From assembly GCA_963678065.2 (NCBI GenBank), contig CAXXVZ010000005.1, positions 96,001 to 160,000 on the forward strand: DNA of 64,000 bases. The letters run 5' to 3'. Below are positions 1 through 64,000 of the stretch, piece by piece. Within the stretch, counting starts at the first letter, position 1; every line of letters begins with the position of its first letter. This stretch comes from Treponemataceae bacterium. GTDB lineage: Bacteria > Spirochaetota > Spirochaetia > Treponematales > Rectinemataceae. The position numbers and the translations under genes are program-made. The notes under the pieces are model-generated. The model was not told the DNA's origin and ran no database searches. It worked only from the letters and a program-made list of their open reading frames with translations.

Positions 1-4
1 ATGA

Positions 5-817
5 ATGTCGGCAAAACTCGGAATCATCGGAACCGGAAAACTCGGCGAGGCGATACTCGCGGGCATGTTCGCCCGCAAGCTCGTCGATCCGGGAGAAGTC
101 ATCCTCTCGGTCCGGACCGAGAAGCACCGCGCCGACCTGGAAGCCCGCTACGGCGTCCGCGCAGTACTCGACAACAATATCATCGCCGCGGAGGCCCAGA
201 CCATCATCGTCGCCGTCAAACCCAAGACAGTGACGGAGGTCCTGAGCCACATCGCCCCCCACCTCAGGGCGGGGCAGCTCATCATCTCGACGGTCGCGGG
301 CGTCGTCCTCGACCACTTCGAGACGATGGTCCCCGGCACTGTCGGCGTCATCCGGAGCATGCCGAACATGGCCGTCGCTGTCGGCGAGGGCATGACCGTC
401 CTCTCCCCGGGACGGGCCGTGACCGAAGCCCAGCTGGACTGGGCGCGCGAGATCTTCGGGTCTGTCGGCCGCGTCCTCGTCCTCGCGGAAGAGCACATGG
501 ACGCCGTCACCGGACTGTCCGGATCGGGCCCCGCCTACGTCTACATCATCATCGAGTCGCTCGCGGACGGCGGGGTCAAGCTGGGCCTCCCGCGCGACGT
601 GTCCATCGAGCTCGCCGCTCAGACCGTCCTCGGCGCGGCCAAGAACGTCATCGTCACCGGCGAGCACCCGGCCAAGCTCAAGGACCAGGTCACGACACCC
701 GCCGGCGTCACCATCGACGGTATTCTCGAACTCGAGGAGGGCGGCCTGCGCGTCACCCTCATCAAGGCCGTCGTCAAGGCGGCGGAGAGGGCGAAGGCGC
801 TGCTCAGGAAAAACTGA
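5..817 (+). CDS. proC: Pyrroline-5-carboxylate reductase
   Basis: GxGxxG (IGTGKLG), AVKP, RSMPN, TGLSGSGPAY and VTTPAGVT motifs typical of ProC; 270 aa. Confidence 0.95.
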   Translation: MSAKLGIIGTGKLGEAILAGMFARKLVDPGEVILSVRTEKHRADLEARYGVRAVLDNNIIAAEAQTIIVAVKPKTVTEVLSHIAPHLRAGQLIISTVAGVVLDHFETMVPGTVGVIRSMPNMAVAVGEGMTVLSPGRAVTEAQLDWAREIFGSVGRVLVLAEEHMDAVTGLSGSGPAYVYIIIESLADGGVKLGLPRDVSIELAAQTVLGAAKNVIVTGEHPAKLKDQVTTPAGVTIDGILELEEGGLRVTLIKAVVKAAERAKALLRKN

Positions 818-827
818 CACTACGCCA

Positions 828-1676
828 TCAGGGGACGCCGCCATTCCGGTATTTTACCTGCGCCGTTCCCGCCGCATACCCATAGAGGGCGACGTAGTAT
901 GTCGGATCAGGCGTGGAAAATACTTTGGATTTCTGGCCAAGCGAAGACGAAGTCTCATTCCCGACGAATACGCCGCTCGTGTCGAAGACATAGAGGTCCA
1001 GGTCGCCGGAAATGCGGTTGATGAAGAAGGTCGTCGTCCCGAGCGCTGCCGGCACCTTGTACCATTTCTCGCCGCGCAGCCCGAGACTCGCGGTGGACGA
1101 CCAGATGTTTTCCGTGCCCGTGAGATCTTCGACCAGGACGGGGATGCAATTCACCGTCGCGTATGAAGTGCTCCCGCCAGTTATCGTAATGCCGGAATTC
1201 CAGCCAATCGTCACGGGGTCGGAGCCATTGGCGTTGTTGTAGATCGATACCTTGAGCCAGTCGTAGCCGCCTGCGGGAATCTCCGAGATGCTCACGACGC
1301 CGAGGGTCGAACTCGTATTTATGGAAGTGGCGGGATAGCTCCAGGCCGAGAATGCCAAATTCGAACCCTTGTACAGTTCAAAGAGAACTTTGTCGGCCCG
1401 CACCCATGCCTTTGACGCGGCATCAACCGCTCCGGTCCGCTTCTGTGCCGCCTCGAGGGTCGACGGGGCCGCTATCTCGGGAGGTATACCCTCAGGCAGA
1501 GTGACGATTCCCCTCGAAGAACTGAGGGGTTCCAGGCTGACGGCGAGACTCCCCTTCGTCGAGGGATCGATGATGATAGTGCAGCCAGCGCTCACAAGCG
1601 CCACAGCAGCCATGGCTGCGAGGAGAAGGACCGGGCGTACATGACGGCGCGCCCTTGATTCCGAAACGGTTTTCAT
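828..1676 (-). CDS. Hypothetical lipoprotein with a C-terminal PPC-like beta domain
   Basis: Signal peptide ending LVSAG-C (lipobox-like); C-terminus KWYKV...GDLDLYVFD...TYYVALYGY resembles PPC domains; start chosen at ATG 1676. Confidence 0.55.
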   Translation of the reverse strand: MKTVSESRARRHVRPVLLLAAMAAVALVSAGCTIIIDPSTKGSLAVSLEPLSSSRGIVTLPEGIPPEIAAPSTLEAAQKRTGAVDAASKAWVRADKVLFELYKGSNLAFSAWSYPATSINTSSTLGVVSISEIPAGGYDWLKVSIYNNANGSDPVTIGWNSGITITGGSTSYATVNCIPVLVEDLTGTENIWSSTASLGLRGEKWYKVPAALGTTTFFINRISGDLDLYVFDTSGVFVGNETSSSLGQKSKVFSTPDPTYYVALYGYAAGTAQVKYRNGGVP

Positions 1677-1826
1677 CGCGGTGAACTCCCTTGTCGTATG
1701 CTTCACTACAATATACCGCCATTTCCCGGACTTTTCAGTTCAGACTCGGGTCGGGCCCCAGCGCGACAGGCCGTGGCGCCGCAAGCTCAAGGCGTAGCTG
1801 TGACACAGCGAGCGTGAGCGCAGGCT

Positions 1827-2621
1827 TTAGGCGTAGCTGTGAAGTCCCGAGAGGAGGAAGTTCACGCCGAAGAAGGTGAAGACCGTGCACAAAAAACCGA
1901 TGACGGAAACCCAGGCGGGGAGCAGTCCGGTCTTTCGCTTGATGAAGCGGATGTGCAGATAGAAGGTGTAGATGAGCCAGGTGACGAGGGCCCAGGTTTC
2001 CTTCGGATCCCAGGACCACCAGACTCCCCAGGCCTGCTCGGCCCAGATGGCGCCGAAGACCAGGGCCCCCGCCGTGAAGATCGGGAAACCGACAGCGATG
2101 GCCGTGTAGGTTATGCGATCGAAATCGGGGCGCTTCCTTTCATCCCGCGTGAAGATATAGGCCAGGGAGGCGACGAACCCGGCCACGAAGAAGGCCTCTC
2201 CGACAAAGGAGAGCGCCACGTGGGCGACGAGCCAGCCGGAGCGCAGAGCGGGGATCGGCGCGAGGAGATCCTTGGGAGCGAGAGGTGAGCTCGCGACAGC
2301 GAGGAGAACGAGGGCGACGACAGTCGCGCCGAACTGCACGAAGGGCAGGAAAATAAAGCGCTTCTGTGTCCGGTAAGCGAATCCCATCAGGCAGACGAAA
2401 CCCGAATAGAAGACCAGGGACTCGAATGTGCCGGTCAGGGCGGGGAATCCGATCCTGAACGAGCGGTCGGCGATGACGGCAGCGAGAAGCGCGGCAGCGC
2501 CGAGTAGGAGAAAACGGGATGCAGGCTCTCTCTCCCCTCCTTCCTTGCGGAAGAGGAATACCGCCTGGACTGCGGCAGAGGCGAGTATCAGCAGGATTGC
2601 GATGGTCGGCAGGCTGTTCAT
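1827..2621 (-). CDS. ccsA: Cytochrome c biogenesis protein CcsA/ResC (System II heme lyase)
   Basis: WWD motif WAEQAWGVWWSWDPKETW, conserved His residues (VAHV, YLH, GLHSY), many TM helices. Confidence 0.95.
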   Translation of the reverse strand: MNSLPTIAILLILASAAVQAVFLFRKEGGEREPASRFLLLGAAALLAAVIADRSFRIGFPALTGTFESLVFYSGFVCLMGFAYRTQKRFIFLPFVQFGATVVALVLLAVASSPLAPKDLLAPIPALRSGWLVAHVALSFVGEAFFVAGFVASLAYIFTRDERKRPDFDRITYTAIAVGFPIFTAGALVFGAIWAEQAWGVWWSWDPKETWALVTWLIYTFYLHIRFIKRKTGLLPAWVSVIGFLCTVFTFFGVNFLLSGLHSYA

Positions 2622-3553
2622 GGCTTCATGTCTCCGAGTTTCTGGATGAAGGTGAGAAAGAGTCCCACCACGACGAAGATGAGGGCGGCGAGAATGACAG
2701 GATACCCGGGATCGACGACGGCGTGGAGGCCGGTGATATCCGAGTCTTTCATCCCGGAGATGAGGAAGGGCCCGGCCCTGTCTCCGGCAGCGACGCGGAG
2801 GACATCGGTCTTTTCGCCCGATTTGAGGCGGATCACGGCCTTTCCCTTTCCGTCGTCGGCGGCCATGAAGTAGAGACTGGAGCCTCCGTCGGAGAACTCA
2901 CCGCCCTGGTCGAGCAGATGCTCCTTCCCGGCGGAATCCGCGACCGAGAGGGCGCGCTTCGCGCTATGCGAGAACTGGTAGAGGCTCATGGTGCCGAGCT
3001 TCAGGGGATGGTTGACGCGGATGGCGTAGCCTTCCTTCTCGATCTTCCCGTCCTTCATGACGCTCACGGTGGAAGTCCAATCCTTGGGCCGCCCGTCGTC
3101 GTAGGTCTCGTAGCTGAAGTCCGTCAACTCGAGGACGCGTGACTCGGGCATCTCGACCTTGTCGCCGACGGAGAGGCTCACCGACCCTTCCTGTTTGCCG
3201 GAGAAAGAGACGACGGAGCCGATCACGAGGATCATGAGGCCGAGGTGGAGAATGTCGGGACCGTGCCTGCGTCGACCTTTTTTCCGCAATTCGCGTAAAA
3301 GCCTGTCGATGGTGCAGACAGAGAGGTTGACGAAGAAGGCAAGGACCGGAATCAGGAAGAGGATCGAGGTGAAAAAGCGGGAAAATCCCGTCTGCACGAT
3401 GAGTTCGCCGAGGAGCCTTCCGTACTTTGCGGTGTAGGCCCCGGCATCCAGTCCCTGGGGAATGAGGGTCGCGAGGATTCCTGTCAAGGCGAGCCAGGCG
3501 ATGAGGAAGACAGCGAGCTTCATCGATTTGAGGGATTTGAAGAGTCGTTCCAC
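2618..3553 (-). CDS. resB: Cytochrome c biogenesis protein ResB/Ccs1 (System II)
   Basis: SMKLAVFLI...ATLIPQ, NLSVCT, ILHLGL, IRVNHPL and DPGYPVI motifs; 4-bp overlap with ccsA; GTG start at 3553 lies downstream of a predicted promoter. Confidence 0.88.
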   Translation of the reverse strand: MERLFKSLKSMKLAVFLIAWLALTGILATLIPQGLDAGAYTAKYGRLLGELIVQTGFSRFFTSILFLIPVLAFFVNLSVCTIDRLLRELRKKGRRRHGPDILHLGLMILVIGSVVSFSGKQEGSVSLSVGDKVEMPESRVLELTDFSYETYDDGRPKDWTSTVSVMKDGKIEKEGYAIRVNHPLKLGTMSLYQFSHSAKRALSVADSAGKEHLLDQGGEFSDGGSSLYFMAADDGKGKAVIRLKSGEKTDVLRVAAGDRAGPFLISGMKDSDITGLHAVVDPGYPVILAALIFVVVGLFLTFIQKLGDMKP

Positions 3554-3594
3554 GGATTTCCGCCTTGAGGAATCGAGAGATCGTCGGTGCAAAA

Positions 3595-3624
3595 ATGATA
3601 GTCGCCGCCTCATGGACCTGTCAA
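3595..3624 (-). promoter_or_regulatory. Sigma70-type promoter for resB-ccsA
   Basis: TTGACA (3624-3619), 18-nt spacer, TATCAT (3600-3595) on the minus strand. Confidence 0.5.
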
Positions 3625-3635
3625 CAACAATTCGA

Positions 3636-3657
3636 TGATAAAGATAGAATTTTATCA
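3636..3657. promoter_or_regulatory. Inverted repeat TGATAAA-N8-TTTATCA between the divergent promoters (candidate regulator site)
   Basis: Perfect 7-bp inverted repeat in the AT-rich intergenic region. Confidence 0.4.
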
Positions 3658-3667
3658 ACATATCGAG

Positions 3668-3696
3668 TTTACAATATTATATCACGGGTGTATGAT
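3668..3696 (+). promoter_or_regulatory. Sigma70-type promoter for the multiheme cytochrome operon
   Basis: TTTACA-N17-TATGAT, then RBS AAAGGAGG just before ATG 3729. Confidence 0.6.
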
Positions 3697-3728
3697 TCAG
3701 ATATAAATCTATACAAAGGAGGTATGCC

Positions 3729-4946
3729 ATGAAACGGATGACTGCGCTTGCAGTCTTCGCGCTCGCGGGTCTGGCGGCTTACGCCGCCGAATCGACCTGC
3801 GTCACCTGCCACACAGACAGCGAGACCATGAAATCGCTCTTCGTGCCGCCGGCGATGAGCGCGTCCGAAGGCGAGGGCTGAGCGGGAACTCCTCCCCCGG
3901 TCCGGGCGGATGAACTTTACCTGGGATTCGTCGTCGACAAGTCCCTTCTGGAAACCGATCCACATCTCAAAAATGACTGCACGTTCTGCCACAAAGGCGA
4001 CCCGACGGCTTCCGACAGGAGCCTCGCGCACGCGGGCGTGAACAAGCGTCCCTCCGACGACCTTGCGACCTGCGGGACATGTCACGAGGAGACAGTCAAA
4101 ACCTACAAACTCTCCCTCCACTACACGACAGCGGGCATGAAGAGCGGGGTGAATCCCCGGTTCTCCGGCGCGGAAGCCTCGGTCTACGATCAGAAGGTCT
4201 TCGAGCAGTCCTGTCGCTCCTGCCACGCGTCATGCGGCGACTGTCACGTCAAGAGCCCCACCATCTCCGGCGTCGATCTCGGTCTCATGGCCGGACACAA
4301 ATTTGTAAAGAAAGACGAGTCGAAGACCTGCGCGCTCTGCCACGGCGGACGCGTCTACCCCGAGTTCACGGGCGAATACGGCGGCAACGCCGATGTCCAC
4401 TACCAAAAAGGCATGTCCTGCACGGACTGCCACTCAGAGTCCGAAATTCATGCCAGCTCCGGAGCACAGAGCGACAGGCGCGCCGTTTCCGACAAGCCGT
4501 CCTGCGTGAAGTGCCACGCTCCCGGGACGGAGAAGACCGAAAAGGCGAGAACCGCGCACGCCGACCACGGCGATATGGTCTCCTGTTCCGCCTGCCACAG
4601 CTCGGCGGAGTACCGCGGCTGTGCATCCTGCCATCTCGGCGAAGGCGCTACATCGAGCCCCATGTTCATGCTCGGCGACAATCCGAGGAAACCCGGCCAG
4701 CTCACCACGCTGCGCCTCGTTCCCACGGTCCGCGACACGTTCAAGAAGGTCGGTATCGTCCAGGAAAACTTCGATTCGATGCCCAATCTCTGGGATACCG
4801 TTCCGCACAACACGCGCAAGCGCACCGAGCGCACGCGCGACTGCTCTGTCTGCCACTCGGAGAAGCGGAACGTCCTCACCGAGGAAACGCTCCCGAAGGG
4901 CGGATCCGAGGCCAACAAGAAACTCATTTTCGAGTTCATGTATTGA
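3729..4946 (+). CDS. Secreted 11-heme c-type cytochrome, predicted selenoprotein (Sec at codon 51, UGA 3879-3881); 405 aa
   Basis: RBS plus ATG 3729, signal peptide MKRMTALAVFALAGLAAYA, CVTCH, then ...SEGEG-UGA-AGTPPP... in frame with CTFCH and the nine CxxCH motifs of ORF 4038-4946; hairpin after the UGA; selC/selA/selB about 2 kb downstream. Confidence 0.88.
3882..3910 (+). promoter_or_regulatory. Candidate bacterial SECIS element
   Basis: UCC-U-CCC-(CCGGUCC)-GGG-C-GGA hairpin with a G-containing GGUC apical loop about 17 nt after the UGA. Confidence 0.6.
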
Positions 4947-4965
4947 ATTTTCAAGGAGAAAAACG

Positions 4966-5844
4966 ATGAAGAAGCTGTTTGCCATCCTCGTGCTCGCCGC
5001 CTGCCTCGCGCCGGCTGCCTTCGCAAGAGACATCGATCCCGTAGTCTCGGCCGCGTGGCTGGAGTCCAACCTCGCCAACCCCAACCTCGTCGTCATGGAC
5101 GTCCGCTCGGTGGAGAACTACAAGGCCGGCCACATTCCCGGCGCCGTCAATGTCATAGGGGCCAGTCTCTATGTGAAGAAGGGCGAGATCAACAACGAGG
5201 TGCCCGAGATGGATGAGCTCTCGGATACCCTCTCCGCGGCCGGAGTCAAGGCCGACTCCTGGATCGTCGTCGTCGAAACCGACGGCTCCCGCCTCGCCTG
5301 GTCCACGCGCGTCGCCTGGACTCTGAAATACGTCGGGATCGAGAACGTCGCCTTCCTCGACGGCGGCTACGCGGCCTGGACCAAGGCCGCCAAGCCCGTC
5401 TCCAAGGACGCGGTCACGAAGTCAGGCGGCTACACCGCCAAGGCGGTTCCCGCCTACTTCGCGGACAAGGCCCAGGTCCTTGCGGCAAAAGACGCTCAGA
5501 TCGTCGATGCGCGCACCTACGATACCTACTTCGGACTCGTCAGGCAGTCCTTCGTCGCTCAGGCCGGACACTTCCCCGGCGCGTATTCTCTCCCCTACAC
5601 CTGGATCCTCAACGCCGACAACATGGTCAAGTCCAAGGCCGACCTGGCCGCCTACGCCGCGAAGCTCGGACTCGACCCCTCCATCGAGACCATCGTCTAC
5701 TGCGACTCGGGCGTCCTGTGCACCGCCTGGTGGTATGCCTTCTCCGAGATACTCGGCTGGAAGAATGTCAGGAGCTTCGACGGATCCTCCCAGGTTCTCA
5801 CCGCCGATCCATCAGTCAAGTATGTGGCTCTGACCTGGCGCTGA
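4966..5844 (+). CDS. Secreted tandem-domain rhodanese/sulfurtransferase (possibly extended to 5928 by UGA readthrough)
   Basis: RBS AAGGAG; signal peptide MKKLFAILVLAACLAPAAFA; DVRS..YKAGHIPGA, LDGGYAAW, GHFPGA, active-site loop VYCDSGVLC, FDGS. Confidence 0.9.
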   Translation: MKKLFAILVLAACLAPAAFARDIDPVVSAAWLESNLANPNLVVMDVRSVENYKAGHIPGAVNVIGASLYVKKGEINNEVPEMDELSDTLSAAGVKADSWIVVVETDGSRLAWSTRVAWTLKYVGIENVAFLDGGYAAWTKAAKPVSKDAVTKSGGYTAKAVPAYFADKAQVLAAKDAQIVDARTYDTYFGLVRQSFVAQAGHFPGAYSLPYTWILNADNMVKSKADLAAYAAKLGLDPSIETIVYCDSGVLCTAWWYAFSEILGWKNVRSFDGSSQVLTADPSVKYVALTWR

Positions 5845-5928
5845 GCCCGGACGGCGACGGTCCGGTACTGCTACTCCTGTCATCACGCCGAGACCCTCGT
5901 CAACTGCAACAAGTGCCACAAGGAGTGA
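5845..5928 (+). other. In-frame diheme peptide ARTATVRYCYSCHHAETLVNCNKCHKE after the rhodanese UGA (readthrough extension or remnant of a small cytochrome gene)
   Basis: Two CxxCH motifs (CYSCH, CNKCH) in 27 codons, no start codon of its own, ends at TGA 5926-5928. Confidence 0.6.
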
Positions 5929-5988
5929 GGCGGCCGGGCACTGCGGAGGACTAAAAACTCCAAAGGCTCTGTCACAGAGACGATTGTC

Positions 5989-6022
5989 GATGAGGGGCCG
6001 GCCGCAAAGCCGGCCCCTCATC
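5989..6022. terminator. 14-bp GC stem-loop after the cytochrome-rhodanese operon
   Basis: GATGAGGGGCCGGC-cgcaaa-GCCGGCCCCTCATC perfect stem; no long U-tract. Confidence 0.55.
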
Positions 6023-6063
6023 ATCGAGGCCATTCCGGTCTTGGCCATCCCGGACAGGAAAGC

Positions 6064-6093
6064 TTGACCCCGCATCCGGAGTGCGGCTAGTAT
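6064..6093 (+). promoter_or_regulatory. Sigma70-type promoter of selC-selA-selB
   Basis: TTGACC-N18-TAGTAT, 7 nt upstream of the tRNA 5' end. Confidence 0.5.
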
Positions 6094-6100
6094 CGCCTGC

Positions 6101-6189
6101 GGAAGCAGACGGGGTCTGGTGGCTCCCGCGGTCTTCAAAACCGTTGGCCGCGCCTTGCGCGGCGGCAGGTCCGATTCCTGCCTCTTCCG
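6101..6189 (+). tRNA. selC: tRNA-Sec (anticodon UCA)
   Basis: Acceptor GGAAG(C)AG/CTCTTCC-G; 6-bp D stem GGGGTC-TGGT-GGCTCC; anticodon loop CT-TCA-AA (6135-6137); long variable arm GCCGCGC-CTT-GCGCGGC; T arm GCAGG-TCCGATT-CCTGC; directly upstream of selA. Confidence 0.95.
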
Positions 6190-6223
6190 ATCACCATGAC
6201 CGGCACCCGCCGAGGCAGAAAGC

Positions 6224-7672
6224 ATGACAGAACCATCCAGAGATATCCGTTTGCCCCAGATCGGCAGGATTCTCGAGAATCCGGATATCGCCGCGTTTTT
6301 TCCCCTCATCTCGCGTCCTTTGACCGCAAAGTCGGTGGCCGAAACGGTGGCGCGCATCCGCGCCTCAGCCCTGGCAGGCTCCGTTTCAGTCTCCGATACC
6401 GAAGTCATCGGACGCTGCGTCGACGACTGCCGCGCCCTCGCATCCAGACGACTCAGGCCTGTGCTCAACGCGACGGGCATCCTCCTTCACACGAACCTCG
6501 GCCGTTCGCCTTTGAGCGAGGGCGCGTGGGAGAAAGCCCGGCGGATAAATACAGGCTACTCGAACCTCGAGTTCGACCTCGGGGCGGGAGAACGGGGAAG
6601 GCGCGGGGGTCTCGCGCCTGAATTGGCCGCCCTTCTTTCGGGAGCCGAATCCGCCCTCATCGTCAACAACAACGCGGCCGCAGTGCTCCTCGCGCTCGGA
6701 ACTCTCGCCGCGGGTCGCGAAGTCATCGTCTCACGAGGGGAGCAGGTTCAGATCGGCGGCGGGTTCCGCATCCCGGAGATCCTCGCCCTGTCCGGCGCGA
6801 AACTCGTCGAGGTGGGAACGACGAATGTCACCACGGTCGACGACTACCTTCAGGCCCTCGGGCCGGAGACTGCCGCCGTCCTCGTGGTTCACAGCTCCAA
6901 CTTCGCGATCCGCGGATTCACCAGGAAGGCGGCGCTCGCCGACTTGGTCGGGGCGCTCCCCTCCCGCGTTCCCGTCATCGCCGATCAGGGATCGGGATGC
7001 ACCACAGAGCGCATCGAAGGCGAGATCCCGGTTTCGCGGTACATCGCGGACGGAGCAGCCCTCGTCTGTTTTTCCGGGGACAAGCTCGCGGGCGGACCCC
7101 AGGCGGGCATAATCGCGGGCCGCAGCGACCTCGTCGCGGCCTGCGCGCGTCATCCGCTCATGCGGGCGTTCCGACCCGGGAAAACCATCCTGTCGCTTCT
7201 GGAGCAGAGACTCGTCGAGATTCTCTCCGGAGTTCCCGCTCCGGCTTCGCCGCGGGATGCGGCCGGGCTCGAGACCTTCGGCGCGGCGATCCTCGCCGGA
7301 TTGCCAGGGGGAACGGCGCGCCTCGTCCCCTCTGTCGCGTCCACGGGAGGCGGAACGAGTCCGGACGAAGGATTTCCTTCGCGCGCGCTCGAACTGCTTC
7401 CACCGCTCGCCGCGCAGCGCCTTCTCGAAGCATTCCGGCAGGGCGATCCACCGCTCGTCGCGTGCGTGCGTGCGGGAAAGATTCGGCTCGACCTCGCGTC
7501 GCTGCGCGGCGAAGACCCGCGGCTCGTCGCACAGCTCATCATGGAGGCCCTCGCCTCCTGCGACAGCGATGCCCCATCGGGGAAGCGCGCCGACTCCGCC
7601 TGTTTCGACGTCTGTCATTCTTCTCCGCTCAGGGTTGGCGGCCCGGCGTCGGGTCCGGTCACAGGAGACTGA
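6224..7672 (+). CDS. selA: L-seryl-tRNA(Sec) selenium transferase
   Basis: VLNATGILLHTNLGRSPL, YSNLEFDL, VNNNAAAVLL, SRGEQVQIGGGFRIPE, EVGTTN and PLP-Lys motif FSGDKLAGGPQAG. Confidence 0.97.
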   Translation: MTEPSRDIRLPQIGRILENPDIAAFFPLISRPLTAKSVAETVARIRASALAGSVSVSDTEVIGRCVDDCRALASRRLRPVLNATGILLHTNLGRSPLSEGAWEKARRINTGYSNLEFDLGAGERGRRGGLAPELAALLSGAESALIVNNNAAAVLLALGTLAAGREVIVSRGEQVQIGGGFRIPEILALSGAKLVEVGTTNVTTVDDYLQALGPETAAVLVVHSSNFAIRGFTRKAALADLVGALPSRVPVIADQGSGCTTERIEGEIPVSRYIADGAALVCFSGDKLAGGPQAGIIAGRSDLVAACARHPLMRAFRPGKTILSLLEQRLVEILSGVPAPASPRDAAGLETFGAAILAGLPGGTARLVPSVASTGGGTSPDEGFPSRALELLPPLAAQRLLEAFRQGDPPLVACVRAGKIRLDLASLRGEDPRLVAQLIMEALASCDSDAPSGKRADSACFDVCHSSPLRVGGPASGPVTGD

Positions 7673-7676
7673 GAGG

Positions 7677-9290
7677 ATGCCTGTCGTCGGGACGAGCGGC
7701 CATGTGGATCACGGCAAGACGACCCTCATCGCAGCCCTGACCGGCGTCGACACAGACCGCTTGCCCGAGGAAAAAGCCCGCGGCATGACCACGGATCTCG
7801 GTTTCGCCCATTTTGCAGACTCGCAGGGCAATCCCGTCGGCATCATCGATGTGCCGGGCCACGAACGGTACATGCGCAACATGTCCGCCGGAGCTTTCGG
7901 CATCGATGGCGCCATCCTCGTCGTCGCCGCGAACGACGGCTGGATGGAACAGACGGGGCGACATCTCCAGATTCTCGAGGCTAACAAGGTTCCAATCCTC
8001 GCTGTCGCCCTGACGAAGGTCGACCTCGTCGCTCCCGACCGCGTGAAGGAAGTCGGCGAGGATATCGCGCGCAGGTTGCATCGTTCGCCCTCGGGGTCGA
8101 TTCCGGGTCCTGCGCAGCCCTCACCGGCGGGAGTAGAGAAGGAACTGCGGCGCCCGGCCGTATGTCCGGTCGACGCCGTGCGTGGCCTGGGTCTCGATGA
8201 ACTGAAATCAGCCGTTCTCGGCGGTCTCTCCCGTCTCGGGCCGCGCCCTTTCCCGACGGGTCCCTTGCTCTTCATCGACCGGGTCTTCCCGCTGAAGGGG
8301 ATTGGCGTTGTCGTCGCGGGGAGTCTTCGGGGCGGTCAGCTGAGGCAGGACGATGAACTCTTCCTCTATCCCTCCGGAGAGAAGCTGAACCTGCGGGGCC
8401 TTCAGGCATACGGACTGCCGGTCAGAGAGGCGCCCGAAGGCTCGCGGGTCGCGCTGGCCCTCTCGCGCCCCCGCGCGGAACCGCGCCGGGGTGACTGCGT
8501 CGCTTCCGCAAAGGCCGGCATCGTGGCAGCGCACTCCGTCTTCTTGCGGACCCGCCCTCCTCAAGGCGAGATGCCGGGTGCCGGCCGCCTGCGCGCCGGC
8601 ATGGAAGTCGAACTGTCAGCGGGCACCGCGAACAGGATCGCGACACTCTACCCATCGCGCGTTCCCGGCGTCCTCCATCTCGCGTGGACAGGAGAGCTCG
8701 CGCTGTACCGCGATGAGACTGTCATCGTATTGCGACATGGAGGCGCCGATATTCTCGCCTCGGGAAACATCGCGGCATTCGGAGGCGACTCGGCTCCCGG
8801 ACGTCGCCGGATCGAAGAGGAGCTGAGACAGAGCCTTCTGCCAACCTCTCCAGAGCTCTCTGTTCCGGCAAAGGGCACGAAGCTGTCCCCGGCAAGGCCT
8901 CTCCAGCGGGAGGTCCCTCCCCTCGCCCCATCGGCCCTCCAGGTACTCGGGCAGCTTCGCTCGGCCGGGGAACCGGGCATCGACGCTGAGACACGGCCTG
9001 TGCCCGGACTTCGCGCGGATCTTTCGGCGCTCTGCGCGCAAAACCTTGCCCTGAGCCTCGATGCGGGCCTGTTCATGGAAACTGGCCGCTACCACATCCT
9101 GACGGCGGCCATCCTCAGAGGGCGCGGGCCAGGCAGCGGCTTCGGCATCAAGGAAGCGAAAGACGCCACCTCGCTGTCGAGAAAATGGATCATTCCGCTC
9201 CTCAATCGCATGGAGAGGGACGGCTATGTCAAACGCGCGGGCGACACGAGAATCGTGACCGGGAAAGCGCCAGGACCTGAATCGGCCTGA
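7677..9290 (+). CDS. selB: Selenocysteine-specific elongation factor SelB (compact, 537 aa)
   Basis: GTSGHVDHGKT, DRLPEEKARGMTTDLGF, DVPGHE, TKVD, IDRVF; C-terminal winged-helix motif LSRKWIIPLL; start ATG 7677. Confidence 0.95.
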   Translation: MPVVGTSGHVDHGKTTLIAALTGVDTDRLPEEKARGMTTDLGFAHFADSQGNPVGIIDVPGHERYMRNMSAGAFGIDGAILVVAANDGWMEQTGRHLQILEANKVPILAVALTKVDLVAPDRVKEVGEDIARRLHRSPSGSIPGPAQPSPAGVEKELRRPAVCPVDAVRGLGLDELKSAVLGGLSRLGPRPFPTGPLLFIDRVFPLKGIGVVVAGSLRGGQLRQDDELFLYPSGEKLNLRGLQAYGLPVREAPEGSRVALALSRPRAEPRRGDCVASAKAGIVAAHSVFLRTRPPQGEMPGAGRLRAGMEVELSAGTANRIATLYPSRVPGVLHLAWTGELALYRDETVIVLRHGGADILASGNIAAFGGDSAPGRRRIEEELRQSLLPTSPELSVPAKGTKLSPARPLQREVPPLAPSALQVLGQLRSAGEPGIDAETRPVPGLRADLSALCAQNLALSLDAGLFMETGRYHILTAAILRGRGPGSGFGIKEAKDATSLSRKWIIPLLNRMERDGYVKRAGDTRIVTGKAPGPESA

Positions 9291-9432
9291 AGTCGACAAC
9301 CTCGCGGCGAACTGCGGAGGTATGAAACCCGTCTGCGAATGAACAACATGTCCAGGCCCTGATTGTCGCGCCGGAGCGCGATATTGTCTCGTTCAGATCG
9401 GGGAATCGGTTTCCATATAGCAGGGAGAAAAA

Positions 9433-9837
9433 ATGAAAAGCATGAAATTTTTGCCAGGCCTCATCGCGGTCGCGTTCATCTCCGCAGGTTTCCCGGGATG
9501 CGCGAAACTCGCGGAGATGAAGGCGATGACGGACAGCATCGGCACTCTCACCATCGGTCGCGTCGATGTTGCGGCTGTGCGGGACGGCGACTACGAAGGG
9601 TCTCAGGACAATGGAGCCGTGACAGCCAGAGTGGCCGTCACGGTGCGGGGAGGAAAAATCACGGCGATAAAGGTGCTGGATCACAGGCACGGGCCGGGAA
9701 AAAACCACGACGCCGGAGCCATATCCGACAAGGTCGTGGCGGAACAGAGTCTTCAGGTCGACGCGATCGCCGGGGCCACCGCCTCGAGCAAAGTAGTGCT
9801 CAAGGCCATCGAAAACGCGCTGACGAAAGGCATATAG
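9433..9837 (+). CDS. FMN-binding (flavinylation-type) domain protein, probable lipoprotein
   Basis: N-terminal hydrophobic stretch ending GFPG-C; DGDYEG, VTVRGGKITAIKV, VDAIAGATASS motif. Confidence 0.85.
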   Translation: MKSMKFLPGLIAVAFISAGFPGCAKLAEMKAMTDSIGTLTIGRVDVAAVRDGDYEGSQDNGAVTARVAVTVRGGKITAIKVLDHRHGPGKNHDAGAISDKVVAEQSLQVDAIAGATASSKVVLKAIENALTKGI

Positions 9838-9973
9838 ACGCTGACTGCTCTGGCCGCTCTCTCCGCCCGCCGCGCCGACTGAAGATCCTCCCGCGAGCTC
9901 TCAGGTCCAAAAGGTCCGAAGGGCCAGGCTGCCCGAACAAAGACCGGCGCAGCCGCATCGCGGGCCTTTCCCC

Positions 9974-11908
9974 TTACTTTAGGACCGATCTGGCCACCCT
10001 GAATCCGATAGTCCGGTCGTTGTTGAGCGGATTGTGATAGTTGCGGAAGGGGACGCGGGCGAAATCGGGCAGACGGTTCCATCCTCCTCCCCTCTTGACT
10101 CTCATGGTTCCGCTTGCCGGTCCCTTGGGATCCACCAGCGGTTTCCCTGTCAACGCAGGATAGATTCCATACCAGTCGTGACACCATTCCCACACATTCC
10201 CCGTCATGTCGAAGAGTCCGAGCCCATTGGCGGCCCTTGTGCCGACAGGCTTGGTTCCGCCGCCGGAATTCCGTGAGTTCCAGGACACAGCGTCGGCATC
10301 GTCCGAGCCTGAATACTTCAGCACGACAGAGCCGGGAAGAGTGCCGATCAGCCCGCCCCGTGCGGCGAATTCCCATTCGGCCTCGGTGGGCAGGCGGTAG
10401 CCGGGTTTGGAAAAATCGGCGGCGACGGTGGTCCCGGACACCGAGTAGACCCGCGGCAGGCCCGCGAGATCCGAGAGCGCGTTGCAGTAGCCGACGGCGT
10501 TGAACCAGCTCACCTGCTCCACAGGTCTGGAATCCGCCTCGATGCCATTCTTGAAGAAGCTCGGGTTGGACCCCATGATGCTCCTGTATTGGGCCTGCGT
10601 AACTTCGTTCCTGCCGATGTAGAACGCAAGGAGCGTCACGGGATGAACTGGCTTTTCGTCGGATTCGCCTGAGGCGGAACCCATGTTGAAAGTGCCCCCC
10701 TGGACCAACACCATTTCAGGAGTATCGACGAAGGTGTAGGAGACGACCGTGGCCGGGGAATCCTTCCAGCCCGGCTTGCCCGCGATAGCTGTTATCGTGA
10801 CCGAGCCCTTTGCCTGGAAGGGCGACGAGTACAGGTTCCCCCGCGAGGACGAGGGGAGGCTGCCGTCCATGGTATAGCGGATCACCGCTCCCGGAGTGGC
10901 ACAGGACATCGACACGGTGCGGTCAGGCGTATATGTCCCCGCGGCCGGCGAGACAAGGGGGGACGCGACCGTCCCCGTGATGACGAACTCTCCGACGGCG
11001 ACGGACGATATCCGGGAATCGGCCCCGACAGCGACCGCTTTGACGGTTTTCGTGCTTTCGATCCTGAAAGGAGCGGAGTAAACCGTCCCGGTTCCAGCCC
11101 CCGGTTCGCTCCCGTCAGTCGTGTAGCGGATACCCACAACGTCAGAGGCGGCTGCGAGGCTCACCGTGACAGCTTCCTGGAAGGTACCCGGCTCCGGGCT
11201 GAAGCGGGGAAGTGATGGAGGGAGGGCCACCGGCATCCCGGCCACCGGAGAGGCCGGAGCGGCAGCTGTCGCCGGATTCCGGGATGCCTGGACTTCCGCC
11301 TCGTCGTCGAAATTCTTCGACGAAACGCTCGATTCTTTCCATCCCGATCTGAAGGCTATGGCCTTCATGGTCATCCCCTTCTTCACGATCGCGGGTATCC
11401 CGGCGTACTCCATCCCGTAGACGGGGGTCGGTTCCGATCCGTCCAGCGTGTATCGGATCCTGGCTTCAGGTGTCGCGGTGCTGAGCTTCACCATGGTCGT
11501 ACCCGCCGGGGGAGTCGCATCCAGAGACTTTTCGATGCCCGGGGCCGCCACGGTTCCCGTGACGACATAGGTCGCGCTGACAATGTCGCTGGGCTTGCCG
11601 GAGGCGGGGACTGCGATGGCCCTGATAGTCTGGGATTTGTTCACGGGAATCGGCTTCATGTAGGTCTGGCTCTTCGTGCCTTCCTGGGCCGATGGCTCGC
11701 TGCCGTCCACGGTGTAGTAAATTTTTGCCGCCGGATCGGCGGGAAGCAGCTCGACCTTCTGCGGGCTGGTGTACGTTCCGTTTGCGGGCTTGAAGGAAAC
11801 GGCGGGAGGGGCGTCCTTCCCTCCCTTCGCCGTCGCGCAGCCCGCGAGCAGGGCGGCGAGGGCCAGGATAGCTATAAAAGAAAGAGTGGTATTCTTGCGA
11901 TGCGTCAT
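9974..11908 (-). CDS. Lipoprotein with four chitobiase/Fn3-associated repeats and a C-terminal SUMF1/FGE-sulfatase-like domain
   Basis: Lipobox LLAG-C; four Y-T-x-DGS-x-P repeats; EVTQAQY, RLPTEAEWEFAARGG, GLFDMTGNVWEW, GFRVAR; RBS GAGGA before ATG 11908. Confidence 0.85.
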   Translation of the reverse strand: MTHRKNTTLSFIAILALAALLAGCATAKGGKDAPPAVSFKPANGTYTSPQKVELLPADPAAKIYYTVDGSEPSAQEGTKSQTYMKPIPVNKSQTIRAIAVPASGKPSDIVSATYVVTGTVAAPGIEKSLDATPPAGTTMVKLSTATPEARIRYTLDGSEPTPVYGMEYAGIPAIVKKGMTMKAIAFRSGWKESSVSSKNFDDEAEVQASRNPATAAAPASPVAGMPVALPPSLPRFSPEPGTFQEAVTVSLAAASDVVGIRYTTDGSEPGAGTGTVYSAPFRIESTKTVKAVAVGADSRISSVAVGEFVITGTVASPLVSPAAGTYTPDRTVSMSCATPGAVIRYTMDGSLPSSSRGNLYSSPFQAKGSVTITAIAGKPGWKDSPATVVSYTFVDTPEMVLVQGGTFNMGSASGESDEKPVHPVTLLAFYIGRNEVTQAQYRSIMGSNPSFFKNGIEADSRPVEQVSWFNAVGYCNALSDLAGLPRVYSVSGTTVAADFSKPGYRLPTEAEWEFAARGGLIGTLPGSVVLKYSGSDDADAVSWNSRNSGGGTKPVGTRAANGLGLFDMTGNVWEWCHDWYGIYPALTGKPLVDPKGPASGTMRVKRGGGWNRLPDFARVPFRNYHNPLNNDRTIGFRVARSVLK

Positions 11909-11983
11909 GGTGTGATCCTCCGGTTTCTTTTCCATTGTAGCTTCTTCGGAGCGGCACTCAAGAGAGTGTAACGGAAAATCGAC

Positions 11984-12019
11984 AAAAAACCCCGGAATCC
12001 CTTGTGCGCGGACTCCGGG
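11984..12019 (-). terminator. Rho-independent terminator downstream of argF
   Basis: Minus strand CCCGGAGTCC-loop-GGATTCCGGG followed by GTTTTTT. Confidence 0.65.
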
Positions 12020-12118
12020 GCATATGGTTTTGACAGTCAGGAAGGTTATCCGTCCTGAACCCTGGCGGCGCACCCTGGCGGCGCGCCCCAGAACGGAGGG
12101 ACGGCGCCCCATAGAGTC

Positions 12119-13120
12119 TTAGAGGTCGCCTATCGTGGCCACCATCACCGCCTTGATCGTGTGGAGTCTGTTCTCGGCCTCGTCGAACACGACGGAGTTC
12201 TTCGAGCGGAAAACCTCGTCGGCGACTTCCATCTCTTTGAGCCCGTGCTTCTCGTAGGTCTCGCGGCCGACCGCGGTCTCGAGGTCATGGAAGGCGGGCA
12301 GGCAGTGCAGGAAAATACAGTCCGGGTTGCCGGTCTTCTTCATGAATTCGGCGGAGATACGGTACTTCTCGAGCTGGGCGATGCGCTCGGCGAACTTCGC
12401 CTCCTCGCCCATGGAGACCCAGACGTCGGTGTACAGGGCATCGGCGCCGGCGAGGGCCTTGTCGGCATCCTCGATGGAAAAAAATTCGATCTTCGCGCCT
12501 GTCCCGGCGGCGATGGCCCTCATCTCGGCGGTGAGTTTCTCGTTCGGCCAGAGCTCCTTCGGCGCGAGGGCGACGAAGTGCAGGCCCATCTTGGCCGAGC
12601 CGATCATGAGGGCATTGCCCATATTGTTGCGGGCGTCGCCGCAGTAGACCATTTTCACTTTGTTCAGGGGCTTGGCCACATGCTCCTCGATGGTGAGGAG
12701 GTCGGCGAGAATCTGCGTGGGGTGGTCTTCATCGGTGAGGCCGTTCCAGACGGGGACACCGGAGTACTTCGCGAGGTCCTCCACAAGTTTCTGGGAGAAG
12801 CCGCGGTACTGGATGCCGTCATACATGCGGCCGAGCACCTTCGCGGTGTCCTCGACGGATTCCTTCTTGCCCATCTGGCTGTTGGTGAGGAAGGTAGCGT
12901 TTCCGCCTTCGTCCCAGCACGCGGTCTCGAAGGCGCAGCGCGTCCTCGTGGAGGCTTTGTCGAAAATGAGGACGATATTCTTGCGGTACAAGAGGTCGCC
13001 CTTCACACCTGAGCGCTTCTTGGCCTTGAGATCGCGGGAGAGGTCGAGAAGATAGCGGATTTCCTCGGGACTGAAATCCTTGAGCGTCAGGAAACTGCGC
13101 CCCCTGAGATTTACGGGCAT
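12119..13120 (-). CDS. argF: Ornithine carbamoyltransferase
   Basis: [35 protein letters not shown] and ENRLHTIK motifs; RBS GGAGG. Confidence 0.95.
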
Positions 13121-13266
13121 GGGAAACCTCCTGTGATTCTGGAAAAATGCGCTGCACGCATTCGCGGATGACGATCGTGCCGGGAAAGGTTGGCATCCTT
13201 TTCCGGCACGGAATCGATGATATCCGAGGCTTTCCAAAAAAACCAGTACATGCTCAAGGCGGAGGC

Positions 13267-16200
13267 TCAGGGCTCCCGGACGAGGATGAACTCGACCCTT
13301 CTGTTCTTCCAGCGCGTGGCAGGGTCTTTCGGGTCGACGGCGGGCAGCGAGGAGCCCAGACCCGCGACAGTGAAGCGCCTCGAGTCGAAGCCGCGCGCCA
13401 CGAGGAGGTCGCGGATAAAGCTCGCCCGCGCAAGGGAGAGGGGGACAATCTCGCCCTTCTCTTCCGCCTCGACCTTGTCGGCCGGGAGTCCGTTGATCTT
13501 CCCCTCATTGTTCGCGTGTCCCTCGATGCGGATGCGGTAGTCGGGGAAGCGGGAGAGTATCTGGACGAGACGGGAGAGCACCTTCTGGTTCCTGGCCTCC
13601 GACTGGGGCGCGAGCCCGGAAAAATCGGCCAGGGAGGCGCGGAACTCGATGGAAGGGATGTTGATCCTGATCCGCGAACCTTCTCGCACGACGAGGACAT
13701 CGACGGCGATGATCCCGCTCACGACGACCTGCTTGCCGGCAAAATCGCGGATGCGCATGCGGAAAGGATAGTCGCTCGCGGCCTCCACTTTTTCTCCGCC
13801 GGGATTTTTTCCATCCCAGGTTATGGACACGGGAGGGGCGCCGTTGCCGCTCCAGACTCGGAAAAGCCTCTCGCGTGTCTCGCGGGAATCGGGAAGCCCC
13901 TCGCCTGAGGCGGACTCGAGGACTTCGAGTCTCCAGGATGCGACGCGCGAAGGATCGTCCACCGTGACAAGAAAGGTGACCATGTCCTTGATACCGTCGC
14001 CGTCGGGGCTGAAGAAGTCCGGCAGGACGATAACTTCCAGTTTCGGAGCCGCCTCCTCGACGAGGATGGTCCCGCTCGATGCCTGTGCGATATCGCCTTT
14101 CAGATACACGACCGCGAGTCGCCCGAATACCTGCCCCCGGACGACCGCCCCCGTTTCGTCCCGCCCGTCCCAGACGAGGCGGCCGGGAACATCGCCTCCG
14201 GAGCGCCTGAAAAATATTTTTTCCGACTTGTCGGCGGCCACGATGGAGAAACTCCACGACATGATCCTGGAGTTCCTGTCGACGATCAGCGTGAAGCCCA
14301 CTTCGTCCATGAATCCATCGCCGTCGGGCGAAATGGAACTCGCATCCGCCTTGACGAAGACCTTGGGTTTGTTCGTGTCGAGGGAGAATTCCACTGTCCG
14401 CGACTCGCACTGATCTCCATTCGGGTAGGAGACCGTGATTTTTGCCGCGTAGTCTCCGTTCGCGGCCTTGGCGCCTGAATCCGCAATTCCGTTCCAGATA
14501 ATCGACTTCGGGACTTCTCCCTTCCCCGCGAAACTGCGGACCCGAAGCGATTTCGCCATTTCCGGACTCGATCCTTGAGCGGGGGTCGACGGGAGGGCGA
14601 GCACTTCGAGCGCGTAGGATGAGGATTTCACTCTGCTTGTCGTCGTTATCCCGAAATTCACCGTATCGCCCACTCCGTCGCCGTCCGGGCTGAAAACGCT
14701 CGGTCCTACGGAAAGCGATACGGCCTTCCTGTCCGTATCGATCGCCACTTGTATGGGGCGGGAGACATATGAGTGCCCTGCGGCGTCGCTGCCTTTCAAG
14801 CGGTAATCATAGCTCCCGTCGGCCAGTCTCATTCCTCCGGAATCACTCCCGTCCCACTCGAGGAAGGATGGAAGCTTCGCGCCGAAATCCCAGACTCTCA
14901 GAAGAAGACCATCGGAGTTCGACAATTCGCCCTTCCAGAGATCTCCGGCCGTTCCCGTCTGGGTGAAGCGCACCCGGCTTCCCGCCCCGGGAACCGAAGG
15001 GTTGATAGCCTGCCTGTCTGCCTGGATGAAGGCTTCCGGCGGGCTGGTATCGAGGGAGAACCAGGGCGAGGAGGCCTCCCCCGCGAACCCGTTGCGGAGG
15101 GAGAAAACGAGAGTCGCGCGGTAGCGCCCATCTTCCCAGGCCTTCCCTGTGGCGGGATACTTTCCGTCCAAGGTGATTTTTTCCGGCAAGGGCTCGCCGG
15201 TCTTGCCTTCCTGTCTGCGAACTACCGTTCCCGCCGCGTTCCGGACTGTGATGGACCAGACAGAGGGGAGGACGGCGGGGACGAGGCGGGGCAAAAGGTT
15301 TATCGTCTCGAGAATGCCATCCCCGTCCGGACTGAAAATATCCGGATCGCAGAGGAGGCTCCCGACAGGCCGCGAAAGGTCGACGACAAAACTCCCGGAG
15401 AGGGCGGTCGCCACATTTCCGGCCTCATCCATGCCTGAAAGCTCGAGCCGATACTCGCCTTCGGGCACGACGGCTCCCGAGTCGTCCTTTCCGTCCCAGA
15501 GGAATGATGGGGGGGGAAGTCCCTGAAAACTCCGCGAGAAAAAGGCTTTCCCGCCCACGTCGAGCGCGCGCAGCCTCCACTGACTTCCTCCGCCCGCGGC
15601 TATCGAAAACGCGATAGTATCCTTCTGCCCATCCCCGTCCGGACTGAAAACGGGTATCGCATCGACGATGGAGATCTTCGCTTCGGGCGGGCTCGTGTCG
15701 ACCTGAAACACGGGACTGTAGACGACGAGCTTGTAGCCGTTGCCGTATTCGAGGCTCAGAGCCGCGCGGTAGCTGCCATCGGGGAGAGGATCGCCCTTGC
15801 CCGTCCTTCCCTCGAAGGCGAAGGCCTGTCCCGCCGCGAGCCTGGCCCGGTCCTGCGTGGACCAGAGCTCGAAACCGGAGTCGTCGAGAACGGAAATCCT
15901 GAACTCCGCGAGATCCCCGTCCGATTCGAGCCAAGGTCGAATGGCAAGAGAATCCTTCACCCCATCGCCGTTGGGACTGAAAACGAGGCTGTCGATGTCC
16001 AGTGTCGCCTTGGGGCTGCGGGTATCGATCCTGATCCCCTCCAGGGTCCTGGACGCCGAATTGCCCGCTCTGTCCCTGCCCGAGAGCCGCGCCGAATACA
16101 GGCCGTCCGGGAGGGTCGTGCCCGAGCCGTCCCTTCCTTTCCAGACAAAGTCCGCAGGAACAGAGTCGGCCCATCCTTCCGAAGCCACGACAACCCCGGA

Positions 16201-17721
16201 GGAATCGAAGATCTCCAGTTTCCACGTGGCTTCTTTCGAGCCTGCCGCGTGCAGGACGAGACTGTCCTTCCGTCCATCGCCGTCGGGGCTGAAGACCCCG
16301 TCTCCCTCGTACGAGAACGCGATCTCGGGCGGCCTTCGGTCAATGATCACCGCGAGGAAGCCTTCGTAGTCGCGTATCCATGGGCCGTCTATGGCGCGAT
16401 AGATGAATCCCGCGATGTATTCGCCGTCGGGCGCCGCCTGCGTCGCAGGCCTCTTTGCTTCGACCGTCGCCGTCGCTCCCTGTCGAAGCGCGGCCTTTGC
16501 TCCGCCGGTCAGTGTTCCGTCCCAGATGAGGCTCCGGGGCAGGTCGATCCCCGCGTGGACCAGGGCGAGTGTGTCGCCGGCGGGCCTCATTTTCTGCATG
16601 GAGTCGGGATGGTTGTGCGCGATCTCGGCGATGTGGACGAGAGTGCCTGAGTTTTTCTCCCGTACACAGAACTCCAGCGCGCCCGCGTTCAGGGAATGCG
16701 TCGCCGTAAGCGGTATTTCGAGCCTGTCCTGAATCCCGTCGCCATTCGGGGAGATGAAGACAGAAGATGTCTTGTCCGACATCTCCGGCCTGATCGCGAC
16801 CGAAGAACCCCACGCGTAGGAGAGTGATCCGGCGACCGCGGAGAGCTGTCCGTAAAGGGGCTCGTAAGCCACCCTGGTCGAAATTCGCGCGGGCGAGGAT
16901 TCGGGAAGGGCCGATCCTGCGGCGGGGCGCCCGAGAGGGATGGAGGCCGAGAGGCTCAAAGAAGGCAGAAGGCTCCGCTTCGTTCCCGCGCTGCAGTCCT
17001 TCCAGCCGATATCCCAGCCTGCGAGCAGACTGAAACCTTCTCCGAACGCCATGTCGAGCGAAGAGAAGAGTCCGATGTCAGTCAATCCGGGGGCAACAAT
17101 GCCGAGCCCGAGTCCCATCCTGAATCCTTCCCGTCGCACGAGGAGGCTGTGCATGGCGAGTTTCGCGCTCACCACTGGGTCGATACCGATCTTGGGCATG
17201 CTGCGGTACATGCCCAGGGCAGGAAGAGGAATTCCGCCCGATACGCCCAATCCTGAAAGGGAGAATCCCCAGGAAAACTCCTTGAGGAACCCCAGATCGC
17301 CCGCGAAGTGCTCGATCCCCAGGTCCAAAGCCAGGTTCCAGCCCAGGCCCCCATTGTCTCCGATGGCTCCCGAGAGTCCCGCACCGGCGGAAAATCCGGG
17401 ACCGAGGGGGGCAGCGTAGCCGATGCGCGCCGAGCCGAAGGTTCCGAGAGGCAGGTCAGTCATGGAGGCGGGAAGATTGAGATAACGGAGAGAGAGCCCG
17501 AAGCTTCCCTTTTCGCCGCGCAGGCTGTAGGCGAGGGAAGCGACCTGACCGAAACCCTGTGCGCCCGATCCGAAATCGGTCAGGCCGTCGAAGTCGAGGC
17601 TGAGGCTCTGGAAGGGTACAGTCTTCTCAGCCTTCGCGCTCTGGGCTTCCGCGCCGGAGACCGCGAAGGCGATGAGGATGAGCGAGACGAAAAAGGCGTG
17701 AAATGGAATCTCCTTTGACAT
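13267..17721 (-). CDS. Large outer-envelope protein with FlgD-Ig-like repeats and a C-terminal OmpA-like peptidoglycan-binding domain (1484 aa)
   Basis: Signal peptide; eight (F/I)SPxGDG repeats plus WDG motifs; C-terminal IRIEGHAN...LSLARA...NRRVEF. Confidence 0.85.
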
Positions 17722-17837
17722 CTGCGGTACCCGTCCCGGATTTCTGTATAATTCCAGTATCGGACGAAAATCCTGCGAATAAAAGGGCCGAAACAAAAGA
17801 GTCGCGGCCTGAAGCGGATCGGTCACCGCTTCACGGG

Positions 17838-18275
17838 TCACCGCTCCACGGGGATGACACCTTTCTTTATGATGATATTCGCGTACTTGACCGTCTCTCC
17901 CGTCATGACGACGGCGAAGGCCTTTCGGGTCCGCTCGTAAAAAGCGAATCGCTCGATGCGCGCGATCGCCGGGGCGTCGGGCCAATGCCGGTCTATTGCG
18001 GCCCGGAAGGAAAGCTCGACAGCGGGGTCGAGGGTATCGCCTGAAGCCGGCGCCATCATGACAAAGGGCGCATCGGAGTAGGAATCGGGGTTGATGAGAG
18101 AGAGAATGCCGTCGAGCAATGCGGGAACGCGCAGGCCGTCGGCGCGGATTACCCTCTGGTTGCAGCTGTCGCCGGGAAAAAACGCGTCGGCGAGGACGAT
18201 CTCGTCGCCGTGCCCCATACGGGCGAGAACGACCAGGAGTTCAGGGGAGATCAGGGGAGAAATTCCGATGAGCAT
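17838..18275 (-). CDS. fucU: L-fucose mutarotase (RbsD/FucU family)
   Basis: [36 protein letters not shown]. Confidence 0.9.
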
Positions 18276-18349
18276 AGGACTACTCCTTGACCGGGGCAGC
18301 CCTTCCGCTCCGCGAGCCCGGTCCTCCCGCGATGGATTCCAGATAGGCT

Positions 18350-19312
18350 TCAGAACAGTATGACGCCCTTCATGTAGCCGTCTTTCCGTTCCATCGCCGT
18401 GGTGAAAATCTCTTTCGCATCTTCAAGCCGCGCCGAGTGCGTCAGCAGTTTTTCGTTGGAAAAAACGCCGTTCTTCATGAGCCTGATCGTCCGCGGGAAC
18501 AGATCCCCGAAATGCGGATTCACGCCGGGCTGGATATTCAGGATGCGCCAGGCGTTCGTGTGCCAATCGTCCAGCTCGAACTCGTGGCCGTGATGGTGCC
18601 AGGCGAAATTTTCGATTATCGCCGCAGGTTTGGCGAGGGCGAGGGCCAGGCGCATCGAGTCGGGATTCCCGGCTGTCTCTATTATGACGTCGAAATGTTT
18701 CAGGTATTTTTCGGCCGGCGCACCGCGCCCGACCAGGGCCGTTTCGCTCGCGCCCATCTCCTTCGCCATCGCGAGCCTCTTCTCGTCCACATCGAAAACG
18801 GTCACTTCGCCCGCGAGCATCCTGGAAAGCCCCTGCATGAAGATGAGGCCCATGTAGCCTGCGCCCACGAGGGCGACGGAATCTCCCGGCTGTATCCCGG
18901 AATATACGAGACCGTTGACGATGCAGACCACCGGCTCCACGACCCAGTATTTGAGGGGGATATCGTTTTCCGGGATCAGGGAAACCTTCTGGTCGGTCCT
19001 GATGGCGTGGCGCGCCATCAAGGCCCCTCCGGGGACTCCGATGGGGACCTCGTGGCAGGCGACGCGCTGGCCGACCGCGACCGAAGTCACATGCTCGCCC
19101 GCAGCAATCACGCGGCCGACGCCTTCGTGGCCGGCGCAGAATGGATACGGATGAAAGCGCCCGAAGCGTCCCGCAAAGGACAGGACGTCCCAGCCGCAGA
19201 TGCCGCACAACTCCATTTCCACCGCCACCTCGTTCGCGGCCGGCTCGGGAATTTCCATGTCGCGGAGCTCGATGCTGCGCTCGCCGAGATACCAAAGTCC
19301 CTCTGTTTTCAT
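18350..19312 (-). CDS. Zn-dependent medium-chain (sugar/polyol) dehydrogenase
   Basis: CGICGWD, GHEGVG, GAGYMG; lacks the structural-Zn Cys cluster. Confidence 0.8.
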
Positions 19313-19325
19313 GGTCATACCCCTT

Positions 19326-20264
19326 TCAGGCCGCTTCTTCGCGCAACCGATCCAGCAATACGGCTCCGATGATGATCAATCCCTTCACGACAAGCTGGAA
19401 ATAGGCGGAAATGCCGAGCAGGTTCATTCCGTTGTTGATCACGCCGATCATGAGGGCCCCGAGAAAGGTTCCCCAAACGCTGCCACGGCCTCCGTTCAGG
19501 CTCGTGCCGCCGATGACGACGGCCGCGATGACGTCGAGCTCGTAACCGCTTCCCGCTATCGGTTCGGCGGAATTGAGCCGCGAGGTGAGGATCAGCGAGC
19601 TTATCGCCGCCGTGGCGCCGGCGATGACGTAGGCGAAGGTCTTGAAGAATCCGGAATTGATTCCCGAAAGCTTGACCGTCTCCTCATTGCCTCCGATGGC
19701 GTAGGTGTAGCGCCCGAGTCGTGTCTGGGTGAGGACCACGAAGGCGATGACGACGATTACCAGGAAGATGATGATAGGGACGGGCAGCCCCAGGATGTAT
19801 CCGCCGCCGATGAAGCGGAACGCGGGCGAAAAGCCGGAAATCGGGTAACCCTTGGTGTAGATGAGCGTGAGTCCGCGCGCGATGCTCATCATGCCGAGAG
19901 TCACGACGAATGGAGTGATTTTGCCGATCGTGATGAAAAGTCCGTTCATGAGGCCGCAGCCGATCCCTATCCCCAGAGTGGCGATCACGACGACGGGAAG
20001 AGGGCTCCCCCCTTTAAGGAGGCCGGCGCAGACCGCTCCGGATATGGCCAGGATGGAGCCGATGGACAGGTCGATGCCGCCCGTCAGAATGATGAACGTC
20101 ATGCCGACGGACATGATGCCGTAGATCGAAGTCTGCCGTATCACATTTATGATGTTCGTCATCTGGAAGAAAACCGGCGAGAGGATCGAAAGGATTATGC
20201 AGATCAAAAAGAACGCTATTACGATCCCATAGTTTTTGAGTGTGTTCCGTACATTGATCTTCAC
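19326..20264 (-). CDS. Sugar ABC transporter permease (RbsC family)
   Basis: GGIDLSIGS, PFVVTLG, YAIGGNEE, GYELDVIAAVVIGGTSL. Confidence 0.92.
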   Translation of the reverse strand: MKINVRNTLKNYGIVIAFFLICIILSILSPVFFQMTNIINVIRQTSIYGIMSVGMTFIILTGGIDLSIGSILAISGAVCAGLLKGGSPLPVVVIATLGIGIGCGLMNGLFITIGKITPFVVTLGMMSIARGLTLIYTKGYPISGFSPAFRFIGGGYILGLPVPIIIFLVIVVIAFVVLTQTRLGRYTYAIGGNEETVKLSGINSGFFKTFAYVIAGATAAISSLILTSRLNSAEPIAGSGYELDVIAAVVIGGTSLNGGRGSVWGTFLGALMIGVINNGMNLLGISAYFQLVVKGLIIIGAVLLDRLREEAA

Positions 20265-20291
20265 GATGCGGCTCCTTGGAAGATTCCTGGC

Positions 20292-21791
20292 CTATGAAGC
20301 GTCCGGATGCAGGCCAAGCGCGTACTCCATGACTTGTTCGCTGTTCGCTTCCCCTTTTTTGAATTCCTTGACGATCCGGCCACCGAAGACAACTTCTATC
20401 CTGTCGCTCATGTTCATGATTTCGGGCAGCTCGGAAGACACCATGATGACCGCAGCGCCCTCCTCGGCCAGATTCTGCATGAGTTTGTATATCTCCACCT
20501 TGGCGCCGACATCGATTCCCCGCGTCGGCTCGTCGAAGATGTAGACTTTGCAATGCCGGACGAACCATTTGGAGAGCACGATTTTCTGCTGGTTGCCGCC
20601 CGAGAGGAACCGCACCTGCTGTTTCAGCGTCGGAGTCTTTATCTCCATTTTTTTGACCATGTTCCTGACGAGGCCGCCGATCTCCTTCCTGCGAAGCAGG
20701 CCGAAAGCCGAGTACTGGTCAAGAATTGTCAGCGCCGAATTGTCGAATACGGAAAGCCCCAGGACGAGCCCCTGTTTCTTTCTCTCTTCGGGGATGAGCC
20801 CGATGCCTTTGAGCACGGCATCGCGTGGACTACGGATGACCGTCTCCACTCCATCGATGAAGACCTTGCCCGAATCCCTTTTTATGAATCCGTAAAGGAG
20901 CTGCATAATCTCGGTGCGGCCGGCTCCGACAAGGCCGGTGAATCCCACTATCTCGCCTTTCCGGACAGCGAACGAAACACCGGAACAGACGCCTTTTTTT
21001 GACAGACCTTCGACGCGCAGCACCTCGTTCCCGACGGAAATCGACGCCACTGGATACTGCTCCGTGAGTTTGCGGCCTACCATGTGGTGTATGATCTCAT
21101 CGGTCTGAAGTTCCGCGAGCGGTTTCGTCACGATCCGGGCGCCGTCGCGGATCACGGTGACCCGATCGGCGACCCGAGGAATCTCCTCGAGCCTGTGCGA
21201 GATATAGATTACGGAAACTCCGGTTTTTTTCAGGTTGTTGATCATCTCGAAGAGACGCTCGACTTCGTTTCCCGTGAGCGGCGCGGTGGGTTCATCCATG
21301 ACGATGATGTCGGATTTCAGGGAAAGCGCCTTCGCTATCTCCACGACCTGCTGGTAAGCTGGTCCGATGCTGTGGATTTTCGCCCGGGGATCGAGGGCGA
21401 CATTGAAAGGCTTGAGCAGGGCATCGACGTCCCGGTACATTTTTTTCCAGTCTATGAATCCGCCGGGGAGCCGCGGCTCGCGCCCGAGAAAAATGTTCTC
21501 CGCGACGGAGAGGTACTGGATGAGGTTGAGTTCCTGGTAAATCACGCTGATTCCGGCGTCGAGCATCTGTTTGATACCCAGGGCGGTGACTTTTTTGCCC
21601 CTGAGCCGTATCTCGCCTTCGTCGGCGCGGTAGAGTCCCGAAAGGATTTTCATGAGGGTCGATTTCCCGGCGCCGTTTTCTCCCACAAGGGCGTGGACTT
21701 CGCCTTCACGCAGATCGAAGTCCACACGGTGGAGGGCGCGGACGCCGGGAAAAGATTTACTGATACCGACCATTTCCAATAAGGTCTGCAT
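20292..21791 (-). CDS. Sugar ABC transporter ATP-binding protein (RbsA family)
   Basis: GENGAGKS, MDEPT, GLVGAGRTE, LSGGNQQK, DEPTRGIDVGAK. Confidence 0.93.
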   Translation of the reverse strand: MQTLLEMVGISKSFPGVRALHRVDFDLREGEVHALVGENGAGKSTLMKILSGLYRADEGEIRLRGKKVTALGIKQMLDAGISVIYQELNLIQYLSVAENIFLGREPRLPGGFIDWKKMYRDVDALLKPFNVALDPRAKIHSIGPAYQQVVEIAKALSLKSDIIVMDEPTAPLTGNEVERLFEMINNLKKTGVSVIYISHRLEEIPRVADRVTVIRDGARIVTKPLAELQTDEIIHHMVGRKLTEQYPVASISVGNEVLRVEGLSKKGVCSGVSFAVRKGEIVGFTGLVGAGRTEIMQLLYGFIKRDSGKVFIDGVETVIRSPRDAVLKGIGLIPEERKKQGLVLGLSVFDNSALTILDQYSAFGLLRRKEIGGLVRNMVKKMEIKTPTLKQQVRFLSGGNQQKIVLSKWFVRHCKVYIFDEPTRGIDVGAKVEIYKLMQNLAEEGAAVIMVSSELPEIMNMSDRIEVVFGGRIVKEFKKGEANSEQVMEYALGLHPDAS

Positions 21792-21819
21792 GACCGCTCC
21801 CCCGATTGAATGCAAAATG

Positions 21820-21846
21820 AGGGGCCGGCGTCCGACGCCGGCCCCT
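21820..21846 (-). terminator. Intercistronic stem-loop after the substrate-binding gene
   Basis: AGGGGCCGGCGT-CCG-ACGCCGGCCCCT 12-bp stem. Confidence 0.55.
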
Positions 21847-21859
21847 ATCCGGGAATCGC

Positions 21860-22756
21860 TTACTTCGTGACAGGCAAGGGGTTGATGAAGACAACCTTCT
21901 TGGCCGGCTCTTTTTTATTCTTGATCTTGTCGACGAGGGCGGAGAGCGCGAGACCTGCCTGCTGGCCGGGGAACTGGTCGATTGTCGCGCCGAGTTTCCC
22001 TTCCTTCATGTAGGAGAAAGCGTCTGTCGTGGCGTCGAAGCCGATAGTGACCTTGCTCTTGAGATTGATTCCGGCGGCCGACATCGCCTCGATGGCGCCG
22101 ATGATCATCTCGTCGTTGGCGCCGAACACGGCGTCGAATTTCGGATACACCTGCATCAGGTTTTCCATGACGGACTGAGCCTTCGAGCGGCTGAACTCTG
22201 CGGTCTGGGAAACGAGGATCTTGACGCCGGAGGCTTTCATGATCTCATCGAAGCCTTGCTTCCGGTCCACCGCGGCGGAAGAGCCCGGGGTGCCTTCGAG
22301 TTCGATGACGCTTCCCTTGTTGCCCAGTTTCTGGATGATGTAGCGGGCGGCGGCCCTTCCGCCTTCGACATTGTCCGCCCCGACGTGGACGAGAACCGCG
22401 TCGGTGTTGGCCTTGCGGTCCACGGTCGCGACGGGGATGCCGGCTTTGACAGCGTCCTCGATCGCCGGGACGAGAGAATCGGTCGTCATCGGGGAGATGA
22501 GAATGCCGTCCACCTTCTGGGCGACGAAGTTTTCCATGGCGGCCATCTGTTTGTCCGAAGCGTTCTGCGCGTCGATGAACAGCAGCTTCACTCCCAGTTT
22601 TGCCGCGGCGGCGTCCGCGTCGTTCTTCATCGTGACAAAGAACGGGAACTGGAGACCGGGAACCGTCATGCCGATGACGATCTGTTTGGTCTGCGAAAAC
22701 ACGGAAACAGGCATCAGGGCGAGAACCAGCAAAAAGAGAATGAGTACCTTTTTCAT
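21860..22756 (-). CDS. Sugar ABC transporter substrate-binding protein (RbsB family)
   Basis: Signal peptide MKKVLILF; PFF, GIPVATVDR, GADNVEGG, ANDEM, IGFD, DQFP. Confidence 0.92.
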   Translation of the reverse strand: MKKVLILFLLVLALMPVSVFSQTKQIVIGMTVPGLQFPFFVTMKNDADAAAAKLGVKLLFIDAQNASDKQMAAMENFVAQKVDGILISPMTTDSLVPAIEDAVKAGIPVATVDRKANTDAVLVHVGADNVEGGRAAARYIIQKLGNKGSVIELEGTPGSSAAVDRKQGFDEIMKASGVKILVSQTAEFSRSKAQSVMENLMQVYPKFDAVFGANDEMIIGAIEAMSAAGINLKSKVTIGFDATTDAFSYMKEGKLGATIDQFPGQQAGLALSALVDKIKNKKEPAKKVVFINPLPVTK

Positions 22757-22854
22757 CTTTGCCACCTCCATGGGAATTTGTGTGCGATAGAAAACATTGT
22801 TAACCTGCTTTTTCGTATTGTCAACGGAAAAGCGTCGAAAAACACGAAATTCTT

Positions 22855-22884
22855 GAATGATATCGTTTGCGCAATCGTTATCAT
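22855..22884. promoter_or_regulatory. LacI-type operator, copy 1 (GAATGATATCGTTTGCGCAATCGTTATCAT)
   Basis: Identical 30-mer also at 23001-23030; near-palindromic with CG-centred half-sites. Confidence 0.75.
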
Positions 22885-22983
22885 TGACCATGAATGCAAT
22901 AAAAGGCAAATTTATTTAATTAGAAATATTAATACTTTTTACTGAATGATATTAAATATGGCTTATATAACAAAAGAATCAAT

Positions 22984-23030
22984 TTGACAGCATTTAATAA
23001 GAATGATATCGTTTGCGCAATCGTTATCAT
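22984..23030 (+). promoter_or_regulatory. Sigma70 promoter of the lacI operon overlapped by operator copy 2
   Basis: TTGACA(22984)-N17-TATCGT(23007) with extended TG; operator spans 23001-23030. Confidence 0.75.
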
Positions 23031-23048
23031 GTTTCAAGGAGAGTCCCG

Positions 23049-24065
23049 TTGGCATCAATGAAGGATGTAGCCCGCCTGGCCGGCGTTTCGACCTCGACAG
23101 TATCACGGGTTATCAACAGCTCCATCCCTGTCGACGAAGAAACACGCGTCAAAGTCGAGCGAGCAATACGGGAGATCAACTTCAAGCCCAACCTGGTCGC
23201 CCGCGGACTCAGGATGAAAAGCGCCAATCTGATCGGCATCGTGGTTCCCGAACTCCAGCATGAAACCTTCACGTCGTTCATAAAATTCACCGAGGAAAGC
23301 GCGGAAGCGCAGGGCTACAATCTCGTCATCGGCTCCACGAACACGAATCCCGACACCGAGGAACGGTTCATAGAAAACCTCATCCGGAGGAACATCGACG
23401 GCATCATTTTTTCGCGGGTATCCGACAAGAGTCGCGTCCTCAAGCTGATAGACCGCACCAAGGTTCCGGCCGTCATCATAGACCGCTCCCTCGAGCGCGA
23501 GGACATCCCCGCCGTGGTGATGGACAATTACGGCGCCGGCGTGATGGCTGCCGAGCATTTGCTCTCGCTCGGGCACAGGCGTTTCGCCTGCATCACGGGG
23601 CCGATGGATATTTCCATCAACCGCGAACGCTTCGCCGGTTTCCGGAATACCATACAGACGAAGGGCGGGCAGCTGGACGACAGATGCGTTTTCGAAGGCA
23701 ACTTCAAGTTCGAGGCGGGAGGCAGGGGGATCGATCACCTGATGGATTCAGGCGCCGATTTCACCGCGCTCTGGGCCCAGAACGACTACATGGCCATAGG
23801 GGCCATGAACAGGCTCATAGCCCGCGGTGTTTCGATCCCGGCCGACATATCCCTCATCGGTCTCGACAATATCGAACACTCGTGGATGATCAAGCCCGCC
23901 CTCACGACGATAGCCCAGCCCTTCCAGAAAATGTGCGAGAGCGCCGTCGACCTCATCATACGGATGAGCCGCAAGGAAAAAATGGAAAAAATCAGGATCG
24001 TGCTCGGGCCGGAACTGGTGATCCGGGAGACGACGGCGTCGCCGGGCGCGGGACTGCGGCATTGA
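23049..24065 (+). CDS. LacI-family transcriptional repressor
   Basis: SMKDVARLAGVSTSTVSRVIN HTH; IGLDN, LTTIAQP, LVIRET; TTG start after AAGGAG. Confidence 0.93.
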   Translation: MASMKDVARLAGVSTSTVSRVINSSIPVDEETRVKVERAIREINFKPNLVARGLRMKSANLIGIVVPELQHETFTSFIKFTEESAEAQGYNLVIGSTNTNPDTEERFIENLIRRNIDGIIFSRVSDKSRVLKLIDRTKVPAVIIDRSLEREDIPAVVMDNYGAGVMAAEHLLSLGHRRFACITGPMDISINRERFAGFRNTIQTKGGQLDDRCVFEGNFKFEAGGRGIDHLMDSGADFTALWAQNDYMAIGAMNRLIARGVSIPADISLIGLDNIEHSWMIKPALTTIAQPFQKMCESAVDLIIRMSRKEKMEKIRIVLGPELVIRETTASPGAGLRH

Positions 24066-24143
24066 GTCCGCGGTCGCAGAAACCAAGCCGCCCTGAAGAA
24101 GTCGCTTTCGGCCTCTTCAGGGCCTTGTTAAGGAGATTCGATC

Positions 24144-25337
24144 ATGGCAGGCGAAAAACAACTGGTGGAAGCCGCTCTCAATAATGGAAACGGCGTTTTC
24201 CGGCTGGAACCGGCGTGGGTCCCCCGCTCATTCTGCATTCCGGGCAGGCGGCTCAAGCTGCACCCGGACGATTATTACTCGTACGGCGCCAATCGCGGAG
24301 GCATCGACGAGCGCTGGTTCGCCTCGACGACGAAGGCCGACAACGGGCCGCTGACGACACCTTTCGAAGGGCTCTCCTTCATTCACGTCGACGACTCCTC
24401 CAGGGTGCTGCTCCGCGATGCCCTCGAAATCGCCGGCGCGGAAATCCTCGGCACAGAGGTCCTGCAAAAATACGGCGGCTGGATGATGTACTCGAAATTC
24501 TTCGACAACCAGGAACCCCTGCCCCACCACATCCACCACACCGACGCGATGGCGGCGAAGGTCGGGCGCACAGGCAAACCCGAGGCATACTATTTCCCCA
24601 AGCAGCTCAACAACCACGGCGGCTACTTCCCCTACACCTTCTTCGGTCTCAATCCGGGGACGACGAAGGGAGAGGTCAAAAAATGCCTCGCAAACTGGGA
24701 AAAGGAAGACAACGGCATCCTCTACCTCTCCCGGGCATACAAGCTCAGGCCTGGCACGGGATGGGACGTTCCACCGGGCATCCTGCACGCTCCGGGATCG
24801 CTTCTGACCTACGAGCCGCAGCGCGCCTCGGACGTGTTCGCCATGTTCCAGAACATCGTATGGGAAGCCTACACGCCGAAGGAATTGCTGCAGAAGGATA
24901 TTCCCGAAAACAAGAAAGACGATCTCGACTACTATGTCGGGCTGCTCGACTGGGAGCTCAACACCGATCCTGAGTTCTTCGAACACCGCTACATGGCCCC
25001 GAAACCCGCGCGGCCCCTGGAGGAGATGCGCGCGGGGGGCTATGAGGAATTCGACATCGTCTACAAGTCCGATTTTTTCTCCGCAAAGGAGCTGACGATC
25101 CTGCCCGGCAGATCGGCGCTGATAAAGGACGAGGGGCCCTACGGGGCCATAGTCATCCAGGGACAGGGCATGTTCGGCAAACTCGATATCGGATCTCCCG
25201 CCCTCATCCGCTTCGGCCAGATGACCCACGATGAGCTCTTCGTCACAGCGAAGGCGGCGAAGGAAGGCATCCTCGTCACGAACACGAGCCCGACGGACGG
25301 ACTCGTCATGCTCAGGCATTTCGGGCCGAAGGCCTGA
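24144..25337 (+). CDS. Class I mannose-6-phosphate-isomerase-like cupin, paralog 1
   Basis: KFFD..LPHHIHH..KPEAYY..VPPGILHA..YEPQRASD follows the PMI type I motif order. Confidence 0.7.
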   Translation: MAGEKQLVEAALNNGNGVFRLEPAWVPRSFCIPGRRLKLHPDDYYSYGANRGGIDERWFASTTKADNGPLTTPFEGLSFIHVDDSSRVLLRDALEIAGAEILGTEVLQKYGGWMMYSKFFDNQEPLPHHIHHTDAMAAKVGRTGKPEAYYFPKQLNNHGGYFPYTFFGLNPGTTKGEVKKCLANWEKEDNGILYLSRAYKLRPGTGWDVPPGILHAPGSLLTYEPQRASDVFAMFQNIVWEAYTPKELLQKDIPENKKDDLDYYVGLLDWELNTDPEFFEHRYMAPKPARPLEEMRAGGYEEFDIVYKSDFFSAKELTILPGRSALIKDEGPYGAIVIQGQGMFGKLDIGSPALIRFGQMTHDELFVTAKAAKEGILVTNTSPTDGLVMLRHFGPKA

Positions 25338-25347
25338 AGGAAATCCC

Positions 25348-26550
25348 ATGCACACGACCAAGGCCATCCACGAAACCTTTGAAAAAAACTCGGGCGTCCT
25401 CAGACTCGCGCCGGTATTCGTGCCCCGGCGGTTTTCCTCGGCCGGAAAGCGGCTCAGGCTCCATCCGGACGATTACTACGCGCTGGGGACCGCGCGCGGA
25501 TCGATCAAGGAGCGGTGGTTCTCTTCCGTCATCCCGGCCATGAACGGCCCCGCGGCTCCGGCCGACGAGGGCATGAGCTACGTCGATCCGAGCGGGAGAA
25601 AAGACGAACTCTTCCTCTTCAAGGACGCCGTCGACGAACTCGGAGAGAAAATCATCGGGAGGGAGCTGAAAGAAAGGTTCGGAACCTGGCCGATGTACTC
25701 GAAATTCTTCGACTACGAGGCACCCCTCTTCCACCATCTCCACCTGCGGGAAGAAGATGCCAGGCGGGTCGGCCGGAAGGGCAAGCCCGAGGCCTACTAT
25801 TATCCACCCCAGCTGAACAACCATCCGGGACAGTTTCCCCACACCTATTTCGGCTTCGATCCGGACGTGACGAAGGAAGAAGTCCGCAGCCGGCTCGCGG
25901 ATTTCGAGAAGCGGGACATCCGCATCACCGATCTTTCCCGCGCATTCAGGATCGAGCTCGGGACCGGCTGGTACACGCCGCCGGGAGTCGTCCACGCGCC
26001 CGGCTCTTACCTGACCTACGAGCCGCAGTGGAACTCCGACGTCAATTCGGTCTATGAAAACATCGTCTCGGGCGAGGTCTATCCCTACGACTTCCTGGTC
26101 GAAAACTGTCCGGAAGACAGGAAGCGCGACATCGACTACGTGCTCAGTCTCATGGACTGGGAAAAAAACGTGGATCCCAACTACCGGAAGCACTATTTCC
26201 GCCCTCCGGTCGTCGCGTCGCAGGACGAAAACCACATCGAAAAATGGGTCGTCTACGCGACCGGCTACATCGCGGCCAAGGAGCTGACAGTCCTGCCGGG
26301 ACGAAGCGCCGTCATCAAGGACCGGGCCGCCTACGGCTGCATCCTCACTCAGGGACACGGCAGGTTCGGATGTCACGAGGCCGAGGCCGCTATCATGCTC
26401 CGCTACGGAGACCTCAGCGCCGACGAGTATTTCGTGAGCGAGGCCGCGGCGCAGGAAGGCGTCATCGTGACCAACAGAAGCAGGACAGAGCCGCTCGTCG
26501 TGCTGAAACACTTCGGCCCTAACGCCGGAGACCCGGCCGTGGCCGGCTGA
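25348..26550 (+). CDS. Class I mannose-6-phosphate-isomerase-like cupin, paralog 2
   Basis: KFFD..LFHHLHL..KPEAYY..PPGVVHA..YEPQWNSD; start ATG 25348. Confidence 0.7.
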   Translation: MHTTKAIHETFEKNSGVLRLAPVFVPRRFSSAGKRLRLHPDDYYALGTARGSIKERWFSSVIPAMNGPAAPADEGMSYVDPSGRKDELFLFKDAVDELGEKIIGRELKERFGTWPMYSKFFDYEAPLFHHLHLREEDARRVGRKGKPEAYYYPPQLNNHPGQFPHTYFGFDPDVTKEEVRSRLADFEKRDIRITDLSRAFRIELGTGWYTPPGVVHAPGSYLTYEPQWNSDVNSVYENIVSGEVYPYDFLVENCPEDRKRDIDYVLSLMDWEKNVDPNYRKHYFRPPVVASQDENHIEKWVVYATGYIAAKELTVLPGRSAVIKDRAAYGCILTQGHGRFGCHEAEAAIMLRYGDLSADEYFVSEAAAQEGVIVTNRSRTEPLVVLKHFGPNAGDPAVAG

Positions 26551-26561
26551 GGAGGGACCGC

Positions 26562-27812
26562 GTGGGCAGCGCTCTCGAAGCCAGGCGATTCGACTATCTC
26601 GGACGGAAGTCGACCGCCCTCTCGAACGGAAAGGTGAGGGCCCTCGTCGACGCATCCGGCGGCATGATGCCCGAATTCAGTCTCCTCAGGGGCTCGGGCG
26701 GAGTTAACGCGCACTGGATGCCGGATTTTCGCGACAACTCCGGAAGGCCGTATTCCGAAGCCGAGCACGGAAAATACTGGAAAAACAAGGTTCTTTACCT
26801 CATCGCGGGGGATTTCCCCTGCAGCCCCAACTTCGGATCGTCCTGCGTCGTGGACGGGGTCGAACTCCCCGTCCACGGATGGACGGCGAACGAAGAGTGG
26901 AAAATCGAAAATGTCGGAATTTCGCCCGATGCAGGAGCCGCCTGGGCGCGATTCTCCCTCGGAAGCCCCGAGCCGGCCATGCCCCTCGTCTGGAACAAGT
27001 GCGACCTTCTTTTCGAGGAGCAGACAGCGTATTACTCCGTAATCCGCATCAGGAACGGCGGGGAAAAACCTGTCGCCATAAATCTGACCCGGCACAACAC
27101 GCTCGGCTCGCCCTTCCTGCAGGCCGGCTGCCGCATCAGCCTCTGTGCCGAGCGTTTCCTGACGGCGCCCGCCGGCACTGAGTACGACGACACGGGCCGC
27201 CTCGCTCAAGGGGCAGAGTTCGGGAGCCTGTCCTCCGTGCCTCTGCGCGACGGGGGCTCCACCGATCTTCGCACCGTGCCGGGCATGATAGGCGCCACGG
27301 ATTTCGTCACCGGAGCCGTTCCGGCGCGCCTTTCTCTCGGCTGGAGCTGCGTCGTCAACCCCGTGCTCGGGATCGCCTACATCTGCTTTTTCCCTGGCGA
27401 GGCAGCCCTGCCGCGCGGGGAGATAGCCCTCTCTTTCAACGACCTCTGGCTCCAGTACGGCGGCAGGCCATTCACACCCTGGGCTCTCGACGAGGGCGGC
27501 GCCGACCACAGCTTCTGCCTCGGCACGGAGAACGCGGTGGGAGCCTTCGCGAGCGGTCTCGCCTACGCCCGCTCCGTGCCCGAAATCCTCGGAAAGCCGA
27601 CGACGCTCACAGTCCCCTCAGGCGGCGAGAGAAAACTCTGTTACGGCACGGCCCTCGTCGAGCTCACCCCGGATCTTCTCCGGGAAGGGGTCCGGTCCAT
27701 GGAAGCCGAGGAAGGGAGACTGGTCCTGAAAGGGGAAAGGGCCTTCCAGCGAGTCGCCCTGGACAGTACATTCCAGAGGACGCGCTGCTTCGAGTCGGGA
27801 TTCTGGGAATGA
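26562..27812 (+). CDS. Hypothetical protein, probable galactose-mutarotase/aldose-epimerase-like fold
   Basis: RBS GGAGG; LPVHGW, HNTLG and C-terminal LGTE motifs resemble aldose 1-epimerase-like proteins; lies in a sugar operon. Confidence 0.55.
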   Translation: MGSALEARRFDYLGRKSTALSNGKVRALVDASGGMMPEFSLLRGSGGVNAHWMPDFRDNSGRPYSEAEHGKYWKNKVLYLIAGDFPCSPNFGSSCVVDGVELPVHGWTANEEWKIENVGISPDAGAAWARFSLGSPEPAMPLVWNKCDLLFEEQTAYYSVIRIRNGGEKPVAINLTRHNTLGSPFLQAGCRISLCAERFLTAPAGTEYDDTGRLAQGAEFGSLSSVPLRDGGSTDLRTVPGMIGATDFVTGAVPARLSLGWSCVVNPVLGIAYICFFPGEAALPRGEIALSFNDLWLQYGGRPFTPWALDEGGADHSFCLGTENAVGAFASGLAYARSVPEILGKPTTLTVPSGGERKLCYGTALVELTPDLLREGVRSMEAEEGRLVLKGERAFQRVALDSTFQRTRCFESGFWE

Positions 27813-27837
27813 ACGATCACGGAAGGGCAGGTTGCGG

Positions 27838-29355
27838 ATGAAAACATATTTCCTCGGAATCGACAACGGCGGCACGCTCACCAAGGCGGTGATATCGGAC
27901 AGCGAAGGCAGGGAAATCGCCTCGGCTTCGCGCAAGGTACCCCTCATCATGCCCCAGCCGGGCTTCACCGAGCGCGACATGGACCTGCTCTGGCGGGCCA
28001 ACTGCGACGCGATCCGGGAAGCCCTCTTTCTGTCCGGCGCCCAGCCAGCCGAGATACGCGGCATCGCGTGCACCGGCCACGGGAAGGGTCTGTACCTCTG
28101 GGGGCGCGACGGGAAGCCCGCGTACAACGGCATCGTCTCGACCGACACGCGGGCCTGGGCCTATCCCGAGCAGTGGGAAAAGGACGGCACTGCCGCGAAG
28201 GTCTACGAAAAGACCTACCAGAAAATCCTCGCCTGCCAGCCCGTCTCCCTCCTGCGCTGGCTGAAGGACAACAGGCCGGGCATCCTCGGGAATGTCCGGT
28301 GGATTTTCGAGGTCAAGGACTACATACGGTTCATGCTCACGGGAGAGGCCTTCGCCGAAATCACGGACTATTCCGGATCGGGCCTCATGAACCTCCGGGA
28401 TACGTGTTTCGACCGGGAATTGCTGGAGGATTTCGGGCTGGGCGAGGTGATGGACAGGCTTCCGCCCCTGCGCTACTCGACCGAGCGCTGCGGCAGCATA
28501 TCCGCCAAAGCCGCGGCGGCGACGGGCCTTCGCGAAGGAACACCTGTCGCCGGCGGCATGTTCGACATCGACGCCTGCGCCGTCGCCGTGGACGTGACCG
28601 ACGAAGAGAACCTCTGCGTCATCGCCGGGACCTGGAGCATCAACGAATATGTCTCCAGAACTCCCGTTCTCAACAAAACCGTCATGATGAATTCCCTGTT
28701 CTGCCTGCCCGGATACTATCTCGTCGAAGAGAGCAGCCCGACCTCGGCGGGAAACTACGAGTGGTTCTGCAAGCTTTTTCTCGACGAGGAAAAGAGGGAA
28801 GCACAATCGCGCGGCATCAGTCTCTACGAACTCGCCGGGGACATGGCCGCCGGTGTCCCACCCGACGGACAGAGCATCGTGTTCCTGCCCTACATTTTCG
28901 GCTCGAACTACAATCCCCAGGCGCGCGCCTGCTTCGTGGGCCTTTCAGGCGCGAACACCCGCGCCCAGATAATCCGCGCGGTGCTCGAGGGGATCGTATT
29001 CTGCCACATGGTCCACGTGGAAAAACTGCTGGCAAACAGAAAACGCGGCCCGGCCGTCAGGCTCGCGGGCGGGGCTGCCAACTCGAAGGTCTGGGTCAAG
29101 ATCTTCGCCGATGTGTTCCAGCTCCCGGTCGAAATTGTCGATGTCGCGGAACTCGGCGCCCTCGGCTGCGCCATGGCTGCGGCCGTCGCTTCGGGAGTGT
29201 ACGCAGACCTGAAAGAGGCCGCGAAGCACATGGTGAAGATCAAGTATCGCCAGGAACCGGAAATCGCGAACGCCGCGATCTACGCAGGAAAATACTCCCT
29301 TTACCGGAAGGTTTCGGAGGCGCTCGATGGCCTCTGGAAAGAATTCCCTGCCTGA
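27838..29355 (+). CDS. FGGY-family carbohydrate kinase (L-xylulokinase-like)
   Basis: YFLGIDNGGT, GHGKGLY, GIVSTDTRA, GGMFD, IAGTWSINE, LAGGAANS. Confidence 0.9.
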   Translation: MKTYFLGIDNGGTLTKAVISDSEGREIASASRKVPLIMPQPGFTERDMDLLWRANCDAIREALFLSGAQPAEIRGIACTGHGKGLYLWGRDGKPAYNGIVSTDTRAWAYPEQWEKDGTAAKVYEKTYQKILACQPVSLLRWLKDNRPGILGNVRWIFEVKDYIRFMLTGEAFAEITDYSGSGLMNLRDTCFDRELLEDFGLGEVMDRLPPLRYSTERCGSISAKAAAATGLREGTPVAGGMFDIDACAVAVDVTDEENLCVIAGTWSINEYVSRTPVLNKTVMMNSLFCLPGYYLVEESSPTSAGNYEWFCKLFLDEEKREAQSRGISLYELAGDMAAGVPPDGQSIVFLPYIFGSNYNPQARACFVGLSGANTRAQIIRAVLEGIVFCHMVHVEKLLANRKRGPAVRLAGGAANSKVWVKIFADVFQLPVEIVDVAELGALGCAMAAAVASGVYADLKEAAKHMVKIKYRQEPEIANAAIYAGKYSLYRKVSEALDGLWKEFPA

Positions 29356-29479
29356 CAACTGAGTCAACAACTCCGAGCCCACAAACAGAGGCTGCCTGAT
29401 GCCGCGGGTCTTGGTTGTGGGCGGGCGGAATCGGGCGAGGCCGGACTTGTCGCCCGGCCCAGATCGGCTTAAGGGTCTC

Positions 29480-30343
29480 TCAGCCCGCGAACTCCGCCAT
29501 CAGGGCACTTTTCATTTCGGCCACCGGGGCTTCGAGGCCCGTCCAGATCCGGAATCCGATGGCGCCCTGATTGACGAGCATACCCAGCCCGTCGAGGGTT
29601 TTGGCGCCACGCTTTTCCGCCTCCCGGAGGAAGAGCGTCCGCGGCGGGTTGGGAATGACATCGCAGACGACCATTCCGGCGCCGATGCTCCGATAATCGA
29701 TATCCGGCCTGTCATCCACGCCAGGATAGAGCCCGATCGAGGTCGCGTTCACGAGAATATCCGTATCCGCCGGAATGGCGATTCCTTTTGTCCAGGGCGA
29801 GTAGCGCGCCTTCACCGGAGTCTTTTCGCCAAGGAGGCCCGCGAGGGTTTCGCCGCGCGTTCTGTCCCTGTTGACGACAGTTATGTCCAGGGCGCCGTGG
29901 AGGGCGAGTTCGACCGTGATGGCCCGGGCCGCGCCGCCAGCGCCGAGCACGACGACGCGCTTGCCCTCTGGATCGACCCCCGCCTCCTCCCGCAACGAGG
30001 CGAGAAAACCCTTGCCGTCGGTGTTTTCGCCGTACGACAGACCATCCTTCTGGTAGACCGTGTTCACGGCCCCGATGAGACGGGCGTCCGAGGCGACCGC
30101 GTCGAGATATTTGAGGACCTCGACCTTGTGCGGAATCGTCAAGTTGATGCCGCGCATATTGAAGGCTTTGAGTCCCGCGATCGCAGCCGCCAGATCTTCG
30201 GGCCGCACTTCCAGAGTGAGGTAGCGCCAGTCGAGACCCGCCGCCCGGAATCCTGCCTCGATCATGACTATCGTCGGATTTTCAGCGACCGGGTAGCCGA
30301 AGACTCCGACCAGTTCCGACTTGTAACTCTTTGACCCAGCCAT
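29480..30343 (-). CDS. aroE: Shikimate/quinate dehydrogenase family protein
   Basis: GINLTIPHK, GAVNT, NTDG, GAGGAA, NATSIG, GLGMLVNQG; N-terminal ENPT replaces the canonical HSxS. Confidence 0.8.
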   Translation of the reverse strand: MAGSKSYKSELVGVFGYPVAENPTIVMIEAGFRAAGLDWRYLTLEVRPEDLAAAIAGLKAFNMRGINLTIPHKVEVLKYLDAVASDARLIGAVNTVYQKDGLSYGENTDGKGFLASLREEAGVDPEGKRVVVLGAGGAARAITVELALHGALDITVVNRDRTRGETLAGLLGEKTPVKARYSPWTKGIAIPADTDILVNATSIGLYPGVDDRPDIDYRSIGAGMVVCDVIPNPPRTLFLREAEKRGAKTLDGLGMLVNQGAIGFRIWTGLEAPVAEMKSALMAEFAG

Positions 30344-30356
30344 ACACCACCTTCCT

Positions 30357-31496
30357 TTAAGGGCGTTCCCAGGAGCCTGAGGCGGCCGAAGCCAGCGCCG
30401 CGTCACAGACGAGCTGCGTGCGATAGGCATCCGCGAAATCGGGACAGAGCTTTACACCCCGTTCGAGGCCGTAGAGGAAGTCCGACACAACGTGGATGAA
30501 GCTGTGCTCGTAGCCGATCGCGCAGCCCGGCACCCACCAGTTGCCCATATAGGGATGATGCGCCCCGTCCCATACCTGTATTTTCGAGAAGCCGCGGCAG
30601 GCCGGATCCACCCGATGGTCATAGTATTCCAGGACATGGGCGTCTTCAAGGTCGAAGGCGATCGTACCGAGTTCGCCGTTGATCTCGAAGCTGTTCTGGT
30701 TCTTCCGCCCGCGGGCGAAGCGGGTTGACTCGAAGGTACCCATCGCGCCGTTCTCGAAACGGGCGAGGAAGGCGCAGGCATCCTCGATCTCGACTTTCGC
30801 GGACTTGGACGGATCATTCTGAAGGCGCCGCTCGGCAATAAAGGTGCCACTCATCGCGGAGAGCTCCCGGATGGGCCCGACAAGCCAGAGCGCGAGGTCG
30901 ATGGAGTGCGCGAGGAGATCGCCGGTCACTCCCGAGCCCGCGGCTTTCGCGTCGAGCCGCCACAGTGTCGTGCCCCCCATGGGAAGATCGGAGCTCATTG
31001 TCCAGTCCTGAAGATACTTTGCCCGATAGTGAAAAATGCGGCCGAGCCGCCCTTCCTCGATCATCCGCCTGGCAAGCGATACCGCGGGCACCCTTCGGTA
31101 GTTGAAGCACACCATGGATTGCACGCCAGCCCGGGAGACAGCCTCGACCATGAGGGCGGCTTCCTCTGCGTTCCGCGCGAGGGGTTTCTCGCAGACGATC
31201 ATCTTGCCGGCCTTCGCCGCGGCGAGCGCGATGTCCAGGTGCGTGTCGTTGGGGCTGCAGATGTCGATCAGATCGATATCGGAACGTTCAATGAGGCGGC
31301 GCCAATCGGTCTCGACTCCCTCCCAACCCCAGTTCTCGGCGAAAGGCCCCAGCTCGGCGGCGTCACGACCGCAGGCGGCCTTGAGCACCGGACGGATGGT
31401 ATGAGGAAAAAATTTACAGACTTGGGAGTAAGCGTTCGAGTGGGCGCGGCCCATGAATCCATGGCCGATAAGACCGACATTGATGCGATCCTTCAA
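30357..31496 (-). CDS. Gfo/Idh/MocA-family oxidoreductase
   Basis: GLIGHGFMGRAHS, CEKPLA, FNYR, GDLLAHSID. Confidence 0.9.
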   Translation of the reverse strand: MKDRINVGLIGHGFMGRAHSNAYSQVCKFFPHTIRPVLKAACGRDAAELGPFAENWGWEGVETDWRRLIERSDIDLIDICSPNDTHLDIALAAAKAGKMIVCEKPLARNAEEAALMVEAVSRAGVQSMVCFNYRRVPAVSLARRMIEEGRLGRIFHYRAKYLQDWTMSSDLPMGGTTLWRLDAKAAGSGVTGDLLAHSIDLALWLVGPIRELSAMSGTFIAERRLQNDPSKSAKVEIEDACAFLARFENGAMGTFESTRFARGRKNQNSFEINGELGTIAFDLEDAHVLEYYDHRVDPACRGFSKIQVWDGAHHPYMGNWWVPGCAIGYEHSFIHVVSDFLYGLERGVKLCPDFADAYRTQLVCDAALASAASGSWERP

Positions 31497-31545
31497 GGCT
31501 TTTCCTCCCCGGGTCCGATCGCGCGACCGGACCCGGATTTCTTCA

Positions 31546-32496
31546 TCAGAACTTATCAGGAGTCTGGAGGAGCTTCTGAACCGCGGGCGAATTGTAATTT
31601 TCTTTGGTGATGAGCACAGGGGGAAGCTCGATCTTTTTCTTGTCGACCTTCTGTCCCTTTATCACCTTGTCGATAACGCCGACGCCTTCGTAACCCATCT
31701 GATAAGGATCCTGGGCGATGATCGCGTTGATGGTTCCGTCTTCGAACATTCCGAGGATCTCGGGACTCGGGTCAAAGGTCACGATCTTCACCTTCTTGTC
31801 CACGCCTTTTGCCTTGACCGCCTGGGCAATACCGACCGCGGTGGGAGCGCAGGCCGAAAAGAATCCCGCGAGGCTGGGGTTGCCGGTGAGCAGGTCGGTG
31901 GCGATGTTCATCGAGGCCGCCGCATCGGCGTTGGTCCACTGGATCGGAAGGACTTTCATGCCGGGATATTTCTTGATCGCTTCGTTGAAGCCCACGGATC
32001 GCTGTGAACTGACCGAGCCGGCCTGGATGCCGAGATTTGCGACGAGGCCCTTGCCGCCGAGGAGTTTCGCCATCTGGATGCCCGCGTCGTAGCCGCCCTG
32101 ATAGTTGTCGCAGGTGATGGAGCCGTAGGGCGCGTCGGAATCAATGCCCGAATCTACCATCACGACAGGCACTTTGGCCTTTATCGCACTCTCCACGGAG
32201 GGGATGAGGGCTTTCGAATCGAGGGCCGCGAGGAGGATGCCCGCAGGTTTCTTGGCAGTGATGTTGCGGACCAGGTCTACCTGGGTATTCATGTCAGCCT
32301 CGTTCGACGGTCCCTGATAGTCGATCGTATAACCCAGTTCCTTTGCGCGGTCTTGGGCGCCTTTTACGAGGAAAAGGTAAAAGGTTGCCGATGTCGACTT
32401 GGGAATGAAGACGATCGTCTTCGACTGGGCGAAGGCGGTGCCCCCGAGTACGAGAAAGATCAGGACTAGCGGAATCAGGACAGAACTTCTCTTCAT
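31546..32496 (-). CDS. Sugar ABC transporter substrate-binding protein
   Basis: Signal peptide; FIPK, VPVVMVDSG, DNYQGG, VTFD, QDPYQMG. Confidence 0.9.
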   Translation of the reverse strand: MKRSSVLIPLVLIFLVLGGTAFAQSKTIVFIPKSTSATFYLFLVKGAQDRAKELGYTIDYQGPSNEADMNTQVDLVRNITAKKPAGILLAALDSKALIPSVESAIKAKVPVVMVDSGIDSDAPYGSITCDNYQGGYDAGIQMAKLLGGKGLVANLGIQAGSVSSQRSVGFNEAIKKYPGMKVLPIQWTNADAAASMNIATDLLTGNPSLAGFFSACAPTAVGIAQAVKAKGVDKKVKIVTFDPSPEILGMFEDGTINAIIAQDPYQMGYEGVGVIDKVIKGQKVDKKKIELPPVLITKENYNSPAVQKLLQTPDKF

Positions 32497-32546
32497 GACG
32501 ACCCTCCGGAAATTCGAGATCCCGATTCGACGAATCGGGTAGATGC

Positions 32547-33533
32547 TTATTTATGCCGGCGCAGCTGGTCCACAGCCACGGCGCTGATGATTATCATTCC
32601 GTTGACGACGAGCTGCCAGAAAGCGTTGACGCCGATGATATTGAGGCCGTTCCGGATCGTAGTGACAATGACCGCGCCGATGAGGGTGGCGACGATGCTG
32701 CCTTCCCCGCCGAAGGTGCTCGTGCCGCCGATAACCACCGCGCCGATCGCGAGGAGCTCGTAGCCGTTTCCTCCCGCGGGCTGCACGGTTCCGAGCCGGC
32801 CCGCCTCGATGGTGGAGGCGATGCCGCAGAGGAGGCCGCTGATGGCGTATATACCGATAGTCACCTTGCCCACGGGAATGCCGGACAGGCGGGAAGCTTC
32901 GGCGTTGCTGCCGATCGCCAGAGTGAAGCGACCGAATCGCGTGAAGGTAATCAGAAGATAAATGAGGACGAATACAACAAGCATGATTACCGTGGGCACC
33001 GGGATGAGATTGAAAAGCTTGCCCTGTCCGATCCACTGGTAGCCCTTGTCCAGGCCGAAAATCGGGATGCCGCGTGAAAAAATCAGCGCGAAGCCCCGTG
33101 CGATCCCCATGAGTCCGAGGGTTGCGATGAAGGGCGGAACCCTCAATTTCGTGATGATGAGACCGCTGATCAAGCCCATGAGGGCTCCGAAACAGAGCGT
33201 CGCGGCGAGGGAAAAAAAGAGGCTGTGGGTCCATTGGAACACGATCCCGCCCACAACGGCGGAGCAGGCGAAGACCGACCCAACGGAGAGATCGATCCCT
33301 CCCGAGAAGATGATGAGGGTTTCGCCCGCCGCGATGATGGCGATGACAGCCGTCTGCAGGGTGATCTCGAAGATGTTGCTGACCGTGAAGAAGTAGGGCG
33401 ACAGGAATGCGAGCACTATCCACATTGCCACCAGGATAAGGAACATCGAAAACGCCTGGTTCTTGAGGGATCTGGCGATGAAGCGCGGTGCGAGCGTTCT
33501 TCCCTCTCGCGTGGGCTCTGTGATTGTACTCAT
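32547..33533 (-). CDS. Sugar ABC transporter permease
   Basis: GGIDLSVGS, PPFIATLG, AIGSNAEASRLSGI, GYELLAIGAVVIGG. Confidence 0.92.
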   Translation of the reverse strand: MSTITEPTREGRTLAPRFIARSLKNQAFSMFLILVAMWIVLAFLSPYFFTVSNIFEITLQTAVIAIIAAGETLIIFSGGIDLSVGSVFACSAVVGGIVFQWTHSLFFSLAATLCFGALMGLISGLIITKLRVPPFIATLGLMGIARGFALIFSRGIPIFGLDKGYQWIGQGKLFNLIPVPTVIMLVVFVLIYLLITFTRFGRFTLAIGSNAEASRLSGIPVGKVTIGIYAISGLLCGIASTIEAGRLGTVQPAGGNGYELLAIGAVVIGGTSTFGGEGSIVATLIGAVIVTTIRNGLNIIGVNAFWQLVVNGMIIISAVAVDQLRRHK

Positions 33534-35035
33534 GCGATATCCTTTTGTTTGGCGCCGAGACTGTATTGCATGATCTCATGCTTGGAGCTCGTCCCGGGAT
33601 CGAGTTCGGCGACGATCCGCCCCCGCGACATCACGAGGGTCCTGCTCGAAATTTCCAGGATCTCGTCCATATCGCTCGAGATGAAGATCACCGAGCGGCC
33701 GGGCTTGCGGGCGAAGGCCCTGATGAGTTCGTAAATCTCGCTTCGCGCGCCGACGTCGATGCCGATGGTGGGTTCGTCGAGGATAAGAAGGCGACAGTCG
33801 GCCATGAGCCACTTGCCGAGGACGACTTTCTGTTTGTTGCCGCCGCTCAGGTACTTTACCTGCTGAGAGAGCCCGGGGGTCCTCACCGCTATGGCATCCA
33901 CAATGTTCTGGACGGAGCGGCGTTCGCCTGAATGACTGAATAAAAAGCTGCGGAGCCGCGAGAGAAAAGCGAGGGTCATGTTTTCCTTGACGCCCATATT
34001 GAGGCAGAGGCCGCACTCATCACGGTCCTCCGGCAAGTAGCCGATGCCGCGAAGCACAGCATCGCGGGGAGAAGTCACGACGATCGGCGAGCCCCCGAGA
34101 AGCAACCGACCCGAAACGAGACGGTCGATGCCGAAGATCGCCCGCGCGAGTTCGGTCTTGCCGGAGCCCACGAGGCCGGTGACGCCAAGGATTTCGTTCG
34201 CGCGCAACCGGAGACTGATCGGTTCCGGAAAATTCCGGTTCTGCAGCCTTTCGACCTCCAGAAAGTTTTCTCCCGCCTCAAGAAGAACCCGCTCGCCGCG
34301 GGAGGACATGGCCTTGCCGATCATGATGGCGATGAGCTCTTCGGTCCCTGTCGTCTTCGGATCGACCGTCGCGATGGTCGATCCATCCCGGAGTACGGTC
34401 ACCCTGTCGCCGATCCGCTTGATCTCCTCGAGCTTGTGGGAGATGTAGATTACGCCGATGCCGCGGGCCTTGATCCGCGCGATGGCCGAGAAGAGAATCT
34501 CGACCTCCTTCTCGCTCAGGGCGGCGGTCGGCTCATCCATGATGAGGATCTTCGCGTTTTTGGAGAGGGCGATGGCTATCTCGAGCATCTGTTTCTTGGA
34601 GACGCTCAAATCCTTCACGCGAGCGTGGAGATCGATGTCGAAATCGAGGGTGGCAAGAGTCTCTTTCGCGCGGCGGAACACGGTACCCCATCGGATCAGC
34701 GGGCCGCCTCCGGCAAAGCCGGGCAGCACGAGGTTCTCGGCGACACTCAAATGGGGAACCACGTGGAAGTTCTGATAGATCGTCACGATCCCCCATTCCT
34801 CGGCGAGGCTCGGTCCGAAACGAGAGGGTTCGACGCGGCGGCCGTCGATTTCGATGCTGCCCGAGTCGAATCCATAGGCGCCCGAGAGCACTTTGATCAG
34901 TGTGGACTTACCCGCTCCGTTCTCTCCGAGAAGGACGTGCACTTCGCCGCGATCGAGATCGAAATCGACGTCCTTGAGCGCCTTGACGCCGAAGAAAGTC
35001 TTGCTGATTCCCTTCATCACAAGCAACTTGGCCAT
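33530..35035 (-). CDS. Sugar ABC transporter ATP-binding protein
   Basis: GENGAGKS, MDEPT, LSGGNKQK, DEPTIGIDVGAR. Confidence 0.92.
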   Translation of the reverse strand: MAKLLVMKGISKTFFGVKALKDVDFDLDRGEVHVLLGENGAGKSTLIKVLSGAYGFDSGSIEIDGRRVEPSRFGPSLAEEWGIVTIYQNFHVVPHLSVAENLVLPGFAGGGPLIRWGTVFRRAKETLATLDFDIDLHARVKDLSVSKKQMLEIAIALSKNAKILIMDEPTAALSEKEVEILFSAIARIKARGIGVIYISHKLEEIKRIGDRVTVLRDGSTIATVDPKTTGTEELIAIMIGKAMSSRGERVLLEAGENFLEVERLQNRNFPEPISLRLRANEILGVTGLVGSGKTELARAIFGIDRLVSGRLLLGGSPIVVTSPRDAVLRGIGYLPEDRDECGLCLNMGVKENMTLAFLSRLRSFLFSHSGERRSVQNIVDAIAVRTPGLSQQVKYLSGGNKQKVVLGKWLMADCRLLILDEPTIGIDVGARSEIYELIRAFARKPGRSVIFISSDMDEILEISSRTLVMSRGRIVAELDPGTSSKHEIMQYSLGAKQKDIA

Positions 35036-35107
35036 GTTCCTGCCTCAGGCTTTTCTTCGGAGCCAACGGGTATTAACAAAGTTCCACAACGGTGCAGAGC
35101 AATTTCA

Positions 35108-35141
35108 AGAAAACGTTATCACGAGGAAATGAAGCTGTCAA
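35108..35141 (-). promoter_or_regulatory. Promoter of the second ABC operon with an overlapping LacI-type site
   Basis: Minus strand TTGACA-N17-TAACGT with extended TG; overlapping site AGAAAACGTTATCA on the plus strand. Confidence 0.55.
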
Positions 35142-35217
35142 GTTTTATTTTTACGTTTATTTGATATTTTTATCTATATGCAATAAAACAACTTATAATA
35201 AATAGATGATTATTATT

Positions 35218-35264
35218 TTGACAGATGGCAAAAACAAGGCTATAGTTCGTGGTAACGTTACCAC
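35218..35264 (+). promoter_or_regulatory. Sigma70 promoter plus perfect LacI-type operator GTGGTAACGTTACCAC
   Basis: TTGACA(35218)-N17-TATAGT(35241); 16-bp palindrome at 35249-35264. Confidence 0.75.
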
Positions 35265-35289
35265 AGATTCTTAACTGGGGAGGTCTTCA

Positions 35290-36501
35290 ATGAAGGCGAC
35301 CGTCATCGAAAATTCCTTTGAGCAGGGCGATGGTATCCTGCGTCTCGTTCCCACATGGGTGCCGAGAAGTTTCTGCATTCCGGGGAGGAGGATAAAGCTG
35401 CACCCTGACGACTACTACGCCCTCGGGTCCAAGCGGGGCGGGCTCGACGAGCGGTGGTTCGCATCGACGACACCCGCCGACAACGGGCCGCTTACAGGGA
35501 AAGACGAAGGTCTGAGTTTCGTCGTCGCCATGGATGGTGCCCATGAGGAGCGTTTCCTCCTGCGCGATGCGGTGGCCGCGCTCGGCGGAGGTCTCATCGG
35601 CGAGAGTCTCTGGGAAAAGTATGGCAAATGGCCGATGTTCTCAAAATTCTTCGACAACAGGGACCCGCTTCCCCACCATATCCACCACCGCGAGCGACAC
35701 GCAAAACTCGTAGGGGCCGCGGGAAAGCCGGAAGCGTATTTCTTCCCGACCCAGCTCAACAACCACGGAGGCACCTTCCCGTTCACCTTCTTCGGCCTCC
35801 GGCCCGGCACGACAAAGGACGAAGTTCGCCGGGCCCTCCGGAATTTCTGCAAAGGCGACAACAAGATCACCAATCTTTCAGTCGCCTACCGCCTGGAGCC
35901 GGGGACGGGCTGGGATGTGCCGCCGGGCCTGCTCCACGCGCCGGGCTCTCTGTGCACCTACGAGCCTCAAGCCGCGTCCGACGTCTTCGCCATGTACCAG
36001 TCTCTCGTCGCCGACGTGCCGATCGACGAGGAACTCCTCTGGAAAAACACTCCCAAAGAAAAGCTTGGAGACTACGATTACCTCCTCGATGTGATAGATT
36101 GGGAGGCCAATACCGACCCGGATTTCGCGGCCCACCATTTCATGGAACCCAAGGCCACCCGCCCCGCGGCTGAAATGGAAGCAGAGGGATACCGCGAGAA
36201 CTGGGTCTGCTGGCGCGATCCCGACATAAGCGCCAAGGAACTCACCATTCTGCCGGGAAGGACGGCGACTATCAGCGACCGGGGCGCCTATGGGATAATA
36301 GTCCTGCAGGGTCACGGCAGGCTTGGCGCCTGGGATGTCGAGAGCCCGGCCCTCATACGTTTCGGCGAGTTGACCAACGATGAATTCTTCATCAGCGAGG
36401 AGGCGGCTCGCAAAGGCGTCGTGATCTCGAATCCATCCGCCTGCGACCCCTTGGTCATGCTCAAGCACTTCGGGAAGGGCTGCGCGGAGATGAATGGCTA
36501 G
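35290..36501 (+). CDS. Class I mannose-6-phosphate-isomerase-like cupin, paralog 3
   Basis: Long identical blocks with paralog 1 (WVPRSFCIPGRR, KLHPDDYY, DERWFASTT, LPHHIHH, PGTGWDVPPG). Confidence 0.7.
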   Translation: MKATVIENSFEQGDGILRLVPTWVPRSFCIPGRRIKLHPDDYYALGSKRGGLDERWFASTTPADNGPLTGKDEGLSFVVAMDGAHEERFLLRDAVAALGGGLIGESLWEKYGKWPMFSKFFDNRDPLPHHIHHRERHAKLVGAAGKPEAYFFPTQLNNHGGTFPFTFFGLRPGTTKDEVRRALRNFCKGDNKITNLSVAYRLEPGTGWDVPPGLLHAPGSLCTYEPQAASDVFAMYQSLVADVPIDEELLWKNTPKEKLGDYDYLLDVIDWEANTDPDFAAHHFMEPKATRPAAEMEAEGYRENWVCWRDPDISAKELTILPGRTATISDRGAYGIIVLQGHGRLGAWDVESPALIRFGELTNDEFFISEEAARKGVVISNPSACDPLVMLKHFGKGCAEMNG

Positions 36502-36531
36502 GAAGTCGGGAACACTGTGCGAGGAGGCATG

Positions 36532-37539
36532 ATGGCGTCGATCAGGGATGTGGCCAGGCTGGCGGGGGTTTCGGTTTCAACCGTCTCGAGGGTCCTGAGC
36601 GGATCCCCGAAAGTAGACGCAGAAACCCGCCGTCGGGTCGAGCAGGCCATCGGGACCATCGGCTACAGGCCAAATCTCCTCGCCCAGGGCCTGCGCTCCA
36701 AGAGCGGGAACCTCATCGGTCTCGTGGTGCCCGAGATCCGCCACGAGACCTTTGCGAGCTTCATCGAGTACATCGAGGAAGAGGTTGCGGCCAGGGGCTA
36801 CAATCTCGTGACCGGAAACACCCACGGCCGGCCGGAGGTCGAGGGTGCCTTCATAGACAGCCTCCTGCGCCGGCACGTGGATGGCATCATCTTTTCACGG
36901 GTTTCCGACAGGAGCCAGGTTCTCAGTATCATGGCGAAGAGCAATATCCCCGCGGTCATCATCGACAGGAGCCTCGACCGCGAGGACATCCCCACGATCA
37001 TCATGGACAACTACCGCGCGGGAGTCATGGCCGCCGAACACCTCGCCGACCTGGGACACCGCCGCTTCGCGGTGATCACCGGCCCCCAGGACATAGCGCT
37101 CTGCCGCGAACGGCTCAAGGGATTCGCCGAATTCCTCGAGCGGCGCGGGCTCACTCTGCTGCGCCGCAATATCCGCGAAGGAGACTTCAAGTTTGAGTCA
37201 GGGATCGAGGCCGGGCGCAGCTTCCTGGAACGGGGAATCGAGTTCACCGCACTCTGGGCTGAAAATGACCTCATGGCTGTGGGCGCGATGAACGCCCTCA
37301 TAAGGGGCGGCAAGCGCGTCCCTGAGGAGATATCGGTAGTGGGTATGGACGACTCGACGAGCTCGAAGATGATGATCCCCGCCCTCACCACCATACGCCA
37401 GCCCTTCGAGGCCATGTGCAAAAAGGCGGTCGAGCTGATCATCGCCATGAAGAACGGCGATCCGGGCGATGAGAGGCGATTTGTCTTGCCGCCCAGCATC
37501 ATCGTAAGAGAATCGACGTCGCGCTGCGCAGCATCATAA
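36532..37539 (+). CDS. LacI-family transcriptional repressor (paralog of 23049-24065)
   Basis: SIRDVARLAGVSVSTVSRV; shares HETF, DGIIFSRVSD and IDRSLxREDIP blocks with the first LacI; RBS GAGGAGG. Confidence 0.93.
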   Translation: MASIRDVARLAGVSVSTVSRVLSGSPKVDAETRRRVEQAIGTIGYRPNLLAQGLRSKSGNLIGLVVPEIRHETFASFIEYIEEEVAARGYNLVTGNTHGRPEVEGAFIDSLLRRHVDGIIFSRVSDRSQVLSIMAKSNIPAVIIDRSLDREDIPTIIMDNYRAGVMAAEHLADLGHRRFAVITGPQDIALCRERLKGFAEFLERRGLTLLRRNIREGDFKFESGIEAGRSFLERGIEFTALWAENDLMAVGAMNALIRGGKRVPEEISVVGMDDSTSSKMMIPALTTIRQPFEAMCKKAVELIIAMKNGDPGDERRFVLPPSIIVRESTSRCAAS

Positions 37540-37597
37540 AAATGATCGACCGGGATCGCTCGCCGCCTCACGGGAACGGCGTCGCGTTTATCCGGTA

Positions 37598-38308
37598 TCA
37601 GTGCCCCTCGCCCAGGTATGCCTTTCTGACCCTGTCGTCGGACAGGAGTTGCCGTCCCGGACCGTCGAACAGTATCCGGCCCGTCTCGAGGACATAGCCG
37701 TAATCGGCCACCTCGAGGGCGGCCTTGGCGTTCTGCTCGATGAGAAGAACCGTCGTTCCTTCCTTGTTGATTTCCCTGATGATGTCGAAGATCATCTTGA
37801 CGACGAGGGGGGCGAGTCCCAGCGAGGGCTCGTCCATCATGAGAAGCTTCGGGGCAGTCATCATGGCGCGGCCGACCGCGAGCATCTGCTGCTCGCCGCC
37901 CGAGAGAGTGCCGGCCTTCTGCTTCAGCCTCTCCCTCAGTCTCGGGAACAGGCCGAATACGCGTTCGCGGTCCCGGTTGATGGCGGTCCTGTCGTTCCTC
38001 GCGTAGGCGCCGAGGATGATATTCTCCTCGATGGTGAGGTTCGGGAAGACGTGTCGACCCTCCGGAACGAGGACGACGCCGCGCTCGACGATATCCTTCG
38101 TGGCCATTCCCGTGAGTGTTTCGCCGTTCCAGCTCACCGTGCCGCCTGAGGATTTCACGAGGCCTATGATCGAGCGGAGCGTCGTGCTCTTCCCCGCGCC
38201 GTTGGCGCCGATCAGCGTGACGACCTTGCCTTCCGGAACTTCGAGGCTGACACCCTGCAGGGCGTGAATTCCGCCGTAATGGACGGAGAGATTGTCGACT
38301 GCGAGCAT
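37598..38308 (-). CDS. livF: Branched-chain amino acid ABC transporter ATP-binding protein
   Basis: GANGAGKS, VPEGR, LSGGEQQM, DEPSLGLAP. Confidence 0.92.
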   Translation of the reverse strand: MLAVDNLSVHYGGIHALQGVSLEVPEGKVVTLIGANGAGKSTTLRSIIGLVKSSGGTVSWNGETLTGMATKDIVERGVVLVPEGRHVFPNLTIEENIILGAYARNDRTAINRDRERVFGLFPRLRERLKQKAGTLSGGEQQMLAVGRAMMTAPKLLMMDEPSLGLAPLVVKMIFDIIREINKEGTTVLLIEQNAKAALEVADYGYVLETGRILFDGPGRQLLSDDRVRKAYLGEGH

Positions 38309-39075
38309 CAGTCCACCCCCAGGTAGGCTTCTATCACTTTCTTGTCGCTGCGGATCGAGTCCGGATCTCCCTCGGCGATGGTGAGGCCGTAGTCGAGGAC
38401 GTACATGCGGTCGCAGACCCCCATGACGACCTGCATGTGGTGTTCGATGAGGAGGATGGTCAGGTCGAAGCTGTCGCGCACGTGGCGGATCAGATCCATG
38501 AGTTCGAGCGATTCCTGCGGATTCATGCCGGCGGCGGGCTCGTCAAGAAGGATCATCGAGGGTTTCGTCGCCAGCGCGCGGACGATCTCCAGGCGGCGCT
38601 GCGCCCCGTAGGGAAGGCTCGTCGCCCTCTCGCCCGCGAGTCCGGCGAGTCCGACCCGTCCGAGGAGGTCCATGGAGAAGCGGCGGGCTTCCTTCTCGCG
38701 TCTCAGGTATCCGGGAAGGTGGAGGGTCGCGCCGAAGATCCCCGTCCTTATGGAGAGATTGCAGGCGACCAGTACGTTCTCGAGGACACTCATGTCCTTG
38801 AAAAGCCTGATGTTCTGGAAGGTCCGCGCGACGCCTAGCCCGGTGATGGAGTGCGGCTTCATGCCCGTGATGTTTTTGCCTCTGTACTCGACCTTGCCGT
38901 CCGAAGGCCTGTACATCCCGGTGATGACATTGAAGGCCGTGGTCTTGCCGGCGCCGTTCGGGCCGATGAGGCCTATTATTTCATTCTTGCGGATCTCGAG
39001 GTTGAGGTCGTTCACGGCCGTCAGTCCGCCGAATTTCATGGTGACGCGGTCGGTTCTCAGCATGAGCTCAGGCAT
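38308..39075 (-). CDS. livG: Branched-chain amino acid ABC transporter ATP-binding protein
   Basis: FGGLTAV, GPNGAGKT, RTFQNIRLF, LPYGAQRRLEI, DEPAAGMN. Confidence 0.92.
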   Translation of the reverse strand: MPELMLRTDRVTMKFGGLTAVNDLNLEIRKNEIIGLIGPNGAGKTTAFNVITGMYRPSDGKVEYRGKNITGMKPHSITGLGVARTFQNIRLFKDMSVLENVLVACNLSIRTGIFGATLHLPGYLRREKEARRFSMDLLGRVGLAGLAGERATSLPYGAQRRLEIVRALATKPSMILLDEPAAGMNPQESLELMDLIRHVRDSFDLTILLIEHHMQVVMGVCDRMYVLDYGLTIAEGDPDSIRSDKKVIEAYLGVD

Positions 39076-40192
39076 GGCCGGCCCCCTTCCCTTTCGCACC
39101 GCCGGCGCCACCGATGCTGCGGGTACTACTGGTTCCGCCATTGCTGCCACTGCCGCCGGCGGGCGGACGTTTCCGGCGGAAATCCAGCATGTTCCAGGAG
39201 AACTCGCGTTTTCCCATGAGGCCGTGCTGCCTGAAAATGACGACGAGCATGAGGAGTATGGAGAAGACCACCATGCGCAGGCCCGGCAGCCCTTCCGTCT
39301 TCACGAAGATGAGGTTCATCGGCATGTCGAGGAAGCGCAGGGCCTCCATGAGGACGGTGATGACGATGGAGGCGATGACCGAACCCGTGATGGAGCCGAC
39401 CCCGCCGAGGACGACGATGAGGAGGATGTTGAAGGTCAGGGTGAAGGTGAACATCTTCGGGTCGATAGTCGTGATCATGTGGCCGAGAAGGGCGCCGCCG
39501 ACGCCGGCCCAGAAGCTCGAGACGACAAAACTCGTGACCTTGACCCTGAACACGTTGATGCCCATGGCCTCGGCGGCGATCTCGTCGTCGCGCACGGCCT
39601 TCATGGAGCGCCCGTAGCTCGAACGGATGAGGAATACCATGAAAAGAATCGCGCTCCCGGCCACAAGCCAGACTGTCCAGGTCGTGGCGAAGCGCGGCAG
39701 GCCTTTGAGCCCCTGCGCGCCGTTCGTCAGCGGCTGGAAATTGGTTATGAGGACACGGATGATTTCCGCGAAGCCGAGCGTCGCGATGGCGAGATAGTCG
39801 TCGCGAAGCCGGAGAACGGGAGCTCCGGTTATGAACCCGAAAAATGCGGCGACGAGGCCGGCGACGAGAAGCGCCGGGAGGAAGGGCAGTGTCAGGTTCT
39901 GCAGCCAGGGGACGATGGGCGTGAGGAAGAAATTCATCTCCTTGAGATCGGGCGGCATGGTGAGAAGGGCGCAGACGTAGGCGCCCACCGCCATGAAGCC
40001 GGCGTGCCCCAGCGAGAAGAGTCCCGTGAATCCGTTGAGGAGGTTGAGCGACAGCGAGAGGACGATGTAGATGGCGCAGAGGTTGAATACCCTGAGCGTG
40101 AAGGCGTCGAAGCCCTTGTCGGCATACAACAGGAAACCCGCGAAAAGAGCGACGGCGATCAGCGTGAAAACGTTGTTTCGTTTGATTTTCAT
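39068..40192 (-). CDS. livM: Branched-chain amino acid ABC transporter permease
   Basis: GLFSLGHAGFMAVGAY, RLRDDYLAIATLGFAEI, AVRDDEIAAEAMG. Confidence 0.9.
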   Translation of the reverse strand: MKIKRNNVFTLIAVALFAGFLLYADKGFDAFTLRVFNLCAIYIVLSLSLNLLNGFTGLFSLGHAGFMAVGAYVCALLTMPPDLKEMNFFLTPIVPWLQNLTLPFLPALLVAGLVAAFFGFITGAPVLRLRDDYLAIATLGFAEIIRVLITNFQPLTNGAQGLKGLPRFATTWTVWLVAGSAILFMVFLIRSSYGRSMKAVRDDEIAAEAMGINVFRVKVTSFVVSSFWAGVGGALLGHMITTIDPKMFTFTLTFNILLIVVLGGVGSITGSVIASIVITVLMEALRFLDMPMNLIFVKTEGLPGLRMVVFSILLMLVVIFRQHGLMGKREFSWNMLDFRRKRPPAGGSGSNGGTSSTRSIGGAGGAKGKGAGHA

Positions 40193-40196
40193 GGCC

Positions 40197-41090
40197 TCAC
40201 ACCTTTTCCGTCTGGCGCTTGCCGAGAAGTCCCGTCGGCTTGACGAGAAGGACAATGATGAGGAGGACGAAGGCGAAGGCATCGCGGTATCCGGAGAGCT
40301 CCGGCATGAAGGCGACGGTCAGAATTTCGATGCCGCCAAGAAGGAACCCTCCGAGGACGGCACCCTGGATGTTGCCGATGCCGCCGACGACTGCCGCGAT
40401 GAAGCACTTGAGGCCAGGCATGACGCCCATGAGAGGATTGAGCTGGGGATACTTGTAGGACCACATGATGCCGCCGAACGCGGCCAGGAGGGAGCCGATG
40501 CCGAAGGTGAAGGAGACGATCCTGTTGACATCGATGGCCATGAGGCGGGCGGCGTCCAGGTCGGTGGATACGGCGCGCATGGCCATGCCCGTCTTCGTGT
40601 GGTTCACGATCCACAGAAGGACGGCGAGGATGGCGAAGGTGAAGACAGGAATGACGAGGCTGACAACCACGACGGAGACCGATCCGAACTTGACGACGGC
40701 GCCGAGGAGCTCGGGTACATTGACTCCCTTCGGCCTTCCTCCGAAGAGGACGACACCCAAGTTCTCGATGAGGAAGGATGCGCCGATGGCGCTGATCATG
40801 ATCGAGATGCGCGGCGAATCGCGCAGAGGACGGTAGGCGACGCGCTCGAGTCCCACGCCGAACAGCGCCGTCACGACGATGGCGAGAATGAGGGCTCCCC
40901 ACCAGGGCAGGGCGAAGAGGCTGACGCCGTAGAATGCCACGTAGGCGCCGAGCATGAAGACATCGCCGTGCGCGAAATTGATCAGCCTCAGAATGCCGTA
41001 GACCATCGTGTAGCCGATGGCGATCAGGGCATAGAGACTGCCGAGGGACAAGGCGTTGGCCAGATGCTGGAGGAGCAGTGCCAGAGTCAT
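40197..41090 (-). CDS. livH: Branched-chain amino acid ABC transporter permease
   Basis: GSLYALIAIGYTMVYGILRLINFAHG, AAVVGGIG, KPTGLLG. Confidence 0.92.
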   Translation of the reverse strand: MTLALLLQHLANALSLGSLYALIAIGYTMVYGILRLINFAHGDVFMLGAYVAFYGVSLFALPWWGALILAIVVTALFGVGLERVAYRPLRDSPRISIMISAIGASFLIENLGVVLFGGRPKGVNVPELLGAVVKFGSVSVVVVSLVIPVFTFAILAVLLWIVNHTKTGMAMRAVSTDLDAARLMAIDVNRIVSFTFGIGSLLAAFGGIMWSYKYPQLNPLMGVMPGLKCFIAAVVGGIGNIQGAVLGGFLLGGIEILTVAFMPELSGYRDAFAFVLLIIVLLVKPTGLLGKRQTEKV

Positions 41091-41201
41091 GCGACCTCAT
41101 TCGTGTACGAGATGGAAGGGAGTATCCGCTCCATCTCGCGCATCGTCCGGATGGAATCGGGGGACCGCGCCTGTCCTCCGCTCGGAAAGGAAATGCAGCG
41201 A

Positions 41202-41232
41202 GGGCGACCCGGGCAGGGGCCCGGGCCGCCCC
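41202..41232 (-). terminator. Intercistronic stem-loop after the liv substrate-binding gene
   Basis: GGGCG-A-CCCGGGC-AGGG-GCCCGGG-C-CGCCC. Confidence 0.45.
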
Positions 41233-41245
41233 GCGGAGTGAAGGA

Positions 41246-42382
41246 TCAGGGCTGGACTGTGGTCAGGTAGCTGAATTTGCCGTCCTTGACGACCTTGATG
41301 ACGGCGCTCTTCACGGCGTCGCCCTCGGCGTCGAGGGTGATCATGCCGGCCGCGCCGGGGAAGTCCTTGGTCACGGCGATGGCGTCGCGGATCTTCACGG
41401 TGTCGATGCTCTTGGCCTTCTCGATGGCGGCGCGGGCGACGAGGTAGCCGTCGAATCCAAGGGCCGTGACGGCGGCCGGCTCTTTCGAGTACTTCTTGCG
41501 GTAGGCGTCGAGGAAGACTTTGCTCATCGGGGTGATGGGAACCTCGGTGGCGAAGAAGGTGGAGAAGACGGCGCCTTCGACATTCTTCTTGCCGACATCG
41601 AGGAACTCGGGGGTCTCCCAGGTGTCTCCGCCGAGGAAGGGCGTAGTGATGCCTAGTTCGCGGGCCTGCTTCATGACGAGCGCGCTCTCAGTGAAGTTGC
41701 CGGGGGCGAAGATGACGTCGGGCTTGAATTTTTTGATCTCGGTGAGCTGGGCGGAGAAGTCTGTGTCGCCGGTGTTGTAGTTGAGGGTGGTGAGGATGGC
41801 GTTCTTGTCGCCCGTGAGCTTCACGAAGGCGTCGGAGAAGAACTTCGCGAGTCCGACGGAGTAGTCGTTGGAGATTTCGCGGACGATGACGGCCTTCCTG
41901 GCCTTCACTTCCTTGAACGCGTAGTTGGCCATCACGGTGCCCTGGAAGGGATCGAGGAAGCAGACGCGGAAATAGTACTCGTTGCCCTTGGTGACGAGGG
42001 GATTCGTGCAGGAGAGCCCGACCGCGGGAACCTTGGCCTGTTTGACGATGGGACCCGCGGCCATGGAGAGGGAGGAACCCCACGACCCGAGGACTACCTG
42101 AACCTTGTCCCTGTCGACGAGACGCTGGGCCGCGTTGGCGGCTTCGACCTTGTCGGATTTGTTGTCGGCGATGACCAGCTCGATCTTGTAGGTCTTGTCC
42201 CCGACCTTGACGGTGGGATAGAGATCGTTGGCGAGTTTGATGCCTTCGACTTCGAGTTCGCCGCCGCCGGCGTTGGCGCCGGTCAGGGGTTCGAATACGC
42301 CGAATTTGATGACTGGGTCCGCCGCCCATGCCGCCGCGGAAATCAGCGCGAGGGCCACGAAGATCAAGCCAAGCTTCTTCAT
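41246..42382 (-). CDS. Branched-chain amino acid ABC transporter substrate-binding protein (LivJ/LivK family)
   Basis: Signal peptide; GVFEPLTG, DNKSD, FRVCFLDPFQG, DFSAQLT, GGDTW. Confidence 0.9.
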   Translation of the reverse strand: MKKLGLIFVALALISAAAWAADPVIKFGVFEPLTGANAGGGELEVEGIKLANDLYPTVKVGDKTYKIELVIADNKSDKVEAANAAQRLVDRDKVQVVLGSWGSSLSMAAGPIVKQAKVPAVGLSCTNPLVTKGNEYYFRVCFLDPFQGTVMANYAFKEVKARKAVIVREISNDYSVGLAKFFSDAFVKLTGDKNAILTTLNYNTGDTDFSAQLTEIKKFKPDVIFAPGNFTESALVMKQARELGITTPFLGGDTWETPEFLDVGKKNVEGAVFSTFFATEVPITPMSKVFLDAYRKKYSKEPAAVTALGFDGYLVARAAIEKAKSIDTVKIRDAIAVTKDFPGAAGMITLDAEGDAVKSAVIKVVKDGKFSYLTTVQP

Positions 42383-42430
42383 CAGGTGCCTCCTGTTTTT
42401 TCTCCGTACACTCCGGCACGGGGTTTTTAA

Positions 42431-42509
42431 ATGGTACGGCATAGTCCGGCATCTGTCAATTTCAATTATTGAGCTAAAGGGTTCAATAATAGTGAAATAT
42501 GATTTCAAT
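42431..42509 (-). promoter_or_regulatory. liv promoter with phased upstream TTCAAT repeats
   Basis: Minus strand TTGACA(42459)-N17-TACCAT; TTCAAT at 42461, 42482 and 42504. Confidence 0.5.
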
Positions 42510-42604
42510 TGCTGACATCGCCCTGAGGTCCGGACAAAAAAAGTACGGACCAGAAAGGCTCAGGATAGCGCTTGAGGGGATTCAGGATGTGGAGTCGGGG
42601 CGGT

Positions 42605-43222
42605 TCAGGCTCCCTCCGACTCGGAGAATCGGAAATTCCGTTCGTGGGGCTGGATGCAGAGCTCGTAGGCTCGGGACATGGACTTCCTGAAGATGTCGGG
42701 ACTCATGTTGCTCCGTCCCTGTATGGCATTGAGGACGAGCGCGTTCGCGAGGACCTGGAACATATACAGATCGGAGTGGATGAGTTCCAGGTCAGCCTCC
42801 GGGCGCGCGTACTTCTTGACGAACAGGAAGACAGCGGCATAGCGGGTATAGATTTCCGGATTCTGCTGGAGCTGATTGAGATTCGAATTGAAAATGAATG
42901 TGTACAGGTGGGGACGGGCGAGGCCGAAACCGATAAGGTAGTCGGTCATCAGATTGTAGACCTTGAGGGGATTACCGTTTTTCCTGCCGTAGCTCTCGAG
43001 GTCATCCGGCAATCCGGACCAGAACAGGTCGTAGCCCTTGATGACCACCTGCGCGATGATGGCGTCACGGTTCTCGAAGTAGTTGTAGAGGGTCATCGCG
43101 GAGATGTTCAGCTCGGCCGCGAGCTTGCGCGTGGAGAATTGTTCGTAGCCGTTGGTTTCGATCAGGTCGAGGGCTTTGTCGACAATCAGATTCGTGTCAA
43201 CGATTTTCTTGCTTCTGCCCAT
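42605..43222 (-). CDS. TetR/AcrR-family transcriptional regulator
   Basis: N-terminal HTH FSTRKLAAELNISAMTLYNYFENR; RBS GGAGG. Confidence 0.9.
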   Translation of the reverse strand: MGRSKKIVDTNLIVDKALDLIETNGYEQFSTRKLAAELNISAMTLYNYFENRDAIIAQVVIKGYDLFWSGLPDDLESYGRKNGNPLKVYNLMTDYLIGFGLARPHLYTFIFNSNLNQLQQNPEIYTRYAAVFLFVKKYARPEADLELIHSDLYMFQVLANALVLNAIQGRSNMSPDIFRKSMSRAYELCIQPHERNFRFSESEGA

Positions 43223-43435
43223 GCCACCCTCCTGAAAATCGAGGTCGGTTGGTCGCCTGAATCGACACTATAAATATAATCTTTTTTTATGATATCCGGG
43301 TCAATAGCTGTCGGGAATATTTCTATACATATAAGTCAAAATATAACACAAAAATCGTTTCCGGATTCCGCCCGGTGCCCCTCGCAGACCAAAAACTGAA
43401 GATTTGCCCGGAAGCATCCGATACTAGACATATCT

Positions 43436-44572
43436 TTGCTATGGAGTCATGAACCCTTGGAATACTCCGATATGCTCACGATTGGCGGAAGTTTCCGCGA
43501 TGCGGAAACCGAAGCGAGATTCAGGGAGAAGGAGCTGGTCGCCATGCGGCCCATGCTATCCATCCTCGTTCCGGGTCTCGGTCTGGCTTTCGCCTGTTTT
43601 GCGCTGCCGGACTACCTCGTCCTGGGAATGGGCGCGGATTTCCTGATCGCCGCGGCGGCGCGGGCGCTTTTCCTCGTCACCTGCCTGATCGCCACTCCCG
43701 GGCTGCTGCGCGGCGGTGGGTTCAGAAAACACACATTCCGGAAACATGCCGAGCGTCTTGTGACCATGGTGAGTGTCACCGGCGCGACGGCGTTTTCAGT
43801 CATCCTCTTCCTCTATCGGAACGGAAACTACTACCTCCAGGCGATGAGCGTCCTCATCATGATCGCCGGACTTTTTCTCATGCCGAACCGCCTCAGGGTC
43901 TCCTGTGCGCTCGCAGGGCTCATCGCCGGATCGGGCCTGGCCAGCATCCCATTTCTTGAATCGGGACTTGAATCCCAGGAAATCCCGGCCATCTTCGTGG
44001 ACTACGCCCTGGCCACAGCGGTCGGGCTTGTGGCCGCCTGGAGGACAGCGCAGGCGCGCAGGCTGGAATTCGCCCACGCGGAGGAACTTGAGCGGATTTC
44101 CGGCACGGATCCTCTGACTGGCCTTGCAAACAGGCGCGCATTCGAGCGGTGCATGAACGAGCTGCTGGAAAAAAACCGCGCCTGCGGAGGCAGGGCATCG
44201 CTCGGCGTACTCGACCTGGACAATCTGAAACCGGTGAACGACCGCTACGGGCATGAGGCGGGGGATGCTGTCCTCAGGGAAACGGCGGGCTGCCTCAAAA
44301 CGATGCTGGGCGCCTCAGGCTATGCGGCACGCTGGGGAGGCGACGAGATGGTGTTTCTCGTGAAAGACTCGGGGCTCGAAAAGGCCTCCGTTCTCGCCGA
44401 AGCCATCAGGAAGGCTTTCGAGGCGATGCGGCTGGAGCAGGGCATCCGCGTCACGGCCAGTTTCGGCATCACCGTCCTCGAGCCGAATGACGACCCCAAG
44501 AGCGCCGTTGCCAGAGCGGACAAAGCGCTCTACAAGGCGAAGGCATCGGGAAGGAACAGAGTCGAAACCTGA
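43436..44572 (+). CDS. Membrane-bound diguanylate cyclase (GGDEF)
   Basis: About six TM helices, then TDPLTGLANRR, DLDNLKPVNDRYGH, RWGGDEM, ADKALY; start uncertain. Confidence 0.88.
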   Translation: MLWSHEPLEYSDMLTIGGSFRDAETEARFREKELVAMRPMLSILVPGLGLAFACFALPDYLVLGMGADFLIAAAARALFLVTCLIATPGLLRGGGFRKHTFRKHAERLVTMVSVTGATAFSVILFLYRNGNYYLQAMSVLIMIAGLFLMPNRLRVSCALAGLIAGSGLASIPFLESGLESQEIPAIFVDYALATAVGLVAAWRTAQARRLEFAHAEELERISGTDPLTGLANRRAFERCMNELLEKNRACGGRASLGVLDLDNLKPVNDRYGHEAGDAVLRETAGCLKTMLGASGYAARWGGDEMVFLVKDSGLEKASVLAEAIRKAFEAMRLEQGIRVTASFGITVLEPNDDPKSAVARADKALYKAKASGRNRVET

Positions 44573-44610
44573 CAGACCGCGGGAACTGGGCCGGCCTGTG
44601 CGACGGAGAA

Positions 44611-44652
44611 TTGACAGGCGGCCGTGGCTGCTTGACAGGCCGCCGTGGCTGC
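44611..44652 (+). repeat. 2 x 21-bp tandem repeat
   Basis: TTGACAGGCGGCCGTGGCTGC / TTGACAGGCCGCCGTGGCTGC (one mismatch). Confidence 0.7.
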
Positions 44653-44701
44653 AAAACAGGACGGCGGCCGCAGGACGATGATCCCCGAGATCCCGGGGGT
44701 T

Positions 44702-45046
44702 TTACTTTCCCGCCGAGAGGGCTTCTTCCCGGGTTTCGTGGATGTCGAGGATCTTGTGCAGACGCACGAGCTCGAACAGGACGCGGATGGGCTTGGAGAC
44801 GCAGCAGACCCTGAAATCCCCGCCCCGTTCTCCGATTCCGCGCATGATGGAGAGAATGGAGCCAAGTCCGGCCGAATCGATGAAATTGACGCCCGTCAGA
44901 TCGAGCACGACTTTTTTGACAGGCTGGACCAGGGGCGCCGACTGGGCGCGGAAATCGGCGACATTGGATGCGTCGATATGGTCGCTGGAGATAAGAAGCA
45001 CGAGTCTGTCTCCCGCCTGCTCTCCGCTCACGATGTATTTGCTCAT
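44702..45046 (-). CDS. STAS-domain anti-sigma factor antagonist
   Basis: VVLDLTGVNFIDSAGLG with conserved Ser; RBS GAGGAG. Confidence 0.9.
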   Translation of the reverse strand: MSKYIVSGEQAGDRLVLLISSDHIDASNVADFRAQSAPLVQPVKKVVLDLTGVNFIDSAGLGSILSIMRGIGERGGDFRVCCVSKPIRVLFELVRLHKILDIHETREEALSAGK

Positions 45047-45095
45047 GAAAAACTCCTCATGCCCATTTGTCAGAGGAACTATACACCCGCTCCCC

Positions 45096-46382
45096 TCACG
45101 ATGCAACATCGCCCGTCAGAAGCGCCCGGATGATTTTCCGGTTCAGCGAACGCGGGTCGGCATATTTCTGTCCCGAGGCCTGCCAGGCCTCCGCCGCGAA
45201 GCACTCCCACTCGTCGCAATCCGGAGGAAGCGTCACCCATTCCCCGAGCAGGCCCATCGTAGAAGTCAGGGCGATCGAAGCGTGCAGCTCCGAGAGGGCA
45301 TCCATCCTCTCCGGGCTCCGCGGCGGAAGTCCCCAAAGGGCCACTCCGCCCGCCGCGACGTTGACGAGGGAAGGCAGGAAATCGGAGAAGAATCGCGGAA
45401 CGCTGGAGGAAAAGGCGGCTGGTCGCCGGTAGATCCGGTGGCGCCACCGGGAGCGGGGACCGCGGTCGGGTGTCGCGACGATGTGTTCCCGGCGGTAGAG
45501 CGGCCGCTTTCCCGACAGAGAGGCTATGGTCATGGCGGGAAAAAGGACGGGCGCGGCGAGGCCGAGGGCGAGGATCGCCCAGAGCCGCTCGGAGATGGAG
45601 GCCGGCGATGGCTGGACCCGCCAAGAGCTCGCTATCAATGTGTCATCCAGCACGATGGCCGCATCGGACTTCGGTTTGTACACCGATCCGCCATCCACGA
45701 CAGCGTCCCTGATCTCGAGACCGTCGCCGAGGAAAGTCCAGGGAAGGACCACAGAGGAAGCCACTTCAGTCCCGTTTCCGACGATTACGCCGCGCTCGAG
45801 CACTGCGTCGGGGCCCACGACAGCCCCGGGACCGATCTCGACGCCTTCCGCGAGAAAGACGGGTGGGTTGATCCTGGCAGTCGGGTGGATGCTCACGTGG
45901 TGGGAAATCCTGACACCCGCCGACCTCTCCCGGCCGGGAGGCACCATGCCGGGGAGTTTACCGCGCAGGAGGGCGATGGATTCGTCCATGAAGCCCCCCA
46001 GAGTGAATACATCGGGAACGGGAGCTTCCCCGAAGAGGGACTCCGCTCCCGGCATCACGGGATAGCGCAGGCAATCGAAAACGGAGGCTCCGCCCCAGGC
46101 CGAGGCCAAGTCCTGTGCCCGCTTTTCCGGATCGGCGTCCGACTTGCACAAGGCTGTCGATATCTTCACGCCCCAGCGCTCTCCGGCTCCGAGCACGGCC
46201 CTGAAACGCTCGGGCTCTTCCCGAAGGAGAAAGCGCAGATCCCGGTAACCTTTGTCCGAGAGCAACTCTACCGCGCGCTGGATCACCGGGCGCCCTGCCA
46301 CAGGAAGAAACTCCGCCAGGGTCGGCAGGATTACCCCGCCGGTCTCGAGATGCCTTCCCACGGCGATGATGACGGCTTTCAT
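45096..46382 (-). CDS. Fusion of degenerate NDP-sugar-synthase-like domain, hexapeptide beta-helix and degenerate sugar-transferase-like domain
   Basis: MKAVIIAVG...FLPVAGRPVI; IHPTARINPPVFLAEGVEIGPGAVVG; TM helix then DFLPSLVNVAAGGVALWG. Confidence 0.6.
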   Translation of the reverse strand: MKAVIIAVGRHLETGGVILPTLAEFLPVAGRPVIQRAVELLSDKGYRDLRFLLREEPERFRAVLGAGERWGVKISTALCKSDADPEKRAQDLASAWGGASVFDCLRYPVMPGAESLFGEAPVPDVFTLGGFMDESIALLRGKLPGMVPPGRERSAGVRISHHVSIHPTARINPPVFLAEGVEIGPGAVVGPDAVLERGVIVGNGTEVASSVVLPWTFLGDGLEIRDAVVDGGSVYKPKSDAAIVLDDTLIASSWRVQPSPASISERLWAILALGLAAPVLFPAMTIASLSGKRPLYRREHIVATPDRGPRSRWRHRIYRRPAAFSSSVPRFFSDFLPSLVNVAAGGVALWGLPPRSPERMDALSELHASIALTSTMGLLGEWVTLPPDCDEWECFAAEAWQASGQKYADPRSLNRKIIRALLTGDVAS

Positions 46383-47119
46383 GCGCGGCCTCCGCTTCGT
46401 CCCATCCAGATCGAACGGGTCAGGAATATGATATTTCCGAGAAGATACCTGCGCCACATCCGCGCGGGCTCCATGGCCAGGCGGAAAACCCACTCGATTC
46501 CGACCGACCGCATCCAGAGCGGGGCTCGCGGCATGCGGTCGGAGTAGAAGTCGAAGAGTCCGCCCACGGCGAGAACCGCCGCAACCCCGGATTCCCGCGC
46601 CCATGCGTCGATCCAGAGCTCCTGGCGCGGCACGCCCATGCCGACAAAGAGGACATCGGCCCTTGAATCGCGCACCTCGCGGGCGGCGACCGCCGGATCG
46701 GAAAAGAAACCGGAGCGGAAACCCGCGATCTTCACCGCAGGCCACTTCTCCCCGACCTTCGCCGCGAGAGCCTCCACGACTTCGCGCTTCGCGCCGAGGA
46801 AAAAGACGGAGGAGCCTGTTTTTCCGAATCGGTCCATGAGGAGGGGAAAGAGGTCCGTGCCGTTGACATTGGGGACTTTGCCGATGCGCTGTATCCTGGC
46901 GGCGGCGGCCACGCCCGAACCATCGGCGAACACGAGGTCGGCCCTTTCAAGGGCAGCGCGGTATTCAGGCCTTTTCCACGCCACGTTCGCGCAGTGGGCG
47001 TTGAGGAAATAGATCCGGGAACAGCCCGCGTGAGTCCGGGCGGCTTTGTCGACGATATCCACGGCCTCGCCGATTTCCACCCTGTCCACGGGCAGTTTCT
47101 GTATCCTGACCCTCTCCAT
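46379..47119 (-). CDS. WecB/TagA/CpsF-family glycosyltransferase
   Basis: ADGSGV, NGTDL, FVGMGVPRQELWI, GGLFDF, RAPLWMR, EWVFRL..EP.R..RRY. Confidence 0.92.
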   Translation of the reverse strand: MERVRIQKLPVDRVEIGEAVDIVDKAARTHAGCSRIYFLNAHCANVAWKRPEYRAALERADLVFADGSGVAAAARIQRIGKVPNVNGTDLFPLLMDRFGKTGSSVFFLGAKREVVEALAAKVGEKWPAVKIAGFRSGFFSDPAVAAREVRDSRADVLFVGMGVPRQELWIDAWARESGVAAVLAVGGLFDFYSDRMPRAPLWMRSVGIEWVFRLAMEPARMWRRYLLGNIIFLTRSIWMGRSGGRA

Positions 47120-47120
47120 G

Positions 47121-48452
47121 TCAGTACGCTCCCTTGCCGGTCAGGACGGCGGGGATCGTCGCGAGGAGGAGGCGGAGGTCGAGAGAGAGACTGCGGCTCT
47201 CCAGATACTCGACATCGAGCTCCACCTGCCTGGGGAAGGGGATTTCGGAGCGGCCCGAGACCTGCCAGATGCAAGTCAGGCCGGGAACGGCCTCGAGGCG
47301 CCTGCGGTCCGCGGCCGTGTAGAGGGCGACCTCCCGGGGGACAGGCGGCCTCGGACCGACGAGGGAGAGGTCCCCTTTCAGGATGGACCAGAGCTGGGGC
47401 AGCTCGTCGAGGCTGTACTTGCGGATGACGAAGCCTATGGGGATGATGCGCGGATCCCTCTTCATCTTGAAGGTGATGCCGCCGGACATCTCGTTTTTGG
47501 CGAGGAGCTTGTCCTTCAGCTTGTCGGCATCCCGCACCATCGAGCGGAATTTCGGAAACGGAAAGGATTTTCCGTACTTTCCGATCCTGGTCTGGCTGTA
47601 GAAGACGGGGCCCGGATCGTCGAGCCATATGAGAAAGGCGACAAGGGCGAAGACCGGCCAGATAACCATGAGGAGGAGGGACACGAGCGTGACGTCGAGG
47701 ACCCGCTTCATGGCTGGGTACACTTTGTCCGACATGAACATCCGGAAGACGGGTCCGAAGCCCTTGGCAGCCGGGGCTGGGTGGGAGTAGCGGGACTCCA
47801 TCGCCTTTATGAGCGCGAGCCGGTCGGCCATCTCCGGCATTCCCTCCTGCGCGGAAGTCTGCGAAGGCGAGGCGGAAGGAGTCGCCCCCGCGACGCTCTT
47901 GTCGATGAGCCAGAGAATTTTCTGCGCGAGGAGATCCTGTCCCTCTTCCTCGTCCAGGACGAGGGTCGACGAGGCGAGGGCCTCGGGCGCCCAGGAACGG
48001 TATTCGGGCTCGATCGAGTCCGAATACATGGCGAGCGCCTCGACGCCGCCGGGAGATCCGGCCTCCATCAGGGCGTCGGCCCAGCGGAGGAGCATCAGGC
48101 GCTCCTCGATGTCGATGAAGACTTTCAGCGTGCACAGGGCCGCGATTCCGGGGACGGCGCACAGGGGGCCGAGGACGAGGAGAAGAACCCCGGCCTGGCC
48201 GGAATCCTTCTCGGCGATAATCTCGGCCCGGAAGGAGTCCAGGTCGTAGGATGAGGGGTTCTCAGTCGCGGCCAATGCGAGGTCTTTCCCTGCCTGCCGG
48301 AGGTTTTCGGCCGTGCGGACATATTTCGCGGCTTCCACGACGCGCACCTGGGTTTTCCCGCCCGCGGAAAGCCCCGCGGACACTCGCCCGGCGATGGATC
48401 GGGCTCCGGTCACGGCGGAGCCTCCGAGTCCCACGACAATGCATCCGCTCAT
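47121..48452 (-). CDS. Priming sugar transferase (Bac_transf/PGT) with an N-terminal uridine-kinase-like domain
   Basis: C-terminal KRVLDV, KFRSM, DPRI, RKYSLDELPQL, SLVGPRP, PGLTCIWQVSGR; N-terminal 200 aa follows the Udk motif order in degenerate form. Confidence 0.85.
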   Translation of the reverse strand: MSGCIVVGLGGSAVTGARSIAGRVSAGLSAGGKTQVRVVEAAKYVRTAENLRQAGKDLALAATENPSSYDLDSFRAEIIAEKDSGQAGVLLLVLGPLCAVPGIAALCTLKVFIDIEERLMLLRWADALMEAGSPGGVEALAMYSDSIEPEYRSWAPEALASSTLVLDEEEGQDLLAQKILWLIDKSVAGATPSASPSQTSAQEGMPEMADRLALIKAMESRYSHPAPAAKGFGPVFRMFMSDKVYPAMKRVLDVTLVSLLLMVIWPVFALVAFLIWLDDPGPVFYSQTRIGKYGKSFPFPKFRSMVRDADKLKDKLLAKNEMSGGITFKMKRDPRIIPIGFVIRKYSLDELPQLWSILKGDLSLVGPRPPVPREVALYTAADRRRLEAVPGLTCIWQVSGRSEIPFPRQVELDVEYLESRSLSLDLRLLLATIPAVLTGKGAY

Positions 48453-49600
48453 TTCTTTCCCCTCCGCGCGGCATCGAGTATCAGGTCGAGTGTGAGTCTT
48501 GCGGTCTGCTCCCATCCTGAGTTCGCTGTCCTCGCGAACCCCCTGGTCCTCAGCGAACCGAGGAGCCCGGGGTCGCCCGCGGCCATCTCGAGCTTGGCCT
48601 CGATGTCGGCCTCATTCTCGGGATCGAAATAGACGGCGGCGTCGCCCCCGACTTCGGGCAGGGAGGAGCGGTCGGAGCAGAACACGGGCACTCCCGCCGC
48701 CATGGCCTCGAGTATGGGCATCCCGAAGCCCTCGAAGAGAGAGGGGAAGAAAAGCGCTTCGGCTCCCCCGTAGAGTCCCATGAGGTCCTCGTTCGCGACG
48801 AAACCCGTGAAGCGGATGGAGTCCGCCGCGACGCACTCGGACGCGGCCTTGTGGACCAGCTCCGCGCGGTCCCAGTCGGCCCCCGCGAGGATGAGAGAGT
48901 GAGGCGCCCCCGTTCTGGCCTTGAAATCCGCGAAGGCTCTGATGAGCCGGACATGGTTTTTCCCGGGGTGCTCTATCCTCGATATGAACAGAAAATACGG
49001 CTTTCGCAGCCCGAGGCGCTCAGCCACGGCTCCGGCGTCCGCCGCCGCCGCGACAGGCGAGAAGCGCGCAAGGTCGACGCCGTGGAAGATGACGCTGATC
49101 CGGGAAGGATCGACGCGGGCGGTGCGCACGAGGTCGTCCTTCGTCGCTCCGCTGATCGAGATGACCTTGTCGAGGCCCCGGATGAGGCCGGGCACAAGCC
49201 CTTTTATGTAGATCTCGTGGCTCAGGGGGTATTTCCCCTTCATGTGAAGGCTGGAGAGATCGTGCACGGTTCCGACGGTAGGCACGCCGGCGAGGAGCGG
49301 AAGCCGCCTGTTCGCAGCGGGGAAAAACAGGACATCGATGCGGTTGCGCCTGCAGAACCCGCGCAGATGGGTGGCGTTCCAGAGGACATTCGGCAAGGGG
49401 CGCGTCACCTTTTCGTCGATGGGGATGAAGGAGAATCTCGGCGAATGCGGCATGAACACATCGCCCGCCTCCTCTGTTCCGAAAAGGATGTACTCCTCTT
49501 CGCCGGGAAGAAGGGCGAGAGATTTCAGAATCTCGATCAGGTAACGGCTGATGCCCGATTTGCCGAGATCGCAGCCCGACAAAGGTATTCCTATTCTCAT
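48449..49600 (-). CDS. Glycosyltransferase family 4 (GT-B)
   Basis: TVHDL, PSLFEGFGMPILEAMAAG, SSLPEV. Confidence 0.9.
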   Translation of the reverse strand: MRIGIPLSGCDLGKSGISRYLIEILKSLALLPGEEEYILFGTEEAGDVFMPHSPRFSFIPIDEKVTRPLPNVLWNATHLRGFCRRNRIDVLFFPAANRRLPLLAGVPTVGTVHDLSSLHMKGKYPLSHEIYIKGLVPGLIRGLDKVISISGATKDDLVRTARVDPSRISVIFHGVDLARFSPVAAAADAGAVAERLGLRKPYFLFISRIEHPGKNHVRLIRAFADFKARTGAPHSLILAGADWDRAELVHKAASECVAADSIRFTGFVANEDLMGLYGGAEALFFPSLFEGFGMPILEAMAAGVPVFCSDRSSLPEVGGDAAVYFDPENEADIEAKLEMAAGDPGLLGSLRTRGFARTANSGWEQTARLTLDLILDAARRGKK

Positions 49601-50841
49601 CGTATTCCTCCGGATTTCGGAACCGGGCCCTCCGGGATCGAAGCGACAGGGCTCAGATGGCGAAGCAAGTTGTCGATGCTGGACTCGAAGGCGTACTCGG
49701 TCGCCGCGATCCTCCGTCCGGCCTCGCCCATGGACTTCGCGAGGCTCCTGTCGTCGAGGAGCCTGCGGATGGCCGCTCCGAGGGCCGCGAGGTCGGCGCA
49801 GGGCGCGAGGATGCCGTTCACCCCGTCGCGGAGCCAGTCGGGGATTCCCCCCGATGCAAAACCGACGACAGGCAGGGATTTGCGCATGGCCTCGAGGCCG
49901 ATCATTCCGAAGGGCTCCGGCCAGCGGGAGGGCACGACTAGGCACTCGGCCCCGCGATAGAGGACGTCGAGCTTATCAGGGGAAATGGAGCCCTCGAAGC
50001 GGACGCGCGATTCGAGTCCCCGTTCGCGGACGAGCTCGCGCAGGCCGTCCCTGGCATTGCCGGACCCCGCGATGGAGAGTCGCAGTCCGGGGTAGTCAGG
50101 CGCGAGAAGGGAGAAAGCCTCGATGAGGAGGTCGACGCCTTTCCCGCGGATGAGCTGTCCGACATAGAGAATGTAGCGCCCGGCGGTGTTTCCGGGAGAG
50201 AGTTCCGCTGGCGGCGCGGCCGGCGGACCGGACAAAGATGCCGGCAGCGCCGGAGATGTCGGCGGCACGGGCGGCAGGATCGAAACCCGCTCAGGATCGA
50301 ATCCGTTGGCCAGAAGCTCGTTCCGCATGTAGGTCGAGCCGACGAGGATCCACGGAAGGCGCCGGTTGTCCGCGAGTTCGGAGAAGAAGCGGAAAGGTGA
50401 CTTGAAACCGATGAAGCGCCCCTTCCTCTCGATGAAACCCGCGTCGAAAAAGCAGAAGGCTCCGGCCGGCCGGTCGCAGATCGCCGAATTGGAGGCGTAG
50501 TACTTGTGCCGGCGGGGGCAGACCGTATCGTGATCGTGGATGTAGCGGATGAGCTTTATCCCCGGATCGAGCCGGAGGAAAGGTGCGACCCTGTCGACCT
50601 TGTGCAGGAAAACAGTGTCGAAGCTCCGCCGCCGCGCCTCATCGGCGAGGCCCGCCTCATCCTCCGCCCGGAACCACTCGGGGAAGGCCGCGAGGTAGTC
50701 GCCCGTCTCCTCTCCCCTCTGCTCGACGAAGCCGAGCGCGCAGTGAACGCCTTTCGCCGCGAGCGCGATGGCTGCCCGCCGCACATAGACCTCCACGCCG
50801 CCGAAGGCTCCGGCGTAACGGTTGACGAAGAGAACCCTCAT
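49597..50841 (-). CDS. Glycosyltransferase family 4
   Basis: GGVE, YVGQLIRGKG, PSRWPEPFGMIGLEAM. Confidence 0.9.
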   Translation of the reverse strand: MRVLFVNRYAGAFGGVEVYVRRAAIALAAKGVHCALGFVEQRGEETGDYLAAFPEWFRAEDEAGLADEARRRSFDTVFLHKVDRVAPFLRLDPGIKLIRYIHDHDTVCPRRHKYYASNSAICDRPAGAFCFFDAGFIERKGRFIGFKSPFRFFSELADNRRLPWILVGSTYMRNELLANGFDPERVSILPPVPPTSPALPASLSGPPAAPPAELSPGNTAGRYILYVGQLIRGKGVDLLIEAFSLLAPDYPGLRLSIAGSGNARDGLRELVRERGLESRVRFEGSISPDKLDVLYRGAECLVVPSRWPEPFGMIGLEAMRKSLPVVGFASGGIPDWLRDGVNGILAPCADLAALGAAIRRLLDDRSLAKSMGEAGRRIAATEYAFESSIDNLLRHLSPVASIPEGPVPKSGGIR

Positions 50842-52109
50842 GCGCGTTTTCCTCTGGAACGGCAGGATATCCTGAGCTCTTCATAGAGAGCGTCGAGCCG
50901 GTCCACGATGCGGTCCCAGGTATAATGGGCCTCGACCTCGGCCTGGCCGCTGCGTGTGAGGTTTCGCGCCAGCTCCCTGTCTCCGAGGATCTCGAACACC
51001 GCACGGGAAGCCTCGGCGACGCTGTCGGCTCCGGTCCCGGGCGCGAAGAGGAGGCCGTTCCTCCGGTCTGTCACGAAGGCGGGGATGCCGCCGACTCTCG
51101 CCGCGACAAGAGGAAGTCCAGCCGCCCAGGCCTCCAGAGCAACGACTCCGAAGGGCTCATGGATGGAGGGCAGAAGGAAGCAGTCCGCCGCAGCATAGGC
51201 CGCCGCGAGTTCTCCCGAGGCGTAATCCAGCTGTCCCGCAAGGATGGCCGCCCCGGAGAGGCCCTTACGCTCGATTTCGGACTCGATGGAAGTCCTGTAG
51301 GCCTCGTTGGTCGCGGGTCCGGCCATCACGAGACGGAGCTCCGGCAGCTTCGCGCGCAGCTGTTCGAGGACGGCGACCGCAAGAAGTTGGTTTTTCTGGG
51401 GATCGATCCGTCCGACGACCAGGATGAGGGGAGCTTCGGCCGGGATACCCCGCGCGCGGCGGAAGGCGGCGCCGGCTCCCGGGGGAGCTTTGAAGCGCGC
51501 GGGGTCGACGCCGTTGGGCATGAACTCGATACGCTTCTTCGGCATGGCCGCACGGAGCTCGTCGACCTCGAACCGGTCCACGCAGAGGATGGCATCCGCG
51601 TCGCTCACCACGCTGCGGCCGCCATAGATGAGTCCGATCAGCTTTCCCCACTCCAGGGAGCCTTTGCCGGGCTCGACGAGGTCACGCCGCTCCGATTCGG
51701 GGCTCCGCACGAGACCTCCGTGGAGGCTGATGAGATAGGGTATGCCGCGCCGTCTGGCCGCGGTCCGGACGAGGGCGCCCAGTCTCTTGCCGGTGTGCAG
51801 GTGGAAGATGTCCGGATCTTCCATCGCAAGAAGGCTCCGGTAAAGCCCGAAGGAAACGAGGTTGCCGCCCTTGCGGTCCATCCTGCCGCGGTCTTCCTCG
51901 GAGAGCCCGAGATAGGGATAGATGTGGGGATATCGCTTCACGGGGACTCCCTCGATCGTCTCCTCCCGGGCTTGCGCGAGCGCCATGCTCGTCGCGATAT
52001 GTACGCGGTCGCCGCGGAGAATCTGGCGCCGCGCGGTCTCGAGAATGACAGTCTCCGTGCCGCCCCACGCCTCGCGCACGAAGCGGCGCGGGATGTGCAC
52101 TATGTTCAT
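50838..52109 (-). CDS. Glycosyltransferase family 4
   Basis: WGGTE, PNGVD, GRIDPQKN, PSIHEPFGVVALEAW. Confidence 0.9.
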   Translation of the reverse strand: MNIVHIPRRFVREAWGGTETVILETARRQILRGDRVHIATSMALAQAREETIEGVPVKRYPHIYPYLGLSEEDRGRMDRKGGNLVSFGLYRSLLAMEDPDIFHLHTGKRLGALVRTAARRRGIPYLISLHGGLVRSPESERRDLVEPGKGSLEWGKLIGLIYGGRSVVSDADAILCVDRFEVDELRAAMPKKRIEFMPNGVDPARFKAPPGAGAAFRRARGIPAEAPLILVVGRIDPQKNQLLAVAVLEQLRAKLPELRLVMAGPATNEAYRTSIESEIERKGLSGAAILAGQLDYASGELAAAYAAADCFLLPSIHEPFGVVALEAWAAGLPLVAARVGGIPAFVTDRRNGLLFAPGTGADSVAEASRAVFEILGDRELARNLTRSGQAEVEAHYTWDRIVDRLDALYEELRISCRSRGKRA

Positions 52110-53374
52110 CGCCTTCCTCCGGGTCCGGGCAGGGTCTGTGCGATCGCTCCCTCGAGTATGGCCTCGAGCCTGTCCACGTAGCGCTCGAGGGAAAACTTCT
52201 CCTCCACGGTCTTGCGCCCGGCGAGAGCGAGCCGCCTCCGCAGCCCGGCATCCCCGGCGATCCTGGCGATGGCGGCGGCCAATTCACCAGGGTTTTCCTT
52301 CGCGAAGATGAGGGCGTTCTCGCCGTCCCGCAGGAACTCGCCGGGACCCCCGTGCCCGACGGACACGACGGGGGTGCCCGAAGCCATGGCCTCGAGATGG
52401 GTGAGCCCGAAAGGCTCGTCCCAGACCGAAGTGAACGCGAGGAGATCTGATTCGCGGTAGAGGGAAGCCATGAGGGAAGAGGATATCCTTCCGAGAAAGC
52501 GGGCCTCGATGCCGAGTTTCAGGGCGCGCTCGCGGAGCCTCTGTTCGTAGGCAGGATCCCCTGCCCCGGCTACGGTCAGAATGTAGCGCCCCGAAGACTT
52601 CAGGAGTCCCATGGCCTCCACGAGGGTGTGGACGCCCTTGTATTCATGCAGCTGGCCGGCATAGAGGACCCTGAAGGGATCTTGCGCCGATCCGGGCTCG
52701 GCTTTCAGGGGATAGGACTCGAGGGGAACGCCCTGGAAGGCGACGATGGAGCGCGAGAAGCGGGGATCGGCGCCGGCGAGGCGCTTGCGCACAGTGTCGG
52801 ATATGACGACGACGGGATCGAGGCGAAGTCTTTTGTAGGTCGAGGCGGGGAAGATGTACCGCTCCAGGACAGAGCGGGCCAGACCTTTGGGGCCGCCGCC
52901 TGCCGCCGGCCTGAAGCCGAGAATGTGGTCGTCGTTCATGGTGTAGACGACGGGCAGATCCCTCGACTCAGCCTCTCTCGCTGCGCCCAAACCCAACCTC
53001 AGCTGGCTCCATACGAAGACGACATCCGGCTTGAAACGCCCGATGGCCTCGGCCGCCGCGCGACGGTTCGACTTCTCCACCCTCTGACGTCCGCCCCTGG
53101 CCAGGCGGGGAGCTTCGCCGAAAGGAAGGTAGAGCCGGAGACTCCGCAGGACCGTCTCGCCGGCGGGACCTTTCTCTTCCCGCACCGCGCCGCCGACAGT
53201 GCCATTGCCGGTGGCACCATTGCCGATGGCTCCGGGAACGCCGGAGACGGGTGTCGTGAGAACCATAATGGAAGCCCCGCGCTTCACGAGGGAGGCGACG
53301 ACCTGGGCGCAGAGGATCTCGTAGCCGCCGAGAACCTTGGGAGGATACAGATTCGATACGATGAGAACTCGCAT
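52106..53374 (-). CDS. Glycosyltransferase family 4
   Basis: YPPKVLGGYE, YAGQLHEYKG, SVWDEPFGLTHLEAM. Confidence 0.9.
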   Translation of the reverse strand: MRVLIVSNLYPPKVLGGYEILCAQVVASLVKRGASIMVLTTPVSGVPGAIGNGATGNGTVGGAVREEKGPAGETVLRSLRLYLPFGEAPRLARGGRQRVEKSNRRAAAEAIGRFKPDVVFVWSQLRLGLGAAREAESRDLPVVYTMNDDHILGFRPAAGGGPKGLARSVLERYIFPASTYKRLRLDPVVVISDTVRKRLAGADPRFSRSIVAFQGVPLESYPLKAEPGSAQDPFRVLYAGQLHEYKGVHTLVEAMGLLKSSGRYILTVAGAGDPAYEQRLRERALKLGIEARFLGRISSSLMASLYRESDLLAFTSVWDEPFGLTHLEAMASGTPVVSVGHGGPGEFLRDGENALIFAKENPGELAAAIARIAGDAGLRRRLALAGRKTVEEKFSLERYVDRLEAILEGAIAQTLPGPGGRR

Positions 53375-53377
53375 GAC

Positions 53378-56068
53378 TTACTCCCGGTTGAAGGCGGGGA
53401 TCACATCGGTGAAGACGACCCCGAGCACCCGCTTGTGTCCGAGTTCGGTGATGGCCTGTTCAACTTCACGGGGCGTGACGGTCCTGGCGCGGATACACAT
53501 GATGACCGCGTCGCAGTTCTTCGCGACGATGGCCGCGTCAGCGAAACCGAGGACGGCGGGGGCCTCGAGCACGACGATGCTGTAGGTCTTCGAGGCGGAT
53601 TCGAGAAGCTCCCGGAAACGATTCGAGCCGAGGAGGTCGGGCAGAGCCTCTTCGGCTCCGCGCGTCACGAGATCGACGCCCGGCATGATGGATTGGGTCG
53701 CGATTTCTCCGAGATCCTGGGCGCGGTAGGTCAGGTACTCGCCGGTGCCGGCAAGTGGCATCTCTGCCGTAGCTTCCCGGGTATCGAGCCCGGCCAGCGG
53801 CCAAGCCTCGGCCGAGCCGCGGGTTTCGGTGTCAAGTATGAGGACGCGTTCGTCGGAGCGCCCCCAGATGAGGCCGAGGTTGGCCGCGACGAGGCTCTTT
53901 CCGCCTGAGCCGGTCGGAGATGCGAGGAGTATCCTGACACCTTTGCCGGGCACTTCCCTGCGGAGACGGAGGGCGAGGAGCCGGAATTTTTCGATAAGCG
54001 CCGGATCGCCGTCAGTCCCGGGCATTATCTTGTTGCGGTCGGAACGGGGCAGGACGGAGAGGATGGGCAGACCGAGAGTGAGACGTGCCTCCGCGGGCGA
54101 ACGGATACGTCTGTCGAAGAGCTCGAAAGCCGCGATGGAGCCCCAGCCGATAAGGAGTATGACGAAGGAAAAGGCGATCAGTATGGTCTTTCTATTCGAA
54201 CTGGTCGCGAAAACAGGAATCGGAGCCTGCGAAATGATCTTGAAATCGGCGGAGCCCTTGGCGAGGGCGGTGTCGGCCTGGGCCACCATCTTCTCGAGAC
54301 CTTTGACCTCCGCGGAAAGGCCCGCGGCATCAGTCGTCAGCTGCGCATATTCCTTGTTCACCTCAGGGAGCGTATCGATGGCCTTCTGCGCGTTCTTGAC
54401 CATGTTGTCGTAGTTCGTGAAAGACCCCTCGACCGCGACCAGTTCAAGTTTTGCGTCGAAGCGCTTGAGGGTGAGTTCGTGGAGGAGCTGCTCCTCGGGG
54501 CTCTGAGAGAGAGAGGGGGTTGAGAGACTCGCGCGGAGACTGTCGATCTGGGTGAGGATGCCTGTCGTCTCCTGATCGCTCTGTCCGGCCAAAGTCGCTT
54601 TTTCGTAGTCGGCGCGCGCGCGATCGAGTTCGGATTTTGTCGCGAGCCCCTCTTTGTACAGCTGATTGAGTCTGTTGAGGTCTTCCTGACGCGCCGTGAT
54701 CTCCGCCTGGGCCCCCCGGCGAGCGTTCGCATCCTCGAGCTGGCGGGTCAGAGAAGCTATCTTCGCCTCGATCTCCGCATTGCTCGGCTTGCCGCTCTCG
54801 ATATCCTTGGTCGTCTTGATCTGGGACGTAAGATCGGAAATAGACTGGTCGAGAGATTTTATCTGAACCTGGAGAGTCGCTCTCCGCGAAGAGGCATCAT
54901 CGCGCAGGGAACGCAGCCGGACGAGTTCCTGGACGACCTGCTCGCTCTCTTTTTTTATGTCGACAATATTGTGCTTGTCGGTAAAGACCTTCAGATCCGA
55001 CTCCGTCTGCTTCCATTTAGCCAAAACATCCTTGTAGCGCGAAGAGAGCCTCGCCTGCATGTCGATGAGGTTCTCCTTGTTGACCGCCTTGTTGGATTCT
55101 ATGAATACGTCGACGAGAACGTTCGTGAGGGCGGCCGCGGTCTCCGGGTCATCCCAGGTGGTGTGCACCGTCATGAGTTCGGTTTCTTTCTGCACTCCGA
55201 CGCGGACAGCCGAGCCGATCGTGTTGAGGGGCACCTTGAGCTTGAGTGCGGCGCGGACACTTTCCATGTTCTTGGGAATCTTGACGGTATTGAGTAGGGT
55301 CTTTATGGCGACCGATCCAACCTGCAACCTCTCTTTGCGCGACCCTTGGCGGTAGATGAAGGTCGTGGACGGATCGATATTCTGAAGCACTTCGTACTCG
55401 TCCGACAGCTCGTTGTCGGAGGGTTTGTAGAGAAGGACGGCTTCGGTCTCGAAGATGGCCTTTCCGAGGAATTTGGCCGCGACCAGTCCCGCTCCGATGG
55501 CCACCACGAAGATGGCCAGAAGTATCCATTTATGGGAAAAGAAGGCCGTAAGGAAGGTCCCCATATCGAAGCCCATGCCCGTCGGCTTCTCGCCGGAGGG
55601 CGTAGACTCGGCCTGAGTCGCGGGTTGGGGCTCGGGGCCACGCGGAAGCAGAACGCCGGAATATAGCGGACCCCACGCGTCGACGAATTCGGGCCGCGGT
55701 TCGTTGCTCTGGAAAAAGCGCGACACCTCGACCTGCTGCGCCAAGCGGTCGTAGCCTCCCGAATCGAAGGAAAAAAAGGCCGCAGCCTCTGTAGGCTGGA
55801 CCACGATATCAGGGGCGGATTCGCGGATCGCATCCGACAGCGAACCCGACGCGACGATTCGCAGCCCTCCGCCCAAGGAATCCAGTTTTTCGGCGAATTT
55901 TCCCAGGATAGCGCAGGCTTCCGGTTCGATCTCACCGACGGCCGAGAGGTCGAGGACAAGCTTGCTTCGACCGCTCAGAGTTGTCTCTATGCGGAGGATT
56001 GCGTTTCGAGCCGTCTGGGCATCCAGCCGGCTGTCGGCAAGATGCACTGTCATGTAGCCGTTCGACAA
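53378..56068 (-). CDS. Wzc/GumC-like polysaccharide co-polymerase with an N-terminal STAS-like domain and a degenerate BY-kinase domain
   Basis: STAS-like LVLDLSAVGEI; TM, long coiled-coil, TM; ELFDRRIRSP, EKFRLL, SPTGSGGKS; TTG start after GAGGAGGGGAG. Confidence 0.8.
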   Translation of the reverse strand: MSNGYMTVHLADSRLDAQTARNAILRIETTLSGRSKLVLDLSAVGEIEPEACAILGKFAEKLDSLGGGLRIVASGSLSDAIRESAPDIVVQPTEAAAFFSFDSGGYDRLAQQVEVSRFFQSNEPRPEFVDAWGPLYSGVLLPRGPEPQPATQAESTPSGEKPTGMGFDMGTFLTAFFSHKWILLAIFVVAIGAGLVAAKFLGKAIFETEAVLLYKPSDNELSDEYEVLQNIDPSTTFIYRQGSRKERLQVGSVAIKTLLNTVKIPKNMESVRAALKLKVPLNTIGSAVRVGVQKETELMTVHTTWDDPETAAALTNVLVDVFIESNKAVNKENLIDMQARLSSRYKDVLAKWKQTESDLKVFTDKHNIVDIKKESEQVVQELVRLRSLRDDASSRRATLQVQIKSLDQSISDLTSQIKTTKDIESGKPSNAEIEAKIASLTRQLEDANARRGAQAEITARQEDLNRLNQLYKEGLATKSELDRARADYEKATLAGQSDQETTGILTQIDSLRASLSTPSLSQSPEEQLLHELTLKRFDAKLELVAVEGSFTNYDNMVKNAQKAIDTLPEVNKEYAQLTTDAAGLSAEVKGLEKMVAQADTALAKGSADFKIISQAPIPVFATSSNRKTILIAFSFVILLIGWGSIAAFELFDRRIRSPAEARLTLGLPILSVLPRSDRNKIMPGTDGDPALIEKFRLLALRLRREVPGKGVRILLASPTGSGGKSLVAANLGLIWGRSDERVLILDTETRGSAEAWPLAGLDTREATAEMPLAGTGEYLTYRAQDLGEIATQSIMPGVDLVTRGAEEALPDLLGSNRFRELLESASKTYSIVVLEAPAVLGFADAAIVAKNCDAVIMCIRARTVTPREVEQAITELGHKRVLGVVFTDVIPAFNRE

Positions 56069-56084
56069 CTCCCCCTCCTCTTTC

Positions 56085-57605
56085 TTAAGATTTTCGGCCT
56101 TTTTTTCTTAAAAAGACAGTGAAAAGATCGTGTTCCGAGGGATCGAGCGAGAAAAACCAGAAGGCGACGATGTAGCAAACTGCCCCCGCGAGGCCTGCGA
56201 GGAAAACGGAACCGAGGGTTTCCGGCCTGAATCGCTGTGCGATGAAGAAAATAACCGCGCCTTCGACCGCGGCAGGGATAAGGATGGGTATCCAGACATG
56301 GGTTATCAGGTTGCCCTTCCTGATGTTGTAACGCCTGTAGGATCGCAGGGGAATGGCGAAGCCGTCCACAGAAGTGGCGGCGATGAGAGTGCCGAGGGCC
56401 ACACCGAGGGGACCGAGCACGGTCACGAGGGCGACGCTCGCCAGGATGTTGAGTACGGTGGAGGCGACCATGGCCCGCGCCGCGTAGACATGGTCACCCT
56501 TGAGACTCAGGACAGCCGCGCAGGGCATCTGGACGGCTATCACGACGAAGGATGCCATGAGGATGCCCAGGATGGAGGCGGCGTCGCCGTACTCCGGGCC
56601 GGCCCAGGCAGAAAGCGCAGGGACACCGAGGATCGTCATCGCGACGGCAAAAATTGCGGCGAATCCTCCCGCATATTTGGGCGCATTGATGAGAAAAAAG
56701 CGAGCCTTTTCCGGTTCCGCCGCCATGTCCAGGCGGGCGATAGGCGGAGTGAGGGCATTGACGACCTGCTTCACGAGCATGAACGCGTATTCGGCCGCCC
56801 TCTGCGCCACGCCGTACTTGGCTACCGCGGCGAGAGGCGCGAAAAGCTTGAGAAGAACGACGTCGGACTGCATGAGAATGACACCGGCGATCTGCACGGC
56901 GAAACTGGCTCCGGAAAATGAGAAGGCTTCGCGGAACCTGGATTTGGAAGCCTTGCGGAGGGAAATCCGGATATCGGGGGCCGTTATGCGGGCCGCCACG
57001 ACGTAGGCGAGGTTTTCGGCCAGGGAGGTCGCGAGCCCGATCACCGCCAGTCCGGAGAGTGAGATCCCCGAATCCAGAAAGCGGAAACACAGGAATCCAT
57101 AGACGAGGGATGATGCGATCTGGATCATGTTGACATAGAATAGCCGTCCCACGCCGAAGACGAGTCCCCGGAAAAAGCCTCCGGGGATACCCACGACGAC
57201 TGCCCTGAAACCGAGGAGGAGAAACACGATGCGCCCTTGGGAGACCATGTCGCTGGGGAGGCTGAACAGTCTGCCGTACACCGCGGCGAGTCCGAAGAGG
57301 AGAGCGCAGCCCACGCCGGCTGCCACATAGTGTACCAGGAGAGCGGTCGACAGAAGTTCGTCGCGCCTCTGCATGTCTTCGGGTTTTCTCGCCTCCGCCG
57401 TCCACTTGACTACTCCCGTCCCGAACCCGCCATCCAGGATAAGGAGAAAGCCGAGGAGGGATGACGCGAGGGTCCACAGCCCATAGCGGTCGACTCCATA
57501 GGCGGCGGACATGCGGGGAACCAGCATGAACGAAACGACGGCCGCGACGAGGTAGCGGAGCCAGTTGGTCAGGACATCACCCAGTATTCGCTTTGAATTC
57601 TTCAA
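56085..57605 (-). CDS. Wzx-type oligosaccharide flippase
   Basis: About 14 TM helices; YGLW, LDGGFG, SDVVLL, VAKYGVA, LNILASVALV..LGPLGVALGT; TTG start at 57605 after AAAGAGG. Confidence 0.85.
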   Translation of the reverse strand: MKNSKRILGDVLTNWLRYLVAAVVSFMLVPRMSAAYGVDRYGLWTLASSLLGFLLILDGGFGTGVVKWTAEARKPEDMQRRDELLSTALLVHYVAAGVGCALLFGLAAVYGRLFSLPSDMVSQGRIVFLLLGFRAVVVGIPGGFFRGLVFGVGRLFYVNMIQIASSLVYGFLCFRFLDSGISLSGLAVIGLATSLAENLAYVVAARITAPDIRISLRKASKSRFREAFSFSGASFAVQIAGVILMQSDVVLLKLFAPLAAVAKYGVAQRAAEYAFMLVKQVVNALTPPIARLDMAAEPEKARFFLINAPKYAGGFAAIFAVAMTILGVPALSAWAGPEYGDAASILGILMASFVVIAVQMPCAAVLSLKGDHVYAARAMVASTVLNILASVALVTVLGPLGVALGTLIAATSVDGFAIPLRSYRRYNIRKGNLITHVWIPILIPAAVEGAVIFFIAQRFRPETLGSVFLAGLAGAVCYIVAFWFFSLDPSEHDLFTVFLRKKGRKS

Positions 57606-57616
57606 CTGATACCTCT

Positions 57617-58974
57617 TTACTTCTCGTCTCCGAGGGGGTTTATTCCCATCTCTTCGAGCCTGCCGATGGCTGCCATGCAGGCCGCTATGTACAGGTATTG
57701 ACACAGAACCGGAGTGATCCGGAAGGCCCATTCGAAGAGGCCGGATATGTGGAGAGCGATCTCTCCCACCCCCGCAGCGAGAGCAATCGCCTCAGGCAGA
57801 TTCCGTTTTCTGCCCCGCTTGAGCAGAAGTCCGGGTTTGGAAACCGCCCACCACAGCGTCAGGTACAATAGAATGATGACGATCATGCCGCCGTAACCTG
57901 TCTCGGCCGCGGAGAGCCAGTAGATGTTGTGGACGACTCCTGCGGATTCCTCGTTGGCCATGACCTCGACATGGGCATTGTACTTGTCGACGAGGGTCAT
58001 AGTCTCGGAAAAATTGTTGAGGCCGACGCCGAGCGGTCTGTCCTGGCCATCATCTTCGCGGCTATCTTGAACTCTTCGCGCGCTTGTTCACTCGATTCGG
58101 GCGCGTTCAGGAAGCGGTCGATGATGGTCTTCGCGACCATGACTCCGCCGATCGCGGCGAGAACCGCGAACACAAGGATAGTCGCCTTCGCCCGCGTCGA
58201 CAACTTGAGTCTCGTCGCGAGGAAAAAAGCCACGGCGCAAGCCATGACCGCGAGCATCATCCCGAGCCGCGACTGGGTGGCCACGACGGAGATAAGTCCC
58301 GCCCCGACAGCGCCCATCATGAGCAGGAACTCCACATTGCCGATCCTCTTGTCCCCCAGCGCCCAGACGAGGATGGTCGGGGCGGCGGGATTGACGAAGA
58401 GGGGAATGGTGTTGGAATGGTCGAACGGGCCTTTCACCCGATAATAGCCTTCGAGGAATTTTTGCTTGAGCGAAAAGAAGCCCACGAAGAGCAGCCCCGC
58501 CGTCAGGCCGCGGCGCACCCCGGTGTAGAAGACGGAAGGATCCTTCTCCCCTGTGGCGGAAGCCCAGATGATGGCATAGACCATCGTGATGCGCAGAAAT
58601 TTGATGACAGTGAACATACCGAAAAAGGGTTGCAGGGCCCCCGAAAGTCCGGCGGCCCCGATCGCGACATAGACGAGGAGGATGGCGAGCCCTGGCGCCG
58701 CCTTCTTGGGGCGCCTGCGGTCAATATAGGTTCCGAGCTGCCGGGACAATAACAGTCCCAGCGCGACCATCTCGGCGAAGGTGAGTTCGAGCCCTCGGTC
58801 GGGCCCGCGGTATGTCTCTACAGAGAAGAAATTGATGCCTGACATGTCCCCCATCGCGGGTATGAACATGAGCAGTGCGTAACAGGCCGAACGGAGTTTC
58901 GCGCTCTGCGAGGCGGCAAAGGCGATCGCCGGAATGCCGCCGGCGAAGACTAGCACGAAAATGAAATACTTCAT
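57617..58974 (-). pseudogene. Wzy/O-antigen-ligase-family polymerase, split by a 1-bp frameshift near 58044 (or sequencing error)
   Basis: ORF 57997-58974 (GPFDHSN, TQSR) continues in another frame as DRPLGVGLNNF...VHNIYWLSAAETGYGG (ORF 57617-58000). Confidence 0.75.
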
Positions 58975-58981
58975 GCGCCTG

Positions 58982-60175
58982 TCAGTTGAACCGTTTCCAT
59001 GTTCCGAGGAAAGGTTCGAGGAGGTTTTCCGGCACGGGTTCTCCCCGCGCGATCATGGAAAGAAGAACAGGGAGCGTCCGATAGAGTTTTTCGCGCGGGT
59101 AGCGCGACGAGAATTCGCGACTCCGGAGATTGTGCGCGAGGTTTCTCGCGAGCTTGCGGACACCTGCGTGCTCTGCGGGCTCGCGGAGGCCCGCCCACGA
59201 GGAATAGTCGGCAGCATCCTTCCATGAAAGTCCCGTGCGGGCGGATTCCGTGGCGATGAATACCTTCAGCCAGAGCGAGGCCTCGCCTTCGAGGTCCTCA
59301 GAAGAAGGCTGCGCAGGAAACGTGTCCGGGGAGAGCTTGAAGCCGACGCCTTCGCGGTAGTCGGTCTCGGCCGCAGCGAGGACCGCGTCAATCTTTCCGC
59401 TCGCGGCTTTGCCCTTCGCCACGTCGGGGAAGGCCCGGGCAAGGATCTCGCGTATCCGCTTCCGGCCCGAGGCGAAACTTTCCAGCTTGCCGGAAACCGG
59501 CGTGACATGGCAGCCCGCAGCGATGGAGAGTGCGTCTCCGATCGCGAGCCTGGACTTCATCCAGTTGCGTCTGACGAAATCGGGATCGGATGTATCGTAG
59601 GAAGCCGGCGGCTTGCCGATGGCTTTCATGGCGGCCATGAGGAGGCCGGTGCCCCGGTTCAGGAGGAGCCTGGCGGCCTCGGCAGGAGCTATGGCTGTTC
59701 CCGGGTCGAAGGAGATCGCCTTCAGGAAGAGATCCTGCGGCCCTTCGAGCACGCGGTGGCCGCGGGCGACCTCGGTCCACATGAGACTCGGAGAAAAACG
59801 GGCAAGCGCCTGGAGCTCGAGAGGCCTGCCGATGTCCAGGTCGGCGTGCCATCGCGACTCGAAGTCCGCCCGCATCGCCTCGCAGCCCGCGAGGGCCTCG
59901 GCCAGCGCGGGAACTCCGCCCCGCGCGGCCACCGGCAGGATGTCGACATCGTTGTAGGCTGCCTCGAGGTATCCGCCCGGCGCGCCTGAGTCGGGATGGC
60001 GGGAGACAGCGCCCTCCCCCCGCCCGTAGCCGCCGCAGAGCACGAGTCCGGCGAGCGCGTCTCCTGCTCCTCGCCTCGCGGCTTTCCGCACAGCGGCGGC
60101 GTAGGCCTCGAGGTCCTGGCCAAAGGCTCTGTTGAACTCCGCGCTCCCTTCGGGCGCGTAGACGAATCCGCTCAT
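58982..60175 (-). CDS. Pol-beta-superfamily nucleotidyltransferase-like protein
   Basis: LVLCGGYGRGEG...YNDVDIL (G[GS]..RG plus DxD); start ATG 60175, 4-bp overlap with the upstream gene. Confidence 0.65.
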   Translation of the reverse strand: MSGFVYAPEGSAEFNRAFGQDLEAYAAAVRKAARRGAGDALAGLVLCGGYGRGEGAVSRHPDSGAPGGYLEAAYNDVDILPVAARGGVPALAEALAGCEAMRADFESRWHADLDIGRPLELQALARFSPSLMWTEVARGHRVLEGPQDLFLKAISFDPGTAIAPAEAARLLLNRGTGLLMAAMKAIGKPPASYDTSDPDFVRRNWMKSRLAIGDALSIAAGCHVTPVSGKLESFASGRKRIREILARAFPDVAKGKAASGKIDAVLAAAETDYREGVGFKLSPDTFPAQPSSEDLEGEASLWLKVFIATESARTGLSWKDAADYSSWAGLREPAEHAGVRKLARNLAHNLRSREFSSRYPREKLYRTLPVLLSMIARGEPVPENLLEPFLGTWKRFN

Positions 60176-61077
60176 GTTCCTTCCTTGCCGTCGGGGCCGG
60201 CGCCGCTGTTTCCGGCTCCGCGACGGGCTGCCATCGCGGCAAGAGCGTCCCTGAAGCCCTTCCGCCTGCCCGCCGCCATCACGGCCCTCGTGAGCGGCGA
60301 GGCGAAGGCCCCCCCGACCGCGCCGTGCGCGAGGCACCAGCCCAGGTCGGAGAGGACGAGGCGCCCCCACGGCAGGACCGTATACCTCAGAAACCCCCTC
60401 CGTCCCGAGGGCAGGTCGAAGATTTCGGCTTCCGCGTAGCCTTCTCCGTACTGCCGCCTGTGCAGCTGGCGCAGCGTGTAGTTGTGCGAGTGGAATACCG
60501 CCGAATCCGGCCTGTAGACTATCCTGTATCCGGCGGCGCGCGCCCTCCATGTCCAGTCGATATCCTCGGAATACTTCAGAATCTCTGAAAACCTCATGGT
60601 TTCCCAGACTCCTCGCCGGATGCAGCAGGAAGCCATCGAAAAGCAGTGCAGCCACCGGGCCTGGCGGGCACCGTCGCCAAAGGTGAACAGCGTGTCCTTC
60701 GCCATGAGCGGGCTGGCGTCCGGACGGGGGTCCTGTCTGCTGAAGCAGGCAGCGACCGTTTCGTCCGCCATGCCCGCGACGAGCGATGAGAGCCATCTCT
60801 CGTCCCTGGGCTCGCAGTCACAGTTGAGGAAGACGACGATTTCGCCTTCGGTCTCCTCCATGGCCCTGTTGAGGACAGCGCCGGGAATGTAGGCGCCTTC
60901 GGGGATATCGACGATGCGGTCGGCATATTTCGCCGCCAACTCCCTCGTGCCGTCGGTGGAGGCGTTGTCGAGCACGAGGAGGCGACAGGGCATCGACTGC
61001 TTCCGGATACCCTCCAGAGTCTTTCCGACGAGGGCGATGTCGTTGCGGGAGCGCATGACCACCCAGACGGGGTTCAC
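60172..61077 (-). CDS. Glycosyltransferase family 2 (rhamnosyltransferase-like)
   Basis: VLDNASTDGT, FLNCDC, SRQDPR, SEDIDW, VFHSHNY. Confidence 0.88.
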   Translation of the reverse strand: MNPVWVVMRSRNDIALVGKTLEGIRKQSMPCRLLVLDNASTDGTRELAAKYADRIVDIPEGAYIPGAVLNRAMEETEGEIVVFLNCDCEPRDERWLSSLVAGMADETVAACFSRQDPRPDASPLMAKDTLFTFGDGARQARWLHCFSMASCCIRRGVWETMRFSEILKYSEDIDWTWRARAAGYRIVYRPDSAVFHSHNYTLRQLHRRQYGEGYAEAEIFDLPSGRRGFLRYTVLPWGRLVLSDLGWCLAHGAVGGAFASPLTRAVMAAGRRKGFRDALAAMAARRGAGNSGAGPDGKEGT

Positions 61078-62216
61078 AGGCCGACCTCCGACTTCATGAG
61101 AGTGAAGAGGTCGGCGAGTCCCCTGGGCTCGGTCCCGAGGGGCACGTTCGAGATGAAGGAAGCCATCGACCCCGGCTCAGCGGGCTCGTAGCCGTGCATG
61201 CCGGCGAGGGGCTTGACCCCCATGAAGCTCGGGCAGAGGAGGACGCCGGGGTTCATGAGGAAGAAGAGATCGCCGTAGCGCCTGTCCGGGAAGTCGACGC
61301 CCCAGTCATGCAGGGTTGTCTCGTCGAGAATGCGCCCGTCGGGAACACCCGAGAGCAGCTTTCTCACCTTCGCTTCGGCGCCAGGTTTCAGGAACCAGAA
61401 TCGCGCCATCGTCGAGTCGAAGACCGCGGCGTAGTCCTCGCCGAATTCGAGGCCGCTCCCCTCCAGTGTCGCCATGAGGGGGCAGGTTTTTCTGATATCC
61501 GTCATGCCGTGGTCGGAAAACACGAAGAGCCTCACCTCGTCGTAGACTTCGCGGGAACCGCGGATAAGGTCGCGCAGGGTACTCTCGTAGCCGTCGATCT
61601 TGGCTTTCACCTTCTCGGAGGCAGTGCCGACGGCGTGCAGGAGGGCGTCCATCTGCGCGAGGTAGAGATAGACCATGCGGGGTTTTCCCGTCGCGATGGC
61701 AGCCGCCGCGTCGGCGACAGCCTCCGTCTCCCCTTTGTGCCAGTCGGAGCGGAAGTAGGGGATGCCGGCTTTGTCCATGAGGACGAATACGCTCGGCTGC
61801 CCGCCGTTGATGCCGCCCTCGAGGTAGATGTCTTTCTTCTCGGTGTAGTCGAAGAGATGGATCAGGTCGAAGGGGACGGCGTAGAGCTGGAAATACCCTG
61901 TGTAGCCGTAGGCCTTTTTAACAAACCGACTGACCACATTGCGCACGCGGCCCCGGTCGGCCAGGCTCCGGGGAAGGAAGCGGAGGACCCGCAGCGGCCT
62001 GAAGGGGGATTTCGCCGGATCATACACGAAAAACGAAAAGTGGCCGTGGTCCCGCGGGGCCGCGCCCGTGATGATAGTCGGGTCGCAGGTCGAACTGTAG
62101 CCGAACACGGTCTCGAGCGGCTTCTTGATGCGGGCCTCAGGCTCGAGGAAGTCGCGGTTCCGCACGAGTTCCCAGCCGAGTGCGTCGATGAAAACGAACA
62201 GGGACAGTGTCTTCAT
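61074..62216 (-). CDS. Alkaline-phosphatase-superfamily (phosphodiesterase-like) protein
   Basis: FIDALG, GYSSTCDPTIITG, DALLH, FSDHGM, GMHGY metal-ligand motifs; start ATG 62216. Confidence 0.85.
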   Translation of the reverse strand: MKTLSLFVFIDALGWELVRNRDFLEPEARIKKPLETVFGYSSTCDPTIITGAAPRDHGHFSFFVYDPAKSPFRPLRVLRFLPRSLADRGRVRNVVSRFVKKAYGYTGYFQLYAVPFDLIHLFDYTEKKDIYLEGGINGGQPSVFVLMDKAGIPYFRSDWHKGETEAVADAAAAIATGKPRMVYLYLAQMDALLHAVGTASEKVKAKIDGYESTLRDLIRGSREVYDEVRLFVFSDHGMTDIRKTCPLMATLEGSGLEFGEDYAAVFDSTMARFWFLKPGAEAKVRKLLSGVPDGRILDETTLHDWGVDFPDRRYGDLFFLMNPGVLLCPSFMGVKPLAGMHGYEPAEPGSMASFISNVPLGTEPRGLADLFTLMKSEVGL

Positions 62217-62230
62217 GATTTCTCCTCGTT

Positions 62231-62707
62231 TCAGCCCGGATGCCGGAAGAGTGTTCCGGCGAAGGCGGCGAGTTTCGGTCCGAAAACCAGAACCCCCGTG
62301 CACACTGAAGAGAGGGCCGCGAGAAGCACCGCCCCGCTGGCCGCGTCCTTGGAACCCTTGGCATTGTAGTGGTAATCGCTCGTCACGAGGTCCACCGTCA
62401 GCTCGAGGGAGGTATTCTTGACCTCGAGGGCGAGCACGAAGAACACATTTGTGAGAATGAGTGCCCACTCCACGGCCCCGATGCCGAAGACGAATCCTGC
62501 GGCGATCACCGCGGCGGTCATGGCGAGCTCGAACCGGAAATTGCGCTCCGAGAGGGAGGTCAGGACTATCCCCTTGATGGCGTTGCGCAGACTCCGCCGG
62601 AAACTTTTATTCTTGCCGACGACCGATCCCTGATTCTCCTCTTCGGCGATAAACAGCAGCAGCCTTTCGGCTATTCTCCCCCGGATGACTTCGCGGCCTG
62701 TTTTCAT
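62231..62707 (-). CDS. dgkA: Diacylglycerol/undecaprenol kinase family protein
   Basis: SERNFRFEL, LEVKNTSLELTVD, KGSKDAASGAVL; start uncertain. Confidence 0.8.
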   Translation of the reverse strand: MKTGREVIRGRIAERLLLFIAEEENQGSVVGKNKSFRRSLRNAIKGIVLTSLSERNFRFELAMTAAVIAAGFVFGIGAVEWALILTNVFFVLALEVKNTSLELTVDLVTSDYHYNAKGSKDAASGAVLLAALSSVCTGVLVFGPKLAAFAGTLFRHPG

Positions 62708-64000
62708 GGCGTCTTTCCTTCGCTCTGTGAGATGATTTCCACGAATTTGCCAATGGGAATCTTGAGGTTGACGATGGCGGTCACCGTGTCGAGAAAATAC
62801 CCGGCGCGCGCCCGGTCGAGGGCCGACTCCACCTCCACCATGGTACTCACGGCGGAAAGCCTGTCGATCTCTGTCACGACACTCTGATCCTGCAGTTTTT
62901 TGTAGACATCGGCGAGGCGAAGCTTTTCCTTGTATTGGGCTGAGAGGGATTCTATCCTGTCCCTGCGGTTCTGGAGGAGAATCCGGTACTCGGCGAGAAG
63001 TCGGTTGGCCGAGTCTCCTGCGTCCATGGCGACATTGGTCCGTAATTCTTTCAATTGGGCGATGTTTTTCGCCCGCTCGGCCTTCTCGTTGCCGAGGGGC
63101 AGCGTGAAGCCGAGAGTTCCGGAAACGACCGGGGCTATCTGCTTGTCGTTGTCGTTCCAACCCAATTTTGCGTCCACCGAGGCCGTGAATGTGGCAGCCT
63201 TCGCAACCACTTCAGCAGAGAGTTCGGCCAGCCTCAAGTCCCATCCCGCCGTGGCCGTCTCGGCAGCGACGGGAGCCGGATCGGCCGTTTCGAGGAGGGG
63301 TTCGAGTATCCGGGCGAGAGCTTCCAGATCGGAGCCCTGGAAAAAGTCAGGCTCTTCGCGCGACGCGACAGAGTCCCCGCCTCCATCGGAGGCGCCGCCA
63401 AAGGAGGCGGGTCTGGCGCGGGCGCGGGCCTCCCGCCCCAGGCGGCCGGACTCGTAGAAGGCATCAGATGCGGCGGCCTGCGACCTTTCGAGGGCGTCTT
63501 TCTCCTCGAGATAGTCGGCCCTGGAGATTTTCCCTCCCTGCATGAGAACTTCCATGCGCCGGAGGTTCTTTTCCAGATAGTCGTTCCTGGCCTTCGCTTT
63601 CAGCGCGTCGGAACGCGAACTCGCGGAGAGAGCGGCGAGGGAACAGACTTCGAGAAAGCTCGACAGGGCCTTGTCCTCGAGTCCGCGGACCCGGCCGGCC
63701 AGCTCTATGTTCCGCAGCACTTCGCTCGGCGGAAGGCTACCGCGCGCTGAGGGAGCGAGCCGTATGGTCGTCTGCGCCGCAACATAGGGTCCGAGGAAAA
63801 CAGCGAGCGGATCGTAGAGGGAATCCTTGTGGACATTGACCTCCCCTCCTGCAGAGAACTCCCAGGAAAAGCGCTCGGAGGAGGCCGGACCGGGAGAAGT
63901 CACGGAGAGGCCCGCGCGGGGGACAACGGACCATGTGCTTTGGGAGCCGTCCACGGCTCCCGAACCCTGAGCCTTGAGAGCGAGGGCAGGGGCGCGTGAT
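62704..64000 (-). CDS. TolC-like/coiled-coil outer-membrane export protein (5' end outside the window)
   Basis: Frame open to the window edge; helical repeats GKISRADYLE, GTLGFTLPL, VTEIDRLSA resemble outer-membrane efflux proteins. Confidence 0.5.
   Translation of the reverse strand, partial: SRAPALALKAQGSGAVDGSQSTWSVVPRAGLSVTSPGPASSERFSWEFSAGGEVNVHKDSLYDPLAVFLGPYVAAQTTIRLAPSARGSLPPSEVLRNIELAGRVRGLEDKALSSFLEVCSLAALSASSRSDALKAKARNDYLEKNLRRMEVLMQGGKISRADYLEEKDALERSQAAASDAFYESGRLGREARARARPASFGGASDGGGDSVASREEPDFFQGSDLEALARILEPLLETADPAPVAAETATAGWDLRLAELSAEVVAKAATFTASVDAKLGWNDNDKQIAPVVSGTLGFTLPLGNEKAERAKNIAQLKELRTNVAMDAGDSANRLLAEYRILLQNRRDRIESLSAQYKEKLRLADVYKKLQDQSVVTEIDRLSAVSTMVEVESALDRARAGYFLDTVTAIVNLKIPIGKFVEIISQSEGKTP

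Follow-up and report, generated by a model that had tools for sequence, protein, structure and literature searches.

A predicted selenocysteine-containing eleven-heme cytochrome encoded with a rhodanese, a heme lyase and selenocysteine-decoding genes in a spirochaete: a candidate sulfane-sulfur reductase

The window analyzed here is a 64,000-nucleotide stretch of DNA from a Treponemataceae bacterium (GCA_963678065.2 CAXXVZ010000005.1:96001-160000), and near its beginning a pair of System II cytochrome c synthase genes lies divergent from the gene of an 11-heme c-type cytochrome, which is followed by genes for a secreted rhodanese, tRNA-Sec, SelA, SelB and an FMN-binding protein (Table 1). Every part named in a preliminary description of this DNA (ccsA, resB, cytochrome, rhodanese, selC, selA, selB and the FMN gene) was found where that description had placed it. 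An assembly artefact can be discounted, since the layout is matched by contigs of run X7, identical to the window over 3719-4053 and 4917-10200, and by a single 12.2-kb contig of run X9 that covers 1500-9451 with 113 differences.

Table 1. Features of the locus, in window coordinates.
Feature	Position	Strand	Basis
ccsA/ccsB, System II cytochrome c synthase subunit	1827..2621	-	TIGR03144, PF01578
resB/ccs1, System II subunit (longest ORF)	2618..3661	-	PF05140, E 2.8e-35
Divergent sigma70-like promoter matches, resB/cytochrome gap	3595..3696	.	motif scan
11-heme c-type cytochrome, signal peptide (by inspection), predicted Sec51, OTR-like fold	3729..4946	+	
In-frame TGA, predicted Sec codon (GEG-U-AG)	3879..3881	+	conservation in 81/81 loci
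SECIS-like hairpin, 6-bp stem, GU-containing 6-nt loop	3893..3910	+	pairing in 75 sequences
Secreted tandem rhodanese, active-site loop C246-DSGVL	4966..5844	+	PF00581 x2
Likely remnant of a tetraheme cytochrome c gene (3' end, with two CxxCH)	5845..5928	+	similarity to L097:5506-6078
Promoter-like site upstream of tRNA-Sec, TTGACC-18-TAGTAT	6064..6093	+	motif scan
selC, tRNA-Sec, anticodon TCA, only copy in genome	6100..6190	+	Rfam model
selA, selenocysteine synthase	6224..7672	+	TIGR00474
selB, Sec-specific elongation factor	7677..9290	+	TIGR00475, PF09107
Secreted FMN-binding protein (FMN_bind), neighbour only	9433..9837	+	PF04205

The CcsA-ResB pair that marks a System II heme lyase is present: CcsA scores 188.3 bits against the TIGR03144 cut-off of 187.6, its region being the sole tblastn match in the genome, and relatives of ResB align from about residue 36, suggesting a start near 3553. 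The tRNA-Sec scores 63.5 bits (Rfam gathering score 47), SelA 425 bits (cut-off 268) and SelB 232 bits, just below the cut-off of 242, with the SelB winged-helix domain present. Four of the seven sites returned by a promoter scan of 1500-10100 fall between resB and the cytochrome gene; for the whole scanned region, shuffles give an expectation of 0.9 sites. The tRNA-Sec gene had been described as directly following the rhodanese, but 256 bases intervene, holding the cytochrome-gene relic and the separate promoter-like site. Two metatranscriptome runs contain pieces of 150-260 bases over the cytochrome 3' end, the rhodanese and selA; these are no evidence of expression, because DNA carry-over is possible.

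Read through its single in-frame TGA at codon 51, the cytochrome is 405 aa long, with one CxxCH motif before the TGA and 10 after it. The TGA stands in a G-U-A-G context kept in all 81 close loci and is never replaced by TAA or TAG (locus L032 was set aside for a frameshift before its TGA); one TGA also lies inside each of the 37 cytochrome matches recovered from 301 genomes of the order. Cys takes the place of Sec in 13 of 98 homologues, all distant, nine of them in the same column and four one column off (rows P0045 and P0227 of this comparison are misfiled as Cys). Five close homologues carry Ala, Ser or Arg instead, so the scaffold persists without Sec. The hairpin 3' of the TGA has 92.2% of cells paired across 75 sequences, a value matched by none of 500 shuffles and set against 35-65% in slid controls; it shows five two-sided changes, with a covariation score no higher than that of one slid control, and third-position G at two codons in 77/77 sequences, irrespective of the amino acid. 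A conserved UGA, a 3' SECIS-like hairpin, Cys homologues and selA, selB, selC and selD in the genome are the features by which bacterial selenoproteins are recognized, and on this comparative evidence, together with the co-occurrence of selA described below, the internal UGA is almost certainly read as selenocysteine, in line with the original prediction of a Sec-containing 11-heme cytochrome. That the TGA is instead a true stop in a split or broken gene has a negligible chance of being right: most homologues do stand in databases as N-truncated proteins of 300-350 aa, and the folding energy of the window's own hairpin is not beyond that of shuffles (single sequence, z 0.06 to 1.0), but only TGA occurs at the site across the 81 loci, the intact Cys, Ala, Ser and Arg forms are one polypeptide, the part downstream of the TGA has no signal peptide, and selA co-occurs with the cytochrome. 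Because annotation cuts the gene in two, the family escapes surveys of sulfur metabolism and of selenoproteomes.

The cytochrome fits no curated family. Relatives occur in at least 227 species-level stretches, the named hosts being mostly anaerobic Syntrophales, Geobacteraceae and Nitrospirota; no description of the family was found in the openly accessible article texts searched. The best fold match of the predicted model is octaheme tetrathionate reductase (OTR; SO4144, PDB 1sp3, TIGR04315), with Z 10.1 and rmsd 4.0 over 251 residues; the next match reaches Z 4.8, HAO and octaheme nitrite reductases lie at Z 4-5, and helical-rich models can reach middling Z by chance. An HMM match of the family to OTR (E 2.9e-10) agrees with the fold match. 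Foldseek returned nothing at E<=0.001, the cytochrome sequence on its own found no more than weak matches to heme motifs in the PDB, and the TIGR04315 profile does not match the cytochrome at E<=1. At 20% identity, the eight heme motifs of OTR and most of its distal His are found in order: hemes 3-9 and 11 of the cytochrome are predicted to correspond to the eight OTR hemes, with heme 4 (C162-H166) the predicted counterpart of OTR heme II, whereas hemes 1, 2 and 10 are extra and the Sec lies upstream of the OTR-like core. Lys56 of OTR, the heme II ligand (PMC3769277), falls in a stretch that is an insertion relative to the family profile, the alignment being weak there.

All 22 Cys of the cytochrome lie in CxxCH motifs, and its relatives have no conserved extra Cys. 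The 11 hemes outnumber the nine invariant spare His, which would leave two hemes with an open or non-His site. Sec51 sits in the loop between hemes 1 and 2, where confidence in the model is lowest (pLDDT about 60); the loop may lie at heme 4. Arg208 is present in 55 of the 58 homologues that have Cys, Trp or an N-terminal cut, versus 8 of the 40 that do not. Sec-less homologues, close and distant, retain all 11 hemes, and some family members have 16-19.

In 65 of the 81 loci a rhodanese lies downstream of the cytochrome within 1.5 kb; in P0153 and P0174 the two are fused. The cytochrome-rhodanese pairing proposed in the preliminary description is borne out, and homologous cytochromes are syntenic with rhodanese and sel genes. 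The nearest solved structures of the rhodanese are thiosulfate sulfurtransferases (E 5e-30), and Cys246 is invariant in 37 aligned sequences. In the Psr/Sud system of Wolinella succinogenes, a periplasmic rhodanese delivers polysulfide sulfur to the reductase; Psr, however, uses molybdenum and brings a membrane anchor of its own, whereas the catalyst proposed here is heme plus Sec.

The Sec machinery follows the cytochrome as well. Multiheme c-type cytochromes had been called not typical of this group, which is an overstatement: 37 of 301 same-order genomes carry the cytochrome, with 16/53 and 18/35 in two families, and ResB is present in 26 of 36 genomes from the family of this bacterium. In families f1 and f6 (42 genomes), selA and the cytochrome occur together in 11 genomes and are both missing from 28, while one genome has the cytochrome only and two have selA only; in a second, hand-picked set selA is present in 24/25 cytochrome-positive and 0/12 cytochrome-negative genomes, and it is present in 37 of 38 other cytochrome-bearing genomes, counts that overstate independent events because the genomes are related. 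A relative (G001) has lost the cytochrome, rhodanese and selB through two deletions on one contig, and the anticodon arm of its tRNA-Sec is scrambled. Given this joint loss and the tracking of selA with the cytochrome, Sec decoding seems to be kept for one enzyme, and the Sec-decoding genes of these spirochaetes appear, from gene content, to be kept mainly for the cytochrome. Screens of the genome turned up neither a further credible TGA read-through gene nor another multiheme ORF, these screens being noisy and liable to miss short or C-terminal Sec; no stop lies inside its FDH, Prx or Trx matches, and GrdA was not found in a search run without a positive control. A Sec trait retained and lost together with a single gene would be a clean case of its kind.

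Clustering of both maturation systems with the cytochrome, as first described, is supported by the counts over 28 spirochaete loci: ccsA plus resB in 24, tRNA-Sec in 16, selA in 15, selB in 14 and selD in 8. (L042, labelled spirochaete, was set aside; it sits among Smithella in a tree built after the removal of 14 loci that were broken or near-duplicates.) With lyase, cytochrome, rhodanese and selCAB, the spirochaete island is the smallest expression package among the loci compared. "Self-contained", however, it is not: selD lies on contig C3, hemB was not found in the genome, which is 99.9% complete, the island encodes no electron donor, and no quinol oxidase is among its conserved neighbours. 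Transfer of the whole island from Desulfobacterota is not supported by a quick SelA tree made without broad Bacillota sampling, in which the 14 island SelA group with a SelA from a spirochaete of the same order and away from the 29 SelA that belong to other hosts of the cytochrome.

A close parallel is MccSep/ExtKL of Geobacter sulfurreducens (GSU2937-2936, NF040886), likewise a periplasmic multiheme c-type cytochrome with one Sec encoded by an in-frame UGA, a short SECIS and a rhodanese (ExtH) within the same gene cluster. MccSep was described in 2026 as a Sec/heme enzyme essential for sulfur respiration in Geobacter; it reduces polysulfide through Sec at a heme, takes selenite as a second substrate and has no activity on nitrite (PMC13510729). 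By analogy the same kind of Sec/heme S-S chemistry is likely here, in a different frame: MccSep has 5 hemes rather than 11, its Sec lies in a C-terminal Ig-like domain rather than an N-terminal loop (residue 51), and its heme ligand C239, a non-motif Cys, has no counterpart in the cytochrome, where a MccSep-type Cys/Sec pair is absent because no Cys lies outside the heme motifs. Kinship with ExtKL and ExtH was not borne out: NF040886 matches nothing in the genome, nor the cytochrome at E<=0.01, and the 292-aa rhodanese scores 53.3 bits on the 430-position ExtH model NF040901 (cut-off 200). MccSep is not listed among the fold-search matches; its entry may be missing from the structure library. 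The cytochrome would be a second Sec/heme scaffold, unrelated to MccSep and with an OTR-like fold. Table 1 of PMC13188914 has only ExtKL, GSU2204 and TIGR04315 as CxxCH-type selenoproteins, and TIGR04315 has a GenBank-annotated Sec form (PMC13188914). Dethiobacter alkaliphilus, a molybdenum-free sulfur and thiosulfate reducer, has Otr/SirA-like multihemes and rhodanese genes, and its DealDRAFT_1917 clusters with rhodanese genes and is upregulated on thiosulfate; its multihemes are described as octahemes, in contrast to the 11 hemes here, in a main text without the word "selenocysteine" (PMC10376724).

We propose that the cytochrome is a rhodanese-fed periplasmic sulfane-sulfur reductase, converting polysulfide or rhodanese persulfide to sulfide, for which the Sec genes are mainly kept; from the sequence comparisons we give this reading a probability of roughly 0.55. 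SelB would bind the hairpin and insert Sec at codon 51, the cytochrome would be exported and CcsBA would attach its 11 hemes. The rhodanese would carry persulfide on Cys246, whose S-S bond would be attacked near heme 4 by the Sec51 selenolate on its flexible loop, aided by Arg208, with two electrons coming from the heme chain and HS- being released. The electrons may come from menaquinol via a carrier encoded outside the island, and in a sugar fermenter the system would act as an electron sink and not as a complete respiratory chain. Counted for the reductive direction, by analogy, are a protein with 9 hemes plus cytochrome b, encoded downstream in 17 non-spirochaete loci, and the fusion of a NapC domain to the cytochrome in P0165. 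A TusA-DsrE2-TmcC/TmcB-like cluster on contig C5 was considered as a fixed donor and rejected, since its TmcC-like cytochrome b is found in only 3 of 12 cytochrome-positive relatives. In a more specific and distinctly tentative form of the proposal, Sec51 would itself be an axial c-heme ligand (His/Sec) that alone cleaves the rhodanese-delivered S-S bond, with supposedly fermentative spirochaetes keeping the Sec pathway and lyase for sulfur respiration through this one enzyme; one residue would then do the work of the Cys and Sec pair of MccSep.

Among other functions, reduction or detoxification of a metalloid (selenite, tellurite, thioarsenate), with the rhodanese handling released sulfur or selenium, survives best but is unlikely. 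It would account for the acr3, arsC or arsM genes that accompany 11 of the 28 spirochaete loci and 5 of the 81 first-set loci, versus 1.1% of random 17-kb windows of the genome, although the spirochaete cases may be few events because the loci are related; in Geobacter, Pelobacter and Clostridia, too, cassettes of ArsR plus a permease stand beside the loci. The presence of selD inside 8/28 spirochaete loci and the selenite activity of MccSep (PMC13510729) stand on the side of this function. Against it, selD is required for any selenoprotein, the ars genes of the genome itself lie on other contigs, and the cytochrome is tied much more closely to the rhodanese than to ars genes. Somewhat less probable again is that the system runs oxidatively, with sulfide or thiosulfate oxidized at Sec/heme to rhodanese-bound sulfane sulfur and electrons passing to menaquinone and cytochrome bd, giving oxygen or sulfide tolerance. 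The genome has cydAB-like genes and menaquinone prenyltransferase and decarboxylase genes, and TsdA and SoxAX oxidize thiosulfate at His/Cys hemes (PMC13510729); against this, the named hosts are mostly anaerobes, and the multiheme/cytochrome b protein of host operons is by analogy of the quinol-oxidizing type.

A nitrite or hydroxylamine reductase whose rhodanese only matures or protects it is improbable. OTR is reported to act on both substrates in vitro, and the OTR fold, the probable open site at heme 4 in the model and the weaker matches to HAO and octaheme nitrite reductases would agree; the invariant Sec, the rhodanese fusions and the Arg208-Sec coupling are then unexplained, OTR Lys56 appears to fall in an insertion that the family lacks, and MccSep is inactive on nitrite. 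It is just as improbable that the cytochrome is a non-catalytic electron wire or store with Sec only tuning one heme: the retention of all 11 hemes by Sec-less homologues, and the 16-19 hemes of some members, would suit such a role, but retention or loss of the entire Sec pathway goes with that of the cytochrome gene, basic residues co-vary with Sec, and the rhodanese travels with the cytochrome. Sulfane-sulfur reduction, the preferred reading, predicts sulfur reduction, and a need for selenium and heme, in spirochaetes usually treated as fermenters; from its gene content the locus likely lets them pass electrons to sulfur compounds.

Two neighbouring features appear to stand apart from this function. 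The 5845..5928 segment lies in frame behind the rhodanese TGA without a start codon, and it shares 81% identity over 26 aa with the C-terminal end of L097:5506-6078; the genome yielded neither the remainder of the tetraheme gene nor the flavoprotein that partners it, and this sequence similarity makes the diheme tail a likely relic of a deleted gene. That the rhodanese is a second selenoprotein, extended by a diheme tail, was considered and rejected, since in L097-L101 the tail forms the C-terminus of a tetraheme gene in its own right; no other adjacent rhodanese of the 81-locus set has one (1/28 in the spirochaete set), the hairpin after the rhodanese TGA begins at +3, nearer than a usual SECIS, and read-through into the tail is accordingly given a slim chance. 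The FMN-binding protein, which had been counted as part of the module, was rejected as a member: it is not syntenic, occurring at 1 of 28 spirochaete loci, and 45 of 61 genomes have homologues of it, whether or not they carry the cytochrome.

On comparative sequence evidence, the in-frame TGA of the 11-heme cytochrome is almost certainly a selenocysteine (Sec) codon. Of at least 227 related stretches returned by a GTDB-wide scan, 80 were retained and, with the window, make 81 loci; in all 81 the TGA stands in a G-U-A-G context. A 6-bp hairpin starts 11 bases 3' of it and is 92.2% paired across 75 sequences, with five two-sided changes; none of 500 shuffles paired as highly and slid controls gave 35-65%, although one slid control equalled the covariation score. 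Two stem codons have G at the third position in 77/77 sequences, independent of the amino acid encoded; the window's own hairpin, taken singly, is no more stable than shuffles. Further support for the Sec reading of the preliminary description comes from Cys at the Sec column or the adjacent one in 13 of 98 further homologues and from selA in 37 of the 38 other host genomes examined. Most homologues are held in databases as N-truncated proteins. In five close homologues (P0038, P0045, P0047, P0057 and P0092) the Sec position is taken by Ala, Ser or Arg; the G-G-R motif is also altered in four of them, and it is possible that they are non-catalytic paralogues. One locus (L032, 7900-8170) is frameshifted after heme 1 and before the Sec codon, with TGA and hairpin retained.

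ORFs, profile matches and a tRNA search recover every part that had been listed for the island (table), and contigs of two public runs reproduce its layout; the tRNA-Sec has a promoter-like site of its own upstream.

Features of the selenocytochrome island (window coordinates)
Feature	Position	Strand	Remarks
ccsA	1827-2621	minus	divergent from cytochrome ORF
resB	2618-3661	minus	divergent from cytochrome ORF
cytochrome ORF	3729-4946	plus	405 aa; signal peptide by inspection; 11 CxxCH; one in-frame TGA
in-frame TGA of cytochrome	3879-3881		
tandem rhodanese	4966-5844		secreted
diheme tail	5845-5928		27 codons in frame after rhodanese TGA; two CxxCH
tRNA-Sec	6100-6190		followed by selA, selB and FMN-binding gene

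Across 28 spirochaete loci, some of them short, the neighbours of the cytochrome are a rhodanese (26), ccsA and resB (24), tRNA-Sec (16), selA (15), selB (14) and selD (8). Among the first 80 loci, those from outside the spirochaetes have no sel genes in their flanks. The FMN-binding protein, previously counted in the module, accompanies 1 of the 28 and drops out. Nor is the island self-contained, as had been proposed: it holds no electron donor, selD lies on another contig, and hemB was not found in the genome. The selD gene (Cys form; G000:C3:1583740-1588523 of the host genome, G000) sits with cysteine desulfurase, YedF-like and yqeB/yqeC/xdhC-like genes in what is probably a selenium-cofactor cluster. 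As no hemB was found, although the genome has cytochrome bd-like genes and encodes both a heme lyase and an 11-heme protein, the host is likely a heme auxotroph that imports heme. No second multiheme ORF was found in the 5.27-Mb genome; the sole further candidate CcsBA substrate seen there (L121, 4411-5787; G000:C5:320411-321787) is secreted, 459 aa long, carries a single CxxCH and matches no NCBIfam family. Unrelated to the island is a large secreted protein at 13267-17985 of the window, in which inspection shows repeated domains and a C-terminus resembling OmpA.

In two families (f1 and f6) the Sec pathway is closely coupled to the cytochrome; nearly all of the 37 genomes that carry it, out of 301 in the order, belong to these families. 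Among 42 f1/f6 genomes, 11 have both selA and cytochrome, 28 neither, one the cytochrome alone and two selA alone; in the cytochrome-alone genome (G014) the contig stops after tRNA-Sec and selB is located elsewhere. In a hand-picked second set, four of whose 12 negatives were carried over from the first, selA is present in 24/25 cytochrome-positive versus 0/12 negative genomes. Beyond these two families selA is found without the cytochrome. In one selA-alone genome (G023) the gene sits on a contig of 1.7 kb; the other (G001) has lost 2.35 kb (cytochrome and rhodanese) and 1.9 kb (selB) on one contig, each replaced by 100-150 bases, a single event in a single metagenome-type assembly. In its decaying island (L153, G001:C7:16000-34000, at 7100-9470) the tRNA-Sec anticodon arm is scrambled, resB is shortened and selA is still open; the island is intact in G021, of the same genus. 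Imperfect screens gave no further credible selenoprotein in the host genome, and none of its matches to SelD, FDH, Prx or Trx is interrupted by a stop.

The cytochrome matches no NCBIfam family at cut-off. An AlphaFold2 model built from 138 sequences (pLDDT 87, pTM 0.84; Sec loop about 60) finds its best structural match in octaheme tetrathionate reductase (OTR, 1sp3; Z 10.1, 251 residues at rmsd 4.0; next chain Z 4.8). The predicted fold is common to both, whereas the OTR profile, TIGR04315, does not match. In the profile alignment hemes 3-9 and 11 map to the eight OTR hemes, heme 4 being OTR heme II, and the OTR stretch holding Lys56 (PMC3769277) falls, in a weakly aligned region, in an insertion relative to the cytochrome family. 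Nine invariant His lie outside the heme motifs, which leaves two of the 11 hemes without a distal His; there is no spare Cys. The residue most linked to the Sec/Cys loop is Arg208, found in 55/58 sequences with the loop versus 8/40 without, counts in which two rows are misfiled, 38 truncated proteins are presumed to carry TGA and related sequences are not independent. We infer a putative Sec/Arg site at heme 4.

The earlier suggestion of kinship with ExtKL is not supported: the ExtKL profile does not match the cytochrome, which by the features compared also falls outside MccSep (ExtKL of Geobacter sulfurreducens; PMC13510729). The two systems nevertheless likely function alike. Otr/SirA-like multihemes are reported to adjoin rhodanese genes in a sulfur reducer (PMC10376724). 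The cytochrome family is absent from Table 1 of a 2026 selenoproteome review (PMC13188914), and we found no description of it in the papers searched; what this locus contributes is the OTR fold assignment, the tie between Arg208 and Sec, and the observation that the Sec pathway is coupled to the cytochrome and lost with it.

The pairing of cytochrome and rhodanese holds well beyond the window: 65/81 loci have a rhodanese no more than 1.5 kb downstream, two of the 50 long cytochrome homologues scanned carry tandem rhodanese domains as a fusion, and the rhodanese catalytic Cys is invariant across 37 aligned sequences. Non-spirochaete operons often extend to a protein with 8 hemes, in 25 loci, and to a 9-heme/cytochrome b protein, in 17. 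The former, of about 650 aa and without an NCBIfam family at cut-off, follows the rhodanese in Syntrophales-type operons (L056, 5625-7592, and 24 others). The 9-heme/cytochrome b members, together with a NapC domain fused to one cytochrome homologue, point to menaquinol as the putative electron donor. The host genome carries menaquinone genes, cydAB-like genes and a TmcC/TmcB-like pair; the distribution of this pair does not track the cytochrome, and we rejected it as the fixed electron donor. An ArsR-DsrE2-TusA-TmcC/NarI-like cytochrome b-TmcB/DsrK-like operon (L115, G000:C5:472100-475525) has homologues in 19/61 genomes, and its cytochrome b carries N-terminal VSGAS repeats, which we take to resemble flavinylation motifs.

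A quick tree places 18 spirochaete and two Bacillota cytochromes in one clade (support 99) amid Desulfobacterota and Nitrospirota sequences, with a weak root; in another, the island SelA clusters with a same-order SelA, apart from that of Desulfobacterota/Nitrospirota-type cytochrome hosts. The simplest reading of these trees is that the cytochrome-rhodanese pair would have been acquired once, long ago, and joined later by resident lyase and sel genes. In several phyla the cytochrome often has ars-type genes (for ArsR, a permease, Acr3, ArsC, ArsM and small thioredoxin-like proteins) no more than 10 kb away (L004, L005, L009, L107-L109, L160, L161, L164, L166 and L168; also L018, L025, L029 and L078); ars genes are near 11 of the 28 spirochaete loci and absent near the window's.

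The diheme tail behind the rhodanese shares 81% identity with the terminal part of a tetraheme cytochrome encoded by a separate gene, and we read it as a probable 3' relic of such a cytochrome c gene; the tail occurs in no other locus, and the remainder of the gene was not found in the host genome. The host decodes Sec, and low-level read-through would yield a rhodanese with a diheme tail. The tetraheme cytochrome of L097 (5506-6078), L098 and L099 has low-complexity D-A-x-S-x-A-[ST] repeats, and its upstream neighbour is a Tat-type 621-aa flavoprotein.

Follow-up and report, generated by a model that had tools for sequence, protein, structure and literature searches.

To our knowledge, the only multiheme selenoenzyme characterised so far is MccSep. 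The available text of its description, published in 2026, presents it as the long-sought sulfur reductase of Geobacter, a Sec-dependent multiheme enzyme that reduces polysulfide and selenite, and reports five CxxCH motifs, a Sec residue within an Ig-like domain at the C-terminus, and Cys239, a conserved cysteine that ligates a heme and is not part of a CxxCH motif (PMC13510729). MccSep has been expressed in a Geobacter host. MccSep/ExtKL corresponds to GSU2937-2936 of Geobacter sulfurreducens and to NCBIfam family NF040886, and according to the accessible parts of two papers the same gene cluster encodes the rhodanese-like protein ExtH (PMC13510729, PMC5877670). TsdA and SoxAX, as cited in the available text on MccSep, are His/Cys-ligated heme enzymes of thiosulfate oxidation (PMC13510729). 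For the TIGR04315 family, the accessible part of a review table from 2026 lists Sec forms annotated in GenBank (PMC13188914).

The locus described here is found in a Treponemataceae bacterium (assembly GCA_963678065.2, contig CAXXVZ010000005.1, positions 96,001-160,000 of the forward strand). This whole stretch of 64,000 nucleotides is called the window, and all coordinates refer to it (Table 1). Positions 3729-4946 are very likely a single gene for an exported, selenium-containing 11-heme c-type cytochrome, since an internal TGA occupies the same codon in all 90 loci compared and a gene for tRNA-Sec is located 2.2 kb away.

As far as the available text on MccSep/ExtKL goes, the predicted protein resembles it in being a periplasmic multiheme c-type cytochrome with one Sec residue specified by an in-frame UGA and a downstream stem-loop, in having a gene that annotation splits in two, and in its association with a rhodanese-family protein. 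By analogy with the polysulfide/selenite reductase activity given there, the same activity is predicted for the 11-heme cytochrome. Compared with MccSep as described in that text, the cytochrome has 11 instead of five hemes, its Sec is close to the N-terminus, after heme 1 and before heme 2, rather than in a C-terminal Ig-like domain, and there is no conserved non-CxxCH cysteine as counterpart of the heme-ligating Cys239. A further difference is that its close homologues without Sec carry Ala, Ser or Arg. The NF040886 profile gave no match for the cytochrome (E ≤ 0.001) and none in the whole genome; judged by sequence, the 11-heme family appears unrelated to MccSep and far larger.

OTR, the octaheme tetrathionate reductase from Shewanella oneidensis (TIGR04315, PDB 1sp3), is a periplasmic multiheme protein that acts on sulfur compounds. 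It differs in having eight CxxCH motifs instead of 11, and the Sec loop and heme 1 of the cytochrome lie outside the part that can be aligned with OTR. No match to TIGR04315 was obtained for the cytochrome at E ≤ 0.001, and NF041027 (GSU2204 family CXXCH selenoprotein) was not among its matches at this threshold. Delivery of sulfur to a reductase by a rhodanese-like protein occurs in Wolinella succinogenes, where the periplasmic sulfur carrier Sud feeds the polysulfide reductase Psr. The arrangement proposed here would be similar in that a secreted sulfurtransferase hands sulfane sulfur to a respiratory reductase; unlike Psr, which is a membrane-anchored molybdopterin enzyme, the presumed reductase would be a soluble multiheme selenoprotein. 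By analogy, a chalcogen side chain that does sulfur chemistry beside a c-type heme, or as its ligand, would be shared with TsdA and SoxAX. Those enzymes have two or three hemes, use Cys and not Sec, and work in the oxidative direction, and no sequence match to them was found for the cytochrome.

Table 1. Features of the cytochrome locus, with positions in the 64,000-nucleotide window.
Feature	Position	Strand	Basis and remarks
ccsB (system II cytochrome c biogenesis, heme-handling subunit)	1827..2621	-	NCBIfam TIGR03144, 188.3 bits (cut-off 187.6); Pfam PF01578
resB/ccs1 (system II cytochrome c biogenesis)	2618..3661	-	Pfam PF05140 ResB, E 2.8e-35
Ribosome-binding site AAAGGAGG	3715..3722	+	6 nt 5' of ATG; read from sequence
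Cytochrome gene	3729..4946	+	405 residues, 11 CxxCH, predicted Sec at residue 51; read-through translation and homologue comparison
UGA, predicted Sec51	3879..3881	+	Motif SEGEG-U-AGTPPPVR; TGA at aligned codon in 90/90 loci
SECIS-like hairpin	3890..3913	+	Stem 3890-3899/3903-3913, apical loop GUC 3900-3902; folding of UGA + 39 nt
Secreted tandem-rhodanese sulfurtransferase, 292 aa	4966..5844	+	Pfam PF00581 twice, E 1e-30; CDSGVLC loop in second domain
tRNA-Sec (selC), anticodon UCA	6100..6190	+	ARAGORN; Rfam RF01852, 63.5 bits (gathering score 47)
selA, L-seryl-tRNA(Sec) selenium transferase	6224..7672	+	TIGR00474, 425 bits (cut-off 267.9)
selB, Sec-specific elongation factor	7677..9290	+	TIGR00475, 231 bits; Pfam PF09107 SelB winged helix, PF00009

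The cytochrome gene and its product

The frame that starts at ATG 3729-3731 contains one in-frame stop, the TGA at codon 51, after which it stays open until the terminal TGA at 4944-4946. A sequence-only reading of the same DNA had pointed out this ATG with its ribosome-binding site and the in-frame TGA, and had proposed an 11-heme product. The start, the ribosome-binding site and the TGA are indeed read from the sequence, and a manual count and a script agree on 11 CxxCH motifs in the read-through product. Heme 1 is encoded 5' of the TGA, heme 2 between this codon and the next start (GTG 4038), and hemes 3-11 in ORF 4038-4946, which is the ORF reported by gene callers. This ORF is database entry P0003 (302 aa), which has MNKRPSDD as N-terminus and lacks a hydrophobic leader. 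Residues 1-19 of the read-through product (MKRMTALAVFALAGLAAYA) resemble, by inspection only, a signal peptide, and a leader and heme 1 are encoded upstream of the TGA in 89 of the 90 loci, which together with the leaderless P0003 agrees with the earlier claim that export is possible only through the upstream signal peptide. The features of an exported multiheme c-type cytochrome were thus found: 11 CxxCH motifs, a leader (by inspection) and adjacent ccsB and resB genes. All 22 cysteines of the protein are located in CxxCH motifs and none outside. The expected mass is about 43 kDa plus hemes.

In the gene callers' version the TGA is a true stop. The gene would then be broken, or it would give a 50-residue monoheme peptide and a leaderless nine-heme protein translated from GTG 4038. 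This version prevails in the databases: among the 120 best hits, 113 match no more than 66-86% of the read-through product, and nearly all entries are pieces without a leader, labelled 'cytochrome c3 family protein' or 'hypothetical'. The truncation of the gene by standard gene callers, anticipated in the sequence-only reading, is apparent from these partial entries. However, in system II maturation a c-type cytochrome without a leader cannot reach the heme-attachment machinery, which argues against a functional leaderless product, and the comparison of related loci speaks against a true stop as well.

Conservation of the in-frame TGA codon

The cytochrome gene was found in 9 of 40 genomes of relatives, each match having one internal TGA. 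For comparison we used 90 loci. Ten are from the own genome and its relatives, and the other 80 are the best of 227 stretches that were confirmed in GTDB species genomes. The loci of this set, with homologues at 52-75% identity, give 85 distinct sequence contexts, and its lineages include Spirochaetota, Syntrophales, Geobacter, Nitrospirota and others. TGA is present at the aligned codon in every one of these loci. The distant branch, represented by 74 metagenome loci, has TGA at this site in 71 and TGG (Trp) in the other three. The protein sequence is conserved on both sides of the TGA in the family motif GEG-U-AGxPPPV, or in short GEG-U-(A/G)G. A nonsense mutation is contradicted by this distribution, because it would not be kept in several phyla.

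The 52 codons that separate the TGA from GTG 4038, heme 2 included, evolve as coding sequence. Divergence at the three codon positions is 0.31/0.27/0.57 for codons 52-103 and 0.29/0.23/0.57 for the rest of the gene, and Gly53 is invariant with all four letters used at its third base. Judged by this pattern, the stretch is translated and evolves like the rest of the gene. An independent DNA contig from groundwater spans TGA 3879-3881 and is identical there; it differs from the cytochrome gene at six positions, including 4037, all of which are third positions of the read-through frame. Contigs from RNA libraries cover only 4815-5575, with the UGA outside, and DNA carry-over is possible in these. 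Given the conservation of the codon and the coding character of the sequence that follows it, a true stop at this site is scarcely credible.

Residues other than Sec occur in a minority of the relatives. The five close homologues without Sec fall within the Sec clade; at the site they have Ala, Ser or Arg, and none has Cys. Cys is present in the aligned column of 11 of 26 distant full-length relatives, and W is aligned at the site in the distant relatives P0138 and P0139. The sequence-only reading expected an aligned TGA or Cys in homologues, with conservation on both sides, which is the picture obtained; a sense codon, which it would have taken as a sign of a nonsense mutation, occurs in a minority, with Ala, Ser or Arg in the five close homologues and Trp in the three distant metagenome loci. 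The existence of natural Ala, Ser, Arg and Trp forms indicates that residue 51 is dispensable for folding.

The Trp forms bear on another explanation, in which the UGA is read through without selenium, by near-cognate insertion of Trp or Cys or by a local recoding signal, so that the product would be full-length but no selenoprotein. In addition to the TGG codons and the W residues of P0138 and P0139, the database entries P0017 and P0040 print W at the Sec site. The locus corresponding to P0017 (L037), however, has TGA in its DNA, from which it follows that W in this entry is a gene caller's code-4-type reading. Selenium-free readthrough is further opposed by the presence of Cys, the classic counterpart of Sec, in the distant relatives, by a hairpin with a loop G-U at bacterial SECIS spacing, and by the tRNA-Sec, selA and selB genes that adjoin the cytochrome gene, with co-occurrence of selA. 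We regard this explanation as very improbable.

The SECIS-like hairpin

A bacterial SECIS element is a stem-loop with a G (G-U) in the apical loop at ca. 16-37 nt from the UGA. In the hairpin 3' of the cytochrome UGA, the loop G-U is at +22/+23, counted from the U of UGA, in agreement with this description in both loop and spacing. A hairpin with a 'GGUC' loop had been noted at this place before, and folding recovered it with the slightly smaller loop given in Table 1. The MFE fold places the G-U in its apical loop for 74 of the 85 distinct sequences and does not do so for the other 11. In the window's own clade, pairing in the common register holds for 91.2% of the cells. Covariation there is modest, with five cells changed on both sides, and its score exceeds that of all 500 shuffles. 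Of 58 four-fold sites, those in codons 55-58 belong to the most strongly constrained. In the distant branch, the hairpin stem shows clear compensatory changes: pair 16-28 is C-G and G-C in 36 sequences each, and pair 15-29 is G-C in 51 and A-U in 13, with a covariation score of 0.194 as compared to 0.076 for shuffled alignments; none of 500 shuffles reaches 0.194. Considering that none of the 90 loci departs from TGA at the aligned codon, the arrangement of UGA and hairpin is, judged by comparison, not due to chance.

An Rfam scan of 3700-6300 (E ≤ 1) returned the tRNA-Sec and a weak match to CC0196, and no SECIS family. Folding of the 71-nt stretch 3870-3940 as a whole was dropped as evidence: its MFE structure pairs the UGA with upstream sequence, and its folding energy is not above chance (z 0.49, with 139 of 200 shuffles folding as well).

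Selenocysteine machinery

The group of tRNA-Sec, selA and selB genes begins within 2.2 kb downstream of the cytochrome TGA. The start of selB was taken at ATG 7677, just past the selA stop, and its TIGR00475 score is just under the cut-off of 242 bits. The selD gene (345.8 bits) is located elsewhere; selC, selA, selB and selD are all present in the genome. Among 41 genomes (own and 40 relatives), selA is found in 9 of 10 carriers of the cytochrome gene and in 6 of 31 non-carriers; in one relative (G014, 92% complete) the cytochrome gene is present and selA was not found. TGA is still an ordinary stop codon in this organism, as it terminates the cytochrome, rhodanese, selA and selB genes.

The conserved TGA, the covarying hairpin, the adjacent Sec machinery and the Cys residues of distant relatives together support the view, already taken in the sequence-only reading, of one gene that is read through a Sec codon. 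From this comparative evidence, TGA 3879-3881 is almost certainly decoded as selenocysteine.

Structure and heme ligands

In the predicted model of the cytochrome, the Sec loop has a pLDDT of ca. 60. Foldseek against the PDB gave no match at E ≤ 0.001; the best structural match is to OTR, a reductase, which is not significant (E 0.13) and aligns with residues 76-405 of the model. A sequence search of the PDB returned only weak NrfA-type matches of ca. 60 residues. Nine His residues outside the CxxCH motifs, plus Met229, are invariant in the family and at least 90% conserved in a superfamily alignment of 73 sequences. With only nine conserved non-CxxCH His, up to two of the 11 hemes lack a conserved His distal ligand.

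The missing ligands are compatible with an alternative in which Sec is real, but the enzyme is oxidative or a mere wire. Sec51 would then be an axial heme ligand (His/Sec, compare His/Cys of TsdA and SoxAX), and the cytochrome would oxidise thiosulfate or sulfide delivered by the rhodanese, or simply carry electrons. The absence of Cys outside the CxxCH motifs also favours a ligand role of Sec51, the available text on MccSep relates the chemistry of that enzyme to the reverse of the TsdA/SoxAX reaction (PMC13510729), and the locus is without a reductant input module. Yet homologues with Ala, Ser, Arg, Trp or other non-ligating residues would lose the ligand, the carriers are, as judged from record titles, anaerobes, syntrophs, and sulfur or metal reducers, and the best structural match, though not significant, is to a reductase. 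We consider an oxidative or purely electron-carrying cytochrome unlikely.

Rhodanese partner and proposed function

The best NCBIfam matches of the rhodanese are 3-mercaptopyruvate sulfurtransferase and ExtH, both under cut-off. A rhodanese gene is located directly 3' of the cytochrome gene in 72 of the 90 loci (10 plus the best 80 of 227), and the 72 distinct partners all have a leader-like N-terminus and a CD[ST]G-type loop. In one relative (P0150), cytochrome and rhodanese are fused in one protein. Among the distant loci, 19 of 80 have a rhodanese-like match.

We infer that the cytochrome is a periplasmic enzyme that reduces sulfane sulfur or selenite, Sec51 being the nucleophile. During translation, SelB would bind the hairpin at its loop G-U and bring Sec-tRNA to the UGA. 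The pre-protein would be exported via the Sec pathway, and the hemes would then be attached by the neighbouring CcsBA. The periplasmic rhodanese would likely load sulfane sulfur from polysulfide or thiosulfate as persulfide on the Cys of its CDSG loop, and the persulfide sulfur would move on to the selenolate of residue 51. The Se-S bond formed there, or a selenite adduct, would likely be reduced by electrons drawn from the heme chain, with release of sulfide. Such a cytochrome would be a molybdenum-free sulfur/selenium reductase, analogous but not homologous to MccSep/ExtKL with ExtH.

The best explanation of the whole, a Sec-decoded exported 11-heme cytochrome that works with the rhodanese as a periplasmic sulfur/selenium reductase, has in our estimate a probability of about 0.7. 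A chalcogen redox role of the cytochrome together with the rhodanese is probable, and the reductive direction with sulfane sulfur as substrate of the cytochrome is put forward tentatively. Sec51 may be the catalytic residue, a role that the Ala, Ser, Arg and Trp forms leave unproven. We give nearly even odds to a wider reading, in which these cytochromes form a second multiheme selenoenzyme family, unrelated to MccSep and much larger, with 11 hemes and with Sec (Cys in some branches) as the sole chalcogen outside the heme motifs. This residue would be positioned on a Gly-rich loop that separates heme 1 from heme 2, where it may ligate or cap the catalytic heme, and a secreted rhodanese would always accompany the cytochrome. 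The genes of this spirochaete would travel as a self-contained cassette of ccsBA, cytochrome, rhodanese, selC, selA and selB, and the two maturation systems would be there essentially for the sake of this one protein.

The cytochrome family has 449 representatives at E ≤ 0.001 in a library clustered at 50% identity and at least 528 confirmed metagenome stretches. It ranges over Spirochaetota, Syntrophales, Geobacter and Nitrospirota, with lipoprotein forms in other lineages; going by record titles, the cultivable Geobacter sp. OR-1 is one of the carriers. A large 11-heme family of this kind is not described in the protein-family libraries searched or in the selenoprotein lists compared. If the Sec reading is correct, the annotation of hundreds of genomes changes and the prokaryotic selenoproteome gains a new entry, and a molybdenum-free route of sulfur/selenium reduction would be indicated in syntrophs and spirochaetes.

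Gene neighbourhood

The cytochrome is the only multiheme cytochrome in the genome. Since this single protein is physically linked to the Sec machinery, the question why the organism keeps selenocysteine becomes directly testable. No conserved electron-input gene was detected in the window or in the neighbourhoods of four non-spirochaete loci, and no electron donor is apparent among the multiheme cytochromes of the genome and the neighbourhoods of the loci. Beyond the cytochrome-rhodanese module, gene neighbourhoods are not conserved. The ccsB gene, which is divergent from the cytochrome gene, adjoins it in 13 of the 90 loci, only in Spirochaetota, and resB/ccs1 is found beside it in 15 of the 90, all of Spirochaetota type.

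Three further ORFs, 1-882 (+), 831-1706 (-) and 9363-10034 (+), gave no family hits and have no counterpart at related loci; two of these look like wrong-frame, Arg-rich artefacts. The cassette has a GC content of 0.63, compared with 0.614 in the window and 0.589 genome-wide, which gives no clear sign of recent transfer.

Reading frame and product of the cytochrome gene

Read from ATG 3729, the cytochrome gene (3729-4946, plus strand) contains a single internal stop in frame, the TGA at 3879-3881 which forms codon 51, and past this codon the frame stays open until the TGA at 4944-4946. The read-through product is a polypeptide of 405 residues with 11 CxxCH motifs, a number also obtained by script. 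Heme 1 lies upstream of TGA 3879-3881, heme 2 between this TGA and the first later start (GTG 4038), and hemes 3-11 fall within the ORF given by mechanical gene calling. By inspection, MKRMTALAVFALAGLAAYA at the N-terminus resembles a Sec signal peptide. The database version (P0003, 302 amino acids) begins with MNKRPSDD and has no leader. The sequence-only reading is borne out here: an in-frame UGA joins a leader/heme fragment to a 9-heme ORF, the downstream ORF by itself has no signal peptide, and gene calling truncates the gene.

Features of the cytochrome locus and its surroundings
Feature	Position	Strand	Remarks
RBS AAAGGAGG	3715-3722	+	read from window sequence
Start codon ATG of cytochrome gene	3729	+	read from window sequence
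Hairpin	stem 3890-3899/3903-3913, loop GUC 3900-3902	+	fold started at UGA
Tandem rhodanese	4966-5844	+	292 aa, leader and CDSGVLC loop
tRNA-Sec	6100-6190	+	ARAGORN; Rfam 63.5 bits
selA	downstream of tRNA-Sec		425 bits
selB	after selA		231 bits, just below 242 cut-off; SelB winged-helix domain present
ccsB and resB	upstream of cytochrome gene	divergent
Surface-type protein, 712 aa	9977-12112	-	four chitobiase/Fn3-associated repeats, FGE-sulfatase domain
Surface-type protein, 1572 aa	13270-17985	-	FlgD-Ig, CHU_C, Big_13, OmpA domains

Conservation and decoding of the UGA codon

The gene is present in 9 of 40 relatives' genomes (identity 57-74%), with exactly one TGA inside each match. One of these matches additionally shows a TAG, which is taken to be that gene's own stop, since nothing else interrupts the frame after the ATG and the translated protein stops short of the query's end. 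Of 253 candidate stretches from a scan with one genome per GTDB species, 227 were confirmed and the best 80 of these kept; the query was mapped by tblastn onto the resulting 90 loci. The aligned codon is TGA in all 90 (85 distinct sequence contexts), which by record title belong to Spirochaetota, Syntrophales/Smithella, Geobacter sp. OR-1, Pelobacter, Nitrospirota, Deferrimicrobia and Syntrophorhabdaceae; a leader and heme 1 precede the TGA in 89. Both flanks of the codon are conserved in the protein motif GEG-U-AG(A/P)PPPV(R/K).

Gly53 shows no amino-acid change across the family while its third base is fully degenerate, and divergence by codon position is 0.31/0.27/0.57 in codons 52-103 and 0.29/0.23/0.57 in codons 104-405. 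An independent groundwater DNA contig spanning 3700-5558 is identical to the window at 3879-3881, and its six differences inside the cytochrome gene are all at third positions of the read-through frame. The stretch after the TGA is therefore translated in this frame. TGA keeps its ordinary meaning as a stop in this organism, where it ends the genes for the cytochrome, the rhodanese, selA and selB. Both the observation and the reading of TGA 3879-3881 as selenocysteine are supported.

The sequence-only reading had also placed a hairpin after the UGA. In 74 of 85 distinct sequences the MFE fold places G-U at +22/+23 in its apical loop, but the 71-nt stretch has an unremarkable folding energy given its composition (z 0.49) and covariation within the window's own clade is modest. 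When the common register (15-20 with 27-32) is taken, 91.2% of cells are paired, and its covariation score is reached by no shuffle; pair 19-28 is C-G in 54 sequences, U-G in 10 and G-C in 4. Of 58 four-fold sites, those in codons 55-58 belong to the most constrained, and U is the last base of the Pro55 codon in 77 of 83 sequences.

Distant relatives and the residue at the Sec site

A profile-free search of 1.84 billion representatives returned 449 proteins at E <= 0.001, and many relatives at 31-40% identity start exactly where the cytochrome resumes past the TGA. Metagenome contigs scanned with ten of these relatives gave at least 528 confirmed stretches; the best 80 were kept as a distant branch (loci L101-L180), 74 of which have enough upstream DNA for a codon count. 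The same site carries TGA in 71 of the 74, within the motif GEG-U-GG-x-(L/V)(P/A)PLE-x-WEKV, and TGG, encoding Trp, in three (L121, L140 and L141). The hairpin of this branch has another sequence at the same location, with a loop G21-U22-U23. At pair 16-28, C-G and G-C are equally frequent with 36 sequences each, while at pair 15-29 there are 51 sequences with G-C and 13 with A-U. The covariation score is 0.194 versus 0.076 for shuffles, none of 500 reaching it; these stem changes are textbook compensation. Within the 45 nt after the TGA, the residues flanking the SECIS loop co-vary as well (LPPLE-A-W versus VAPLE-P-W), because pair 16-28 matches the first position of one codon to the second position of the other; here an RNA stem imposes covariation on the protein.

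Cys fills the Sec column in 11 of the 26 distant full-length relatives that were aligned (e.g. GEGCGG), the usual Sec/Cys signature. Together with the TGA in 90 of 90 loci and the conservation on both sides, this agrees with an aligned TGA or Cys in homologs, the pattern which the sequence-only reading had named. Database entries P0017 and P0040 print W at the Sec site; the DNA of the locus matching P0017 (L037) has TGA. Ala, Arg or Ser occupies the site in five close full-length entries (P0035, P0042, P0044, P0054 and P0089). In a quick IQ-TREE tree, four of them (P0089 left out) fall at three places inside the Sec clade, which has a support of 99 and a long stem. Cys is absent among these five forms and the three TGG loci, which is unusual for a selenoprotein family. 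Since the replacements in those cases are Ala, Arg, Ser and Trp, never Cys, they hint that such forms may have abandoned chemistry at this site.

Comparison with known heme selenoproteins

No NCBIfam model matches the cytochrome or eight relatives at its cut-off, and NF040886 (ExtKL/MccSep) has no match anywhere in the own genome. MccSep, a 5-heme tetramer, carries Sec325 in an Ig-like domain at the C-terminus, beside a Cys239-ligated heme, and reduces polysulfide and selenite (PMC13510729). In contrast, the cytochrome described here has 11 hemes, carries Sec at residue 51 and has no Cys outside the CxxCH motifs. The heme-motif-bearing selenoprotein families named in part of a 2026 review are ExtKL, the GSU2204 family and OTR-family (octaheme tetrathionate reductase) proteins (PMC13188914); part of a 2022 review adds no further one (PMC9312934). 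Full-text literature searches of main articles turned up no Sec cytochrome with 11 hemes, and a term search of a Desulfuromonadia cytochrome survey gave zero matches (PMC11492766). The 11-heme Sec family is a new addition to the multiheme cytochrome selenoproteins, which are themselves known.

Genomic setting and Sec machinery

In the own assembly (5.27 Mb, 99.9% complete), no stop-to-stop frame of at least 60 amino acids other than the cytochrome gene contains two or more CxxCH motifs. Because of this, and because ccsB and resB (ccsBA) adjoin it, the locus can be read as one cassette, with the order ccsBA / cytochrome - rhodanese - selC - selA - selB. This spirochaete cassette places the genome's sole multiheme cytochrome, accompanied by a ccsBA of its own, in direct linkage with selC-selA-selB. 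Among the 90 loci, ccs genes stand beside the cytochrome only in those of Spirochaetota type (ccsB in 13, resB in 15). Genes beyond the cassette are unrelated; the two surface-type proteins have no relation to the cytochrome finding.

A selD gene is found on another contig. Among the own genome and 40 relatives, which are related and hence not independent, selA occurs in 9 of 10 genomes with the cytochrome and 6 of 31 without it, and in seven genomes selA and the cytochrome share a contig and are no more than about 6 kb apart; the exception among the 10, a relative's genome 92% complete (G014), gave no selA match. The formate dehydrogenase alpha subunit of the own genome has no in-frame stop. 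As this subunit is uninterrupted and the cytochrome is the only multi-CxxCH frame, the latter may be the main client of the Sec machinery. Searches of the own genome for GrdA and GrdB gave no match, the controls being equally silent.

The interval from the rhodanese gene to tRNA-Sec contains an inverted repeat rich in G+C, gaggggccggcc...ggccggcccctc (5990-6020), which weakly matches Rfam CC0196 (21.8 bits, E 0.064). It looks like a terminator, which would part the cytochrome-rhodanese transcript from selC-selAB. Near this repeat an independent strain lacks 15 bases at 6027 and carries 2 extra bases at 5969.

The rhodanese partner and proposed function

Of the 90 loci, 72 have a rhodanese homolog directly downstream of the cytochrome and on its strand, and 7 have one elsewhere in the locus; in the other 11, some of which have little downstream DNA, none was found. 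Each of the 72 distinct rhodanese partners has a leader-like N-terminus and contains a CD[ST]G-type loop. Beyond the pair itself, examination of four other loci showed no further conservation. The distant relative P0150 (715 amino acids, Tyr at the Sec column) is a natural fusion of an 11-heme cytochrome with two C-terminal rhodanese domains, and a rhodanese-like match occurs in 19 of 80 distant loci with flanks of only 1.5 kb each.

The rhodanese gene of the window ends in TGA, and its frame is open for 27 more codons to the next TGA (5842-5928). This tail has two CxxCH motifs (...YCYSCHH...CNKCHKE) and lacks its own start codon; a hairpin of 6 bp comes directly after the rhodanese TGA. Among loci with a rhodanese it occurs only in the own genome; the stops elsewhere are TAA (45), TAG (8) and TGA without a CxxCH tail (24). 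The tail may be left over from the end of a cytochrome gene, or it may represent a second read-through specific to this lineage.

Seen directly are a single frame, a conserved UGA and hairpin, neighboring genes for Sec and heme maturation and a conserved secreted rhodanese; the function of the cytochrome is a reasoned prediction. Sec would be inserted at the UGA in a SelB-dependent manner and the full-length protein exported and loaded with hemes. Sulfane sulfur would move from a rhodanese persulfide to Sec51, and the heme chain would reduce the Se-S (or Se-Se) adduct. Nine non-motif histidines, invariant in the family and at least 90% conserved across the superfamily, together with Met229 serve 11 hemes, which leaves room for a possible open or Sec-capped catalytic heme.
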